In this document: one piece after another, positions 1 to 64,000 of the stretch
How positions within the stretch are numbered: position 1 is the stretch's first letter
Layout of the letters: each line of letters begins with the position of its first letter
Origin: Mobula hypostoma
Lineage: Eukaryota
Assembly: GCF_963921235.1 (NCBI RefSeq)
Contig: NC_086097.1
Coordinates: 98,520,001-98,584,000 of the forward strand
DNA length: 64,000 nucleotides
Reading direction: 5' to 3'
Notes under the pieces: model-generated
Told to the model about the DNA's origin: nothing
What the model saw: the letters and a program-made list of their open reading frames with translations, nothing else
The model's database searches: none
Made by a program: the position numbers and the translations under genes

Positions 1-490
1 GGACAGTCAATATAACATAGAAGTACAATTGTATCAGCACGAATTAATCAGTCTGATGGCTTGGTGGAAGAAGCTGTCCTGGAGCATGTTGGTCCTGGCT
101 TTTATGCTGCAATACTGTTTCCAGATGTTAACAGCTGGAACAGAGTGAATACTCCGATAACAGCCAACCTTTCTAATTAGTTTATTGAGCCTGTTGGCAT
201 CACCTGTGTTGAAGCCATTGTCCCAGCACACCACAACATAGAAGATTGTACTGGCGACACAGACTGGCAAAACATGTGAAGGAGAGGCCTACGTACCCCA
301 AAGGACCTCGGTATCCTCAGGAAGTAGAGGTGACTTCTGCCCTTGTATACAGCCTGTGTTGTTGCTCCACTCAAGTCTATCATAAGGTGCACCCCCTGGC
401 ACTTGTAGGTCTTCATCCATGTCCTTACCATCTCCTTTGTCAAATGGTGTAAACTGAATCATCTGCAGCTCAACATCGGTAAGACGAAGT
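1..490 (-). mobile_element. Rex1/Babar-like LINE RT C-terminal remnant
   Basis: Broken frames give LYFLR...SF...STIFYVVVCW...DANRLNKLIRK...DSFFHQAIRLIN. Confidence 0.7.
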
Positions 491-577
491 CCTCCACCAG
501 GGTCATCCTGCATTTATAACTGAGTGTAGGAAGTTAGAAGGCAGTAACAGTCCATTGCCAGAGTAAAATCCAGTTTT

Positions 578-1740
578 AGACAATAGATGCAGGAGTAGGC
601 CATTCGGCCCTTCGAGCCAGCACCGCCATTCACTGTGATCATGGCTGATCATCCACAATCAGTACCCCATTCCTGCCTTCTCTCCATATCCCTTGACTCT
701 GCTATCATTAAGAGCTCTATCTAACTCTTTCTTGAAAGCATCCAGAGAATTGGCCTCCACTGCCTGCTGAGGCAAAGCATTCCACAGATCCACAACTCTC
801 TGGGTGAAAAAGTTTCTCCTCAACTCCATTCTAAATGGCCTACCTCTTATTCTCAAATTGTGGCCTCTGGTCCTGCACTCCCCCAACATCAGGAGCATGT
901 TTCCTGCCTCTAGCGTGTCCAATCCCTTAATAATCTTATATGTTTCAATCAGATCCCCCCTCATCCTTCTAAATTCCAGTGTATACAAGCCCAGTTGCTC
1001 CAATCTTTCAACATATGACAGTCCCGCCATCCCGGGAATTAACCTCATGAACCTCCGCTGCACTCCCTCAATAACAAGAATGTCCTTCCTCAAATTTGGA
1101 GACCAAAACTGTACACGATACTCCAGGTGTGGTCGCACCAGGGCCCTGTACAACTGCAGAAGGACCTTTTTGCTCCTATACTCAACTCCCCTGGTTATGA
1201 AGGCCAACATGCCATTTACTTTCTTCACTGCCTGCTGTACCTGCATGCTTACTTTCAGTGACTGATGAAGAAGGACACCTAGATCTTGTTGTACTTCCCC
1301 TTTTCCTAACTTGACACCATTCAGATAGTAATCTGTCTTCCTGTTATTGCCACCAAAGTGGATGACCTCACGTTTATCCACATTAAATTGCATCTGCCCA
1401 CTCACCCAACCTGTCTAAGTCATCCTGCATTAACTCAACATCCTCTGCACATTTCACACTGCCACCCAGCTTTGTGTCATCTGCAAATTTGCTAATGTTA
1501 CTTTTAATCCCTTCATCTAAATCATTAATGTGTATTGTAAATAGCTGTGGTCCCAGCACCGAGCCTTGCAGTACCCCACTAGTCACCGCCTGCCATTCTG
1601 AAAGGGACATGTTAATCCCTACTCTGTTTCCTGTCTGTCAAACCAATTTTCAGTCCATATCAGTATCCTAGCCCCAATACCATGTGGTCTAATTTTGTCC
1701 ACTAATCTCCTATGTGGGACCTTACCAAAGGCTTTCTGAA
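578..1740 (-). mobile_element. CR1 LINE, 5'-truncated (RT C-terminus and 3' UTR)
   Basis: ORFs 659-1405 and 1383-1610: QGSVLGP, KFADDTKL, LYRALVRPHLEY, RRMRGDLIETYK, WNALP. Confidence 0.92.
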
Positions 1741-1828
1741 ATTTTGCTAGCATCTTTAGTGATAATCAAAACATATCCTTCATCACATAATTAATGCAGA
1801 AGCTACAGAGGAGAAATTCCACGTATAC

Positions 1829-2402
1829 TTAGATTAGATTAGATTCAACTTTATTGTCATTGTGCCGAGTACGGACACAAAGCCAATGAAATGCAGTTAG
1901 CATCTGACCGGAAATGCAAAGCATAGTGTTATTTACAAAATAACTGCGAATAAAAAGTAAGTGCTACAACACACAAATATAAAAGTACTGAGACAGTACA
2001 ATATGGATGCAATACTGCTTAGCGCTGTGATATGAGGTTCAGCAGGGTCACAGCCTCAGGGAAGAAGCTCTTCCTGTGCCTGCTGGTGTGGGACCGGAGG
2101 CTCCTGTAGCGCCTACCGGATGGGAGGAGAGTAAAAAGTCCATGGTTAGGGTGAGATGCATCCCTGATAATGCTTTTTGCCCTGCCCAGGCAGCGTTTAT
2201 GATAGATGTTCTCAATGGTGGGCAATTGGATGCCGATAATCCGCTGGGCAGTTTTCACCACACGCTGGAGTGCTTTGCGGTCTGATACGGGACAATTGCC
2301 ATACCACACTGAGATGCAGTTAGTGAGTATGCTCTCAATGGTACAGCAGTAAAAGTCCGTCAGTATCCTGGGACAGAGGTGAGCTTTCTTGATGCTCCGC
2401 AG
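1829..2402 (-). mobile_element. Rex1/Babar-like LINE 3' fragment
   Basis: ORF 2019-2456 FY..TIESILT.CISVWYG...HPNHGLFTLLPSGRRYRS...SFFPEAV; (TAGAT)n tail at about 1830-1845. Confidence 0.85.
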
Positions 2403-2627
2403 CATATTAAGATCTAGTGACTTTTGATAGGAGTTGAATTTGATTTGTGGCCACAATTAAGATTAGATATGATGCTTCTGGCAAATAATTTGGTGGAAGA
2501 TTAGTTGTACGTATTCATATAATTACTAGTTCTACCCCATGAAGTTGCACCCCATGAGGACTAGTGCCTCGAGAGAATTAGGGTGAAAGAGGGGACAATG
2601 AATTCCTAAAAACTGAAGTAGCTTTAA

Positions 2628-2816
<189 letters not shown>

Positions 2817-3149
2817 TAAATCCCTTCGTGTTATTTGCAGTAATGGCTATCCCTTTAAAACGTGATCATTGTGTAGAGGTCATGCAAGCTGAACATTTTG
2901 GGGTATTTGAAATTAACACATTGTTACAAAGTGGGGATCCCATTTTGATTTGAGTGCATAAAATTTTGTTGACTTGATCCCGAAGTGTGTGTTTTCTTTA
3001 AAAGATAATTTTGGCAAGACAATGCATTGGTAGTTGGACAGTTCTGAAATCCCCAAAGCTGTAGAAGTATGCTGAAAATCCCAATGGAGACATTGTTTTG
3101 AAAAGAGAAATGTTGCATGAGCGATGTGATGAGAATACACATAAATTAA

Positions 3150-3912
3150 GATGTTAGCTGGCCTGGGCTGGCACCAGTGGGATCAGCAGTTGGTCTGCCA
3201 CCTGTCTTCAGGAGAGAGAGAGATAAGGAAAACAATGGAGCAGCATTTGGAGATGTTAATGAAGGGACAGGAGAGAGTAACGGAAGGAGAGCTGTCAAGA
3301 TCGGCTCCCCCTTTGAACCCTGAACTGTTTGAAGTGATGGACAGGCGTTACCCCAGCAGGCGGATAAAAAGGGACAGGTTTGCTAAGGCAATACACACAT
3401 GACACCCCGAGGTAACGAGACCCTGGAAGCGGTGCGACTCCCACAAGTCGGTGGGAAGTTTTTTTGGACGGCTGGTCGCGGGACAAGCCATAGACGCACA
3501 GGGTGGAAAGGCACGATCGGCGGGAACCTGGTGTGTGTCCACCCTTGCCTGGGTGCCGGGTTCACCGCAGAGAAACGATCGTATCTGGAAACTGAGGGGT
3601 CACGGTCGGTGACCTCAGATGACATCACAAAGGACTCGCCCGAAAGCTGACTGCGAAGGTCTGTGTGTGGAAGCCGTTTGAATATTCATTCGTTTTGCTC
3701 TCTCTCTCCTTCCCCCACACTGTCCATCTCCCACGGCAGTGATTACTGCGAACTGAACTGAACTAAATTGAACTGAACTTTGCGTCACTTTGAAACTGGT
3801 CATTTACCCCTAGACAACGATAGAGCTTGATTGATCCTGTTATCTTAATTCTGTGTACATGTATGTTTATCATTGCTGAACTGTTGCATTTATTATCCTT
3901 TTGATTAGAGTA
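3150..3912 (+). mobile_element. LTR-like repeat remnant (probably a truncated solo LTR)
   Basis: CpG-rich block in AT-rich intron, with (AACTG)n at 3751-3778; no complete TG..CA or TSD seen. Confidence 0.45.
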
Positions 3913-6432
3913 AGAGTAACGAATCCTGAAGGATTTTCTGATCATGTGTGGTCTTCCCACCCACTGGATTCTTGATCAGTTTTCAGCATGAATCTGGTAT
4001 TAGTTATGATATCACCTCTTGTTTTGACAAGACTTATTCTGATCAAGTATTAATACAGTACTTTCTTTCAGTGTATCACTAGATGGATGTTGCACTCCTT
4101 AGGTGCTCTGAACTACTGCACGATCATACAACGTACTTGTGTGTCTTTATAGCAATTAAAACAATCACATAGTGTGCACTTTTTGATTGGTCCACTTCCA
4201 GTGATGCTAATTTGTTAGATACTCCAAACGTAAAACAAATTATACAGCAATGGATCAATACGTCAAGGAGCAAAATGTCTTGGTTTCATGGCTTGTAACA
4301 AAATTGTTTGCATACTGCTGTCTCCTTGGTTGAGAGATAGCTTTTCGTACACATGCATAAATCTCTACCCAGGTCCATCTTCCCCCTTCGTATTCCTGAT
4401 TTTTATATGACCGTTTTTCCATCCTGTACATGTACACCCATGCCCAAGTGGCTTCCACCACCCACAAATTGGTGCATCTGTCCTCCACTCCATCTTTTCT
4501 TTCCAGTAACCTTCAACCCCTTTCAATCCCTTTCAAAACCCTTGTGATCACTGTCAAGAGATATGTGTCCTGTGTTCCTTGCCTCTCCATTTGTTTTCCC
4601 TCTCCTAGTCTATTTGTTCTAGTTGTGCTCCGGCATGTTTGCCTACACTTGTGCACTATTCAACCCTGTGTCTTGTTTCCTGCACTACTTCAGCCCACAC
4701 TTCCACCTACCCACCTATAGACAGTAAAACCTGGAAATCGAGGTATTAGTTGTTAAAGGACCTTACTCCTTCTCAAGCTCTACTGGACATTTGTTGATAA
4801 ATTGAGTACTACAGCATGACACGTGTGAAACTGGTGTACTCAATAAATCCATTAAAAATGCCAAGGAAAGCTGTGGTTACCTTTTCAAGGGTATTTGAAT
4901 TTTTAACATTTTTCTAAGTGAGAATTAATGTTGCGGGACTTCCTGATAATTTAAAAAAGAATTTTTTCAGCTTTTTATAATTGTTAAATGCCTTTTTAAT
5001 ATGTAATTTTTTAATTTTTGTTTTTCTTTGTTTCATATGTCTCTCAAATGTATTTTTGTTTGATTTGGCTTTAAATTGTTCTATCTGAGCATGACTAGTG
5101 TTTAGAAAGCTGTGCTCTTTGTGTTAGCTCAGGAGAGAATAGCACTTTTGACACTTTCACGTTAGTCTTGTTTTGATTCAGATCTTCCTGCTGTTTATCT
5201 CTCAAACACATCCACTATCACAATTTTGATTCAGTAAGAATATTTCTTTCAGGTTAAGGAGGTGCATCATTTCTGTGTGTTGATCTCCTCACAGGATTCT
5301 GTGCTGAAATGTGATTTCTAGTGCAAAGTTTCATTTTAAAAACATCATTGTGCTTCTATGTCTGATGACTGATGTTGGATATCAGTCTGTTCTGTCCCAC
5401 TGAGCTGCTTTAACCTTTAACATTTACACAAGGGCTGTATAGTAGAATACATTCAACACTGTCAGCCTGGTTCTGGAAATTCTGTTGAAAATGGAGGCCA
5501 CAGGAAACACTTTACAAAGCAATGCAGCTCTTTTTTTTTTCTCCCCACCTCCTGCTGCACCCCACCCCATTATTTGTGCACAAAAGTTCTTCTTTGCAAG
5601 TCTGTCCCTCTCTTTCTCCCTTTTGTGTGTGCTCCATATTTCCTTTCTCCTTCCATGTCCTTGGTCGGGGAGTGGGGGTGGAGCGTTGCTGGGGACAACA
5701 GCAGTATGAGTAAACTTGAAACCAAAATTGGGCTCCAAAATATGGGCTAGGTGTTGTTGTTGGAACAGTGGTCAGTTTGACAAGGTGAAATTTAAATTCA
5801 GTTTCCTCTGCTCCCTTTAAACTTGTTGGACTCAGTATTTTGTTTCTTTTAAACATGCTGAGAAAAAAATGATTATACCACTGTAATATGTCAAGAAAGT
5901 GAAATTAAACTGTATTGTGGTAATAAGAAAAATGTCCAGTAGTCTTAAAAAAGTTGCTAGCTACCGAAGTCTCAATGGTGTTGGGTTATAAGGCAATAAG
6001 ACAGCAATAGTCCATTAAGTCTGCTCTCCCTCTTACCTCATTATCCTACCATCTCCCCATAACCTTTGACACCTTTTTTATTTACTCCACTTTAAATATA
6101 CCCAGTAATCTGGCCTTCACAGCTGCATGTGGCATGAGTTCCTAAGATTCACCACCCTCTAGCAAAAGAAATTCTTCCTCATTTTTGTTCCAAAGGGATG
6201 TACTTCTATTCTGAGACTATGCCTCTAATTCTAGGGTCCCCGCGATAAGAAACTCTCTCTGTACGTCCATTCTAGACCCTTTCAATATTTGTCAGGTTTC
6301 AATGAGCTCCACTCTTATTCTTCTAAACTCTTACGAGTACAGGGCCAGAGCTGTCAAACACTCCTCATATGTTAATCTTGCATTCTTAGAATCATTCCCA
6401 TGAAATCAAAACTGCTCACAGTACTTGAAGTG

Positions 6433-7466
6433 GCTGGCTGGTGGTGCAATGGCATCAGCACCGGACTCCAGAGCGAAGGCTTCCGCGTTTGATTCCAAGT
6501 TGGGCCCCCCCCCCCCCCCCAGCACGCTTTCCATTCGTACCGGGTTGAGTGTTGAGCTAGCGACTCGGCCTCGTTAAAAATACAAGGGTCAAGTCAGGAA
6601 TGTTCATATCGTGACCCGGTATACAAAATGCACACCAGCCACAGCCCTGCAGACCTTCGCGCCATGCTGCCTTCATCTTATGAGAAACGGCGCACCATAC
6701 GATCAAGTTTATCTATGCCTGCTCATGCTGTTTCTATCCCTGATGCGAGAGCCTACACACTGGGTAGAAGCTTCCTTCACTGTGCTATCAGGGTTTGGAA
6801 CAGCCTTCCAGATGCTGTGGTTGGAAACATCTGCGACAATAGGGTCCAAGGCTTCAAGAGTAGAGTGCAAAACACCTATCATCTCCGGGAGGGAAGTCAC
6901 ATGCTTCTTCATAAGCTATCATGAAGGGGACCAGGATGGCAATGCTTGGTTGTTGGTAGGTAGGGTTAATACCTGACTTTCAAGAGCACTTGTGAGTTAT
7001 GTTCCGGCTAGACTTAGTCCTTAAACTGCTGGAGAACAGTGCGGAAAGAATAGGTGCTGTTTTCTCCCAGTAGGGATTAGTTTTTATTTCCAAGTGTTCC
7101 TGCCACGTTTTGTCACCCTGCAACCTTATCCTTCAATCTCCTTGAATTATGGAGGACAGCATGTGTATAAATGTCTTTCTCCAGCAGACTTCATCATGAT
7201 CATCATGACTCCAATATTTCTACTATTTTTTAAATGTTTTTTAATTGTACGCATGATTTTTTTTGTGTTCTATCGCTGAGCAGTAGTGAACCATCTGATT
7301 GGCCTATCAGAGTTCTCTTTGGGAACTAGTTGACCTGATCAGCATTTCTGATCTGGCTATTGTTCACGATTGCACTTAATAAAAAAAAAAAGAAAGGAGA
7401 CCAATCCTGACACCACGTGCCAGACAAGAATGGCTGACTATCTGGTGCGACACGCTTAAAAAAAAA
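6433..7466 (+). mobile_element. tRNA-derived SINE with 13-bp TSD, itself interrupted
   Basis: A box TGGTGCAATGG 6442-6452, B box GTTTGATTCC 6487-6496, A-tail; TSD agtact(t/c)gaagtg at 6420-6432 and 7467-7479. Confidence 0.8.
6621..7391 (+). mobile_element. 5'-truncated poly(A)-tailed LINE (CR1/L2 group) nested in the SINE
   Basis: ORF 6628-6924 contains SF...IRVWNSLP...FK, typical of a LINE ORF2 C-terminus; long 3' UTR ending aataaaaaaaaaaaa. Confidence 0.7.
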
Positions 7467-8709
7467 AGTACTCGAAGTGCAGTCTGACCAGTGCCTTATA
7501 AAGCCTCAGCATTACATCTTTGCTTTTATATTCTAGTCTTATGGAAATGAATGTTGACATTGCATTTTCCTCCTTACTACTGACTCAACCTGCAAGTTAA
7601 CCTTTAGGGAATCCAGCACAAGGATTCCCAAGTCCTATCCAAGTATATTCCAAGTGTGTGTGTGTATATATATATATAGTGAATTCTGAAACCTGAAGAT
7701 CTTTATTCCTTCTACCAAAGTGCAAGACCATACACCTCCCTACAGTGTATTCAGTCTGCCACTTTGTTGCCCATTCTCAAGTCCTTCTGCAAACTCCCTG
7801 TTTCCACAACACTGCCTGCCCCTCCACCTGTCTTTGCATCATCTGCAAACTTGGCCACAAACACATCAATTCTCTCATTTATATCATTAACATATGATGT
7901 GAAAACTAGTGGACCCAACACCAAGCCCTGCAGAACACCATTAGTCACTGGTAGCCAACCAGAAAATGCTCCCTTTATTTCCACTCCTTGCCTCCTGCCA
8001 ATCATACTACCCATGCTAGTATCATTCCTGTACTACCATGGGCTCTTGTTTATCAGCTTCATGTGTGTCATCTTGTCAAAGCCTTTTTGCAAATCCAAGT
8101 TAAAAACATCTACTGGTTCTTATTTTTCTATTCTGCTTGCTATTTCCTCAAAAATTCCAACAGATTTGTCAGGTAAGATTTCTCCTCAAGGAAAACATGC
8201 TGATTTTGGCCTATTTTATCATGTGCTTCCAAGTATCCTGAAACCTCATCCTTAACAATGGACTCTTAACATCTTGTCAACCATTGAAGTCAGTCTAACT
8301 GGCCTGTCATTTCCTGTCTTTTGTCTCTCCTTAAGGAGTGGAGTGACACTTGCGATTTTCCAATTCTCTGGAACCGTTCCAGAACCTAGTGATTCTTGAA
8401 AGATCAGTGTTAATACCTCCACAATCTCTTCACCTACCTCCTTCAGAACCCTGTGGTGTAGGTCTAGGTGACTTATCTACCTTCAGACCTTTCAGCTTTG
8501 TAAGCACCTTTTCCTTCATAATTATGACTACACTCACCTCTGCCCCTTGACATTTGAATTTCTGGCATGCTCTTGGCATCATCTGCAGTGAAGGCTGACT
8601 CAAAATACAATTCAGTCTGTCCTACATTTCCTTTGTTTCGATGTCCATTCTTGCCTCTCTTTTACTCTTCATAAATCTGAAAAAAATCTTTTGGTATCCT
8701 CTTTCTTTA

Positions 8710-9439
8710 TGTAGCCCCCCCCGGCAAGCCTCAGGGTCGCTCAGCTCACTGTCGTCTAGGGAAACGGCCCTCGGCCCCGCCAAACTGGGTAATTAGTTGG
8801 TGTGGATGCTGTGTGATATACCCCTCCCCGCCCAAATAACAGACAATACACCAGATACAATTAAATGAATTACGGTTTATAGATATTACTGGAACTATAT
8901 AATTAATAGAGAATAAAATATGAAAGGAAAATAAAAGGTGCCACACTTATCAAAGTTCAATCTCTTCATGCACAAACAGTTGGAGCTTGGGACCCTCCTT
9001 CTTCACCCTGCGATCCCCTTGAACCACCTCGACCTGCCGCCTGGGACCAACAACGGTGGTCGACCAGACGCTCCACATGAGTTCGTCTCCGTCTCTGTCT
9101 CCTCTCCTCGCCGAACACCCTGGACCTCGGACTCCTGATTGGGGTCCGACCCCGTTAGCTGACTCACGGCACCTTGTCCATTCTGTCTCTGTCTCTCTGT
9201 CTCTCTCGCCTTCTGCCCAAAAACCCGCGCATCATAATAACTTACAAACACACAGAAAGAATAAAATCTATCCCAATTGGTTTGTAACACCCTCTTATCA
9301 ATAACATAATCCAAACAAACTGCTAGCGGGAGGACTTTCTCAGCAGTTAACATAACAAAGAAGCCATTTTAGTTATAACATAACAAAGAAGCCGTTTTGT
9401 TTAGCCTGTGCGGTAACATAAAAGAAGAAACCCCTTACA
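8710..9439. mobile_element. Solo LTR, 730 bp, 4-bp TSD
   Basis: Starts TGTA, ends TACA; TTTA duplicated at 8706-8709 and 9440-9443; CR1 resumes on both sides. Confidence 0.85.
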
Positions 9440-12065
9440 TTTATATTATTGGCTGGTTAATCTTTATATTTCATCTTATTGTTTTTGTAAGTTGTCTTCT
9501 GGTTTTTAAAAGCTTCCCAATCCTCTAGCTCTTTTTTGTTATACAGTATGCCCCTCTTTTGCTTTTATGCTGTCTTAGATGTCACTTGCTAGCCACAGTT
9601 ACCTCATTAGAATGCTGCTGCCTCTTTGAGATGATTCTGCAACTTCCGAATTACTCCCAGAAACTCCAACCATTGCAGCGCTGCTCTCATCACTGCTTGT
9701 GTCTCCTTCTAATCATCTTTGGTCAGTTCTTCTCTCATGCCTCTTTGCTCAACTGTAATACCTGATCTTAGCTTCTCCCTCTCAAACTGCAGGCTGAATT
9801 CTACTTCATGATTACTAAAGGTTCCTTTACTTTAAGCTGGTTCATTACACAACACCCAGTCCAGAATTGCATTTTCCCTAGTGGGCTCATCCACAAGCTG
9901 CTCTAAAAAGCCATCTTGTAGCCATCTTCTTGGAATCCCAAGACGAATCCCAAATTCCTTCCTTTGGGATCCAACACCAACCTGATTTTTTTCCAATTTA
10001 CCTGCAATTTAAATGAATCACGATCAATGTAACATAACCCTTTTAACACACCTTTTCTATCTTCTTTTGTAATTCGTAGCCCACATCCTGGCTACTGTTT
10101 GGAGGCCTGTATACAAGTCCCACCTGGGAGTTTTTAACCTTGCACTTTTAATTCTACCGTCAAGGCTTCAACATCTTTTGACCCTATGTTATTTTCTAAG
10201 AATTTAGTTTTATTTTTCACCACCTCCTCCTCCTCTGCCCACCTGTCTGTCCTTTGATTCAATGTGTACCCTAGGATATTAAACTCCAAGCTGTGATCTT
10301 TTTCAACAACAAATCCAATGCCCACAACATCGTACTTGGCAATTTCTAAGATCATCTACCATACTTTGTATACTACATGCATTCAAATATAACACCTTCA
10401 TTTCTATACCATCAGGAGTTTTTGTCTTTGTCCTTGCCTTTTCCCATACTGTTCAAACCTTAATGCAGTTATGCAGCTTTGGTCTTTGGCTTTAGTGTAA
10501 TCTTTATATCAGTCACTCATTCTGGATTGTGTCGTTAAGAATGTTGGATTTGTGTATTTCTTAGTAACAAGCAGGAAATGCCTGTAAGCTGCACTAGGCA
10601 GGAGCCAGCTGTTTGTGGAAAGATCCTGAGCCCACAGTCACTCCTCATGACACCAGTGATTGTTTGTTGGAGCGAGGGGTTATGCACATCTTGATTATAT
10701 CCAAACCATCTGCTGGCATCAATTCAAGTGACTGAACAAGCTCATTTGAAAAACTTTTTCTCTACAAACCTCACCTTTGCATCCACTTCAGAGATCATGG
10801 GCTTGTCCACCAGCCCTACTGTCAAAGAGGTTTTGCTTTAACCTTGTGTGTACCTTACACTTCTTGTAAGAAACAGCAAGAGTGCACTCTGCTTCAGAGT
10901 ATTTCTGGAAGGGAATGATTATGTGTGTTTCCTCTGGTCTTGCAGTTCTTATTATAATTATAATCAAAATATTTTTAAATGTGTTCATTCAAACTATACC
11001 TTAGTTTATAGCCGCACATGTTCATATTGAGCTTATCAGTAAGGGTGCAAGTACAGATAATAACATCAACATAAACACATGCCATTAAATCAGTTAATAC
11101 TACTGTAAGATCCAGTGCATTGCCTTGATTCCAAAAGTACTTCTGAGTCTTGACTCATAATTGCTTCTATGCGGTGACCATAGATGAATGGATGTTCTTT
11201 AACAGCTGGCTCTTTAAGAATTGTAACTTAGCAATTTGCTGTCATAGGACACAAAATGGGTAAAATATAATCATTTGGGGCAGGAGAAAGATGCAGTTGG
11301 AACATTTAGGCAGTTTTTTAAGCTTAATGAAGTACAAGTTTTGAGGCCGTTTTTGTTAAAGACAATGCAGCTTGTATGCATTCATAGTCTGATCCAATAT
11401 GCTATCTTCGTACTGATCTGGTGTAGAGATTGATGCTGATGTACAGCCACAGAAAGCAGTTATATTCAGACACTGCGGATATCATTACATCTTTGAATCT
11501 ATGTCCATTTATGAACTGGAACTTATCTAAAACTCTGTCCTTTTCCAAACTCTAAGTTGAATTTTACCAGTAACCACTGTGCTCACAGATCTGCTTTGGC
11601 TCCCAGTCCAGCAAAGCCGCCTTTAAAATTTCTGTCCTTTACTCCAGATTTCTGTGTGGCCTTGCTCTGGAACCATCTCCAGTTTTACTAAGAACCTTCA
11701 GACTACCAATTCAGGTCTGTGCAACACTGTTCCTCTGCTCCACCATTGTAACCATCTCTTCAGAACCTCTTGAATTCTCCCCCCCACCTCCCCGCAAGAC
11801 CTTCTCTGCAACTTCTTTCTCAGTTTAAGAAGCTCCTTTTATAACTTTTGGTTTGATGTAATTTCTGTTACATAGCGTACTGTCACATTTTATGCCAGCA
11901 GCATAATAGGATCAGTGCTTACACAACAAGTTTCAGTAAAAACAGGCAAGATTCATGCTCTTGTGATAGGATTCTGGACGCACCCTAGCTTCTCTCCTAC
12001 CTCTTGTCAAAGAAAATAACTTTGAAATAACGCAAGCTCACCTGGAGATGCCCTATATTAGAATA

Positions 12066-12312
12066 ACGGTTAGTGCTACACTGTTACACCTTGGCATTGG
12101 AGTTCAGAGTTCAATGCCTTTGTACATCCTCCCCATGGAAGTTGTGGGTTTTTCCGGGTCCTCCTGTTTCCTCCCACAGTCCAAAGACCTACCAGGTAGG
12201 TTAATTGGTTGTTGTAAATTGTCCCATGAGTAGGTTGAGGCTAAATGGGGTTAGGGGATTGTTGGGCAGCATGGGTCAAAGGGCCTACTGTGTGCTGTAT
12301 CACTAAATAAAT
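12066..12312 (+). mobile_element. V-SINE-like (HE1-type) SINE
   Basis: Core gggtttttccgggtcctcctgtttcctcccacagtccaaagac...ggtaggttaattgg...gtaaattgtccc. Confidence 0.7.
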
Positions 12313-13040
12313 AGTCTGCAGCTAGTAGGTAGCAAATGTTATCTCTGATAACAATTCAATGTGTGATGAATAATTCAACAACATCTGGATTATTTCCTCT
12401 TCAATGTCCCTACACCTGTATTAGACTTTGCAGCCTTCATGGACCTTTGGGGTGTAGGGAGCATTGTGTACTCGTAGAGATAATTCACTGGGAGGATGGA
12501 AACACTCTGGCTTGGTGGAAGTAGAAATGGGCTGCAGGCTACATGTTTCCTTGTTTCTGCTCTGCCATTCAGTAAGTTCATGGCTGATTGTTTATCTCAG
12601 AGAATCTTTTCTGCGTCAACTCCATACCTGTTGGTTTTGTTTATTTTGGAAAATCCATCCATCTCTGATTTGAATATACTCAGTAATTGAGCCTGCACAG
12701 CCCTCTTGTGCTGATGAGTTACCCTCTACCTGAAGAAAATTTCCCCAAGATGACACCTTGTTTAGAGACTGTGACTCTTGATTCTGCCCCCCACCCCCAG
12801 TCTGATATCATCCTTGTAATTATTCTGTTAACTGTTAAGACTTTTGTATGTTTCAATGAGGTGACCTCTCCTAATTTTGAGAGTATAGTATTGATCCCCC
12901 CTTCAAGGACAAAATTCCTACCCACCTCAATCTATTTTTGCAATAGAGGGAGTATGACATAATACTAATGAACCTTTGTTATGCTCCCTCTATTGTAAAA
13001 ATATCCTTCCTAAGAAAGAAAGATCAGACATGTGCATAGT

Positions 13041-14978
13041 AACACACACAAAAAATGCTGGTGAACACAGCAGGCCAGGCAGCATCTATAGGAGGAGGTA
13101 CAGTCAACGTTTTGGGCCGAGACCCTTCGTCAGGACTAACTGAAAGAAGAAATAGTAAGAGATTTGAAAGTGGGGGGGGAGAGGGGGAGATCTGAAATGA
13201 TAGGAGAAGACAGGAGGGGGAGGGATGGAGCTAAGAGCTGGAAAGTTGATTAGCAAAAGGGATACGAGACTGGAGAAGGGAGAGGATCATAGGATGGGAG
13301 GCCTAGGGAGAAAGAAAGGGGGGGGAGCCCAGAGGATGGGCAAGGAGTTATAGTGAGAAGGACAGAGGGAGGAAAAAAAAGGGGGAAATTAATAAATAAG
13401 GGGTGGGGTACGAGGGGGAGGTGGGGCATTAACGGAAGTTAGAGAAATCAATGTTCATGCCATCAGGTTGGAGGCTACCCAGACGGAATATAAGATGTTG
13501 TTCCTCCAATCTGAGTGTGGCTTCATCTTGACAGTAGAGGAGGCCGTGGATAGACATCTCAGAATGGGAATGGGATGTGGAATTAAAATGTGTGGCCACT
13601 GGGAGATCCTGCTTTCTCTGGCAGACAGAGCATAGGTGTTCAGCGAAACGGTCTCCCAGCCTGTGTCGGGTCTCACCAATATATAGAAGGCCGCATCGGG
13701 AGCACCGGACGCAGTATATCACCCCAGCCGACTCACAAGTGAAGTGCCGTCTCACCTGGAAGGACTGTCTGGGGCCCTGAATGGTGGTGAGGGAGGAAGT
13801 GTAAGGGCATGTGTAGCACTTGTTCTGCTTACAAGGGTAAGTGCTGGGAGGGAGATCGGTGGGAAGGGATGGGGGGGGAACGAATGGACAAGGGAGTCAG
13901 GTAGGGAGCAATCCCCGCGGAAAGCAGAAGGGGTGGGAGGGAAAGATGTGCTTAGTGGTGGGATCCCGCTGGAGGTGGCGGAAGTTACAGAGAATAATAT
14001 GTTGGACCTGGAGGCTGGTGGGGTGGTGGTGAGGCCGAGGGGAGCCCTATTCCTAGTGGGGTGGCGGGAGGATGGGGTGAGAGCAGATGTGCCTGAAATG
14101 GGAGAGATGCGTTTGAGAGCAGAGTTGATGGTGGAGGAAGGGAAGCCCCTTTCTCTAAAAAGGGACATCTCCCTCGTCCTGGAATGAAAAGCCTCATCCT
14201 GAGAGCAGATGCGGCGGAGACGGAGGAATTGCGAGAAGGGGATGGCATTTTTGCAAGAGACAGGGTGGGAAGCGGAATACTCCAGGTAGCTGTGAGAGTC
14301 CGTAGGCTTATAGTAGACATCAGTGGATAAGCTGTCTCCAGAGACAGAGACAGAACGATCAAGAAAGGGCAGACAGGTGTCGGAAATGGACCAGGTAAAT
14401 TTGAGGGCAGGGTGGAAGTTGGAGGCAAAGTTAATGAAGTCAACGAGCTCAGCAGGCGTGCAGGAAGCAGCGCCAATGCAGTCGTCGATGTAGCAAAGGA
14501 AAAGTGGGGGACAGATACCAGAATAGGTTTGGAACATGGATTGTTCCACAAAGCCAAAAAAAAGGCAGGCATAGCTAGGACCCATACGGGTGCCCATGGC
14601 TACACCTTTAGTTTGGAGGAAGTGGGAGGAGCCAAAGGAGAAATTATTAAGAGTAAGGACTAATTCCGCTAGAAGGAGGAGAGTGGTGGTAGAAGGGAAC
14701 TGGTTAAGTCTGGAATCCAAAAAGAAGTGGAGAGCTTTGAGACCTTCCTGGTGGGGGATGGAGGTATACAGGGACTGGACATCCATGGTGAAAATAAAGC
14801 AGTGAGGGCCAGGGAACTTAAAATCATTGAAAAAATTCAGCGTGAGAGGTGTCACGAACATCGGTGGGAAGGGATTGAACAAGGGGGGATAAAACAGTGT
14901 TGAGGTATGCAGAAATGAGTTCAGTGGGGCAGGAGCAAGCTGAGACAATGCGTCTACCTGGACAGACAGGTTTGTGGA
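13041..14978 (-). mobile_element. Penelope-like element (RT + GIY-YIG endonuclease + terminal repeat), frameshifted
   Basis: ORF 13752-14981 MDVQSLYTSIPH, GVAMGTRMGPSYA, YIDD; ORF 13429-13755 GVIYCVRCSRCGLLYIGET; flanked by old CR1 sequence. Confidence 0.92.
13102..13137 (-). ncRNA. Minimal type-I hammerhead ribozyme motif (mutated) in the Penelope terminal repeat
   Basis: Minus strand AGUC-CUGACGA-AGGGUCUCGGCCC-AAAA-CGUU-GACU; core GAAA changed to AAAA. Confidence 0.7.
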
Positions 14979-15778
14979 CATAATCCAGGTTTGGTCTCAA
15001 CAGAGCTCTACATTAAGGTATCTTTGCTCTTGTGTTCAAATCCTCTTGCAATAAAGGGCAACACAATATTTACTATTCTAATTTCTTCCTGCATCTGCAA
15101 ATTAAGTGAGTGATATACAAGCATTCTTTGAGACCTTTGGTACTTGTAAGTACCGAAGGCCTCAGCAGCTGTATCTGTAAAACCAGACTAGTTGCAGCTT
15201 CACCCAAAATGACCCTCTGTCATTCTGTGCAGTGTACAGTTTGTTAATCGGTCCTTAATCCATGCTGGTAATCACCTCTAATACAAGACATTCTAATTTT
15301 GTGTAAAGCACTGGTACCTGGCTTTGTATTTGAAATGTGTTTCCAGGAATGATAACTCTAGTTGAGTTAGAATGTGTAACACTGCAGCACACATACAGGC
15401 TCGTTAGCCCACAATATTGTACTGAACAAATTAAACTAGTAATTAAATGCTTAAACTAATCTCTTTTGCCTACATCGTGTCTATATCCTTCCATTGTAGA
15501 GACATTTTCAAATACCTATCTACAATCCTTTTAAATGTCTCTTTCATATTTGTCCTCAATACCACCCTGGCAATGCATTCCAGGCACCCACCATTCTGTG
15601 TACATATATAACAGGAAGATGCCCTGCACATCTCATTTGTTGGAACCAAAAGACCCTCTGTACCTCAAACACTGTTAAGAATATTTGATCTGTCACAAGT
15701 CACCTCACATTTGGCCAGATTAAACTTTCATCTACCATATCTCTGCCCATGTCTACAACTGATCTGTATCAGTTGTAT

Positions 15779-15963
15779 GGGGCGTCAGGGAGGGGTAGCA
15801 CCTCTGGTGGGGGAACATGTCGCGTCCTTTTCAAGGCGGTTTGTCCACCTCTGGTCCCCACCTGTCACTCAGCTCTCACCTGTGGCTCCCTGTAGCTGTT
15901 TGCATGTGACAGCGGCCACACCCTGGGCGACGGCTTCAACAAGCCGGCTAAACCGGGTGAGGG
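15779..15963 (+). ncRNA. HDV-like self-cleaving ribozyme at the RTE 5' end
   Basis: P1, P1.1, P2, P3, P4 and J4/2 GCUAA all assignable by hand in HDV order (see findings). Confidence 0.78.
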
Positions 15964-17360
15964 TAGCCGACGGGTCTCAAACCCTCGGTGAGATAGGGAG
16001 TTGTCTATCCCTGCATGTGAAGACAGACTCCGGCGGATTGAGCAGATGAGACCAATGGTAGGTCCAACAGTCAAGAAGGCGGTCTCTGCAAGCGTCGTAG
16101 AACGCGTAGAGCAGGACAAGACACAGAAGATGTTCTGGTCATCCACTGCGCCTAGTCTCATCTCCAGCCGTCTCGACTCTGTCTTGCCATTGGATCCAGA
16201 TGGGAATTGGGAAGAGAGAGTGAGGCTGACGCTGCACAACTCTCCCTCACTTAAATCCAAATCAAGCGCTAGTCTTGACACCATCATCATCACCCTCAAC
16301 CTTTGAAGTCCTGTGGCGATGGGGGAGCGACGAAGCAGCTGGTGTGGATACACTGGGAGCTGTAGTCACGGACCTGCACACAGGTGGCTCAGGTCTAATA
16401 GTCGCTTTTCGCTGACTGAAGCAGCAGTGAAACTCGGCGTCTATCTGGGCGACTGAGCAGCCCTCTTTAGGAACGCGTAGCTCACCTCCGTAGTATGAGG
16501 AAGGGGGCTAGAAAAGGTGCCCTAAACATTACCTGCTTCATTACACCCTGCCCAGTTTACCGCGGCTGGTGGGGATCCTATCTTGGCGGTCGAAAAAACA
16601 CAATGAAACGCAAGGTGATACCGCTCACCATTGGCACTTGGAACGTGCACACACTATTGGACAACCCTACAGCAAACAGACTAGAGAGAAAAACAGTCTT
16701 AGTTGCCTGAGAGCTTGCAAGATACAACATTGACATTGCAGCCCTGAGTGAGACTCGTCTTGCCAACGAAGGTCAGCTGACTGAAACTGGAGTGAAGTGG
16801 TCGTGGCAGCAATGAGCGTCGTGAGGCTGGAGTTGGATTCGCTTTCAGGAGTCACCTTGTTCGGAAACTTGCTAGTCTCCCCAAGGGTGTGAACGACCGG
16901 CTCATGACACTACAGCTTCTGCTACAGAACAGAAGTCAAGCCACCCAGATCAGTGCCTAAGCCCCCACAGTGACCAACTTGGATGTAACAAAAGACAGGT
17001 TCTATGAAGAACTGGATGCTGTACTATCAGCAGTGAGCAGCACGGACAAGCTGATCTTGCTGGGCGACTTCAATGCAAGAGTAGGGTGCGATTCTGCAGC
17101 CTGGCAGGGAGTCGTTGGGAGTCACGGAGTGGGCAAATGTAACAGTAACGGCCTACTCTTACTAAAGACCTGTGCAGCACACGACCAGCTCATCACCAAC
17201 ACAACTTTCCGCTTGCCTACCTGTAACAAGACCTCCTGGATGCACCCCCGCTCTAAGTATTGGCATCTTATCGACTATGTCATTGTCAGGAGAAAAGACA
17301 GGCAGGATGTCAGAGTGACCAAGGCCATGACTGCTGGACAGATCACAAGCTCATTGTGGT
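15779..17360 (+). mobile_element. RTE-clade LINE: 5' UTR plus APE endonuclease, 3'-truncated
   Basis: From ATG 16603: PLTIGTWNVHTL...ELARYNIDIAALSETRL; ORF 16970-17422 LILLGDFNARVG...SWMHPRSKYWHLIDYVIVR; contains stops and frameshifts. Confidence 0.9.
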
Positions 17361-18489
17361 CACCATTTCATTTCAGCTGGAGTATTAATGGCAGACAGTT
17401 TTGCACCAGGTTTCCAAAATAAATACAAAATGAATACAAAATAAAGATCTGGTTGTTACTCATCAAAGACTGTTTCTTACTCTATTCCTTGCAACCTCAC
17501 AAAACTCTGATTTGTGAACCATGATTTCCTTCTGATTAATCCATGTTGACTCAGTCCAATCCTATTGTTTTCTATGACCCTGTTATCATTTCCTTCATAA
17601 TTAAAAACATTTTCGTACGACTGATTTTTGGAATAACTAGCCTACAGTTTCCCAGCCTTTGACTTGGTCTTGTCACTACAAATTCCATTCCTGCAAGCAT
17701 GAACTCTGTTGTTGGATGAGTTGAGAATGGGTCTGATATGTCTGTGATTGTTATTAAACATCCCCATTTTTGACCTTGTAATATGGGGAAGGTCAATGAG
17801 GAAGTAGTGTGAATCACTCAAAAGTGATTGAGTATAGTTTGCTGTAAAGAGCTCTTGCATTAATGCTCTGAGGCTGAGATTGCACTCCCAACGTGTTTTT
17901 TTCCCTTGAAAGTGTCCCCGGATTGTCATTCACTCCATTGTCACTGGGGCACCTGCTGTGATGAAGTGCAGCACTGATGGTCAGGGTAGTCACTGTCATT
18001 TCATCTTATCTCTGAAACATGGCTCTGAGAGTCATCCTTCATTGGGACTCTTGCAGTGTTTTTTTTTAATCTGGTTAACCCCGTGCGTTGCTTTTAAATA
18101 TTTAAATGTCCAGGCTGACAAATAGAAATTGGTATCAATCTACAGCTTCTCATCGTTGATAGCTGCTGGGTGAGTCGCATTCTGCTTGATAAGAGGACTA
18201 ACTGAGCCCTTGATTAAAAACTTTTAAAGAATTTTGGTCTGTCCAAAAGGATACTGTTCCAGCAAACTGGAAATGCAACCCGCTACAGATAGATGGGACT
18301 GAGGGATCAAAGGTGTCTCAAACTTATTTGTGTGTAATTGACATAAGAGCAAAAATGACTTAAAAGCAAGAGTCTGCATATTCACAATTTTGTGACTATT
18401 GTGTGTGTGGGCACTCCACAATTTTGCTCCAAATCCTGTTGATATCATTGTCCAGTCCCAAGTACGGAGGGGTAGCAACAGTCGAGGAA

Positions 18490-19150
18490 AAGATGGCGGC
18501 ACGATGCAGCGCGCAGCAGGCACTCTGGTGAATGATATCTGTTATCTGTCAAGTAGGGTGCCGTGCACAATCCTGATTTAATGGAGACAGATGTGAGAGC
18601 ACAGAGGAACATCTGGAGAAACTTCTGAAATGCCTGCTTCGCTGCCACTGCCACTGGGTGATCCAGAATCTCCAGAGGAGAAGGCCCCGAGTGCTCGGCT
18701 TTGCTTGTTGTTCTGCGACCGGGGCAAGGTCGAAGCACTTGGCACAGGATGGTGCTCGGGAGGCTGTATTGGAGGGGCTGGTTGGAAGCTTGAAGTTTTC
18801 GGACGGACTCAGAGTTGGCTGTCGTCGGGTGCTTTGAATGCATCGGCAGTTGTCGGCACCTGGAGGTTTATGGCAGGGAGAGTTTCTCCCTTTTGCTGCC
18901 TGCTATCGGGACTATCGGGAGTCGATTGGAACTTTGAGACTTTTTTTTTACTGTGCCCATGGTCTGATCTTTATCAAATTATGGTATTGCTTTGCAATGC
19001 TGTAACTATATGTTATAATTATGTGGTTTTGTCAGTGTTAGTCTTTGGTTTGTCCTGTGTTTTTGTGATATCACTGTGGAGGAACATGGTATCATTTCTT
19101 AATGTATGCATTTCTAAATGACAATAAACGAAGACTGAGTGTCCTCATAA
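18490..19150 (+). mobile_element. Non-autonomous LINE-related interspersed repeat
   Basis: Starts aagatggcg, CpG-rich body, Rex-like 3' end aaatgacaataaa. Confidence 0.5.
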
Positions 19151-20187
19151 TTTTTAAAAAATGGATTGTGGTGCTTTTAAAATTAAACTAATATTGAACT
19201 GTAATTGGACCGAATCATTTTGCATGATGGAGAGCTGTGATAATTTGGGGCTGTTCGCTTTCATTCCCAGCAAGAATGAAGTTTGCAGTTTACTTTGAAT
19301 ACCATCTTGAAATGCTCTATGAGCATCTGCCTGAGAGCTCACTTTATGGTGGAAGTTTCATCTTTTAACATTTGATGTATTCTGTTTAAACTTTCAGAAT
19401 GCTTTAAGCCATCTGAATGGAATACAGTCTATTGAAACTGCCAATGAATTATTCAGGTAGATGTTGCATTGTGTGGGCAAGTGAGCAGAGGATCTAGTTC
19501 AGCTTACTTCTGGAAGCGTTAATGTGTTAAAACACAGCTAAAATCTGGAAAGCTCCCCCACCCCCTCCCCCATTAAAGTGGAAGCATTGCTTGATTAAAA
19601 AGAGTGTCTTATTTGGTTGATGTATGCTTTCTAACTAATCAGGCAGAAAGAACCTCAGCTTGGCAACATTATGTAAGGGGGCAGTGGAGTAAACCTGAGC
19701 ACAATAGTTAGTAAAATGGATCACAGTTTCAGGTTTTGGCAAGCAGCCCACTTAGGTTGATCAGTGACATGGCAATGTTTTGAATGCAGTATTCAAGCTG
19801 GATGACTGTAACCTTTGCGAGAAATTGAGGCACCTCTAAAACTTAGAGATGCTAAGAAGCAATATCAGTCCAAATCGAGTCCCAAATTAGCTGTGACAGG
19901 GCTTGCATGATATAATGGGCTACAAAACAGAGTTGGGTGTCATCATTGACAACAGCACATAGCTTCCCGATGAGTTTATTCTGTGCACCTCTTGAACAGA
20001 AGGGAGTGGGTATGCATCTACCGTGACAGCCTCCCGTGCACCTGAGCCCGCAGCTACTATTGCAGATATAAATAAGGTCAATCTTCTGAAGAGTGAATCT
20101 GCAGAAAGCATCCGGAATGGATGATGTGTCTACACAGCTGGAATGAATATTTGCTGACATTTTTAATCTCTCACTGTTCAATCTGTA

Positions 20188-21115
20188 CTTCAAAATTTGA
20201 AGTAAATTTATTGTTTAAGTACATAATGCCACCATATACAGCCCAGATTTATTTTCTTGCAGGCATATTCAATAAATCTATAGTAGAATAATAAACACAG
20301 TAGATTTAATGAAAGACCGCATCAACTTGGGTGTTCAACCAATGTGTAAAAGACAAACTGTGCAAATACAAGAAAAAGGAAATAATAATGATTAATAAAT
20401 AAGCAATAAATATCAAAAACATGAGATGAAGAGTCCCTGAAAGTGAATCCATAGGTTGTGGGGACATTTCAGTGATGGAGCAAGTGAAGTTATCCTCTTT
20501 GGTTCAAGAGTCTGATAGCTGAATGTTAATAACTGTCCCTGAACCTGGAGCTCCTGTACCACCTTCCTGATGGCAGGAGTAAGAAGAGCGCATGACAAGG
20601 GTGGTTGGGAGGGGTCCCTGATAATGTATGGTGCTTTCCTGTGACAACGCGCAATGCAGATGTGCTCAATGGTGGGGAGGGCTTTACCCGAGATGGACTG
20701 GGCCATATCTGCTACTTTTCGTAGAATATTCTGTTTGTCATTGGTGTTTCCACACCAGGCTTTGACGCAGTAGTCAATATACTCTCCACTGCACATCTAT
20801 AGAAGTTTTCCAAGTTACAGATATCATGCTGAATCTTCACGAACTCCAGAGGAAGTAGAGGCGCTGTTATGTTTTCTTTGTAATTGTACATGCATTATGG
20901 GCACAGGACAGGTTCTCTAAATTGATAACACCAAGGAATTTAAAGTTGCTGATTCTCTCCACCTCTGATGAGGACTGGCTCATGGACCTCTGGTTTCATC
21001 CTCCTGAAGTCAATAATCAGCTCCTTGGTCTTGCTGACATTGAGTAAGAGGTTGTCGATATGGCACCACTAGGCCAGATTTTTAATCTCCCTCTTGTATG
21101 CTGATTCATCATCAC
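20188..21115 (-). mobile_element. Rex1/Babar-like LINE remnant
   Basis: ORF 20413-20796 (AWCGN...AQSISGKALPTIE...IIRDPSQP) and upstream LYFL-type sequence. Confidence 0.75.
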
Positions 21116-21129
21116 GATTGATTTGATTC

Positions 21130-23610
21130 CATTCTGCTTTAAGAAGACCACTTTCATCTCAGTACCTAAGAAAAACTAAATACCATGCCTTAACAACTAT
21201 TGTCCAGTAACAATTGTAGGCCGTATCTCGGGTAATGATGAGTTTGACTACAGAGAGGAAATTAAGAACCTGGTGGCATGGTGCGAAGACAGTAACCTAT
21301 CCCTCAACGTCAGCAAGACGAAGTAATTGGTTGTTGACCTCAGAAGGAGTAGCGGACCGCACGACCCAATTTACATCGGTGGTGTGCAAGTGGAACAGGT
21401 CAAAAGGTTTAAGTTCCTCGGGGTCAATATCACAAATGACCTGACTTGGTCCAACCAAGCAGAGTTCACTGCCAAGAAGGTCCACCAGCACCTTTACTTC
21501 CTGAGAAAACTAAAGAAATTTGTCCCCTAAAACCCTTACTAATTTTTATAGATGCACCATAGAAAGCATTCTTCTCGGGTGCATCACAACCTGGTATGGA
21601 AGTTGTCCTGTCCAAGACCGAAAGAAGCTGCAGGAGATCGTGAACACGGCGCAGCACATCATACAAACCAATCTTCCGTCCGTGGATTCACTTTACACTG
21701 CACACTGTCGGAGCAGTGCTGCCAGGATAATCAAGGACACGACCCACCCAGCCAACACACTTTTCGTCCCTCTTCCCTCCGGGAGAAGGCTCAGGAGCTT
21801 GAAGACTCATACGGCCAGATTTGGGAACAGCTTCTTTCCAACTGTGATAAGACTGCTGAACGGATCCTGACCCGGATCTGGGCTGTACTCTCCGAATATC
21901 TGACCTGCCTCTCAGTTTTTTTGCACTACCTTACTTCCCATTTTTCTATTTTCTATTTATGATTTATAATTTAAATTTTTAATATTTACTAATTTTAACT
22001 ATTTTTAATATTTAATATTTGTAATCCAGGGAGTGTGAAGCGCAGAACCAAATATCGCTGTGATGACTGTACGTTCTAGTACCAATTGTTTGGCGACAAT
22101 AAAGTATAAAGTATAACTAACATCCACCATCATGAAGTCCTTTGAAAGTCTGAAAATGGCATGATTTAACTCCACAATCTTCAGACAACCTTGACCTTGC
22201 AATTCATCCTCTGCTGAAACAGTCTATGCCAGATTCCATTTCCCTAGTCTACACTCATTTCTGGAGCATCTGGGCAGTAAAGACATAAGGTTTGCCCTTT
22301 GCCTGGTCTCACCTATCATCTGTCAACTTGTACTACTTCTCCTCTCCCCACCTTATTCTGGCTTCTGCCCCCTTCCTTTCCAATCCTGGTGAAGGGACTT
22401 ATTCCAAAATATCAACTGTTTATTCACCTCCATAGATGCTCCTAGACTTGGTTATGTCCTTCAACATTTTGTGTGTGTCATGTCAGACTGTTTGCTTATT
22501 CACTTACTGCCCTGCTTTCAATACTATAATTCCAAGCAAATTAATCACTAAACTCTGGATTCTGGGAGAAAACTCCTCCCATACAACTGGATTCTTGATC
22601 TCTTCACCAACAAACCAGTTAGTAAGGATAGTCAGCAACATCTCTTCCATGATTACTCTAAACACTGCATTTTCAAATGTTGCGTCCTCAGACCCCCAAC
22701 TCTAGTCTCTCTATGTTCATTACTGTGGGCTAGATTCTCATCAACTCCATCTATAATATATCACCGTATTGAGCTGCATCTTGATAACAGTAAGTCAGAG
22801 TCCAGGAAGGACATCGAGTGCTTTGTAACACACTATCATGACAACTACCTTTCCCTCAATGTCAGCAAAACAAAATAGCTGGTCTTTGACTTCAGGAAGG
22901 GAGTTGGTGCATGTGCTCAATGATGCCCCTAATTGCATCAACAGTGTTGGGGTTGAAAGCTTAACTTTCTGGGAGTGAGAATCACCAGGAGCCCGTCCTA
23001 GTGCAACCCCATTGATGTTATGGCCAAGACAGCTCACCAATGTCTCTACGGTCTTGAGGCTAAAGAAATTTGACATGTCCCTGGTGACCCTTACCAATTT
23101 TTTTTTTATCAATGCACCATGGAAAACATCCTATCTGGATGTACTGTATAATGGTTTGGGTATGGCAGCTGCTTTGCACGTGATCGCAAGAAACTGCGGG
23201 GAATCGTGGATCCAACTCGGCACATCGCAGAAACCTGCCTTCCTACTATGGACTCTGTTTATACTTCTCACTGGCTCAGTAAAGCAGCCAACATAATCAA
23301 GACCTCATCCACCTCTGATATTCTCTGTTCTTGCCTCTTCCATTGGGCAGAAGTTATAAAGGCCTGAAATGAGTACCATCAGGCTCATGGACAGTTTGTA
23401 CCCTGCTGTTAGAAGACTATTAATTGGTATGATATGATAGACTCTTGACCTCATAAATTACCTAATTATGTTCTTGCACTTTTATTGTTGACCTGTACTG
23501 TACTTTCTCTGTAGCTGTTACGTTTATTTTTGTTTTACCTTGTACTACCTCAATGATGTGATTGAAAGGTATGCAAGTTAAGTTTTTCCACATATTGTAT
23601 CTCAGTACAT
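21130..23610 (+). mobile_element. Old Rex1/Babar-like LINE carrying nested insertions
   Basis: Degenerate RT motifs (AFNTIIPSKLITKL in ORF 22436-22705; LKKFDMS..TLTNF) flank a younger Rex copy and a Penelope terminal remnant at about 22290-22480. Confidence 0.65.
21212..22115 (+). mobile_element. Younger Rex1/Babar-like LINE 3' fragment
   Basis: ORFs 21327-21530 and 21520-21870: FKFLGVNI...LYFLRKLKKF, FYRCTIESILLGCITTWYG...SFFPTVIRLLN; tail aataaagtataaagtat. Confidence 0.88.
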
Positions 23611-24630
23611 AGAAATATAGAAAACATACAGCACAATACAGGCCCTTTGGCCCACAAAGCTGTGCCGAACATGTCCCTACCTTAGAACTACCTAGGCTTT
23701 ACCCTTAGCCCTCTGTTTTTCTAAGCTCCATGTAGCCATGCAGGAGTCTCCATCGCCACCACTGCCGCTGGCAGCCCATTCCACAGACTCACCACTCTTT
23801 GCGTAATAAAAAAAAAGAACTTACCCCTGATATCTCCTCTGTACCTACTTCCAAGCACCTTAAAACTATGCCTTCTCTTGTTAGCTAATTCAGCCCTGGG
23901 GAAAAGCCTCTGACTATCCACACGATCAATGCTTCTTATTGTCTTATACATCTCTATCAAGCCACCTCTCATCCTCCGTTGCTCCAAGGAGAAAAGGCAG
24001 AGTTCACTCAACCTATCATCACTGTGAACTCTGACCTGTTTGTGCAGTGGTCGGCAGCCGCCCGGGTCCCGAGGCAATGAGAGGATCTTCGTCCTCATCG
24101 ATGAGGGGTTCCTCTTTCCGAAAGTTCAGCTCTGAGTTAGGTGGAGGTCAGACCATCTGGAAGAGAGTGTTGGACAGGCAGATAAGGAAGAGAGTGAGAG
24201 CGGTTAGAGAATGGGGGATGCATATCCCAGGGGGATGTATCTCAATAAGGCATGCTCCCCAGTCCAGGCAACATCCTTGTAAATCTCCTCTGCATCTTTT
24301 CTATGATTTCTACATCCTTCCTATAGTGAGGTGACCAGAATTGAGCACAGTGCTCAAAGTGGGGTCTGACCAGGGTCCTATATAGCTGCAATATTACCTC
24401 TCTGCTCTTAAACTCAATCCCACGAATGATGAAGGCCAATGTACTGTATGCCTTGTTAACCACAGAGTCAATCTATGTAGCAACTTTTGAGTGTCCTATG
24501 GACTCGGACCCCAAGATCCCTCTGATCCTCCACACTGCCAAGAGTCTTACCATTAATACTATATTCTGACATCATATATGAACCAAAATGAACCACCTCA
24601 CGCTTATCTGGGTTGAACTCCATCTGCCAA
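23607..24630 (-). mobile_element. CR1 LINE 3' fragment
   Basis: ORFs 24242-24463 and 23721-24098: LYRTLVRPHFEH, RRMRGGLIEMYK, WNGLP. Confidence 0.88.
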
Positions 24631-24962
24631 TAAATATGACAATAATAAACCACTTCATATTCCAGTGTACCCAAGGTGCTATACTGTTCAAAAGATTGGA
24701 TAACCCACTGTGTAAACAGCATTTAGAGAACATCTTACATCAATAGCAGTTGGGAAAGAGAATTATTAAATCATTGCTGACCAATGCATCCGTTGTCAGA
24801 AGTGTGGAAAAGGGCAAATTGTGGTAGATTGGTGAGAGGAAGAATGCAAATTTAAGGATTAATACCAGTTGTATTTCTTCATCGCACTCAAATCTGGATA
24901 AACAACAGAAACAATCAAAGGACTAATTAGGTGATTAATATTCTGTAAATTCTGCCTATATA

Positions 24963-26281
24963 CACCCTATCCTCGTTATATGCGGGGGATACATCCCTCG
25001 CAATCGACGCATAATGTGAATAATTATTCAAATGGAGAAAATAGGGATGCGTTCCAGAGGGCTTCCTAAATATGTTTTATCTGTAATTTATTCACATTTT
25101 CATACCAATATGCCACAAAAGCAGTACCACAAGACAACATTTGTATTATATTTCATCAACTTAAGGTTATATTCATTGTAATAAATCATAGAAAGTTAAC
25201 ATCCTAGGGTGTACAGTACTCACCAACAGTGGCAGGTATGTTTGCTCCGGGAGATGAGTGGTTGTTGTGGTGTCGGGCAGCTTTACATGGATAAGGTGGA
25301 TGGTTACTGTCGTCAGGATCATATCAAGCACAGCAAGGGGTGAAGAAAGGCTTAGAACTGCCGGCAGCAGGAGATGACACCGATTTGAAGAACGTGGTGA
25401 GGGTTGTTTGCTTGGCAGCATTTTGTTTTTCAGCATAAATTTGCTTGTGGGGAAGAAGGGTGGCGGCAGGGAACGACTGAAATGCTGACTCCATTCTAAA
25501 TTTGGGTCCATGTCCATTGCCATTTGTCCCAAGTGTTCTGACTTCCACCATTCCCTTACCGTTGATAAACTCCCGGGATTTTCAAAATTGTCTGTTGCTT
25601 GCAGCATCTGAGAAATAGTTCGCCGTTTAAAAAAACAAGACGTACACCTTGAATGTGGATCACACCTTGGTCGATGGTTGAATTAGCGATGTTGTGTTAG
25701 GCGGCAGGAAACGCACTGTTATGTTAGGATGAATGCTGTCCAAATGTTTAGGATGGGCTGGCGCATTGTCAAGCAACAAAAGAACTTTAAGGGCGAGACT
25801 CTGTTCCTGGCAGTAGTGTCTCAGAGCTGTGTTACCTTCAGTAGATGCCGCGCTGTTTATAACTTTTTTTCATGTGTTAAAGCGGTTCTCTGCTGCTCGG
25901 CTGATGGCCCAGGACTTGACATCGGATGCTTAGGAGGCATAGTTAAATATTTCAAGCACAAAATCACTGCACCGTAGGTAAAACCAACAAAAGTTTAAGA
26001 GCGCAAGATCACACATCCACACCTTGCCAAAGCCAATGCGAGACTGGTGGGAGTGAGATTGTGAGGCGCGCACACCTGACTTGTATTGGCGGGAAAGCGG
26101 TGCTTCTCATCCCAACAGTGAGCCTGTGAGGTGTAGGCACGTGACTTGTATTGGCAGGAAAGCTGTGCTTCCCGCATAACTCTGAGTTTTGGACGCATAT
26201 AAGGAGATATTGGTAGAAATAGGTTCCTCGCATAACTGTGAATCCACATTGACTGAAGACACATATAATGAGGATAGGGTG
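24963..26281 (-). mobile_element. Tigger/pogo-type DNA transposon, internally deleted
   Basis: TIRs CACCCTATCCTCGTTATATG / CATATAATGAGGATAGGGTG, TA duplication; homologous to 33346-34895. Confidence 0.88.
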
Positions 26282-26959
26282 TATAACATCTTTAACATAA
26301 TAAAGCTCTGGAAGTACCTCACAGGAGACCTTTTTTCATGACATTAATGGCATTCTTCTCCCTGAATTATTTGTAAGGATTTGTTTAAACCCGACTCAAT
26401 GACTTGAGTCTGACCCTGCAACTGAGATGGTACTGTATGCAGATACTTGAAAGAAGCCCCTCACCAAATATTGCCCAGGTTCTTTAATATCACCCCTTTG
26501 TAAAAGATCCCCTGATGCTTTTGAAGAAGTAAATTACTGTTCAAAAAGCTTGCTGTGCACACCTTTAAAAATCTTTAGTTGCATAATCACTTTAACGATG
26601 TCCAAGGTCATGAAAGTCATTATATTAAAAAGTAGTTATTTACAGAGGCCTAATAGAGGCTCAAACCTTGAAGAGAAAAAATGAGTTTGAAACAATGCCT
26701 TTGAGGTAAAGAGATGCAATATTTCGGGAGGGCATTACTATATGTGTGCCTGTATATAAACAAAGGAAGAGATGAATCAATAAAAGTTTGGAAAAGACGC
26801 AAGACCTGAATGCAAGAAATGGAGTGAATGCATTTAACTGGTTAGTTAAATTAATAGATTGTGCTTCTTTTTAAAAAACTACATGTTTTATTCTTCCAAT
26901 ATACATAATCGCTGATGCAACAATACCTGAAGAAATTTAGTATTTACCTTTCCTGCTTT

Positions 26960-27283
26960 TGAGTCTTGACGAAGAGTCTAGGCCCAAAACATCGACTGTA
27001 CTTCTTCCTATAGATGCTGCCTGGCCTGCTGCGTTCCACCAGCATTTTGTGTGTTTCCTGCTTTCCAGCTTGATTAGTGGGAGATGATCTGAAGTTTATG
27101 ATTGATAATGTACAGATTAAAAGGATGGGAATGTTCCTTGTTAAATTCTCATAAACAATGAGATGTTTCGGCCTGAAACGTCGACTGCGCCTCTTCCTAT
27201 AGATGCTGCCTGGCCTGCTGCGTTCACCAGCAACTTTGATGTATGTTGCTTGAATTTCCAGCATCTGCAGAATTCCTGTTCTT
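26960..27283 (+). mobile_element. Two tandem Penelope terminal-repeat remnants with hammerhead halves
   Basis: Both contain gatgctgcctggcctgctgcgttc(c)accagca, the reverse complement of the 13041/54377 termini. Confidence 0.75.
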
Positions 27284-29139
27284 TGTAGATGTTTTGTTTG
27301 TTGTAGAGAAGTAAAGCACAGAAACAGGTCCTTTGGCCCATCTAGTCCATGCTTAAGCCATTTAAACTGCCTACTCCCACTGACCTGCACCGGGAGCATA
27401 GTCCTCCGTGTTCCTGCTATCCATATATCTATCCAAACTTCACTTAAGCAATGAAATTGAGCTTGCATGCACCACTTGTGCTGGCAGCTTGATCCACACT
27501 CTCACGACCCTCTGAGTGATGAAGTTTCCCCTCATGTTCCCCTTACACTTCTCACATTTCACCCTTAAACCATGTGTGGTTTAATTCAAACCAATCATGT
27601 TCCCCGGCACTTTATTTCTCCATAGACAAAACTACACTGAGGTGATGCAGGGATAAAATGTGGCTGCAGAAGCACAGGGGACAGTATCTGCTGCTTGTTT
27701 GTTTGCTTTGCAGGAAAAGGAGGAAAGCTGTGCACGGCACATTATTGGATTCACTTCCCCTTTTCAGGGAACAAGTCATTTTACCTGGGGAATCCTACAT
27801 TACCTGTGAGAGTTCCTATTGTATGTATTTGTGAATGCTCTCAGGCCATATGATGAACGGGTCTCATGCCAATGCTTTGCAGGGAGAATTTCTATTTTGT
27901 GATTTGGCATAGATTCATTGCTCCCTTTAATTTTCTGCCCTGCTAGTTGGACAGAAGGGAGCTCAATCTCAGTCTACATGAATCATGGGGTAGTTGTTTG
28001 TTTGTAAAGATGAAAAAAAAGCTGAGTGAGGTTTGTATGTTTATCCATTTTATCTTAAAAGTATTGTTTTTGTTAATTGCATTTTTTGTAACAAATGCAA
28101 TTGCGGTTTTCAGGTTAGACAATCATTATAGCTCACAGCATCTGTGAAAGGGCTTTTCTGTCAGTCACTTGCCCGTTGTGATGCCAAGAGCAGTTGCATT
28201 GGTAAGTCACAAAATTTTGAACAGGAATTTAATTAAGCTGGAGGTGTTACTAAGTAACACATTAGGGGGTGGGAGATCTCTTTATTCTTCACTTACCCTA
28301 CTGGTGTTTTTGGAGTCATAGCTCTTCAGTAATTCTATCGTCATTTTTGAGGTGAAAGCATTTTACTTCTCACAAGCAGCACATGAAGTTCAGTCTTGAC
28401 TATGAAAATAAACAGGAGATTGGGAGTTGACTGTGTTATAGGAACTTCTGCCAGTGGAAAGCATCCTATTGCTGTGCTTAGCTGAGTTGCTTCAGATTGC
28501 TTCAGGGTCACAAAGTAGTTGACCTTTAGGCTGCCAATATTTCTGGAGATCCGCCATCCCATTCTCTTGGCTTGTTTTCATCTCAAGTATGTTGTAAAAA
28601 ACGTAGGTTAACAATAAAACCTGCACATTTGAAGGCTTCCTTGGTACTCTTATTTGTTCATGGGACCTGGGTTTTGCTGGTAACGATGTTGCTTAATACG
28701 TACCATTCTTAAATGGCCCTGAACTGTAGAGGCGTTTTGAGTTTCAAATTGGTTAAAGATAGGTTTCCTTCATTGATGGACATTGATGAACCAGGTGCTT
28801 GTGTAAAAGTCCAGTAACTTTATACTTACATTTACTAAGAGTAGCCTTTTTTAATTTACAGTATTTTTTAAAATCTTGATCATTTAAATTTTTAAATTCC
28901 AAACTGCTAGGAGGTGATTCAGATGTCTCTGGATCAGTGGTACAGCGCTCCAGTTCCAGTCATTATTATCTCCATAAATCTTAACTTTCTCCATATATCT
29001 CCATAAAACCCCAAGCCATCCTGTCCCTGTACCATACCTGGTTTAAAGTCCTACAACACTCTCCCTAACAACAACATAGCCACATCCCAGAAGACAGCGC
29101 GCCACTACTTTCTCAAGGGCTATTGGGGGTAGGCAATTA

Positions 29140-29779
29140 CAGTGGCATGCAAAAGTTTGGGCACCCCGGTCAAAATTTCTGTTACTGTGAATAGCTAAGC
29201 AAGTAAAAGATGAACTGATTTCCAAAAGGCATAAAGTTAAAGATGACACATTTCTTTAATATTTTAAGCAAGAAAACTTCTTTATTTCCATCTTTTACAG
29301 TTTCAAAATAACAAAAAAAGAAAAGGGCCCAAAGCAAAAGTTTGGGCACCCTGCATGCAGTACTTAGTAACACCCCCTTGGCAAGTATTACAGCTTGTAA
29401 ACGCTTTTTGTCGCCAGCTGGGAGTCTTTCAATTCTTGTTTGGGGGATTTTCGCCTATTCTTCCTTGCAAAAGGCTTCTAGTTCTGTGAGATTCCTGGGC
29501 CGTCTTGCATGCACTGCTCTTTTGAAGTCTATCCACAGATTCCTGATGATGTTTAGGTCAGGGGACTGTGAGGGCCATGGCAAAACCTTCAGCTTGTGCC
29601 TCTTGAGGTAGTCCATTGTGACTGTAAAAGATGGAAATAAAGTTTCTTGCTTAAAATATTAAAGAAATGTGTCATCTTTAACTTTATGCCTTTTGGAAAT
29701 CAGTTCATCTTTTACTCGCTTAGTTAATCACAGTAACAGAAATTTTGACCAGGGGTGCCAAAACTTTTGCATGCCACTG
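29140..29779 (-). mobile_element. Tc1-family IR/DR transposon deletion derivative
   Basis: TA-CAGTGGCATGCAAAAGTTT...AAACTTTTGCATGCCACTG-TA; inner repeat gcaaaagtttgggcaccc at 29334-29351; minus-strand transposase end KVLPWPSQSPDLN...AKGGVTKY. Confidence 0.92.
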
Positions 29780-30067
29780 TATATGCTTGGTCAGCCTGTG
29801 AAATTCACTTCCTAGAATATTTTTTAAAAAAAATAGAATTTCCAATACAAGTTTAGGTCACATTTAACCTATGGCATTATTTTAGTTGCAGCTCATCTCT
29901 TGTTGAAAAGTAGTGAATTTAAATCTCAACACAAAGGTATGCACAATGTCAAGGCTGAAGTATCTGCTGGATGAATGCTGCATCAGAGGTGATATTTGGT
30001 ATTGAGGACCCATTTGTTAATTCAGGTTGATAAAGCCATGCTTGTGGTGAGCCTAGTAACCTTTTTG

Positions 30068-30144
30068 CAGGGGTTCCCAATCTGGAGTCCACGGACCCCT
30101 TGCTTAATGGTATTGGTCCATGGCATAAAGGTTGGAAACCCCTA
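30068..30144. mobile_element. Tiny hAT (Charlie-like) MITE
   Basis: CAGGGGTTCCCAA...TTGGAAACCCCT; related to 44222-44294. Confidence 0.6.
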
Positions 30145-32064
30145 CTAGACGCATGTTCAGGAAAGTAGAGTTCAAATCACACTGCAACAAATTAAGTAAA
30201 TATGGAATTCTGAAATAAAAAGAGCTTGTAAACCTCATTAAGCATAATTGGTGACAAATATTGGCCTTGTGGTGATGTCAATTTTCCACTCAAGAATAAG
30301 AGCTTACAAAAGATCACAGGGTGCTATTTTGAACAGCAAATCCCATTTGAAACTCAGTAATGCTCAAACATAATCTGATCATTATCAGATTTTTGTTTGT
30401 GATGTTTTTCTGTGCACAGTGTCCACTGTGTTTTCTACTTTATTCAGTAATGACACCAAGTATTTTGTTGGCTGCAAAGCATTTGGGCCTCCATAGCATT
30501 TTGAAAGGCACCAAGTATGCATATCTTTTTCTTCACTTTATGGATATAATGTTACACTACCCCATTTACACTATTTTCAATCAAATGCTTTAGTTTTGTT
30601 AATTTCCTTCTCAACATTGATCCACAATTTCCAACTATTCTCTGCAGTAAAACGGATTTCACTGTTTCCAGCCCGTCACCCTCCTTCACCTCCCAAGCTT
30701 CACTGACCTATCTAGTACATTTCTGTGACGAGCACAGATTTGGAAAGAATGCTGTTCCTTTCCTGATGCTGAGCTTGGTGGATAGTTCCAGCTTGTTGAA
30801 AGATGAGAATTGGGGAAAATCATGGGTCAGTTCGCACTGAAGTGGAGAACAACAGATGTGGCTAATGTGTCATCAAACATGAGGCTCCAAATCAAGCTAG
30901 AGCGTGGTGAATCTGTGGAGCTAATTGAGTTCATGTAAAGAAGAGCTTCATGGGTTCTTGATTAGTAAGAGTGTTAGTTAGGTAATGGCGAGAAGCCAGG
31001 AGAATGGAGTTGAAAGAATAATGGATCAGTTGTGATTGTGGCAGAGCAGATTTGGTGGTCCTAAAGGCCTAAATCTGCTGTAATGTCTTATCATCTCATG
31101 ATCAGATACTAATACATCTGAGCATCCTGTAACAACCAACATTCTCTCCATCAAGTCCACAGCAGAGCACTAATGTGAAGAGTTGAGCTTGATGCATTTA
31201 GCATCAGAACTGCTAGGGCTGACCCTTTAAATTAGCCCAAGTATTTACTTGCTGGTAGTAAAGAGTTTTTGATTAAACATACTTATTTTTAATTAAACCT
31301 GTTTGAAGTTTACAAATGCAATTTTTCAAAGGTTATAGCATTCTGGAAGTTGGAACTTGCTTCCAATACCTGCTGGCTGTGCAGAGGTCATTTTGTTGCA
31401 GGATGCATTTCAGCCCTTTTGTGCTAAGTGTTGGCCTGTTGTACCTTCAGTAATAAGGAAGGTTGGTAAGTTTAACCAGCAACAGCCTGTACCCAGCCAT
31501 GATACATGAAGGTTAATTCTATAGCACTTGCGTTCTGTGTAGTCCAGCAGGTAGATTTTTTTTATGGTTGCATGCTTGTGCATCTCAGAAGAAACCCACT
31601 CAGAATTTAGGTGTTGTAAGCATACAGCCAATTCTCCAGTGGCTGCTCTTTAAGTGTTGTGCATGACTTATAATCTACAACCCAGTTCTCTTAACTATTT
31701 AAGCGTTTAGACTCTTGCTTGGTTTAGTGTGCATCTGTGATTCCATTCTGCCACTTCGTTTAGTCTGTATCTATTACTAGAAATTGAATTACTAATCTAG
31801 CAACATTCATCTTGATTGTCATTATTTCTAGACATAAGCAATTAATGCCATGACTTTTTACATTTAATTGATTTGAACTTGCTGTGTGCTTATAGATAAC
31901 TTCATGTTGGTTGCACCACTATTACTGTTGATGGTATTTCATTATGACATTGTACAGCTGTCAATGTATTTTCGGAGCTTCCCATTATCAGTGTGCCTGC
32001 TAACTGTCACAAGTTTGGAAATTTGTTTACTCTTTACTAATTCCCATTCTTCTTGTTTTTCCAG

Positions 32065-32159
32065 GAGTACATGGTTTTCAGGCAACATACTTACATGAGA
32101 CTGGATGGTTCTTCAAAAATCTCTGAGAGGCGGGATATGGTGGCAGACTTCCAGAGCAG
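32065..32159 (+). CDS. INO80: INO80 coding exon
   Basis: ttccag|GAG acceptor, AG|gtttgt donor; EYMVFRQHTYMRLDGSSKISERRDMVADFQS(R), in phase with the previous exon. Confidence 0.96.
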
Positions 32160-33345
32160 GTTTGTGATTTGTACCCCACAATGTGCTGCTCATCTGTGAG
32201 AAACTGAGCATGATTCATTAGAATGCAATATTTTCTACCCTTTTTTGTTTCATTTTCACATTTAAAGGTATTGCCATGATCTTGTCTTGCTGTTCTTTAT
32301 GGGATCTTCTTGCAGGATGTGCCCTCTGTTTTTAATCAATTCTGCATGAGATCTTGTTGTTGACCAGACCAGGAAAAGGTCAGAAAGCTGCTTGTTGTTG
32401 AACACTAAGCTAGGTGGCTGTTATTTAATCTGCTATAGTACCATGTAGAGAGGTTTGTCTGAGTAGTTGGTTTGTTGTTTTTTTTAGCACAGTTCTTTTA
32501 GGGTTAATTCATCAAATCCACAACCCACCTGAATTAGAATCAGATATGTTTTAAGAGGCACTGAGACACTTGAATAGGCAAGACATAAAAGGATGCAGAC
32601 CTAGTCAAGCACATAAGGTTAGTATAGAAAGGCAAAGCAGCATGGATATGGTGGACCGAAGGGCCGCCTTCTGTGATGTACAACTCTGGCATCTGAATTA
32701 GGCAAGTCCTCCATTCAGCTGTGTATCTTTTGGCTGAATATAGCTGGACCACCTATCTCGGCTGCCTTCAGTCAAGGCTAGTATTGCACATTCCAATCTC
32801 CAGTGGGCAATCTTCCATAAACAAATTATTAGCCAATCTGTTTCCAACCTAATATAGTCAGACTGCGTAGAGGCAGGCACATCTCATCCATGCCAATGAG
32901 TTGCCCAGCCTGCTAGTCCCATCACCCTGCATTTGAACCCTAGCTCTCTAAACCCCTCCTATCCATATACTTATCTAGATGGCTTTTAAATACTGCTAAT
33001 ATGCCCCCTCAGTCACTATTTCTGGCAGCTCATTCCAAATATGCATCACTCTTTGTGTGAAGAAGCTTTTAAATTTCTCACTTCTGGTGTCAAGACAATG
33101 CTGTCACCCTGTCATTGCCCCTCATAATCTTGTATACCTCCATCAGGCCACCCATTAATCTCCTACATTCCAGGGAATCGAGTCCTAGCCTACACAACCT
33201 AGTGCAGGAAAGATCCTGGTATATCTTTTCTTCGCTGTCTAACTTAATAACAAAATTCTTGTAACAAGGTGATTAAAAACTGTACACAGTATTCCAAGTG
33301 AACCTTACCAACATTTTGTGTAATTACAACTTCCCAATTCCTATA

Positions 33346-34895
33346 CACCCTATCCTCATTATATGCGGGCGATACATTCCTTGAAGTTGACGCATAATGT
33401 GAATAATTATTTAAATGGAGAAAATAGGGATGCATTCTGGAGGGCTTCCTAAATATGTTTTATCTGTAATTTATTCACATTTTCATACCAATACGACACA
33501 AAAGCAGTACCATAAGGCAACATTCATATTATATTTCATCAATTTAAGGTAATATTCATTGTAATAAATCATAGAAAGTTAATATCCTAGGGTGTACAGT
33601 ACTCACCAACAGTGGCAGGTGTGTTCGCTCCGGGAGATGAGTAGTGGTTGTGGTGTCGGGCAGCTTTACATGGATGAGATGGATGGTTGAGTATCGTCAA
33701 CATCATCAAGGACAGCAAGAGGTGAAGGAATACTCACAGAACTCTCAGAACTGCCGGCAGCAGGAGATGACATCGGTTTGAAGAAAGTGGTGAGGGTTGT
33801 TTGCTTGGCAACATTTTGTTTTTCAGCATAAATTTGCTTGTAGGGAAGAAGGCTTGACTGCAGGGAATGACTGAAACGCTGACTCCGTTCTAAACTTGGG
33901 TCCATGTCCATCGCCATTTGTGCCAAGTGTTCTGCAGCCTTAAAAAATTCTGCCAGTTGCTTCACTGTAAAATCCTCCACCTGCAACTCGACACTTTCTT
34001 CTTCATCGTTGTTATCACCTTCAGTCTGAGTTAAACGCAGAAGGTCATCCACACTTCATTCTTCATCATGAGAATCCAGGAGTTCTACCACGTCAGCAGT
34101 CTCGAGATCTGAGAATCCTTCCCAACCAATTTTACGGCCCAGGTCCATGCAATCCTGGACAGCTGCAGTGAAGGCAGGAAACCCCTTGAGGGTGTGCACA
34201 CACTCTGCCCAAATTGATTTCCGTGCTCCATTGAGAGGCTTCTTACTCAAACCCTTAAGAGCACGGAGGTTTAGTGAATGGTAAACTAAGAGAGGCTCCA
34301 TCTTACAGTCTCCTTCGGCATTGGAATACATAAGCAAAGTCAATCTGTCCTTTGCTGCATTGAAACCTGACGCAGTTTTTTCATCCTTACTTATATAAAT
34401 GCATTTCTGCATATGCTTCCAAAAAAGTCTGGTCTCATCTGCATTAAACACCTGCTTTGGTGTGATGCCTAACTCAGCTACCATTGCCTGCAACTGCACA
34501 GGGTAGCGTCCCAGAGCTGTGTTACCTTCACCAGATGCCCTGTTTATAATTTCCAACTTTTTTTCAAGTGTTAAAGCAATTCTCTGCCACTTGGCTGATG
34601 GCCCAGGACATGATATCGGATGCTTAGGAGACATAGTTAAATATTTCAAGCACAAAATCACTGCACCGTAGGTAAAAACAACAAAAGTTTAAGAGCGCAA
34701 GATCGCACATCCATATGTTGCCAAAAGCAATGGGAGACTGGTGGGAGTGAGACTGTGAGGTACACGCACATAACTTGTACTGGCGGAAAAGCTGTGCTCC
34801 TTTTGGATGCATATAAGGAGAAGCTGGTAGAAATAGGTTCCTAGCATAACGGTGAATCCGCATCATCTGAAGATGCATATAACGAGGATAGGGTG
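33346..34895 (-). mobile_element. Tigger/pogo-type DNA transposon with deleted transposase
   Basis: CACCCTATCCTC TIRs with TA TSD; ORF 34056-34661 RIALTLEKKLEII (HTH) joined to QVFNADETRLFWK (DDE); inserted in a CR1. Confidence 0.92.
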
Positions 34896-34989
34896 TACTT
34901 AATGCTTCAACCTATGAAGGACTGCATGCTCTGCTCATGGTGATACCAAAATAATCCTTAATATCAGACAGAGGAACCGCGCCAACACT

Positions 34990-37265
34990 GAGCATACATA
35001 ACGTGAGGCATATACACTGTAATGTCAATGCATGCAGAGCATCGGGACCAGGCGGCGTACCCAGACTGCACTGACCAACTAATGGAAGTTCGGATGGGTA
35101 CTTGTATCCTCTTGCTGTCTCGGGCTATGGTTCCGACATGCTTCAAAGCAGCAACCGTAATACCAATCCCCAAGAAGTCAGCGGCAACATGTCTTCATGA
35201 CTATAGACAGGTGGCAATCACTCCCATAGTTGCCAAGTGCTTGGGAAGATTGGTCATGTCCCACATCAAAAACAAGATCCCAGCTACTTTGGATTAGCGC
35301 CAGTTTGCCTACAAGACGAATAGATCAACTGAAGAGTTATTTCTATCACCTTTCAGACTGCCTTGGAACACCTGGAACAAAAAGACGCCTACATCAGGAT
35401 GTTTTTCATTGATTACAGTTCAGCCTTTAACACCATACTACCGAGCAAGCTGACTGTCAAGCTCCACATCACATCAACCTGGTGATAGAACATAGAACAT
35501 AGAATAGTACAGCACAGTACAGGACCTTCGGCCCACAATGTTGTGCCGACCCTCAAACCCTGCCTCCCATATAAGCCCCCACCTTAAATTCCTCCATATA
35601 CCTGTCTAGTAGTCTCTTAAACTTCACTAGTGTATCTGCCTCCACCATTGACTCAGGCAGTGCATTCCACGCACCAACCACTCTCTGAGTGAAAAAAAAC
35701 CTTCCTCTAATATCCCCCTTGAACTTACACCCCTTACCTTGAAGCCATGTCAAGTATTGAGCAGTGGTGCACTGGGGAAGAGGCGCTGGCTATCCACTCT
35801 ATCTATTCCTCTCATTATCTTGTACACCTCTATCATGTCTCCTCTCCTCCTCCTTCTCTCCAAAGAGTAAAGCCCTAGCTCCCTTAATCTCTGATCATAA
35901 TGCATGCTTTCTAAACCAGGCAGCATCCTGGTAAATCTCCTCTGTACCCTTTCCAATGCTTCCACATCCTTCCTGTAGTGAGGTGACCAGAACTGGACAC
36001 AGTACTCCAGGTGTGGCCTAACCAGAGTTTTATAGAGCTGCATCATTACATTGCAACTCTTAAACTCTATCCCTCGACTTATGAAAGCTAACACCCCATA
36101 AGCTTTCTTAACTACCCTATCCACCTGTGAGGCAACTTTCAGGGATCTGTGGACATGTACCCCGAGATCCCTCTGCTGCTCCACACTACCAAGTATCCTG
36201 CCATTTCCTTTGTACTCTGCCTTGGAGTTTGTCCTTCCAAAGTGTACCACCTCACACTTTTCCGGGTTGAACTCTCATCTGCCACTTCTCAGTCCACTCC
36301 TGCATCCTATCAATGTCTCTCTGCAATCTTTGACAATTCTCTACACTATCTACAACACTACCAACCTTTGTGTCGTCTGCAAACTTGCCAACCCACCCTT
36401 CTACCCCCACATCCAGGTCGTTAATAAAAATGATGAAAAGTAGAGGTCCCAGAACAGATCCTTGTGGGACACCACTAGTCACAATCCTCCAATCTGAATG
36501 TACTCCCTCCACCACGACCCTCTGCCTTCTGCAGGCAAGCCAATTCTGAATCCACCTGGCCAAACTTCCCTGGATCCCATGCCTTCTAACTTTCTGAATA
36601 AGCCTGCTGTGATGTTATATAATGGTGAGGTAATGGAAAGGATCTCCAGTTTTGTTCTTGGAGATGAACATCAAGGAGCTCTCTTATTCTGTCAATACAA
36701 CCTCAATAGTAAGGAAGGCACAATAGTGACTGTACTACCTGAGGTGCTTAAGAAGAGCTAATCTGCCCCAAAAATTGCTGGCCAACTTGTATCGATGTGC
36801 AATAGAAAGCATACTAGCATACGGACTGACAGTGTGGCACTCCTAGGTGCAGCAAGACGGATCACAGAGCACTCCAACAGGTGATTAGGATGGCTCAGTG
36901 CATCATTGGGACTCAACCACTGGACCTAGAGTCAATCTACAACTCCCAATGCCTAAAGCGCACTTGTAACATTATTAAAGACCCATCCCATCCCGGACAC
37001 TGTTTGTTCAATCTCCTGCTTTCTGATAGGAAGTACAGAAACATCTTAGCCGAGACAGAAACACTGATAAACAGCTTCTTCCCAAGGGCTATTGTGCATC
37101 TGAATAATGCTGCACCCTGGCTTGCCAATGACCTTCGAGTGTGGTGAGCTATCAAAGTCACTTGTATGTAAATATGAGAATTTTTTAAATTACTGCATGC
37201 ATTGTAAATATCCGCTTGGCATTGACTGGAGTAACACCGCAATCTCATTGTCTTGAGCAATAAAC
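34990..37265 (+). mobile_element. Degenerate Rex1/Babar-like LINE split by a CR1
   Basis: ORF 35022-35297 VPTCFKAATVIPIPKK...DYRQVAITP; ORF 36881-37147 IIKDPSHPGHCLF...SFFPRAI. Confidence 0.75.
35486..36605 (-). mobile_element. Young CR1 LINE 3' fragment
   Basis: ORFs 36252-36563, 35750-36250, 35553-35753 with GVPQGSVLGP, KFADDTK, LVRPHLEYCVQFW; (ATAGAAC)n tail. Confidence 0.93.
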
Positions 37266-37574
37266 GAGCTGGGGCTTTTCTCTTTGATGATGAGAAATGA
37301 CTCAATAGAGGTGTACAAGATGATAAAAGGCACAGATCAAATGGGAAATTTTCCCAGGCTGGAAATAGTTAATAAAAGGGGGCATAGCTTTAATGTGATT
37401 GGAAGAAAACATGAGGAGATGTCAGAGGCAAGTTTGTTTTTTTTTACACAGAGCGAAAGGTGCGTGGACTGTGCTGCCAGGGTGGTGGTAAAGTCAGATA
37501 TATTAGGGACATTTAAGAGACTTCTACATTGGCACATAATTCTTTGCTGATCTAGATTGGCCTCAACTCTTCTG

Positions 37575-38306
37575 TCTTAGTTCTAATCAGCTAATTAAAT
37601 TTGCCAATGACACTATTGATTGGCCTAATCTCAAACAATAACGAGGTGGCCTACAGGGAAGAAGTCATCTCTCTGACACAGTGGTGTCAATTCACAAAAA
37701 CAATGGAGCTGGCTGTGGATTACAGAAGGAATGGAGACAGGCTAACCCCTATTGACATCAATGGATCTGGGGATGAGAGGGTAAACTGCTTTAAGTTCCT
37801 CTACATCCACATCCCCTTTCCACAGGGGCACAATTGAGAGCATCCTTACTGGCTGCATCACTGCCTGGTATGGGAACTGTACCTCCTTTAATCGCAGGAT
37901 TCTGCAGAGAGTGGTGCGGACAGCCCAGTACATCTGTAGTTGTGAACTTCCCATGATTCTGGACATTTACAAAGACAGGTGTGAGAAAAAGGCCCGAAGG
38001 ATCATTGGGGATTCGAGTCACCCCAACCACGATCTATTCTAGCTGCTATCATCCAGGAAATGGTGCCGCAGCATAAAAGCCAGGACCAACAGGCTCCGGG
38101 ACAGCTTCTTCCACCAGGCCATCAGACTGATTAACTCATGCTGCTTTGAGTGTATTTCTATGTTACATTGACTGTTCTATATATTATAAGTTACTATGAT
38201 TGCACATTGCACATTTAAATGGAGACGTAATGTGAAGATTTTTACTGTTCATGTATGTGAAGGATGTAAGAAATAAAGTCAATTCCATTCCATTCAATTC
38301 AATTCA
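37575..38306 (+). mobile_element. Rex1/Babar-like LINE 3' fragment
   Basis: AYREEV..LTQWC and IESILTGCITAWYGN; (ATTCA)n tail at 38280-38306. Confidence 0.8.
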
Positions 38307-38739
38307 GTTTTCCAAACCCCTTAATTCTTTGATTCAAATATTTCAATGTTGAAACAAGATTTATTTACACCCTGTGATTCATTTTCTTGCTGGCATTCAC
38401 AGTAAATACAAAGAAACACAATAGAAGCAATGTAAAAGCGCAAGACAGAAATGGACAAACAACCAATATGCAAAGAACAACAAACTGCAAATACAGAAAG
38501 AAATGAACAATTAAGTAAGCAAGCAAGCAATAAATATTGAGAACACATGTTATAAAGTCCTTAAAAGTGAGTCCATAGGTTGTGGAATCAGTTTTAATTA
38601 TTCCACCTTAAGTATATCTAATGATCTTGCCCCAGCTGCCCCCTCGGACAAAGATTTTCAGTGATTCAGTATCCTCTGAGAGAAGTCTGTACATAACCTC
38701 ACTTTTAAAACACTAGCCCCTTGTTTTGTAGCTACAATA

Positions 38740-39210
38740 GTAGGCAGCCATCGATCTCAGAGTGTCTTGGGTTTGCACCTCTGGTGGACTGTGTCCTCTC
38801 CAGGGCACAAGCCTGGACGGGAAGATTTGAAGAACCGACTGTTGCCCATGCAGTGGGCTCCCCCTCTCCACGTCACTGATGTAGTCCTAGGGATGGGCAA
38901 GCGCAGATACAGTGTCATCACAAAGGTTGCCAGAGTGAAGTTGTAAACAACATCAAATTGCCTTAGGGACCCTGGTTCTGGATTTCTTCCTCAGGGTTTA
39001 CTCTCGAAGCATTTCCCATGGGTGGGTAAGCCGGTAAGGCTGCAAGGCAGCGGAGGTTTAAAATCAGATGTTTTCTTCTTCTAGGCGTGCTGCTGACCAA
39101 GGCTGATGAAGCAACTGGTTTTGAGGTGCCAATGTTCCGCCTTTGCCCCTTATCTTATCAGTAGAAACGGTACTGCCGGGCCTAGTAGCTAAGCCACACG
39201 TGAAGGCCAG
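38740..39210 (-). mobile_element. Unclassified retroposon-derived interspersed repeat
   Basis: GC-richer block in AT-rich intron resembling non-LTR UTR-derived elements; no coding motif recognised. Confidence 0.35.
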
Positions 39211-41309
39211 GTGGTTACAATAATTTTTAAGACGCATCCTAAAGGTAGAGAGATTTAGAAAAGGAAATCCAAAAGTATAGAAGCCAGGTAGCTGAAAGCA
39301 CAACTGCTTATCAGTGGGGTACTCTTTCCTTGCAAAAGGTTTATAAGTGATCGAAGTGGAAGACAACAGTGGTTTATAAACCTGGATGAGTCTGCACATT
39401 TTGAAGAGTTAAAAACATTAAGGGATCTGAAAACAAAGATGAGAATTTTAAAATTGAGTTGTTGAGGTAGCAAGTGCAAGTCAGTGGGCATCTTAAGGAG
39501 ATGATACAACAGATTCAAGTGAGGATATTAAATAAAAGCAGGAAATGCTGAAAACACAGGCAGCATCTATGGAAAGGGAAGAAATTAGTATTTAGTGTCA
39601 AACCCAAACAATAACTGTTTCTGCTTTCACACATGCCTGACCAGCTGAGTGTTCCCACTATGTGTATTTCTCAGATTTGCAGCATCTGCAAATCGTTTTG
39701 CTGAAGGTTTTTAATTGTTGATTTTTTAGAAAGATTTGAGTGCTTTCAGACAGAAAACACAATATTAGCACCTGAGTACAGTAATTGAGTATTGATCTTT
39801 TATGCAAGCACGCGAACAAGGCAATATTGCTGCAACTCCTGTTGGGCTTTGGTGAGACATTATCTGGAATATTGATTATACATTTGTCATGAGTTAGAGG
39901 AGCAGAGCTAAAGAGCAGAGGATTAGGGTAAATTGTTTTCTACCTAGTGGGTCATTGGAATCTGGAATCCCTAAGGAACTGATGGATGTAGTGACTCTAT
40001 CAACATTTAAGAAGTATCTGGATCAGCACCTGAAATGCCATGGAAAATGGGATTAAATATTGGTAAGAAGTCAACAATTGGCCAATGGTTTTGTCTCTGT
40101 GACTCCCTTGTGTAAGGAAAGACATACTTGCCTTGAGAGAGTATAGCATAGATTCATCAGATTGGATTCTGAGATGGGTAGGTTGTCCATAAAAGGATAT
40201 TTGAGTAGATCTGGAGTCAGATGGAGCAAATACCATGGGGAAACCTTGAATTAAACTGGAGGACTTTTGCCTCCCTAAGGAGTTTAGTCATTTGATATCT
40301 CTCCTGACCACCACCTTTGAATTTGACAATATTTGGGACATCTCAGGCAGATAGGTAATTTTTTAAGTTATTTTGGAGTGTTATGGGAATGAATGAAGAG
40401 AATGGAATTAAAGCCAAGAATTATATCAGCTTTAGTCTTATTTAATGGCATACTGCCCAATCCTGTTCTTGTTATTTTCTTATTATCTTATCTATAACAC
40501 TAGATACTATACAGAATATGGATAAAGTTGACAACCAGTACAGTGAAGCAGTGTCCAGCATGAGTGCATCTGATAGAAGAAACTGGTTATTCTGATATAA
40601 GGGTGTAGAATTTTAAGAATTGTTGGTTAATGTTCTAATGGAATGTGTAGAGCACTGTAAAATAAGACAAGATGCCTATTCATACCACTAATTTATATAA
40701 GATAGGCGTAAGCAGTGGGACTGTGTAGGCTGATTTGGTGCACAGTTCCAATGATGATTAGCATTCCACCTGAGTATTCTGGATCTCCTGTCAGTCTGGT
40801 AACAGTGGGATCACTAACGTTATAATGCTGTATACTGTCAGATATGCTTGCGAAATGAAGAAAATATTCCTGGGCTAATTATATGCTTTAATACTCAAGG
40901 GGCTGTGCCACTAATAATGTTTCTCAAGAGCCTGCTAAGTAAGTTAATTCACGCCAGCAATTTCCCCCTCATGGGCTTGCTTTTAATTATATTTATGTTA
41001 TCTACCCCCTTTCCCCACTCACCAAACCTCTACGTGCTGCGGAAAGCTTCACATTCTTGCCACGGTCCAGTATTGTGGGGCTAGATAATCTTCACTATTG
41101 AGCTTAAGGCTGAATGACTGTTGTACTCACTGAGATGCTTGTGTTAGTTTATTTAGGGCAACAGTACAGCCAATTGAAATGGCATTTCTCTAGCACCTGG
41201 TTTCAAATTTAAATCCTGCATCAAACCTTTGCACTTAACAGATAGTTTTCAATGGATATCGACCTCTTTCTGTAGTTTACGTTCAGGTTCTTTATCTTTC
41301 TTCCAACAG

Positions 41310-41382
41310 GACGGATATCTTTGTCTTCCTACTCAGCACCAGAGCTGGCGGCCTTGGCATCAATTTAACAGCTGCTGATACA
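41310..41382 (+). CDS. INO80: INO80 coding exon (helicase motif V)
   Basis: caacag|G acceptor, ACA|gtaagg donor; (R)[24 protein letters not shown]. Confidence 0.97.
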
Positions 41383-41864
41383 GTAAGGAATGGAATATTT
41401 TATATGCTTGATCGCCATTGAGTGAGCGTGGATGTTAAAATGTACAGCGACGGAGGTTTTGATTGTAACTCTTGAAATTTGAGTACTTTGAAGTATATTA
41501 AATCATTGATAGGGACCTCCTCTGGCTTCAGTCATCAGTCCGAATTTTCAAATCTTCCTAATACCTCATTTTTTCAATATTGAAAGCTTTGTTCTGCAAT
41601 TTCTATAATATTGAGCAACCTTAAACAGCCTTCCAATGTACAAAATTGTTTCTCAGTGATTATGAGTTGATGGTCTCTGCTGAGTCTAGAGGATGGCTAC
41701 ATGTATGATAACTGAAAATGCTTCTTTAGAGCTTTGTCCCTGGGCATCAAGCTGAACAGTTTTGTAGCTGAGCTGAGGGAACTTGATGTGTAATCTATGC
41801 CGGGCTTGTGTTTGTGGCACAGTGCAAGTTGCTGTGCTGGATTGCCCAGGAAAAGTTTGACCAT

Positions 41865-42195
41865 TAGACTAGAAGATATATAAGCAGTATTAGGCCATTT
41901 GACCTGTCCTTCTCTGCCTTTTTGTCATAGCTGATCTAATTTTCCTCTGCCCCAATCTCCTGCCTCCACTTCCACTGAACCCCCCCCCCCGTATCCCTTC
42001 ATGCCCTGATCAATCAAGAATCTACCAACCTCTGCCTTAAATATACTTAAATACTTGGCCTTCACAGCTGCCTGTGGCAACAAATTCCACAGATTCACCA
42101 CTCTCTGGCTAAAGAAACTCCTCCTCATCTCCATTCTGAAAGGATGCCCCTCTATTTGAAGCTGTGTCCTCTGGTCTTAGACACTCCCACATAGA
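41865..42195 (-). mobile_element. CR1 3' end
   Basis: ORF 41925-42134 EMRRSFFSQRVVNLWNLLP...GMKGYG. Confidence 0.8.
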
Positions 42196-42704
42196 AACAG
42201 TGTTTGAGAGATCTTTCTGTGTTAAAGCTTTACAGTGCCAGTGAATGGGGTTCATTTCCCTACTGCTGTCTGTAAGGAGTTTGTATGTTCTCGCTGTGAC
42301 TGCATGGGTTTCCTCTGGGTGCTTCAGTTGCTGTGCTTGTGCTGGAGGCAACACTTTTGGGCTGCTCCCAGCTCATCCTCAGATTGTACTGGTCAATGGC
42401 ACAAATTACGGATTCCACTGATAATTCTATGTAATGTGATGAAGCTAATCTTCATCTTCTTGAATCTCCATTTATTGCACTAGGATCTTGTTATTATACA
42501 GGATATTATGAATCAGGATGTTAGAAGCAGTCCATCACTGAGGAAAACAAAATGCTCTTGCCTTAATGATATGGTACATCATCATATGGGAAATCACATG
42601 TTCAGATCTCATGATATCGTTGAGGATAGGAGGTGGTTGAATAAAGTTAAGTAACTGGGGAAATTACTGATTAATGCTGATACAACACTTTATATTATTG
42701 CATT

Positions 42705-43840
42705 ATAGACCTATAACAGTGCAGCACAAATACTAATTACATTAGTAATCAAATGTCCAACTCAACTAATCCCTTCTGCCTACACAATGCCCATAGTCTT
42801 CTATTTTCGCACATTCATGTGCCTATCTAAGAGCCTCTTGAACACCTCTATTGAATTTGCCTCCGCTGCCACCTAGGCAGTGCAATCCAAGCACCCACCA
42901 CTGTGTATGTAAAACAAAACTTGCCTGCACATGTCCTTTGAACTTGCCCCCTTCTCACCTTAAATACATGCCTCTCTTATTAGACATTTCAAACCTGAGG
43001 GTAAAAAAGTTACTGACTATCTACTCTGTCTCTGTTGTTCATAAACTTCTATCAGATCTCCTCTCAGCCTCCACTGCTCCAGAAAAAAACAACTTAAGTT
43101 CATTCAATTTCTCCTTATAATATGTACCCTCTAATCCAACTAGCATCCTGGTAAACCTGTTCTGCATCCTTGCCAAACTGGCAACATCCTTCCTATAATG
43201 TGGTGACAGGACTGAATTCAATGTTCCAGATGCTGCCTAAATAGAGCTTTATTAAGCTGCAGCACAGCTTTTTGACTCTTGCGCTCAGTCCCTCATTTAA
43301 TAAATGCCTTCTTTACCACCCTTTTGACCTGTAGAGCCACTTTTGGGAAGCTTTGGACTTGGATCCCGAGATCCCGCTGCACATCTTGCCATTGATAGTG
43401 TACTCTATTTACAATTTGATATCCCTAAATCCAAAACTTCACATTTGCTAGTGTTAAACTCATCTACCATTCCTCTGCCTATATTTGCAGCTGATCTATG
43501 TCCCACTGTACCCTTTGCCAGATTTCTACACTATTCACAACACCACCAATCTTCGTTTCTCTGCAAACTTCCAAACCTATCCATCTACATTTTCATCCAG
43601 GTCATATATATATCACAAACTGCAGAGTACAGATCCCTGTAGAATACCATTAGTCACAGACCACAAGGCAGAATAACTCCCTTCAACCAGTAGTGTCCTC
43701 TGTCTTCTTGGGGTAAGGCAATACTGAATCCAAATGGCCAATTCATTGTTGATCCCATCCATCTTAATCTTCTGGATGAATATCCCATGAAGGACCTTGT
43801 CAAATACCTGTAGTCAATATGATCCATGTAGACAACATTG
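42705..43840 (-). mobile_element. Degenerate CR1
   Basis: SPHYRKDV...QNRFTRML in ORF 43039-43221; colinear CR1 nucleotide motifs. Confidence 0.7.
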
Positions 43841-43940
43841 CGTAACTGAATGCTCCTTTAAGAACTGCAGTTCCTTATTGCAAGGTGATTTGTGAAATTA
43901 TTGTGGTAGGTATCTTTTTTGAAGTTGACTTTCATTTCAG

Positions 43941-44099
43941 GTTATATTTTATGACAATGATTGGAATCCAACAGTGGATCAACAGGCTATGGATCGAGCT
44001 CATAGGCTGGGTCAGACCAAACAAGTAACTGTATATCGACTCATCTGCAAGGGAACGATTGAGGAACGAATCTTGCAGCGTGCAAAGGAAAAGAGTGAG
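43941..44099 (+). CDS. INO80: INO80 coding exon (helicase motif VI)
   Basis: tttcag|GTT acceptor, GAG|gtacag donor; [53 protein letters not shown]. Confidence 0.97.
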
Positions 44100-44221
44100 G
44101 TACAGTGACATACTAGCATGCACAGAAGATATTTATTAAGTCGTTTTGAGTTCTACAGTGTTGAAGTACTTGGAACACATTCATTCTAGAAAGACCGTGG
44201 CTAGAAAATATTGCTGTAAAT

Positions 44222-44294
44222 CAGGAGTTCCCAACCTGGGGCCCACAGACTTAATAGTATTGGGCCATGGCATAAAAAAAGTTGTGAACCCCTG
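44222..44294. mobile_element. 73-bp hAT MITE with 8-bp TSD
   Basis: CAGGAGTTCCCAAC...GTTGTGAACCCCTG flanked by ctgtaaat at 44214-44221 and 44295-44302. Confidence 0.8.
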
Positions 44295-44561
44295 CTGTAA
44301 ATCAACAATTACACTGAACACAAAGTACAACTGAGGTAAAAGAAGTGGGAACAAGTGTGAGCAATTGACTCCCTCAAACTTGCTGTACTATTCAAAATTA
44401 TTGTAGATCTTTTCACCACAATATTGTATTAAGGTATCCCTATGTATATCTCTTGATTACTTTAATATCAAGAAGTCTTTCAATGTTTTAAGTGCAATCA
44501 ATGAGTAGCTCCCACAGCATTCTGAGTAGAGAATTCCTGAGTGAAGATATTTCTTCATCTC

Positions 44562-45402
44562 AGATACAGATGCATGGAGTCGGAGGAAGTGTATTGGCAT
44601 GGATAGTAGATTGGTTAACCAATAGAAGGCAGAGAGTTGGTATAAATGGGTGTATCTCCAGTTGGCAGTCGGTAGTGAGTGGGGTGCCACAGGGGTCCGT
44701 GCTGGGCCCGTAGCTGTTTACCATTTACATTGATGATTTGGAAGAGGAGACTGAATGTGGCGTAGCAAAATTTGCCGATGACACTAAACTGAGTGGAAAA
44801 GCAAATTGTACAGAGGATGTGGAGAGTCTGCAGAGGGATATAGATAGGTTAAGTGAGTGGGCCAAGGTCTGACAGATAGAATACTATGTTGGTAAATGCA
44901 AGATCATCCACTTTGGAAAGAATAATAGAGGAGCAGATTATTATTTAAACGCTGTTGTGCAGAGGGACTTGGAAGTGCTTGTTCATGAATCACAATAATT
45001 TGACTTGCAGGTACATCAGGTTATTAAGAAGGCAAATGGAATGACTGTACTCTCTGGAATTCAGAAGAATGAGTGGGTATCTTATGGAGACATACAAAAT
45101 TTTGAAAGGGATAGATAAGATAGAAATAGGAAAGTTGGTTCCATTGGTAGGTGACACTAGAACTAGGGGACATTGCCTCAAGATTCAGGGGAGAAGATTT
45201 AGGATGGAGATGAGGAGAAACTTTTTCCCAGAGAGTGGTGAATCTGTGGAATTCTCTGCCCAGGGAAGCAGTTGAAACTTCTTCACTAAGTATATTTAAG
45301 ATACAGTTAGATAGATTTTTACATAGGGGAATTAAGGGTTATGGGGAAAAGGCAGGTAGATGGAGCTGAGTTTACGGACAGATCAGCCATGATCTTACTG
45401 AA
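44562..45402 (+). mobile_element. CR1 LINE 3' fragment with internal deletion
   Basis: WLTNRRQRVGING...GVPQGSVLGP; ETYKILKGID...RTRGHCLKI; typical CR1 3' UTR. Confidence 0.88.
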
Positions 45403-46329
45403 TGGCGGGGCAGGCTCGATGGGCCGGATGGCCTACTCCTGCTCCTATTTCTTATGTTCTTAAGTGATTTTCTTCATTTTGAGAATGTGTCCCACATTTA
45501 CTCTGTAATGTCCTCCTCAAATGATAGGTGCACTTTCCCAGAATCAGACAATTCAATCATCACTACACTCCCTCCATAGCAAATATATCCTTCCTTAATA
45601 AAGGAGATCAAATTTGTATATGATATTCAAGGCCCTGTATGTTGTCATGAGATGTAATCATGAGGGGCAACTTTCTTATCTTTCCAATTATCTGCAGAAT
45701 TAGGATGTTATCTTTTAGTGACATATACAGTACAAACATCAACATTTACCTATCTTTCATCCTGTCTGTATTGTTCAGTTTTATTTTTCCCCAACCAAAG
45801 TAGATAACCTCACGTTCTTCCCACATACTACTCTGTTTGCCATATTGTTGCTGCTCAGTTAGTTTGTTTATATCCTTGAAGCCTGTTTGCATCTACACCA
45901 TCATTTGCATTTATGACCTCAGTAAACTTGGAAAATGTTACATTTGAGCTCCTGGATTAAATCATTGTAAGTAGCTGAGCACAAGTACAGAGACAATGTG
46001 AGGTTGGTTGAAGTTTACTTTAAAATTATAGAAGAATACCATGACAGAATTCGGTATCTTAGTCCTCATATGAAATATGAGCAAATCCACAGATTTGGAA
46101 GGTCCTATATTTGTTGACAAGGTTAAGTCCAAGGGTAGCCTACAGTACTGGACTCATTAAATTGAATGGATTTGCTCCAGTGAAGTCTGTAAAGGGCCAA
46201 AAAAGAATTTCCATTTGGGTGAAAGTTTATGAAACAAGAGAAGGGTTTGTGCTGATGTGAGGTGCTGAATGAGAAGGATGTTAAGTGAATTTTTGGAGTT
46301 GTGTCTGTTATTTTCAGACTGTTACAGTT

Positions 46330-47455
46330 GACATTGGCTCATTCCACCATCCTACTCTCTGTGGCTCTTACACCATTTGAGTCTTTATTAAGACCATAAT
46401 ACATAGGAACAGAATTGGGCCATTTTGGCCCATTAAGTCTGCTCGCTTGATTATTTTCCCTTTTAACACTATTCTCGTGCCTTCTCTCCATAACCTTTAC
46501 CTCGCGGTTCTTGAACTCAGCTCCCCTACTAATGAAGGCCAACACACCACAGGATTTCTTAACCACCCCATCAAATTGCATGACAACTTTGAGGGATCTT
46601 TGGACATGGGGACTTTTTTTCTTCCCAAGGAAGGTAATGGGGATAATCCTGGATATCATGGACCAGTGATTTATCTGTCCTAATGTTTTTCAAAAGTTGC
46701 AGCACATTCCCTTTCTTAATGTTGACACTTTTCACCATATCAACCTGTTGTGTGCTTGTCTGCACATTCATCAAGGTCCTTCTCACTGATGAATACTGAA
46801 GTTAAAGTATTCATTAAGAACCTCCCCTACCTGCTCTGACTCCAGGCATGTTTCCTCTTTTATCCTCAATCAGTCCCACTCTCATCTAGTCATCCTTCTG
46901 TTTTTGTACATCGTAACTCTCTAGAGCCTTGTCTGAGCCTTGCTTCCTAAACCTCAGGTATGCTTCTTTCTTCCTCTTGACCAGATGTTCCACATCTCTT
47001 GCCAACAATCTCTTTCCCTACCTCAATGGGAGAAACCTATCCAGAACCATATGCAAGTGCTTCCTAAACAACCTCCACATTTCAGTTGTGTACATCTGTT
47101 TCAAATTTATGTTCTAAAGTTCCTGCCCAATAGCATCATAATTGGCCCTCCCCTCATTAAATACTTCCCATACTGTCTGCTCCTGTCCCTGTCCAAGACT
47201 GTGGTAAAGGTCCGGGAGTTATAGTCACTGTCTCCAAAATGCTCATCCACCAAGAGATCTATCACCTCCCCAGGTTCATTGCCTAGTACTAGATAAGTAT
47301 GGCCTCTCCTCTAGTTGGCCTGGCTTGTTTATGTACTGTGTCAGGAATCCTTCCTGGATGCACCTAACAAATTTTGCTCCATCTAAAACTTTTGCACAAT
47401 GGAGGTGCCAGTCAATATTAGGGAAGTTGAAGTCACCAATGACAACAACCCTCAG
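46330..47455 (-). mobile_element. Degenerate CR1 pieces (endonuclease and RT)
   Basis: ORF 47276-47470 VVVIGDFNFPNIDW...IQEGFLTQY. Confidence 0.65.
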
Positions 47456-48011
47456 TAAAGTTTCCTTCACTTGTTACAGTTTCTGCATTAGATGATCTAT
47501 AGCATATTGAAACTAATTATCCGGTATCCTCTAAGGCCTTGACAGGACTGCGATAACTCACTATGTATAATCATTATGTAAAATGCAACACCAAATAATG
47601 CAATTTCATGATCTGGTAGAAGCTGAGGGAAAAGGGAACAACTTGCTTTACTGAATCAGCTAGCCTCAATGAATGGATCCATAGTGTTTTTGGAAACATG
47701 CACATACACACATTGGTTATAGAGATGCAGCCCAAGATAGTTATCATTAGACAATTGATATTTCAATTACACCTCATTCCTCATTTGTGCACATTTTAAC
47801 AATGAACTTTACCTCAAAGCAGTCTTCTCTTCTCAGGAAGCAAATGTTCCAGGCTGACAGGAATGGCGCGCAGGTTCAAAGCTGCAGATTGCCTGGAGCT
47901 GAAGTTTGATCCTGTTGCATAACGATGATGCAAAGCAATTTGAGAATAAGCAGGGTCCCATCAGCCTTTAAAACTAGTCTGTAGTCATTTTAATATTTTC
48001 TTTATAAATAG

Positions 48012-48114
48012 ATTCAGCGAATGGTCATTTCTGGAGGAAACTTCAAACCAGACACACTTAAACCAAAAGAGGTGGTCAGCTTGTTGCTGGATGACGAGGA
48101 ACTGGAGAAGAAAT
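48012..48114 (+). CDS. INO80: INO80 coding exon
   Basis: aaatag|ATT acceptor, T|gtaaga donor; IQRMVISGGNFKPDTLKPKEVVSLLLDDEELEKK. Confidence 0.96.
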
Positions 48115-48329
48115 GTAAGAACTGCTACTTTGATTTGAATGCGTGTCTTTTTTTAAACCCATCACAGTCGTACTAGTCTCCCTTCCAGGTGGCACTGTTA
48201 TTTACTATCATTATGCTCCTGGAACAGTAGGCATCTTTTGTATCACATCCAAGTGGCATTCAAGCGTAAGCATTGGAAATAAGTGCTTACAGGTTGTTTG
48301 ATTATACGTCTCACAGCTAAATATAGGTA

Positions 48330-48982
48330 CAGTCATCCCTCGGTGTCCGCGGGGGATTGGTTCCAGGACCCTCCCCCCCCCGCAGATACCGAAATCCGCA
48401 GATGCTCATCCCTTATATAAAATGGCGTAGTATTTGTATATAACCTACGCACATCCTCCTGATTACTTTAAATCATCTCTAGATTACTTATAATACCTAA
48501 TACAACGTAAATGCTATGTAAATAGTTATACTGTATTGTTTAGAGAATAATGACAAGAAAAAAATGTCTACATGTTCAGTACAGACGCAACCATCGTAGC
48601 TCTTTTGGGAATGCTGATGCTGCCTCGGCCGATGCTGATTCTCCCGTGATCTTTAAGTTCTTGAGGCTGTAGCGCTTTACACAGCTAGCCAGCCATCCCT
48701 TACTAGCCTTAAACTCCTTCCTCTAGCTCACAACACAAGTAGCTAATGAATGAGACGTGAAGTGAACAATGCTCAAACAACGAGTGCTGGAGAGAGACTG
48801 AGGATCTGTGAAATGGTGGGAGGCTACAGCAGGGTATGCCTACACATCACTTCATTCGCGTAGATTCAGCGTTGTGCTCGGCGCGCGGCAAATTCAAGTT
48901 TTGCTTTTTGGAACCTTCTGGAATTTTTTTTGAATATTTACGATCCGCGGATGCAGAACCCACGGATATGGAGGACTGGCTG
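48330..48982. mobile_element. Tigger-family MITE, MER2/MER2B-like
   Basis: TA-CAGTCATCCCTCGGTGTCCGCGGGGGATTGGTTCCAGGACC...CCACGGATATGGAGGACTGGCTG-TA. Confidence 0.85.
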
Positions 48983-49955
48983 TATGTGTATACAGTATCT
49001 CACATTTAGACAATAATACACAAGTTCACATGGACCTCCTCTAACCATGTTGCAAGCACAGAATACAATAAATGTGGCCCCCCTACAACGGCAAGACCAA
49101 GTGTAGAACTACTTTCCTGAGCATCTGCATTCTGCCTGTGATGACCACCCTAACTCCCAGTCACATATCATTTCAATTTCCCTTCCCATTTCCATAGTGA
49201 CCTTTTCCACTGCCAGGGTGGTGCCAAATGTCAGCTAGAAAGAGCACCTTGTATTCTGCCTGTGTAATCTACAACCCAAAACGTTCTCTATCTAGGAGGG
49301 TTGTGGAGACTTGGTTGCTTAGATCACTTAGAATACAGGCAACCCCCACGTTACAAGGGTTGTGTTCCTAGAAATCAGCCTGTATCACCTGTATCATGAT
49401 TTTCTCTTTAACAGGGAGACATGTCATCTATGTATAAAGAAATGCTGGTTGAAAATTTGTGTTGGTTTATTAAATCAATGTAAATTCTGTGAGTGAATTC
49501 TGTTCTCTATCTCATTTGTGGATAGTGATTTGTGACTTCTATAAGGGCAGAATTCCACAACCCTTACAGGCGGGATTGTCTCTATATTCTTTGATGTTAA
49601 GGGGTGGGGTTATTGCAGGAAGACTGAGGGAAAAGATCAGCCACAATCTCATTGAATGGCTGTGTTTGCATGAAGGGCCAAATGACCCATTCCTGCTTCA
49701 ATTTCATTTGGTTCTAAATGGCTGATCATTTTTTCTCAAGGCCTACTAGTTTTAAAAATTCTAGCTTTTCAAAATCTTGTTTGTTTTCTTGAGAACACTT
49801 CAAAGGTTCATTAATTATCAAGGTATACAACTCTGAAATTTTTCTTCTCTGGGCAGCTATGAAACCAAGAAAGGAAAGAAAGGCAGCACAATCATCGACC
49901 CCCAAAATCCCCCTCCCCGCATAAAAATGAGGAAGATCAGGCAAAAAACATAATA

Positions 49956-52839
49956 CAGGTTTCCCCGCTATCTGAAGGTAGAGCGTTTCTATGAAACGGT
50001 TCATAAGCCAGAATGTCGTAAAGTGAATAAGCAATTACCATTTATTAATATGGGAAAAAATTTTGAGCGTTTCCAGACCCAAAAAATAACCTACAAAATC
50101 ACGCCAAATAACACACAAAACCTAAAATAACAGTAACATTATAGTAAAAGCAGGAATGATATGATAAATACACAGCCTATATAAAGTAGAAATACTTTTC
50201 TGCAGCACTGTCTAGTGCAGCAAAAATCTCGTGGAAGTGCTCTGGGCAGAAACACGGTGCAAACGCTCTCAGCAGAAACACTCTCTCCAGTAACCTTTAA
50301 GCTATGAAGCTGCCAGATCATACCAAATAACACATAAAAATACACAGCCTATATAAAGTAGAAATAATGTATGTACAGTGTAGTTTCACTTACCGGAATC
50401 GGGAAGACTCCAATAAATTGAAGTTTCGTCACAGTTAAACACTTGCTTATACGAATAACCACCTTCTGTAATTATTTTGTTCAGTTCTGCTGGGAACTTT
50501 TTGGCAGCTTCAGTATCAGCCGAAGCACTCTCTCCGGTAAACGTTAAACTATGAAGCTGCCCTCGCCTCAGAAACCGATCAAACCACCCATGACTACCTT
50601 TAAATTCCACTTTCGCAACACTTTCATCACCATCGTCCAGTGCTTTCTGTTTCAGCTTATTAAAAAGACTGACTAATTTCTCCTTAAGTATAAGAAAACT
50701 TAATGGAACACCATGCTTTGTACACCCATCAATCCACTCAAGCAATAGACTTTTCATTTTATTCATTATTGGATGCCGACTAAGAAAGACCGCTTTGCTA
50801 TGAGCAGAACCAACAGTAACATCAGCAGCTTTCAAAATTCTTTCTCTCTGCATATAAATAGTGCGAATGTTGGATGCAGGCAAGTTCAATGCGCGGACAA
50901 TGTCCTTACTTGGTTCAGCACGATTGAAATGCTTAATTATGTCTAGTTTTACGCTAAGTGTAACACCCTTACGAGCTCTTTTAGGCTTTTCCGATACCCT
51001 AGAACTCATCTTGCTAATGGATGCACAAAATAAATTGAGATAAAGCACGTGTTTAAGCAGTGGTGGCTAGAATGCAGTTCTGGGGGAGGAGCTTGGCTGT
51101 TCGGGCGCGCACGCCTTTTCTCGTAACAGTGAAAACACCTGTTAGCGAAAACAGGTACAGGTGTCCCCTGCTTTTCAAACGTTCGCTTTACGAAACTTCA
51201 CTGTTACGAAAGACCTACATTAGTTCCCTGTTTTCGCTAACAGAAGGTGTTTCACTGTTTCAAAGAAAGGCAGTGCACAAAAAAAAAATGAGCGCGCGCC
51301 CCGAGCAGCCGCTCTCCCCCGGATTCGGAACGGCATTCTCGCCGGCATTGCCTAAACACGTGCCTGTGAGCAGCCGTTAGCAAGATGAGTTTTAAGGTAT
51401 CGGAAAAGCCTAAAAGAGCTCGTAAAGGTGTTACACTTAGCGTAAAACTAGACATAATTAAGCGTTTCGATCATGATGAACGAAGTAAGGACAAAGTGAG
51501 TTTAGCTTGTGGAAGTTGACGAAGATGATGTTCAAGAGGTTTTGACATCCCATGACCAAGAACTGATAGATGAAGAGCTGATGCAATTGGAAGAGGAAAG
51601 GATAACAATTGAAACCGAATTCAGTAGCTAAAGTGAAGTCGTCCAGGAACTGAACTTGAAGCAAGTGCGTGAGATTTTTGCTGCAATGTTAAAGTACGAC
51701 TTTAATTTTGAAAGGGTACGTCGGTTTAGGGCATACAGTATTTGCAAGATGGTTTGAGTGCTTACAAAGAACTGTATGATAGGAAAATGCGCGAGGCTCA
51801 GCAGTCAAGCAAGCCTTCCACATCACCCACAGCAGACGACAAACCTCAACCTTCGACATCGAGGCAGGCAGTCATAGGAGAAAATCAGCTGCCTGCCCTA
51901 ATGGAAACAGATGACGATGAGATGACACCCCAGTGTCCCACCACCCCAACCCCAGGCTGCGGACAGATACCGATTTGCGGAGAATACAGCAGTAGCCGGG
52001 AGGCACACAGCACATCATTAAGAAAAAAGCTGAAATAAACAAGCTAATTAATTAGGTGCCGCCTGGCACGTAATTGTCAGCCCAGATCAGAGGCGATTGC
52101 CGATTGCGTCGCCTCTGATCTGGGCTGACATTTACATGCCGGGCGGCACCTAATTAATTAGCTTGTTTATTTCGGCTTTTTTCTTAAAGATGTGCTGTGT
52201 GCCTCCCAGCTACCACTGTACCCCTGCATGCTTCGCGGATCAGTATCAGTCGCTGCCCGGAGTGTGGGGGCCACTGCACCACCCAAACTTCAACGACTCA
52301 GTCTACACACCATCATCAGCGTGCTCGGCAAGCTGTCTTCCAGATTCCTGTAAGTGATATATATACTGTATATACATTATTTCTACTTTATATAGGCTGT
52401 GTATTTTTACATGTTATTTGGTAGATTTGGCAGCTTCATAGCTTAAAGGTTACTGGAGAGAGTGTTTTTGCCAACAGCGCTTGCGTGAGATTTTCGCTAC
52501 AGAGAACAGTGCTGGCAATGATTGTGGAAAAGTATTTCTACTTTATATAGGCTGTGTATTTATCATATCATTCCTGCTTTTACTATATGTTACTGTTATT
52601 TTGGGTTTTATGTGTTACTTGGCATGATTTGGTAGGTTATTTTTGGGTCTGCGAACGCTCACAAATTTTTCCCATATAAATAAATGGTAATTGCTTCTTC
52701 GCTTTGCGGCATTCCGGCTTATGAACCATTTCATAGGAACGCTGTACCTTCGGATGGCGGGGGAAACCTGTGACTAATGTAGGTCTTTCGTAACAGCGAG
52801 GTGTCATAAAGCGAACGTTCGGAAAATGGGGGCCACCTG
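49956..52839 (-). mobile_element. Tigger-like transposon (outer copy) with CENP-B-type DNA-binding ORF
   Basis: Termini CAGGTTTCCCC and GGGGCCACCTG; ORF 50386-51048 RKGVTLSVKLDII...FKGSHGWFDRF...QVFNCDET. Confidence 0.88.
51158..52770 (+). mobile_element. Tigger-like transposon (inner copy, same family, opposite orientation)
   Basis: TA-CAGGTGTCCCC...GGGGAAACCTG-TG; both terminal regions are reverse complements of the outer copy. Confidence 0.88.
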
Positions 52840-53868
52840 CATTAAAAACCTATAAGACTGGAAGAAAAAGTCTATAGTCAAAGTCCATATCCGGAAAACC
52901 TGGGTAACTTTCTCCAGGCACAGCAGCATGCTCTCTCCTCTGTGGTAGCAGAGCAAAAGACAGATAGCTGGCACTCACCTTCTGCATTCACCTCAGTGTT
53001 ACAATCTCCCTCGTCGCTTTAGTCGATGAAATGAAGTCAAGTGTCCACCACAAGCTCCAACAGTTCCAGAATCACATACAGGACGAAAAACAAATGTAAA
53101 ATACATAAAAGAAGTGAAATACATAGTTTCATGATTTATCCAGAAGATCTCGACTGAAGGAGCATTATATGCGGGCTCCATCTTGCCCATAACCCAATAA
53201 TGTTTACCCATTATTCTCAACTCGAGTGAGCTAGTCTTCCTCCAACTCTATTGGGCAACTCTCTTTCCTCAGACATGTAATTGTATGGCTCTTGGTCATT
53301 TGAGTCAGCTATATTTGAAGGACAGGAATTAGATTAAGTATGGCAGATTTCTATGCAGGTGTGTTTTTGTGTATTTGTGTAATCCTTTATATGCAACATG
53401 CATTTTTTGCTCTGCACGACTAAGTGGGAAAGTGAAAAGTTGTTACTAAAAGTACTAGTTTAATCAGATATCGGGACAAAGCTCCCAAGTGTCAGATTAT
53501 TCCAGTTTCAGCAGGATGTCTGTCATTCTATCACACAGCCTTTCTCTTATACACGTGTGTGTGTGTGTGTGTTGTTTGCATAGATGTACTGCATTGTACT
53601 CCACACAATTTACGTTCATGTGCAATTAGTAATGTTCTAGTCTGTTCAGAGTTGGTGGCTGGTGAACAAACAAAATTGAATGTGGAGAGAATAAAATGGG
53701 ATTAGTGTAAATCACTACTCAATGGCACCACCTTGGTGAGCTGAAAGGTCTCTTTCCATGTGTCAGTCTATGAAATGTAGTGCCTTACATTTGACTGCCT
53801 TTAAGACTGCTGGGTATCAGGTTGGGTTAGTTGGTTAATTGGTTCTTTCTATTTATCTTTCTGGGAAG

Positions 53869-53957
53869 TGCGTCTGCGACAAGAAGAAAAGCGGATACAA
53901 GAAGAATCAAATAAAGTGAAAGATCGAAAGAGAAAACGAGAAAAATATGCAGAAAAG
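53869..53957 (+). CDS. INO80: INO80 coding exon (basic, NLS-like segment)
   Basis: gggaag|TG acceptor, AAG|gtaaaa donor; (L)RLRQEEKRIQEESNKVKDRKRKREKYAEK, phase-compatible. Confidence 0.93.
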
Positions 53958-54376
53958 GTAAAATTATCAACCCAATTGATGCAGCTTTACCATTAGATTT
54001 TCTTATTTTTGTAGTTTTTATTATTACTGGTGAGAAAGTGGTACTTTAATATGTCAATTTCCCACATAATAAGGTACCAAGAAGAAATGGTTAACTGAAG
54101 TTGCTATCAACTGACCTCGAACTTGTGCCTCATATGTCTCAATCACTTTTTCTCAAGCACAACATGGAAAAGCTACAGTGCAGTGTCCACTGGCACCTTT
54201 TGTAACGTGTGGATTTTGATTGGGCAGGTGCATAGTGTAGTTTTGTACTTCATTAATTAATTGAAAATAATTCTTTAAGTACAATAGATTCCAAATAATT
54301 GGGCCATTGGTTAATCAGAGCCATCACTTATTTGTGACAACTCTTAAAGAGCAAAAACTAATCAAGAAAATGCTTA

Positions 54377-55312
54377 GCAACACACACAAAAGTTGCTGGT
54401 GAACGCAGCAGGCCAGGCAGCATCTCTAGGAAGAGGTACAGTCAACGTTTTGGGCCAAGACCCTTCGTCAGGACTAACTGAAAGAAGAGCTAGTAAGAGA
54501 TTTGAAAGTGGGAGGGGGAGATCCGAAATGATAGGAGAAGACAGGAGGGGGAGGGATGGAGCCAAGAGCTGGACAGTTGATTGGCAAAAGGGATATGAGA
54601 GGATCATGGGACAGGAGGCCTAGGGAGAAAGAAAAGGGGGAGGGGGGGAAAAGCCCAAAGGATGAGCAAGGGGTGTAGTGAGAGGGACAGAGGGAGAAAA
54701 AGGAGGGAGAGAAAAAAATGTGTGTATAAATAAATAACGGATGGGGTACAAGGGGGAGGTGGGGCATTAGCAGAAGTTAGAGAAGTCAATGTTCATGCCA
54801 TCAGGTTGGAGGCTACGCAGATGGAATATAAGGTGTTGTTCCTCCAACCTGAGTGTGGCTTCATCTTTACAGTAGAGGAGGCCGTGGATAGACATATCAG
54901 AATGGGAATGTGTGGCTACTGGGAGATCCTGCTTTCTCTGGCGGACAGAGCATAGGTGTTCAGTGAAACGATCTCCCAGTCTGCGTCGGATCTCGCCAAT
55001 GTATGGAAGGCCACATCGGGAGCACCGGACGCAGTATATCACCCCAGCCGACTCACAGGTGAAGTGTCGCCTCACCTGGAAGGACTGTCTGGGGCCCTGA
55101 ATGGTGGTGAGGGAGGAAGTGTAAGGGCATGTGTAGCACTTGTTCCGCTTACAAGGGTAAGTGCCAGGAGGGAGATCAGTGGGGAGGGATGGGGGAGACG
55201 AATGGACAAGGGAGTCGCGTAGGGAGCGATCCCTGCGGAAAAGTGGGGGGGGGGAGGGAAAGATGTGCTTAGTGGTGGGATCCCGTTGGAGGTGGCGGAA
55301 GTTACGGAGAAT
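54377..55312 (-). mobile_element. Penelope-like element 3' fragment (GIY-YIG + terminal repeat with hammerhead motif at 54440-54475)
   Basis: ORF 54767-55075 GVIYCVRCSRCGLPYIGE; closely similar to 13041-13995. Confidence 0.92.
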
Positions 55313-55874
55313 TCTCCTCTTCTTGGTCCTAACTTTGTTTATTTAGCAGTACAGTGTGGACTGACCCTTCGAGCCAAGCCACTCTTAGCAACCCCACAAC
55401 CTCAAAACCCTAACCTAATCATGAACAATTTAAAATGACTGACTGACCTACTCAGTCCTACTTTCCACATCGTGGGAGGAAACCTGCACATTTCATGGAT
55501 AGAAAGTGCAGAGTCTCCTTACAGAATGATGCTGGATAATTGAACTCCAGAATGCCCTGAGCTATAGTAATGTTGCGCTAACTACTATGCTACCATGGCG
55601 TTCCAAAATGGCCTGCCTTGAGAGAGATTAAAGCCACACACACAGGCCACTTTCGAGGGAAGGGTGGATCTTTGCCCATCCCACTCAGGTCTTGGAGAAG
55701 ATTGAAGATGTAGTATGCTTCGGATTTGGCTTATGGAATCCCCTTAGCAGTTCAGGGATTGAGCACCAGATGGAGCACATTGACTCTAGATGAGAAATAT
55801 CCAAAGTACTGGAACATGGTTTAAATGCCAAAAGCTGTCAGCTGGTATTAAAAACAAAAAGTTGTTTAAAGTTA

Positions 55875-56165
55875 GTTATACAAACCAACCATTGACTGCC
55901 TGCTAGTTCCATTTGCCTGTCTGTATCCCTGTAAACCTTTCCTATCCATGTACCTGTCCAAATGTTTTTTTCGAAACATTGCAGTTGTCTCCACCCTTAC
56001 CACTTCCTCTGGCAGTTCATGCCATATACCCACCACCCTCTCTATGGAAAAGCTCACCCACAGATCCCTTTTAAATTTTTCTCCTTTGACCTGTAAGTCT
56101 GTGCCTTCTGGTTTTAATCTCCTCCCCGGGGATAAAGATGACCTCTACGAGGTCACCCCTTGGTC
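55875..56165 (-). mobile_element. CR1 3' remnant
   Basis: ERVVGIWHELPEEVV...LDRYMDRKGLQGY. Confidence 0.7.
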
Positions 56166-58075
56166 TCTTTCCCATGATGGAAAGGAGGCAGTGGTGAATG
56201 TTTTGGTTTATATTTTGCATTTCTTCTGCATACATACTTCCCAACTGTAAGTCAGTCCACATTAGATTTTAATGTAGAATTCCAATCCTGGCTCACCCCG
56301 CAGCTTTAAGTTTTCAGATTAGTGGTTAGTTTTGTGGAAAGCTTAGAATCACTGTACAAAATGGTCTGTGATTTGCTATTGCTGTAATTTTAAGCACTTG
56401 CATGCCTTTAAACAACATCCCAGTTAAGTAGCAGTTGTCTATTTGCCAAGTCAGTGAATGAGGTCTGGTGAGTGTGTACTTATTTCCTTTATCCTGGGAA
56501 GTGGAAATATTTCCTCCATTTATTACCATGAGAGACAAACTATGTTGATTAGTTCTCTAGTCAAACGGATTAACACTTCCCCTCTACCTCCATGTGAAGC
56601 TAAGGTAGTATAGCATCCTGAATTGCTGTCATTTGAACAGGAAGTTAGCTTGTTCAAGTGCTTGCTAAGGATCCTTTGACTCAGGGGATGTTGCTCTCTG
56701 CCATTTACAATCTTAACTAGCTACCTATTTGTAAAACAACTTGCCAGAAATTCTCCATAGGATGTGAAGTATACTGCGTTTGAATCAGGGAGTACAATAT
56801 GTCAGTACACAGTCATTTTTTGTCACGTCTTGCCTTTTAAAATTGTGGGGAGATTGGTGTTTTTGGTGAGGTTATTAAGAATTTCTTGGAAACTTGCCTA
56901 GCAATTTCAAAGAGGCTATCATTAATGTCACTGTGTAGCCTCGAGTGCTGCTCCAACCAGGATCAGTTCCCCTACTACTCCCTTATCTCATCTGTTCAGC
57001 CGTAAGGTTCAGCCCAGTATGCTCTCCATGGTAATTCAGTTCAAGGTGTCTATAGAAGCTTATTGTTCAAGCAATCTACTCTCTCTCCTTGGCTTTCCAG
57101 CTTCCTCTGTTTGATAAATGCATCTGTCCACCCTTCATAATCTCCAATAGGTTTGAATTCAATAACAGAGCAAGTTCTGAAACCTGGGAACTTGTGTAGT
57201 TAACGTGGTCATTTAATCGTGTCTTTGCTGAGACTATACAAATCATAATAAGTCTGCAACACTTCCCCGCTAGAACATTTGGTTCTGTCTTTAACCTGAA
57301 TTTTTTTTACTATAATCACTTTTCTCCTACCCCACACAATCAATACATTTGCTGTCTTCTCTTGCCAGTGCCACACAGGTTCCTTTCTGGGGCACTGGTG
57401 TTTATCCTGAGCTTGGTTTATAGCCTGTGCAGCTGTATGTTCAGTAATGATGTCTGTAATCTCCTGACAATGATTTATTCATCACTGCTACTGATCAGAT
57501 TGCCAGCATTAATAAAGCTGAGTGTCACATCCATGCCAGCTCACTTTAGCACAAGTTCATTTCATGGATATGTACTGGAAGAGCAAAACAATTTAACAGA
57601 TCTATTATTCAACACATGTTGACACATTCATTGCCTCTGACGTGCACAGACATGCTCTTCAAAATGTGCATACATGGAATACACAAGCCCTTAACAGAAC
57701 TAATCATCATAAGATCAGTGGTGCAAAACATACACTCACATTTACAATCATGTTGGACCATGGGTGTGCATGGACATGCACATAATTTGGCACTCATTGT
57801 TGCACATGTTAATAGGCATCATTCTTCCTCATGCTCCCAGTCACAGCAATATTTGTATAAATGACTAAGAAAAGATACTTCTCCAGGTTTCCCTACTTCA
57901 TTATGTGTGTCATGTAAATATTATTTAATCAAGAATAAATTGAAGTTTCCTCATTTGGATATAGTAATATAGTGGTTAATTATTGATCCAGGGATGTGCT
58001 TAAATTCCATCAAACACGTCTTTACCGCTTTCACACTCCCCCCCCCCACCCCCACACACACACACACTCTGCTTT

Positions 58076-60343
58076 CCATAAGACCATAAGACAAAGGAGC
58101 AGAAGTAGGCCATTCGGCCCATCGAGTCTGCTCCGCCATTTTATCATGAGCTGATCCATTTTATCCTATTTAGTCCCACTGCCCCGCCTTCACACCATAA
58201 CCTTTGATGCCCTGGCTACACAGATACCTATCAATCTCTGCCTTAAAGACACCCAATGACCTGGCCTCCACTGCTGCCCGTGGCAACAAATTCCATAGAT
58301 TCACCACCCTCTGACTAAAAATATTTTTTGGCATTTCTGTTCTGAAAGAGCGCCCTTCAATCCTGAAGTCATGACCTCTCGTACTAGACTCCCCCATCAT
58401 GGGAAACAACTTTGCCACATCCACTCTGTCCATGCCTTTTAACATTCGAAATGTTTCTATGAGGTCTCCCCTCATTCTTCTAAACTCCAAGGAATACAGT
58501 CCAAGAGCGGACAAACGTTCCTCATACGTTAACCCTCTCATTCCCGGAATCATTCTAGTGAATCTTCTCTGTACCCTCTCCAACGTCAGCACATCCTTTC
58601 TTAAATAAGGAGACCAAAACCGCCCACAGTACTCCAAGTGAGGTCTCACCAGCGCCTTATAGAGCCTCAACATCACATCCCTGCTCCTTATACTCTATTC
58701 CTCTAGAAATGAATGCCAACATTGCATTCGCCTTCTTCACTACTGACTCAACCTGGAGGTTAACTTTAAGGGAATCCTGTACGAGGACTCCCAAGTCCCG
58801 TTGCATCTCAGAACTTTGAATTCTTTCCCCATTTAAATAATAGTCTGCCTGTTTATTTTTTCTGCCAAAGTGCATAACTGTACACTTTCCAACATTGTAC
58901 TTCATTTGCCACTTCTCTGCCCATTCTTCCAATCTATCCAAGTCTCTCTGCAGACTCTCCGTTTCCTCAGCACTACCGGCCCCTCCACCTATCTTTGTAT
59001 TGTCAGCAAACTTAGCCACAAAGCCCTCTATTCCATAATCCAAATCGTTGATGTACAATGTAAAAAGAAGCGGCCCCAACACTGATCCCTGTGGAACACC
59101 ACTGGTAACCGGCAGCCAACCAGAATAGGATCCCTTTATTCCCACTCTCTGTTTCCTGCCAATCAGCCAACGCTCTATCCACGTATGTAACTTTCCTGTA
59201 ATTCCATGGGCTCTTATCTTGTTAAGCAGCCTCATGTGTGGCACCTTGTCAAAGGCCTTCTGAAAATCCAAATATACAACTTTCACTAGTGGTAATTTCC
59301 TCAAAAAATTGTAATAGGTTTGTCAGGCAGGATTTTCCTTTAAGGAATCCATGCTGAGTTCTGCCTATCTTGTCATATGCCTCCAGGTACTCTGTAACCT
59401 CATACTTGACAATCGACTCCAACAACTTCCCAACCACCAACGTCAAGCTAACAGGTCTATAATTTCCTTTTTGCTTCCTTGCCCCCTTCTTAAATAGCGG
59501 AGTGACATTTGCAATCTTCCAGTCCTCCGGAACCATGCCAGAATCTATCGACTTTTGAAAGATCATCGCTAATGCCTCCGCAATCTCCACAGCTACTTCC
59601 TTCAGAACACGAGGGTGCATTCCATCTGGTCCAGGAGAATTATCGACCTTTAGCCTATTCAGCTTCCTGAGTACTTTCTCTGTCGTAATTGTGACTGCGC
59701 ACACTTCTCTTCCCTGCCACCCTTGAGTGTCTGGTATCCTGCTGTCTTCCTCAGTGAAGACTGATGCAAAATACTCGTTCAGTTCCTCTGCCATCTCCTC
59801 ATCTCCCATTACAATTTCTCCAGTATCATTTTCTATCGGTCCTATATCTACTCTCACCTGTCTTTTACTCTTTATGTACTTGAAAAAGCTTTTAGTATCC
59901 TCTTTGATATTATTTGCTAGTTTCCTTTCATAGTTAATCTTTTCTCTCTTAATGACCTTCTTGGTTTCCTTTTGTAAGGTTTTAAAGACTTCCCAATCCT
60001 CTGTCTTCCCACTAATTTTTGCTTCCTTGTATGCCCTCTCCTTAGCTTTAACTTTGGCTTTGACTTCTCTTGTCAACCACGGTTGCATCCTTTTTCCACT
60101 CGAAAATTTCTTCTTTTTTGGAATATACCTGTCTTGCACCTTCCTCATTTCTCGCATAAACTCCAGCCACTGCTGCTCTGCCGTCTTTCCCGCCAGTGTC
60201 TCTTTCCAGTCAACTTTGGCCAGTTCCTCTCTCATGCCACTGTAGTTTCCTTTACTCCACTGAAACACCGACACATCAGATTTCGGCTTCTCTTTTTCTA
60301 ATTTCACAGTGAACTCAATCATGTTATGATCACTGCCTCCTAA
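58076..60343 (-). mobile_element. Young CR1 LINE, 5'-truncated ORF2 with frameshifts and a deletion
   Basis: ORFs 59249-60322, 58657-59304, 58170-58676: SPGPDGMHP, NYRPVSLT, YLDFQKAFDKV, QGSVLGP, LVRPHLEY; (CCATAAGA)n tail. Confidence 0.95.
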
Positions 60344-60709
60344 GTGATTCCACAGGGATCACTCATTCTGTGATTATCATGTCAATTTGCCACTCTCCAC
60401 TATTCTCCCTCCTGGCCTTCATCCCTGCAGGCAGAAAAAGTGCTACACCTCTGCTCATTCACCTCTCCCTCACCGCCATTCATGGCCCCAAAAATCCTTC
60501 AAAGTGAGGAGTTGTACGTGAGGGAGGTTGGGCCTCCTGTTGCTGTCCTAATGAACACACCCAAGACAGATAAGGTGCAAAATGATATTTGGAGAAGCTC
60601 ATAGATGGTGAAATTCCTGCTGACATTTTCAGTATATTCTCTTGTATAGTTAGTAATAATAATGCTTACCTTGCTGTGATTTCATTTTTTTTGCATATTT
60701 TACTATAAA

Positions 60710-62000
60710 ACAGGAAAGCACTGAGCATGACATCAATCTAAACTATTCCCATCTGTCTGCACAAGATCCATATCACTCCATTCCCTGCCTGATTGTGTGT
60801 CTGGCTAAATGCTTCTTGAATGTTGCTATCATATCTGGTTCTCTCACTTTCCTTGGCAACACATTCCAGATGCTTTTTGCTCTGTGGGGGGAGGAAAACA
60901 ATTGCCTTGCACTTCCCCTTTCAACATTCGCTTTCTCACCTTTAAACTTCTGTACTCTTGTATTTAACAATTACACCTTTGTGGGGGGGGGGGGGTTCCG
61001 ACAACCTCCTCAAACTAAGCATTCTCATAATATACCAGTGTCAGATCACCCCTCACACTCTGACACTCCCTCTTCATAGCTTGTGCTCTCTAATCCTGCA
61101 GCAACCTGGTGAACTTACTCTAACCTTCTCCAAAACCTCCATCTTTCCTGTAATACATTGACCAGAACTGCATGCAATACTCCAAATGTGGCCAAACTGA
61201 AGTTTTATACGAAACACGAAAAATTCTGCAGATACTTGAAATCCAAATCAACACACGCAAAATGCTGGAAGAACTCATCAAGTCATGCAGCATCTATGGA
61301 AAGGAATAAACAGTTAGTGTTTCAGGCCGAGACCCTCCTTCTGGAAATCTGCAACATGACTAGCCAACTTCTATACTCAGTGTCTTGATTGATGAAAACC
61401 AGCATGCCTTTACTACCCCCTCAGCTAATGTTGCAGTTTCATGGAACTATGAACTTGCACTCCAAGATCATTCTGTATATCAGTGTTCCTACCAGTCCTG
61501 CAGTTTGCATTTGACCTCCAAAAATGTATTACCTCACCTTGTCCAGATAACATTCCATCTGTCATTTCTCTACCCCAAATTTCCAACTGAGCTGTATCCT
61601 GTTGTGTTCTCTAACAATCTTCATTATCTGTAAAACATGCTAATCAGATCACATCCACTGCCTTACCCTCTCCAATCATCTATCACCTCAAAAATAACTC
61701 AAATTTGTGGCACATGACCTTTCCCACACAAAGCCTGCTGACTATTCCTAATGTCCTCACCTTTCCACGTGCAAGTAAATTTTGTCCCTAAGAATCTCCA
61801 ATAATTTGATGTAAATCTTACCAGTCTGTAATTTCCTGGGTTATTTAGATTGCCATTCAACAAAAAAAAGCACATGGACAAACTTATCTATTGATAAGTT
61901 CAAAAAAATGAGAATAGCCAATAACTAAGGAGGATACAAAGATTTCTGTCAAAGCCAAGCAATCTCCTACCTGTCCTCCAGTATCCTGGGATAGATCCCG
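60710..62000 (-). mobile_element. Old CR1 containing a Penelope terminal remnant (about 61212-61340)
   Basis: WNVLP...FKKHL and NPGNYRLV remnants. Confidence 0.6.
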
Positions 62001-62566
62001 TTGCTACGGCTGTCAGAAGGCAACTTCAGCAATAGTTGGGTGGATGGTGGGTAGGTTTACTTTTGTGGTTCCAGTAACAAGTGTGGGATCCAGGGATAAA
62101 GTTAATGAATTGAGTGTTGGCTGAAATGCATCTGATCATCTTGATCAAGTATATCCTCCACTTCACCTGCAGATGCCTGGCCTCCAGGCCATATAATGTT
62201 GGCTTGTTCGCAGCCACTTCAGTTCAGGTAAAGTTGGAATAGATATTCTGGATAAGAATTGTGTTTGCAGCTGTGTCCAGACCTAGATCTTTAATTGATA
62301 AAATTGGCTTCACTCTTATTCCGTATCTGCTAAGGTCTTGGAAGTTGTGACAATCCAGGTGAAGGGAATCAACCCATAATGTCAACTGTCTATTTGCCTC
62401 GACAGATGCTGCCTGACCTGCTGCTTTCCTCCAGAACACTGTGTTACATTCTTGTAATTTTAATTTGTCATGGAATGTTTAACTGACTCAGATGTAGCAT
62501 AACTACTATAATAACTAGGTGTGTCTGATCAATAAAGTTTTGATACATTCTGTTTGTTTTCAACAG

Positions 62567-62740
62567 AAGAAGAAGGAGGATAGTGAGAATGCAATGAAGA
62601 GGAGGAAAGATGGCTGGAATATGTTAACACCCTCGTTAGCATCTGCCGATAACTCCAACATGTCCTCAGGAAACATGTCAGCAGATGGAGAGGAATCTTT
62701 CATTAGTGTGGACTCAGCTATGCCCAGCCCTTACAGTGAG
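62567..62740 (+). CDS. INO80: INO80 coding exon (C-terminal tail)
   Basis: caacag|AAG acceptor, GAG|gtattg donor; KKKEDSENAMKRRKDG...SADGEESFISVDSAMPSPYSE, matching the INO80 SFISVDSAMPSP motif. Confidence 0.93.
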
Positions 62741-62920
62741 GTATTGAAGGACCTATAACTAGGCTTTGCAAAGCTGGAGCATACCTCCACCACAAAAATA
62801 ACCTTTATCGTATCTTAAACACGACCAAACTTGTCTCAAGATGTTTTACAAGCATGTTATGAAATAAAGTTTAAATAGACCACAAGCATGGTTAAATGAA
62901 ATAAATTGTGTGGAGACGCA

Positions 62921-62996
62921 AACACAAGGAATTCTGCAGATGCTGGAAATTCAAGCAACACGCATCAAAGTTGCTGGCGTTCACCAGCAACTTTGA
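62921..62996. repeat. Penelope terminal remnant ending in a 13-bp perfect inverted repeat
   Basis: tcaaagttgctgg-cgttca-ccagcaactttga. Confidence 0.65.
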
Positions 62997-64000
62997 AATT
63001 GTGGGGAGGATTTTTTTTTAGAAATTCTGGTGTAATCAAGAGGCTAGATTAGGATAAAGTGGGGGAAAAAGGGTGATGGTAGTTACAGAATGGGTGATGC
63101 AACTAGGGATTTAATGAAAGTAGAGATTTAAAAAAAACAAGTAATTCTTTGCATAATGACCTCCACCTCAATTGATTGTCATATGTGTCACATGAAACAA
63201 AGCAGCCAAGGTAGGATGGAACATTCTATGGGAGAGAAGTTTGAAAGAAAAGCCTTCAACTCCAAGTACCAAGTGAGAGGGGTAGTTGAGGAAGAAAGCT
63301 TCTAGAACTAAATAAGCCTTATAAAATGATTATCCTCAGAAAAGAGTACAGAATCTAAATGTTTGTATTTTGACGAGCCTGAATTAGTCAAAGAATTAGG
63401 AAGAGAGGTGAATAAGTGGAACACAGGATATACAATCAATGTGGGAAGGACAGAAGGGATTATAATAAAGGAATTAATTGCTTCACATGTTTGCTCAGAT
63501 CAGGTCTGTATTGTATGTCATAGCTTTAAGAAATGAAATTGTTTCACCACAATTTCACCTGGCTTCTACAACCTTTTATTGGAAGCAGTCTTGCATTAGG
63601 TGAGTCAAGCTGATGCGTTGTTGCAGAAAGTTGAAATTAGAGGACCCACTTGGATAAATATTTTTGACCCAACTATAAAGGGCCCCTGTATGTTTATCAG
63701 AATGAAATTTGACAATCAATTGCCTGTGTTATTTTCTCTGTCCTTTTTCCATTCTTAGTTGACTTTATGAATTCTTTGCAATAGATGCACATATTTCTAT
63801 CCTATTGGCACAATGTATATATCCCTATTTGGCTGCTCAGTATAAATGATGTGCAGGAACTCTGGCATGGATAAGGCATGGATTGTTATTTACATGTGGT
63901 GGTTAAAGGGGATTTAATTGTGCACATGCATTGTTCCAAAAACACAGGTTGCCAGTGTAATCTATGATCTCCGTTCCCATAGATATCAATGAGTAGTGAA

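What the first reader, a model, noticed from the sequence alone, without database searches (positions are those of the whole stretch)
15779..15963. HDV-like self-cleaving ribozyme at the RTE 5' end, sense to the INO80 pre-mRNA
Seen, in HDV order: P1 GGGGCGU (15779-85) pairs with ACACCCU (15918-24), with a G1-U wobble at the cleavage site and one C-A mismatch. P2 CUCUCACCUG (15873-82) pairs with CGGGUGAGGG (15954-63). P3 is GGC (15884-86)/GCC (15915-17). L3 is UCCCUGUA (HDV genomic UCCUCGCU; U20 and G25 kept), and its CC can pair with GG 15925-26 (P1.1). The junction GCGA resembles HDV GCAA. P4 is CGGCUU/AAGCCG (15931-46). J4/2 is GCUAA, with the putative catalytic C at 15948. The 87-nt J1/2 has its own helix GGUGGGG/CCCCACC (15806-12/15856-62). 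G1 coincides with where flanking CR1-like sequence stops. Known: HDV-like ribozymes process 5' ends of R2, RTE and L1Tc elements, mostly described in invertebrates and protists, and an intronic one exists in mammalian CPEB3. Inference: this vertebrate RTE family liberates its 5' end from host transcripts by self-cleavage, and this copy could cut nascent INO80 RNA in its longest intron in this window.
Basis: partly seen in the sequence, partly recalled or inferred. Interest (0 to 1): 0.9.

Follow-up and report, generated by a model that had tools for sequence, protein, structure and literature searches.

The report
HDV-like ribozyme heading a LINE family
The 5' end of an abundant jumping-gene family in this vertebrate genome folds like the self-cutting RNA of hepatitis delta virus, a known trick of such elements, but the copy in this window has lost the first bases it needs and probably no longer cuts.

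Summary

The motif heads a ~4.1 kb single-ORF (endonuclease + RT) LINE and its ~570 bp deletion derivative. A 35-mer from the family has 2855 genome matches.

The 7-mer GGGGUGU occurs twice. Copies begin at the first one. In 1643 exact hits the second 7-mer is preceded by T, as in the leader; in only 50 by another base. The second 7-mer sits in a stem of the J1/2 domain.

Two diverged sister families in the same genome, and relatives on metagenome contigs, keep the core: L3 U-C-C-N-N-G, GG for P1.1, and J4/2 G-C-N-A-A. Their helices covary: P2 in 10 of 10 pairs, P3 in 2 of 3, P4 in 6 of 6. P1 shows one position-specific compensatory change.

What is unusual is a ~20-nt hairpin inserted at the 3' side of L3. 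Some relatives lack it.

No Rfam HDV model matches. No RNA or cleavage data were available.

The window copy sits in sense in an INO80 intron. It lacks the first four bases, and its substitute P1 has a mismatch.

Verdict: a real, new member of a known kind. The scan had not noted this sequence before.

The parts
15771..17357 (+). Old copy of the ~4.1 kb single-ORF LINE (family A, long form). It covers roughly the first 1620 nt of the element and is 89% identical to copy L047. The rest is missing.
   Evidence: blastn of L047 element against the window
15770..15778 (+). Remnant of the family's 5' terminus. Intact copies read GGGGTGTAT here (P1 5' strand = first 7 nt). The window reads CAGTTGTAT, so only 4 of 7 P1 pairs can form.
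15779..15785 (+). In the family it reads GGGGTGT; here GGGGCGT. Its 3' part belongs to the basal stem of the J1/2 domain.
15782..15868 (+). Structured J1/2 domain. Its basal stem is 15782-89 with 15861-68 (element 13-20/92-99). The window copy has two disrupted pairs in that stem (15783, 15865).
   Evidence: G96>A in another organism
15873..15882 (+). P2 5' strand
15884..15886 (+). P3 5' strand (GGC)
15887..15894 (+). L3 proper, U-C-C-N-N-G-U-A. The CC at 15888-89 pairs with GG at 15925-26 (P1.1). Only the two N vary between families.
15895..15914 (+). Hairpin inserted between L3 and the P3 3' strand (5 bp stem, 9-nt loop with palindrome GCAUGY) plus one G. Not part of the canonical HDV fold. 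Absent from relatives L095, L140, L152, L111 and others.
15915..15917 (+). P3 3' strand (GCC)
15918..15924 (+). P1 3' strand (ACACCCT here; ACACCCC in most copies)
15925..15930 (+). P1.1 GG followed by the J1.1/4 junction (GCGA here; GCAA in most copies)
15931..15946 (+). P4 hairpin (6 bp). It covaries between families.
15947..15953 (+). J4/2, GCUAAAC, with the putative catalytic C at 15948
15954..15963 (+). P2 3' strand
43929..44105 (+). Open frame holding an INO80 exon (helicase C lobe). It shows that the host gene runs on the + strand through the window.
   Evidence: upstream exons

Best explanation
The first ~194 nt of this LINE family form an HDV-like double-pseudoknot ribozyme. The family comprises a ~4.1 kb single-ORF endonuclease+RT element of RTE-like build and its ~570 bp internally deleted, non-autonomous derivative.

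Element numbering (window coordinate = 15769 + position):
- P1: 1-7 with 149-155
- Structured J1/2 domain: 8-103
- P2: 104-113 with 185-194
- P3: 115-117 with 146-148
- L3: 118-125
- Extra hairpin: 126-144
- P1.1: 119-120 with 156-157
- P4: 162-177
- J4/2: 178-184, with the catalytic C at 179

Inferred mechanism. The element has no promoter of its own and is read through from host transcription. The RNA cuts itself 5' of G1, which frees a 5'-OH element RNA. That RNA is then translated and reverse-transcribed at a new site, so new copies start at G1.

Shown here: the fold, its conservation and covariation, and the 5' ends of copies. Inferred, not shown: catalysis, co-transcription, and any role in translation.

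The window's own copy is a decayed, 5'-nibbled and 3'-deleted member. It most likely does not cleave.
For: 1. Copy ends.
- In a position-ordered sample of 29 other copies, 15 start with exactly GGGG+TGTAT (or TATAT).
- 3 more have 5 G, and 3 have a mutated G-run.
- 6 have 1-3 G, 1 is truncated at about position 13, and 1 is odd.
- None starts at the second 7-mer.
- Genome-wide, 805 exact hits have non-G + GGGGTGTATGGGG....
- The second 7-mer is preceded by T in 1643 exact hits and by A/C/G in 50.
- Upstream flanks are unrelated between copies.

2. The majority sequence repairs the window's defects. P1 becomes 7 perfect pairs, and the P2 U-G becomes U-A.

3. Three families in this genome, about 74% alike, compared by majority sequence.
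- No difference in the strands of P1, P2, P3 and P1.1, apart from a decayed first base in family B.
- 15-23 of 108 columns differ in the rest of J1/2, 3-7 of 16 in P4, and 2-3 of 4 in J1.1/4.
- L3 varies only at its two N positions.
- P4 has changes on both sides in 5 of 6 pairs.
- The J1/2 basal stem is re-paired by compensating changes (GUGUCAGG/CCUGGCAC against GUGUCCAG/CUGGACAC).

4. Contig L091 has GUGGUGU at the homologous 5' position and ACACCAC as the P1 3' strand. That is a compensatory G-C to U-A change. Its second 7-mer cannot pair. L120 behaves likewise.

5. A covariance model built only from the hairpin-bearing forms was run with filters off on 11 loci chosen because the descriptor or an earlier model run had flagged them.
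- It finds cores at the descriptor's coordinates in L095, L140, L110, L127, L152, L141, L111 and L104 (E 9e-11 to 0.16).
- On that alignment 97% of cells pair, against 29-49% when the partner is slid.
- Both-side changes occur in P2 10/10, P3 2/3 and P4 6/6 pairs.
- These cores lie in the 5' UTR, roughly 390-770 nt upstream of where the ORF match begins.

6. Chance controls.

7. The deletion derivative keeps the 5' ~520 nt and the last ~50 nt. This is what one expects if both ends are needed in cis.
Against: - No cleavage assay was possible. No RNA data were obtained.
- No Rfam HDV-type model matches the window (E up to 10) or 11 relatives.
- L3 carries a ~20-nt insertion for which I found no precedent. 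It could have inactivated the ribozyme in this lineage.
- The base pair at the cleavage site is G-C in the family majority. The G-U seen in some copies looks like CpG decay.
- Within the three families of this genome, P1, P2, P3 and P1.1 never vary. Support for the pseudoknot helices therefore comes from more distant relatives.
- That alignment was fitted to the model's structure and contains one doubtful row (L110 371-415, E 0.93).
- P1 covariation rests on single contigs (L091, L120).
- In L104, L140, L141 and L152 no G-initiated perfect P1 partner was found within 260 nt. In L127 only 134 nt of upstream sequence were available to search.
- L143's core was not found by the model.
- The nested fold is not unusually stable (z = -0.86).
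- The base before G1 is T in 78 of the first 100 rows listed. A cleaved 5' end does not by itself predict that bias.
Confidence: 0.75

Rival explanations
1. A former ribozyme. The fold descends from an HDV-like ribozyme, but in this lineage (G1-C pair, hairpin inserted in L3) it no longer cleaves. It is kept as a structured 5' UTR for translation or protein binding, and the 5' end is set by an internal promoter that starts at G1.
For: The L3 insertion is not part of the canonical fold. No Rfam hit. No RNA or cleavage data. The base at -1 is strongly biased to T. Published work holds that HDV-like ribozymes in LINE 5' UTRs also serve translation, and that the same 77 nt in L1Tc is both promoter and ribozyme (passages of PMC6765202; abstract of PMC3383444 in the listing).
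Against: All positions that define the catalytic core are kept in three families and in the hairpin-bearing contigs: U, CC and G of L3, GG, and C-N-A-A of J4/2. The first 7 nt of the element are exactly the P1 strand and covary with it in L091. A promoter would not require that.
Confidence: 0.17
2. One reading: the ribozyme cleaves 5' of the second 7-mer (window 15779), with an 87-nt J1/2.
For: In families A, B and C the two 7-mers are identical, so either can pair with ACACCCC. In the window copy it is the only P1 strand left.
Against: Progeny of such a cut would begin at the second 7-mer. None of the 29 sampled copies does, and at most 50 of 1693 exact hits could. In L091 and L120 the second 7-mer cannot pair with the P1 3' strand while the first pairs 7/7. 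The second 7-mer takes part in a covarying J1/2 stem.
Confidence: 0.05
3. Chance resemblance of a G+C-rich 5' UTR to the HDV fold.
For: The descriptor was written after seeing the site. A scan of very many windows will turn up some core-only matches by chance (1 in 300 random windows of window composition, 6 in 300 of element composition). The nested fold has an ordinary energy.
Against: The site lies exactly at a repeat family's 5' end. The majority sequence improves the fold. The core is kept and the helices covary in relatives down to 43-52% protein identity.
Confidence: 0.02

Closest known systems
HDV-like ribozymes at the 5' ends of non-LTR retrotransposons (R2, R4/Dong, RTE, Baggins, L1Tc), from Ruminski et al. 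2011, J Biol Chem. That paper is not held here. I know it only as cited in PMC3774820 and PMC6765202 (passages read) and from recall.
   Same: A double-pseudoknot core in the 5' UTR. The predicted cut coincides with the element's 5' junction. The element lacks an evident promoter and sits in introns. The 3' end is a simple repeat.
   Different: An extra hairpin between L3 and the P3 3' strand. A G-C pair at the cleavage site in place of the usual wobble. The P1 7-mer is duplicated. The host is a vertebrate with thousands of copies. I could not check whether vertebrate RTE examples are already listed in that paper or its supplements.
drz-Agam-2-1, a large HDV-like ribozyme with a structured J1/2 domain and extended P2 (Webb et al. 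2016, PMC4908430; first of four parts read)
   Same: A long, base-paired J1/2 domain (here 96 nt) joined by short linkers, and a long P2 (10 bp here, 12 bp there).
   Different: A different host and a different sequence. No L3 insertion is described there. Activity there was measured; here it was not.
L1Tc/NARTc of Trypanosoma cruzi and the R2-derived SIDE elements (PMC3383444 and PMC3414825; abstracts seen in a search listing only)
   Same: A non-autonomous derivative keeps the autonomous element's 5' ribozyme region and its 3' end.
   Different: Here the derivative is a ~570 bp deletion form of an APE-type LINE that inserts genome-wide. No promoter function was tested.
CPEB3 intronic HDV-like ribozyme of mammals
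   Same: An HDV-like fold lying in sense in an intron of a host gene.
   Different: CPEB3 is a single conserved host locus. This is one decayed copy of a mobile family, and it lacks an intact P1.

Membership tests
HDV-like self-cleaving ribozymes | Nested double pseudoknot in the order P1-J1/2-P2-P3-L3-P3'-P1'-P1.1-P4-J4/2-P2' | tested here: met
   Coordinates checked. 90% of cells pair on 18 copies of three families, against 30-51% when slid. Descriptor hit.
HDV-like self-cleaving ribozymes | Cleavage site is the first nucleotide of P1 (in retrotransposons: the element's 5' end) | tested here: met
Met for the first 7-mer at family level. Cleavage itself was not observed.
HDV-like self-cleaving ribozymes | L3 with conserved U, two pyrimidines that form P1.1 with the two bases after P1, and a conserved G | tested here: met
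   U-C-C-N-N-G is kept in families A, B and C and in L091, L120, L095, L140, L152, L104, L110, L111, L127, L141 and L143. Only the N positions vary. That these are the defining positions is taken from passages of PMC3774820 and from recall.
HDV-like self-cleaving ribozymes | Closed L3 loop of about 7-8 nt | tested here: not met
   In families A, B, C, L091 and L120 a 17-19 nt hairpin plus one G lies between L3 and P3'. Relatives L095, L104, L110, L111, L127, L140, L141, L143 and L152 have 7-8 nt.
HDV-like self-cleaving ribozymes | J4/2 with a catalytic C followed by N-A-A | tested here: met
   G-C-U/C/G/A-A-A in all forms. The C is at least 90% conserved in 63 copies. Its catalytic role was not tested.
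HDV-like self-cleaving ribozymes | Covariation supporting P1, P2 and P3 | tested here: met
   Both-side changes in P2 10/10, P3 2/3 and P4 6/6 pairs on the model-fitted alignment A6. P1 has one position-specific compensatory change in L091 and an A-U at pair 1 in L120. P1.1 never varies.
HDV-like self-cleaving ribozymes | G-U wobble at the base of P1 | tested here: inconclusive
   The family majority is G-C (ACACCCC). G-U appears in copies where the CpG has decayed, including the window. Relatives L111, L127 and L143 have a U there.
HDV-like self-cleaving ribozymes | Match to a curated Rfam HDV-type covariance model | tested here: not met
   No such hit at E up to 10 in window 14000-18000 or in 11 related loci. 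Those models carry no pseudoknots and have narrow seeds.
HDV-like self-cleaving ribozymes | Site-specific self-scission giving a 5'-OH product | not testable with these tools
   No RNA holder was listed. Only contigs were laid.
RTE clade of non-LTR retrotransposons | A single ORF with AP-type endonuclease and RT, no large ORF1, a short 3' UTR ending in a simple repeat, overall length 3-4 kb | tested here: met
   ~4.09 kb between shared ends. Endonuclease and RT frames in L047 and L049, all broken. Intact ~1060-aa relatives carry PF03372, PF14529 and PF00078. (AAC)n-like tail. That these are the clade's traits is recalled, not checked in a paper.
RTE clade of non-LTR retrotransposons | Phylogenetic placement of the RT among reference RTE elements | not tested
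   No named reference sequences were at hand. Names returned do not give a clade.

The most novel reading that the evidence does not exclude
The HDV fold tolerates, and this LINE lineage has fixed, an extra helix inserted at the L3/P3 junction, next to the active site. The helix's loop carries a self-complementary hexamer (GCAUGC; ACAUGU in L091) that could let two element RNAs kiss. The ribozyme with this insertion is still active. If so, several thousand intronic sense copies in a vertebrate genome are potential cutters of host pre-mRNA. The duplicated P1 7-mer would act as a switch or as a spare cleavage strand.
Probability: 0.3. Interest if true: 0.65.

Novelty: new member of a known kind. 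Interest (0 to 1): 0.5.

Why it matters
It adds a very abundant vertebrate LINE family, and its short non-autonomous offspring, to the retrotransposons that appear to free their own 5' ends with an HDV-like ribozyme.

The family supplies a natural series of the same ribozyme with and without a helix inserted beside the active site. It also carries a duplicated substrate strand. Both give direct handles for testing how much the HDV core can be elaborated.

For genome annotation, 5' ends of this family can be called at base resolution. Rfam-based scans will miss these ribozymes.

For the host gene nothing follows: the INO80 copy is a relic.

Tried and rejected
- **Rfam, window.** cmscan of window 14000-18000 at E up to 10 gave no HDV-type family.
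- **Rfam, relatives.** The same on 11 related loci gave none. There were weak int-alpA-like hits in the J1/2 region of L127 and L140, taken as chance.
- **Nested fold.** The MFE fold of 15779-15963 has an ordinary energy.
- **RNAalifold.** On A2 it prefers a nested alternative (UGUGG/CCACA) to P3 and part of P1. Those columns are invariant, so the two cannot be told apart.
- **Covariation within family A.** 63 copies were aligned. Differences are neutral decay, so this is uninformative.
- **Sequencing runs.** No RNA holder was listed.
- **Laid contigs.** Contigs of four runs showed no places where molecules begin or end.
- **Strict descriptor.** With G1 and a perfect P1 required, it found 0 hits on the 80 metagenome loci. 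It was too rigid: a P2 bulge in L091, A at position 1 in L120, 6-bp P1 in others.
- **Relaxed descriptor.** The core-only version also gave two hits inside ORFs (L114, L132), taken as chance.
- **Chance word matches.** Three 'GGCTCCAAG' matches in L020, L046 and L047 were chance, not family copies.
- **L092.** Its match to the model (E 0.048) has a broken core and was not used as evidence.
- **Pfam on the window.** 150 + strand frames of window 1-22702 gave nothing at E up to 1e-4. The other 262 frames listed were not scanned. INO80 was shown by other means.
- **Earlier findings.** A search by sequence found 0 windows.
- **Papers.** Ruminski 2011 and Webb 2009 are not held. A search for vertebrate names with 'HDV-like ribozyme' returned only unrelated papers. 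A search for four phrasings of an L3 insertion together with 'HDV-like' and 'ribozyme' found 0 papers. That is weak evidence that none is in print.

Full report
**1.

All listed pairings are in the window at the stated places. These are P1 15779-85/15918-24 with one C-A mismatch, P2 15873-82/15954-63, P3 15884-86/15915-17, GG at 15925-26, P4 15931-46, the J4/2 C at 15948, and a helix inside J1/2.

Rfam finds no HDV-type family there even at E 10. The nested fold is no more stable than shuffles (z = -0.86).

I wrote a descriptor afterwards. It asks for P3, L3 starting TCC..G, GG after a 7-nt P1 strand, a P4 hairpin, C-N-A-A, P2 of at least 7 bp, and a G-initiated P1 strand within 120 nt. It allows up to 25 extra bases in L3. 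It finds this one site and no other in both strands of the window.

In 300 random 64-kb sequences of window composition it finds 1 core-only site and 0 full sites. In 300 of the element's own composition it finds 6 core-only, 2 full (at most 1 P1 mismatch) and 0 perfect. Over very many windows such chance cores will occur, so the case rests on what follows.

**2. What the element is**

The window is G000:C1:98520001-98584000 of a 3.48 Gb genome. The first 400 nt around the site have 4869 first-look candidates. All 39 other matches scored are 93-96% identical and begin at window 15774-15776 or nearby.

Two forms share the 5' ~520 nt.
- A ~570 bp form.
- A ~4.09 kb form with AP-endonuclease and RT frames, all broken in the copies I read.

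The two forms also share the last ~50 nt and a short (AAC)n-like tail. The short form is therefore an internal-deletion, non-autonomous derivative.

The window copy belongs to the long form. It is 89% identical to copy L047 and stops at element position ~1620 (window 17357).

Intact ~1060-aa relatives of the protein, at 65-80% identity to the RT piece, occur in turtles, a frog, a cyprinid, tapeworms, a snail and amphioxus. They also sit on many 4.0-4.4 kb assembly contigs. The build is RTE-like, but I made no tree.

**3. Where the family begins**

A 35-mer from J1/2 has 2855 genome matches with at most 2 mismatches, and 0 for the reversed control. The first 30 places in genome order gave 29 copies besides the window (two of them a duplicated pair). 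Their starts are as follows.
- 15 have exactly four G before TGTAT/TATAT.
- 3 have five G.
- 2 have three G, 3 have two, and 1 has one.
- 3 have a mutated G-run.
- 1 is truncated at about position 13, and 1 is odd.

Genome-wide counts agree. 805 exact matches have a non-G followed by GGGGTGTATGGGGTGTCAGGGAGGGG. The second 7-mer is preceded by T, as in the leader, in 1643 exact matches and by A, C or G in 50.

So the family's first base is the G nine bases upstream of the equivalent of 15779. The window copy reads CAGT where the four G should be.

**4. The fold in the family**

Numbering is from that G. In most copies P1 is GGGGUGU/ACACCCC (7 Watson-Crick pairs) and P2 has one wobble, not two. 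The majority thus repairs both defects of the window copy.

The second 7-mer overlaps an 8-bp stem (13-20 with 92-99) that closes a long J1/2 domain.

A large structured J1/2 and a long P2 are known from drz-Agam-2-1 (PMC4908430, part 1 read). I found no description of an L3 insertion (search found 0 papers, which is weak evidence).

**5. Sister families in the same genome**

Contigs of other organisms laid on a family copy showed diverged relatives with L3 U-C-C-A-A-G. A pattern for that variant has 3044 matches in this genome against 3 for the control.

They fall into two further families, B and C, about 74% identical to A.

Comparing family majorities:
- The strands of P1, P2, P3 and the P1.1 GG show no difference, apart from a decayed first base in B.
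- 15-23 of 108 columns differ in the rest of J1/2, 3-7 of 16 in P4, and 2-3 of 4 in J1.1/4.
- L3 differs only at its 4th and 5th positions.
- J4/2 is GCUAAAC or GCCAAAC.
- P4 reads CGGCUU/AAGCCG, CCGCUU/AGGCGG and CCGUCU/AGACGG in the three families.

On 18 copies, 5 of 6 P4 pairs and 1 of 5 hairpin pairs have changes on both sides. P1, P2, P3 and P1.1 have none.

The J1/2 basal stem is re-paired between A (GUGUCAGG/CCUGGCAC) and B (GUGUCCAG/CUGGACAC). All three families keep both 7-mers.

**6. More distant relatives**

A scan of metagenome contigs with an alignment of 14 intact proteins gave 80 loci at 30-74% identity.

Two of them, L091 and L120, align to the whole 5' region or its core.
- L091 has GUGGUGU at the homologous terminal position and ACACCAC as P1 3' strand. 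That is a compensatory change at pair 2. Its second 7-mer pairs at only 3 of 7 positions.
- L120 has AGGGUGU/ACACCCU (7/7), and again its second 7-mer fails to pair.
- L120 also turns a U-A of P2 into A-U and rebuilds P4.

I built a covariance model from 13 hairpin-bearing cores (P2, P3, hairpin, P4). With default filters it found 6 matches in the 80 loci.

With filters off on 11 chosen loci, it found cores in L095, L140, L110, L127, L152, L141, L111 and L104 at E 9e-11 to 0.16. It missed L143. These are the places that a core-only descriptor also finds, except L152, which that descriptor did not list.

These relatives have a 7-8 nt L3 with no hairpin. Their P2 and P3 sequences are quite different, for example GACCAACAUGA/UCAUGUUGGUC with ACC/GGU.

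On the model-fitted alignment 97% of cells pair, against 29-49% when slid. Both-side changes occur in 10/10 P2 pairs, 2/3 P3 pairs and 6/6 P4 pairs. The alignment leans towards the structure and holds one doubtful row.

All nine canonical-L3 descriptor hits lie in the 5' UTR, roughly 390-770 nt upstream of the ORF match.

G-initiated perfect P1 partners were found upstream in L110, L111 (inside a GT-rich run) and L143. None was found in L104, L140, L141 or L152. L127 has only 134 nt upstream. A partner of this kind is expected by chance in roughly one locus in five by my own estimate, so only the position-specific case of L091 carries weight.

**7. The window copy and INO80**

DBINO exons lie at C1:98425275-98430895 and SNF2 N-lobe exons at 98446251-98463035, both on the + strand.

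The window holds helicase C-lobe exons on the + strand near 41341 and at 43929-44105. The latter has INO80 as its best match among solved structures (E 2.4e-31).

The element is therefore intronic and in sense. But it lacks the P1 strand, its second 7-mer has a C-A mismatch, two pairs of its J1/2 basal stem are broken, and it is an old, 3'-deleted copy. I see no ground to expect that it cuts INO80 pre-mRNA.

**8. Mechanism, and what is shown**

Shown:
- An HDV-type double-pseudoknot core at the exact 5' end of a LINE family.
- The core is kept through family divergence, with covariation in P2, P3, P4, the J1/2 stem and one pair of P1.
- Copy 5' ends fall at the first base of P1.
- The region is retained in a non-autonomous derivative.

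Inferred from published work on R2, RTE and L1Tc elements (passages of PMC3774820 and PMC6765202): read-through transcription, self-cleavage 5' of G1, use of the 5'-OH RNA for translation and target-primed reverse transcription, and a few non-templated or missing bases at 5' junctions.

Not shown: catalysis.

**9. Comparison and novelty**

This is the known kind of system. PMC3774820 states that RTE ribozymes cleave at the element's 5' junction. PMC6765202 lists RTEs and Baggins as promoter-less elements with HDV-like ribozymes.

It differs by the helix inserted beside L3, the G-C pair at the cleavage site, the duplicated P1 7-mer, and its scale in a vertebrate genome. It is not picked up by Rfam models.

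Earlier notes of this scan on the same genome mention RTE-type LINEs and call the genome a ray's. I did not test either.

**10. Limits**

- Only 10 copies of families B and C could be read.
- The relatives from metagenome contigs are single sequences of unknown organisms.
- The key primary paper (Ruminski 2011) and its supplements could not be read. Vertebrate RTE examples or L3 insertions may already be in print.

Noticed in passing
family copies genome-wide; e.g. L051, L053, L054: The base just before the family's first G is T in 78, A in 16 and C in 6 of the first 100 listed exact matches. The bias is strong and unexplained. It could be a target-site preference, a templated U, or a non-templated A added to the cDNA at an uncapped RNA end.
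   Followed up: partly
window 15900-15908; L091 about 205-215: The loop of the hairpin inserted in L3 holds a self-complementary hexamer, GCAUGC in families A, B and C. L091 has ACAUGU at the same place, also self-complementary. L120 does not keep it. This could be a kissing-loop contact between two element RNAs.
   Followed up: no
L140 195-230: A distant relative also has a tandem duplication at its presumed 5' end (GGTGTGGTGG twice, 15 nt apart). It recalls the doubled 7-mer of the window's family.
   Followed up: no
window 13752-14996, minus strand: A 414-aa open frame with a weak RVT_1 match (E 9e-6) and a YIDD-type motif. This is another retroelement, lying just upstream of the LINE copy on the opposite strand.
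   Followed up: no
L090-L169: The LINE's protein is 65-80% identical across turtles, a frog, a cyprinid, tapeworms, a snail and amphioxus, and sits on many ~4.2 kb assembly contigs. The spread is patchy and wide enough to raise the question of horizontal transfer.
   Followed up: no
L047 550-1100 against L090-L169: The stretch between the ribozyme and the endonuclease (element ~370-930) is conserved at 60-78% nucleotide identity in many distant relatives. It holds a ~105-aa frame with no Pfam match, so it may encode a small protein.
   Followed up: no
L127 47-133; L140 301-376: The region just upstream of P2 in two relatives gives weak, sub-threshold matches to the bacterial int-alpA RNA model (E 0.34 and 0.81). 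I take these as chance, but they point to a shared three-helix J1/2 domain.
   Followed up: no

Follow-up and report, generated by a model that had tools for sequence, protein, structure and literature searches.

A conserved helix in L3 of a predicted HDV-like ribozyme at the 5' end of an RTE-type LINE, and its candidate docking partner downstream

L3 of HDV-like ribozymes is treated as a fixed loop of 7-8 nt, and position 27 of HDV is presumably looped out and dispensable. HDV-like ribozymes are described, to our knowledge, as having none of the peripheral tertiary contacts by which hammerhead and hairpin ribozymes are tuned. Published accounts, each cited here for the portion available to us, place HDV-like ribozymes at the 5' ends of RTE, R2, R4, R1, Ingi/L1Tc and LOA LINEs (PMC5786205, PMC6765202), and the first of these reports two-ended non-autonomous derivatives for RTE, Ingi, Vingi and R2 only. 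RNArobo descriptors for HDV define L3 as TYYHCGY (7 nt) and allow J1/2 up to ~50 nt (PMC4870747). The peripheral ends of the drz-Agam-2-1 family form no tertiary contacts, as far as the available part of that study describes (PMC4908430).

We analyzed a predicted HDV-like ribozyme within a 64,000-nucleotide stretch of the Mobula hypostoma genome (the window). A first-pass annotation had placed a hairpin, GCUGU paired with ACAGC and followed by a G, in L3 of this ribozyme. The hairpin is indeed present at 15895-15914: the letters read GCTGT-TTGCATGTG-ACAGC-G and follow directly on the 8-nt L3 core (15887-15894) and lead into the 3' strand of P3 (15915-15917). Its stem, which we name P3.1, pairs 15895-15899 with 15909-15913 and adds a U-G closing pair, leaving G15914 to trail. 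P1, P2, P3, P1.1 and P4 form a nested double pseudoknot in HDV order (Table 1), and the letters typical of HDV-like ribozymes are found: G at position 1, U20 and G25 in L3, and the predicted catalytic C in a CNRA joiner. This J4/2 joiner reads CTAA or CCAA, which the search pattern forced in the metagenome set and left free in the older-family search. L3 of the window copy measures 28 nt and so falls outside the 7-8 nt of HDV-like ribozymes; for this reason, we file the family as a variant rather than a plain HDV-like member. We take P3.1 to depart from the looped-out, tolerant position of HDV L3.

Table 1. Predicted ribozyme parts, braces and host element in window coordinates.
Feature	Position	Strand	Basis
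RTE-type LINE copy, decayed, 3' end missing	15774..17357	+	~89-90% identity to 4-kb copies in the genome
P1 5' strand of the family, predicted cut site (G1 = 15770)	15770..15776	+	copy ends, comparison with 29 close copies
Structured J1/2 insert, closed by P1.2 (15780-15789 with 15861-15870)	15777..15872	+	local folds (window and nine homologues), alignment A2
J1/2 strand, predicted brace B 5' side (partner L4)	15818..15822	+	alignment covariation, blind scan
P2 5' strand (partner 15952-15963)	15873..15883	+	fold, covariation, blind scan
P3 5' strand (partner 15915-15917)	15884..15886	+	sequence
L3 core: U20, C21-C22 and G25 equivalents (G25 = 15892), conserved A 15894	15887..15894	+	alignment
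Extra L3 hairpin P3.1	15895..15914	+	sequence, genome pattern matches, covariation
P3.1 loop hexamer, predicted brace A 5' side (partner 16013-16018)	15902..15907	+	alignment covariation, blind scan
P1 3' strand	15918..15924	+	double changes at three of the seven P1 pairs (A2)
P1.1: C21-C22 equivalents with 15925-15926 (two pairs)	15925..15926	+	
P1.1 3' strand (GG) and 4-nt J1.1/4 joiner	15925..15930	+	alignment A2
P4 (4 bp) and 8-nt L4 of fixed length	15931..15946	+	covariation, blind scan
L4 strand, predicted brace B 3' side	15937..15941	+	as for P4-L4
J4/2 with predicted catalytic C (15948)	15947..15951	+	fits published CNRA element
P2 3' strand	15952..15963	+	fold, covariation
Two predicted hairpins between P2 and brace A partner	15966..16012	+	local folds
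Downstream hexamer, predicted brace A 3' side	16013..16018	+	alignment covariation, blind scan

Compared with described ribozymes, the family shares with genomic HDV the 8-nt L3 core (U20-27 with G25), a two-pair P1.1, the J1.1/4 joiner and the catalytic C in J4/2 (PMC1874588, available part); it differs in its long L3, a J1/2 of ~96 nt, a 4-bp P4 with a fixed 8-nt loop (the P4-L4 length is identical in 22 of 22 parsed copies) and the lack of an Rfam match. With drz-Agam-2-1 it has in common the nested double pseudoknot, a long J1/2 closed by P1.2 and a P2 of ~12 bp, but the accessible text on drz-Agam-2-1 presents neither an L3 helix nor pairing of L3 with downstream RNA or of L4 with J1/2 (PMC4908430). 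A near-duplicated P1 strand has also been modeled for R2, where, in contrast to this family, the variation described concerns the lengths of J1/2 and L4 and L3 is conserved (PMC3774820, in part). The first-pass annotation had predicted that standard descriptors with a short L3 would miss the variant, and our comparison by eye bears this out: both the L3 of 28 nt and the J1/2 of ~96 nt exceed the published limits, so that the family escapes on two counts. Rfam models gave nothing at the gathering score in the window, and on five homologous loci no ribozyme family matched even at E values up to 10. Neither an L3 helix nor either of the braces introduced below is described in the portions of the literature searched; Ruminski 2011, Webb 2009, and Webb and Luptak 2011 may already show the sub-type.

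The module opens a decayed LINE copy whose 5' UTR extends to 16602 and whose endonuclease frame, from 16603, is broken by stops and a frameshift. Pfam matches to this endonuclease fall below the curated cut-off, and a long copy of the element carries RVT_1. Protein relatives contain one ORF of ~1,060 aa (mostly 1,040-1,100 aa with endonuclease and reverse transcriptase) and bear source labels of turtles, frog, carp, lancelets, snail and tapeworms. The layout of a ~4-kb element with one ORF of ~1,060 aa for an AP-like endonuclease and reverse transcriptase fits the RTE clade, of which such a layout is presumably the mark. Most close copies match the window over the first 520 bases only. These are short elements of ~560 bases that consist of both ends of the long element joined; a short copy matched a long copy over its first 521 bases and then over the last 44, as in a two-ended derivative. 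A site at the element's first base and short two-ended derivatives that keep the 5' end are features shared with known LINE ribozymes, in the portions of the accounts at hand (PMC5786205, PMC6765202).

The 5' ends of copies coincide with the predicted cut site G1. Thirty copies selected by their core have mixed letters through position -1 and common sequence from the equivalent of 15770 onward, with G at that position in 20 of 30. This coincidence argues indirectly against the first-pass alternative that the hairpin abolishes activity. An internal promoter could also produce such sharp ends. The flanks of the insertions (L051-L080) are enriched in T at -1 (15/30) and -2 (16/30). HDV cleavage is fastest after U according to the part of the source available (PMC1874588); target-site choice by the endonuclease explains the enrichment equally well as a cleavage preference. 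In most lineages a near-repeat of the P1 5' strand comes after it (window 15770-15787) and forms the 5' strand of P1.2. One of the 30 copies (L076) begins at the second repeat, which may represent a second cut site or plain truncation.

We considered 15779-15785 as the P1 strand and rejected it for the family, because copies begin 9 nt upstream of the G-run at 15779 and this stretch pairs in P1.2; in the window copy, the same register makes six of seven pairs and is a possible fallback P1. Relative to the majority of 29 close copies, the window copy has 14 differences in 15770-16030; these affect P1 at three of its first four positions and L4 and the loop at one position each. Positions 15770, 15771 and 15773 hold non-family letters and P1 is broken at the family register, and judging from these letters the window copy is likely inactive at the family cut site. 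G15929 in the joiner is a private change (A in 26/29 close copies), and A15938 disrupts one pair of brace B (G in 23/29).

Genome-wide searches showed that the hairpin is a regular part of the family. A core pattern with a free gap of 4-30 nt gave 2,186 matches against none for the reversed control; the hairpin has its full length in 99 of 100 among the matches listed, and the same flanks with a short L3 gave no match in the genome. The suspicion that the hairpin might be missing from the family consensus is thereby answered. A second pattern, designed for older families, gave 1,273 matches (control, 9), and two further genome patterns recovered mostly decayed copies of the same three families. 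All five stem pairs form in 68 of the 77 parsed copies of family 1 (79 assigned), with four pairs in the remaining nine, and in 13 of 24 copies of family 2; all four form in 7 of 10 copies of family 3. At least two older families in the same genome (L133-L162, L173-L222) keep the whole core, but their J1.1/4 joiner differs and carries a change at the equivalent of HDV C41.

The hairpin extends to distant homologues. A metagenome pattern leaving L3 free at 9-39 nt yielded 49 matches, among which, given the 9-nt minimum, hairpin-less relatives could not appear. Thirteen of these were picked as homologues by P1/P2 pairing and likeness, with the hairpin in view; L112, L114 and L117 are incomplete at the 5' side, and an endonuclease match lies downstream in 8 of the 13. 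L3 spans 26-29 nt in all 13, and the four outer stem pairs all form in 12 of them compared to none of the other 36 matches (23 long enough). G25, which lies outside the metagenome pattern, is nevertheless present in 13/13 homologues and in 74/77 family-1 copies. Identity to the query endonuclease amounts to only 24-32% in the distant lineages, indicating that the hairpin is old. The 5' part of the element was also detected in runs of seven organisms (public runs X1-X20), and contigs of four of these organisms and of four RNA metagenome runs contain family variants. Searches for prokaryotic or viral homologues were negative: viral contigs (3 and 54 pattern matches) and genome contigs (4) gave no model match better than E = 0.25, phages gave no match, and viral contigs contained no protein relative. 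Model searching of the metagenome loci is circular for 12 of the 13 homologues and is not counted as support.

Support for P3.1 comes from comparison rather than energy. Folded alone, it forms a 6-bp stem and 7-nt loop at -6.0 kcal/mol, with a z of -1.63 (16/200 shuffles as good) that does not lift it above chance; the region 15779-15965 has a folding energy z of -1.11. A2 is a MAFFT alignment of 14 rows built without reference to the structure; in it, both partners vary at each of the four outer stem pairs, pairing is kept in 98% of 56 cells, and the covariation score was reached by 0/500 shuffles. Over 11 lineages, 43/44 stem cells pair (permutation fraction 0.001). For the drawn structure including the braces, 89% of 516 cells pair, and P1, P2 and P4 show double changes; the letters of P3 and P1.1 were fixed by the search patterns, and the invariance of P3 is not evidence.

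The P3.1 loop hexamer is complementary to a hexamer ~110 bases beyond it, a putative pairing that we term brace A. In 8 of 11 lineages, this downstream hexamer is directly followed by GAAR. When the loop hexamer was scanned against the downstream 90 bases, the best site was the homologous one in 14 of 21 copies, including one with a 1-base shift. Among the remaining seven, it ranked third in L096, while in six L156-type or L093-group copies the energy scan favored a neighboring or other site. With the partner set by its flanking motif, 62/66 cells pair across 11 lineages (permutation fraction 0.0001) and 24/24 across four distinct types (0.04), the lineages being few and related and several of them single decayed copies. 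On A2, pairing holds in 84.5% of 84 cells and double changes occur at four of the six pairs; 0/500 shuffles reach the score. A register slid by +2 still pairs 77%, as expected of strands that alternate purine and pyrimidine, and MAFFT sets the partner in L109, L115 and L106 two columns off our own register. In the endonuclease tree, which has no rows for family 2, L106 or L112, family 3 is nested among lineages of the common type, while L096 and the L085/L109 branch differ separately; this placement indicates that the pair changed at least three times, on separate branches. Family 3 provides the cleanest double change, though it is CpG-type on both sides, and another double change is partly a register shift. 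Local folds leave the downstream hexamer no more accessible than the sequence around it (probability unpaired 0.18-0.72), and accessibility of the brace strands in such folds is uninformative. Overall, the matching changes in distant relatives suggest that the loop grips the downstream hexamer.

A second putative contact, brace B, involves L4: in most lineages, its last six letters have a complement in J1/2 at -59 to -74 from P3. On A2, 83% of 83 cells pair, compared to 24-51% for slid registers, and 13 cells change on both sides; the number of pairs with double changes (three) is no better than in shuffles (416/500). MAFFT misaligns brace B in L109 and L115, no clear site exists in L106, and the region is absent from L112. 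In a blind scan using one row per lineage (10 analyst-chosen rows, 256 columns) of an alignment made independently of the structure, 29,890 five-pair helices were scored; ranking was restricted to helices in which 80% or more of the cells pair and at least two columns vary. The top five were P4 (1.47), P3.1 (1.42), brace A (1.33), brace B (1.27) and P2 (1.13), after which the score of the sixth helix drops to 0.71. The sixth and eighth helices join 15775-15779 with 16014-16018 or 15903-15907 (0.71, 0.62); they may compete with P1 as an alternative pairing or may be artefacts of the alignment.

Sequence comparison thus establishes the stem and its constant position behind the G25 equivalent, as well as the complementarity within each brace and the copy ends at the predicted G1. 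We assign a probability of just under 0.6 to the reading that this conserved L3 helix, in the HDV-like fold with which the RTE-type LINE begins, is a docking arm whose loop pairs with the downstream hexamer. The first-pass view of the hairpin as an insertion in L3 is upheld, but not its view as a tolerated one, since the evidence favors an arm with a specific downstream partner. Under the proposed mechanism, the element would be transcribed inside a host RNA, and the predicted core would cut before G1 using C15948, freeing the element from the host transcript. Brace A would anchor the P2-P3 stack, on its L3 side, to RNA further downstream, and brace B would tie the J1/2 arm to the foot of the P1-P4 stack, such that the two would clamp both stacks and speed folding. 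By keeping the module folded after the cut, the braces would shield the uncapped 5' end and allow full-length RNA to reach the reverse transcriptase. In the available portions of the literature, peripheral domains speed HDV-like ribozymes almost 1000-fold (PMC4908430) and the HDV-like fold protects the uncapped 5' end in R2 (PMC13708176); the brace mechanism would extend the P1.2 pinch effect of the former and the end protection of the latter. Somewhat short of an even chance is the broader proposal that a deep RTE branch across animals carries an undescribed four-pseudoknot HDV-like sub-class, in which the L3 helix docks downstream and L4 docks with J1/2.

Brace A might instead be a timing switch, in which docking after ~70 more bases past the catalytic C turns cutting on or off and ties it to transcription. 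We consider this unlikely. The partner does sit beyond the classical ribozyme, 50 nt past P2, and has competing local pairings in several lineages, and the weaker helices of the blind scan would join the partner or the loop to the P1 end; however, those alternatives have about half the score of brace A and are due in part to the 5' ends of L085 and L096 being misaligned by 2 nt. Less likely again is that the hairpin and its pairing are irrelevant to cutting and serve as a platform for cap-independent translation or for the element's own protein. The HDV-like 5' modules of R2 and L1Tc have been proposed to be IRES-like (PMC6765202, available part), and the loop retains a CAY core across lineages. 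The 560-bp copies without a protein keep the whole module, which can be read in either direction: a platform might be what they retain, but they need no translation. The arm also adjoins the G25 position, making an effect on the core likely.

It is improbable that two element RNAs dimerize through the loop as a self-complementary kissing signal, or that the hairpin is merely a tolerated insertion. The loop hexamer is palindromic in several lineages (46/77 family-1 copies; L089, L091 and L117), and CPEB3 offers a parallel in having L3 residues able to pair outside the core: in the available part of that report, a 4-nt palindrome in its 7-nt L3 pairs between molecules in crystals, producing dimers and disrupting P1.1 (bioRxiv 10.1101/2022.09.22.508989). 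By contrast, in the window family a separate hairpin bears the loop, P1.1 can still form, and the putative partner lies in the same RNA. We ceased to favor the palindromic dimer when the loops of two lineage groups turned out not to be palindromes; the loops of family 3 and of L093/L106/L112 still match their own downstream partner, and a neutral insert would not keep a covarying one. Least probable, by a small margin, is a non-catalytic HDV-like fold with an active site distorted by the L3 helix and a 5' end set by a promoter: the portions of literature searched contain no tested HDV-like ribozyme of comparable L3 length, but G25 is kept in the homologues without being forced by the pattern, the older families retain the P1.1 GG and the J4/2 C with other flanks, P1 covaries, and copies end at G1.

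If the four-pseudoknot proposal is correct, the sub-class would provide the first case of peripheral loop contacts holding or switching an HDV-like ribozyme; its working length would extend ~55 nt beyond the accepted 3' end, and every search would have missed thousands of copies per genome. A natural L3 helix with a covarying downstream partner would revise the views both of L3 as a fixed loop and of these ribozymes as free of peripheral tertiary contacts. It would also change the boundaries for testing such RNAs, given that a construct ending at P2 would lack brace A. The class is under-counted, in agreement with the first-pass suggestion that it is under-annotated: one genome holds >2,000 core matches of one family and >1,200 of the older families outside current models. 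The L3 helix would in addition offer a new attachment place for aptamers, and RTE elements serve as gene-writing tools with UTRs under optimization (PMC13708176, in the part available).

Two further observations concern the host element and its surroundings. In the short elements, the end of the 5' part is complementary to the start of the 3' part, giving a hairpin at the junction (window 16275-16290); the same two complementary stretches lie ~3.5 kb apart in long copies (L167, L172), where end-to-end pairing could occur. The window also contains other decayed mobile elements on the minus strand, at 13755-14996, 34059-34688, 50389-51066 and 58660-60358, which include reverse transcriptase pieces, a CENP-B/Tc5-type transposase N-terminus and a weak DDE_1 piece.
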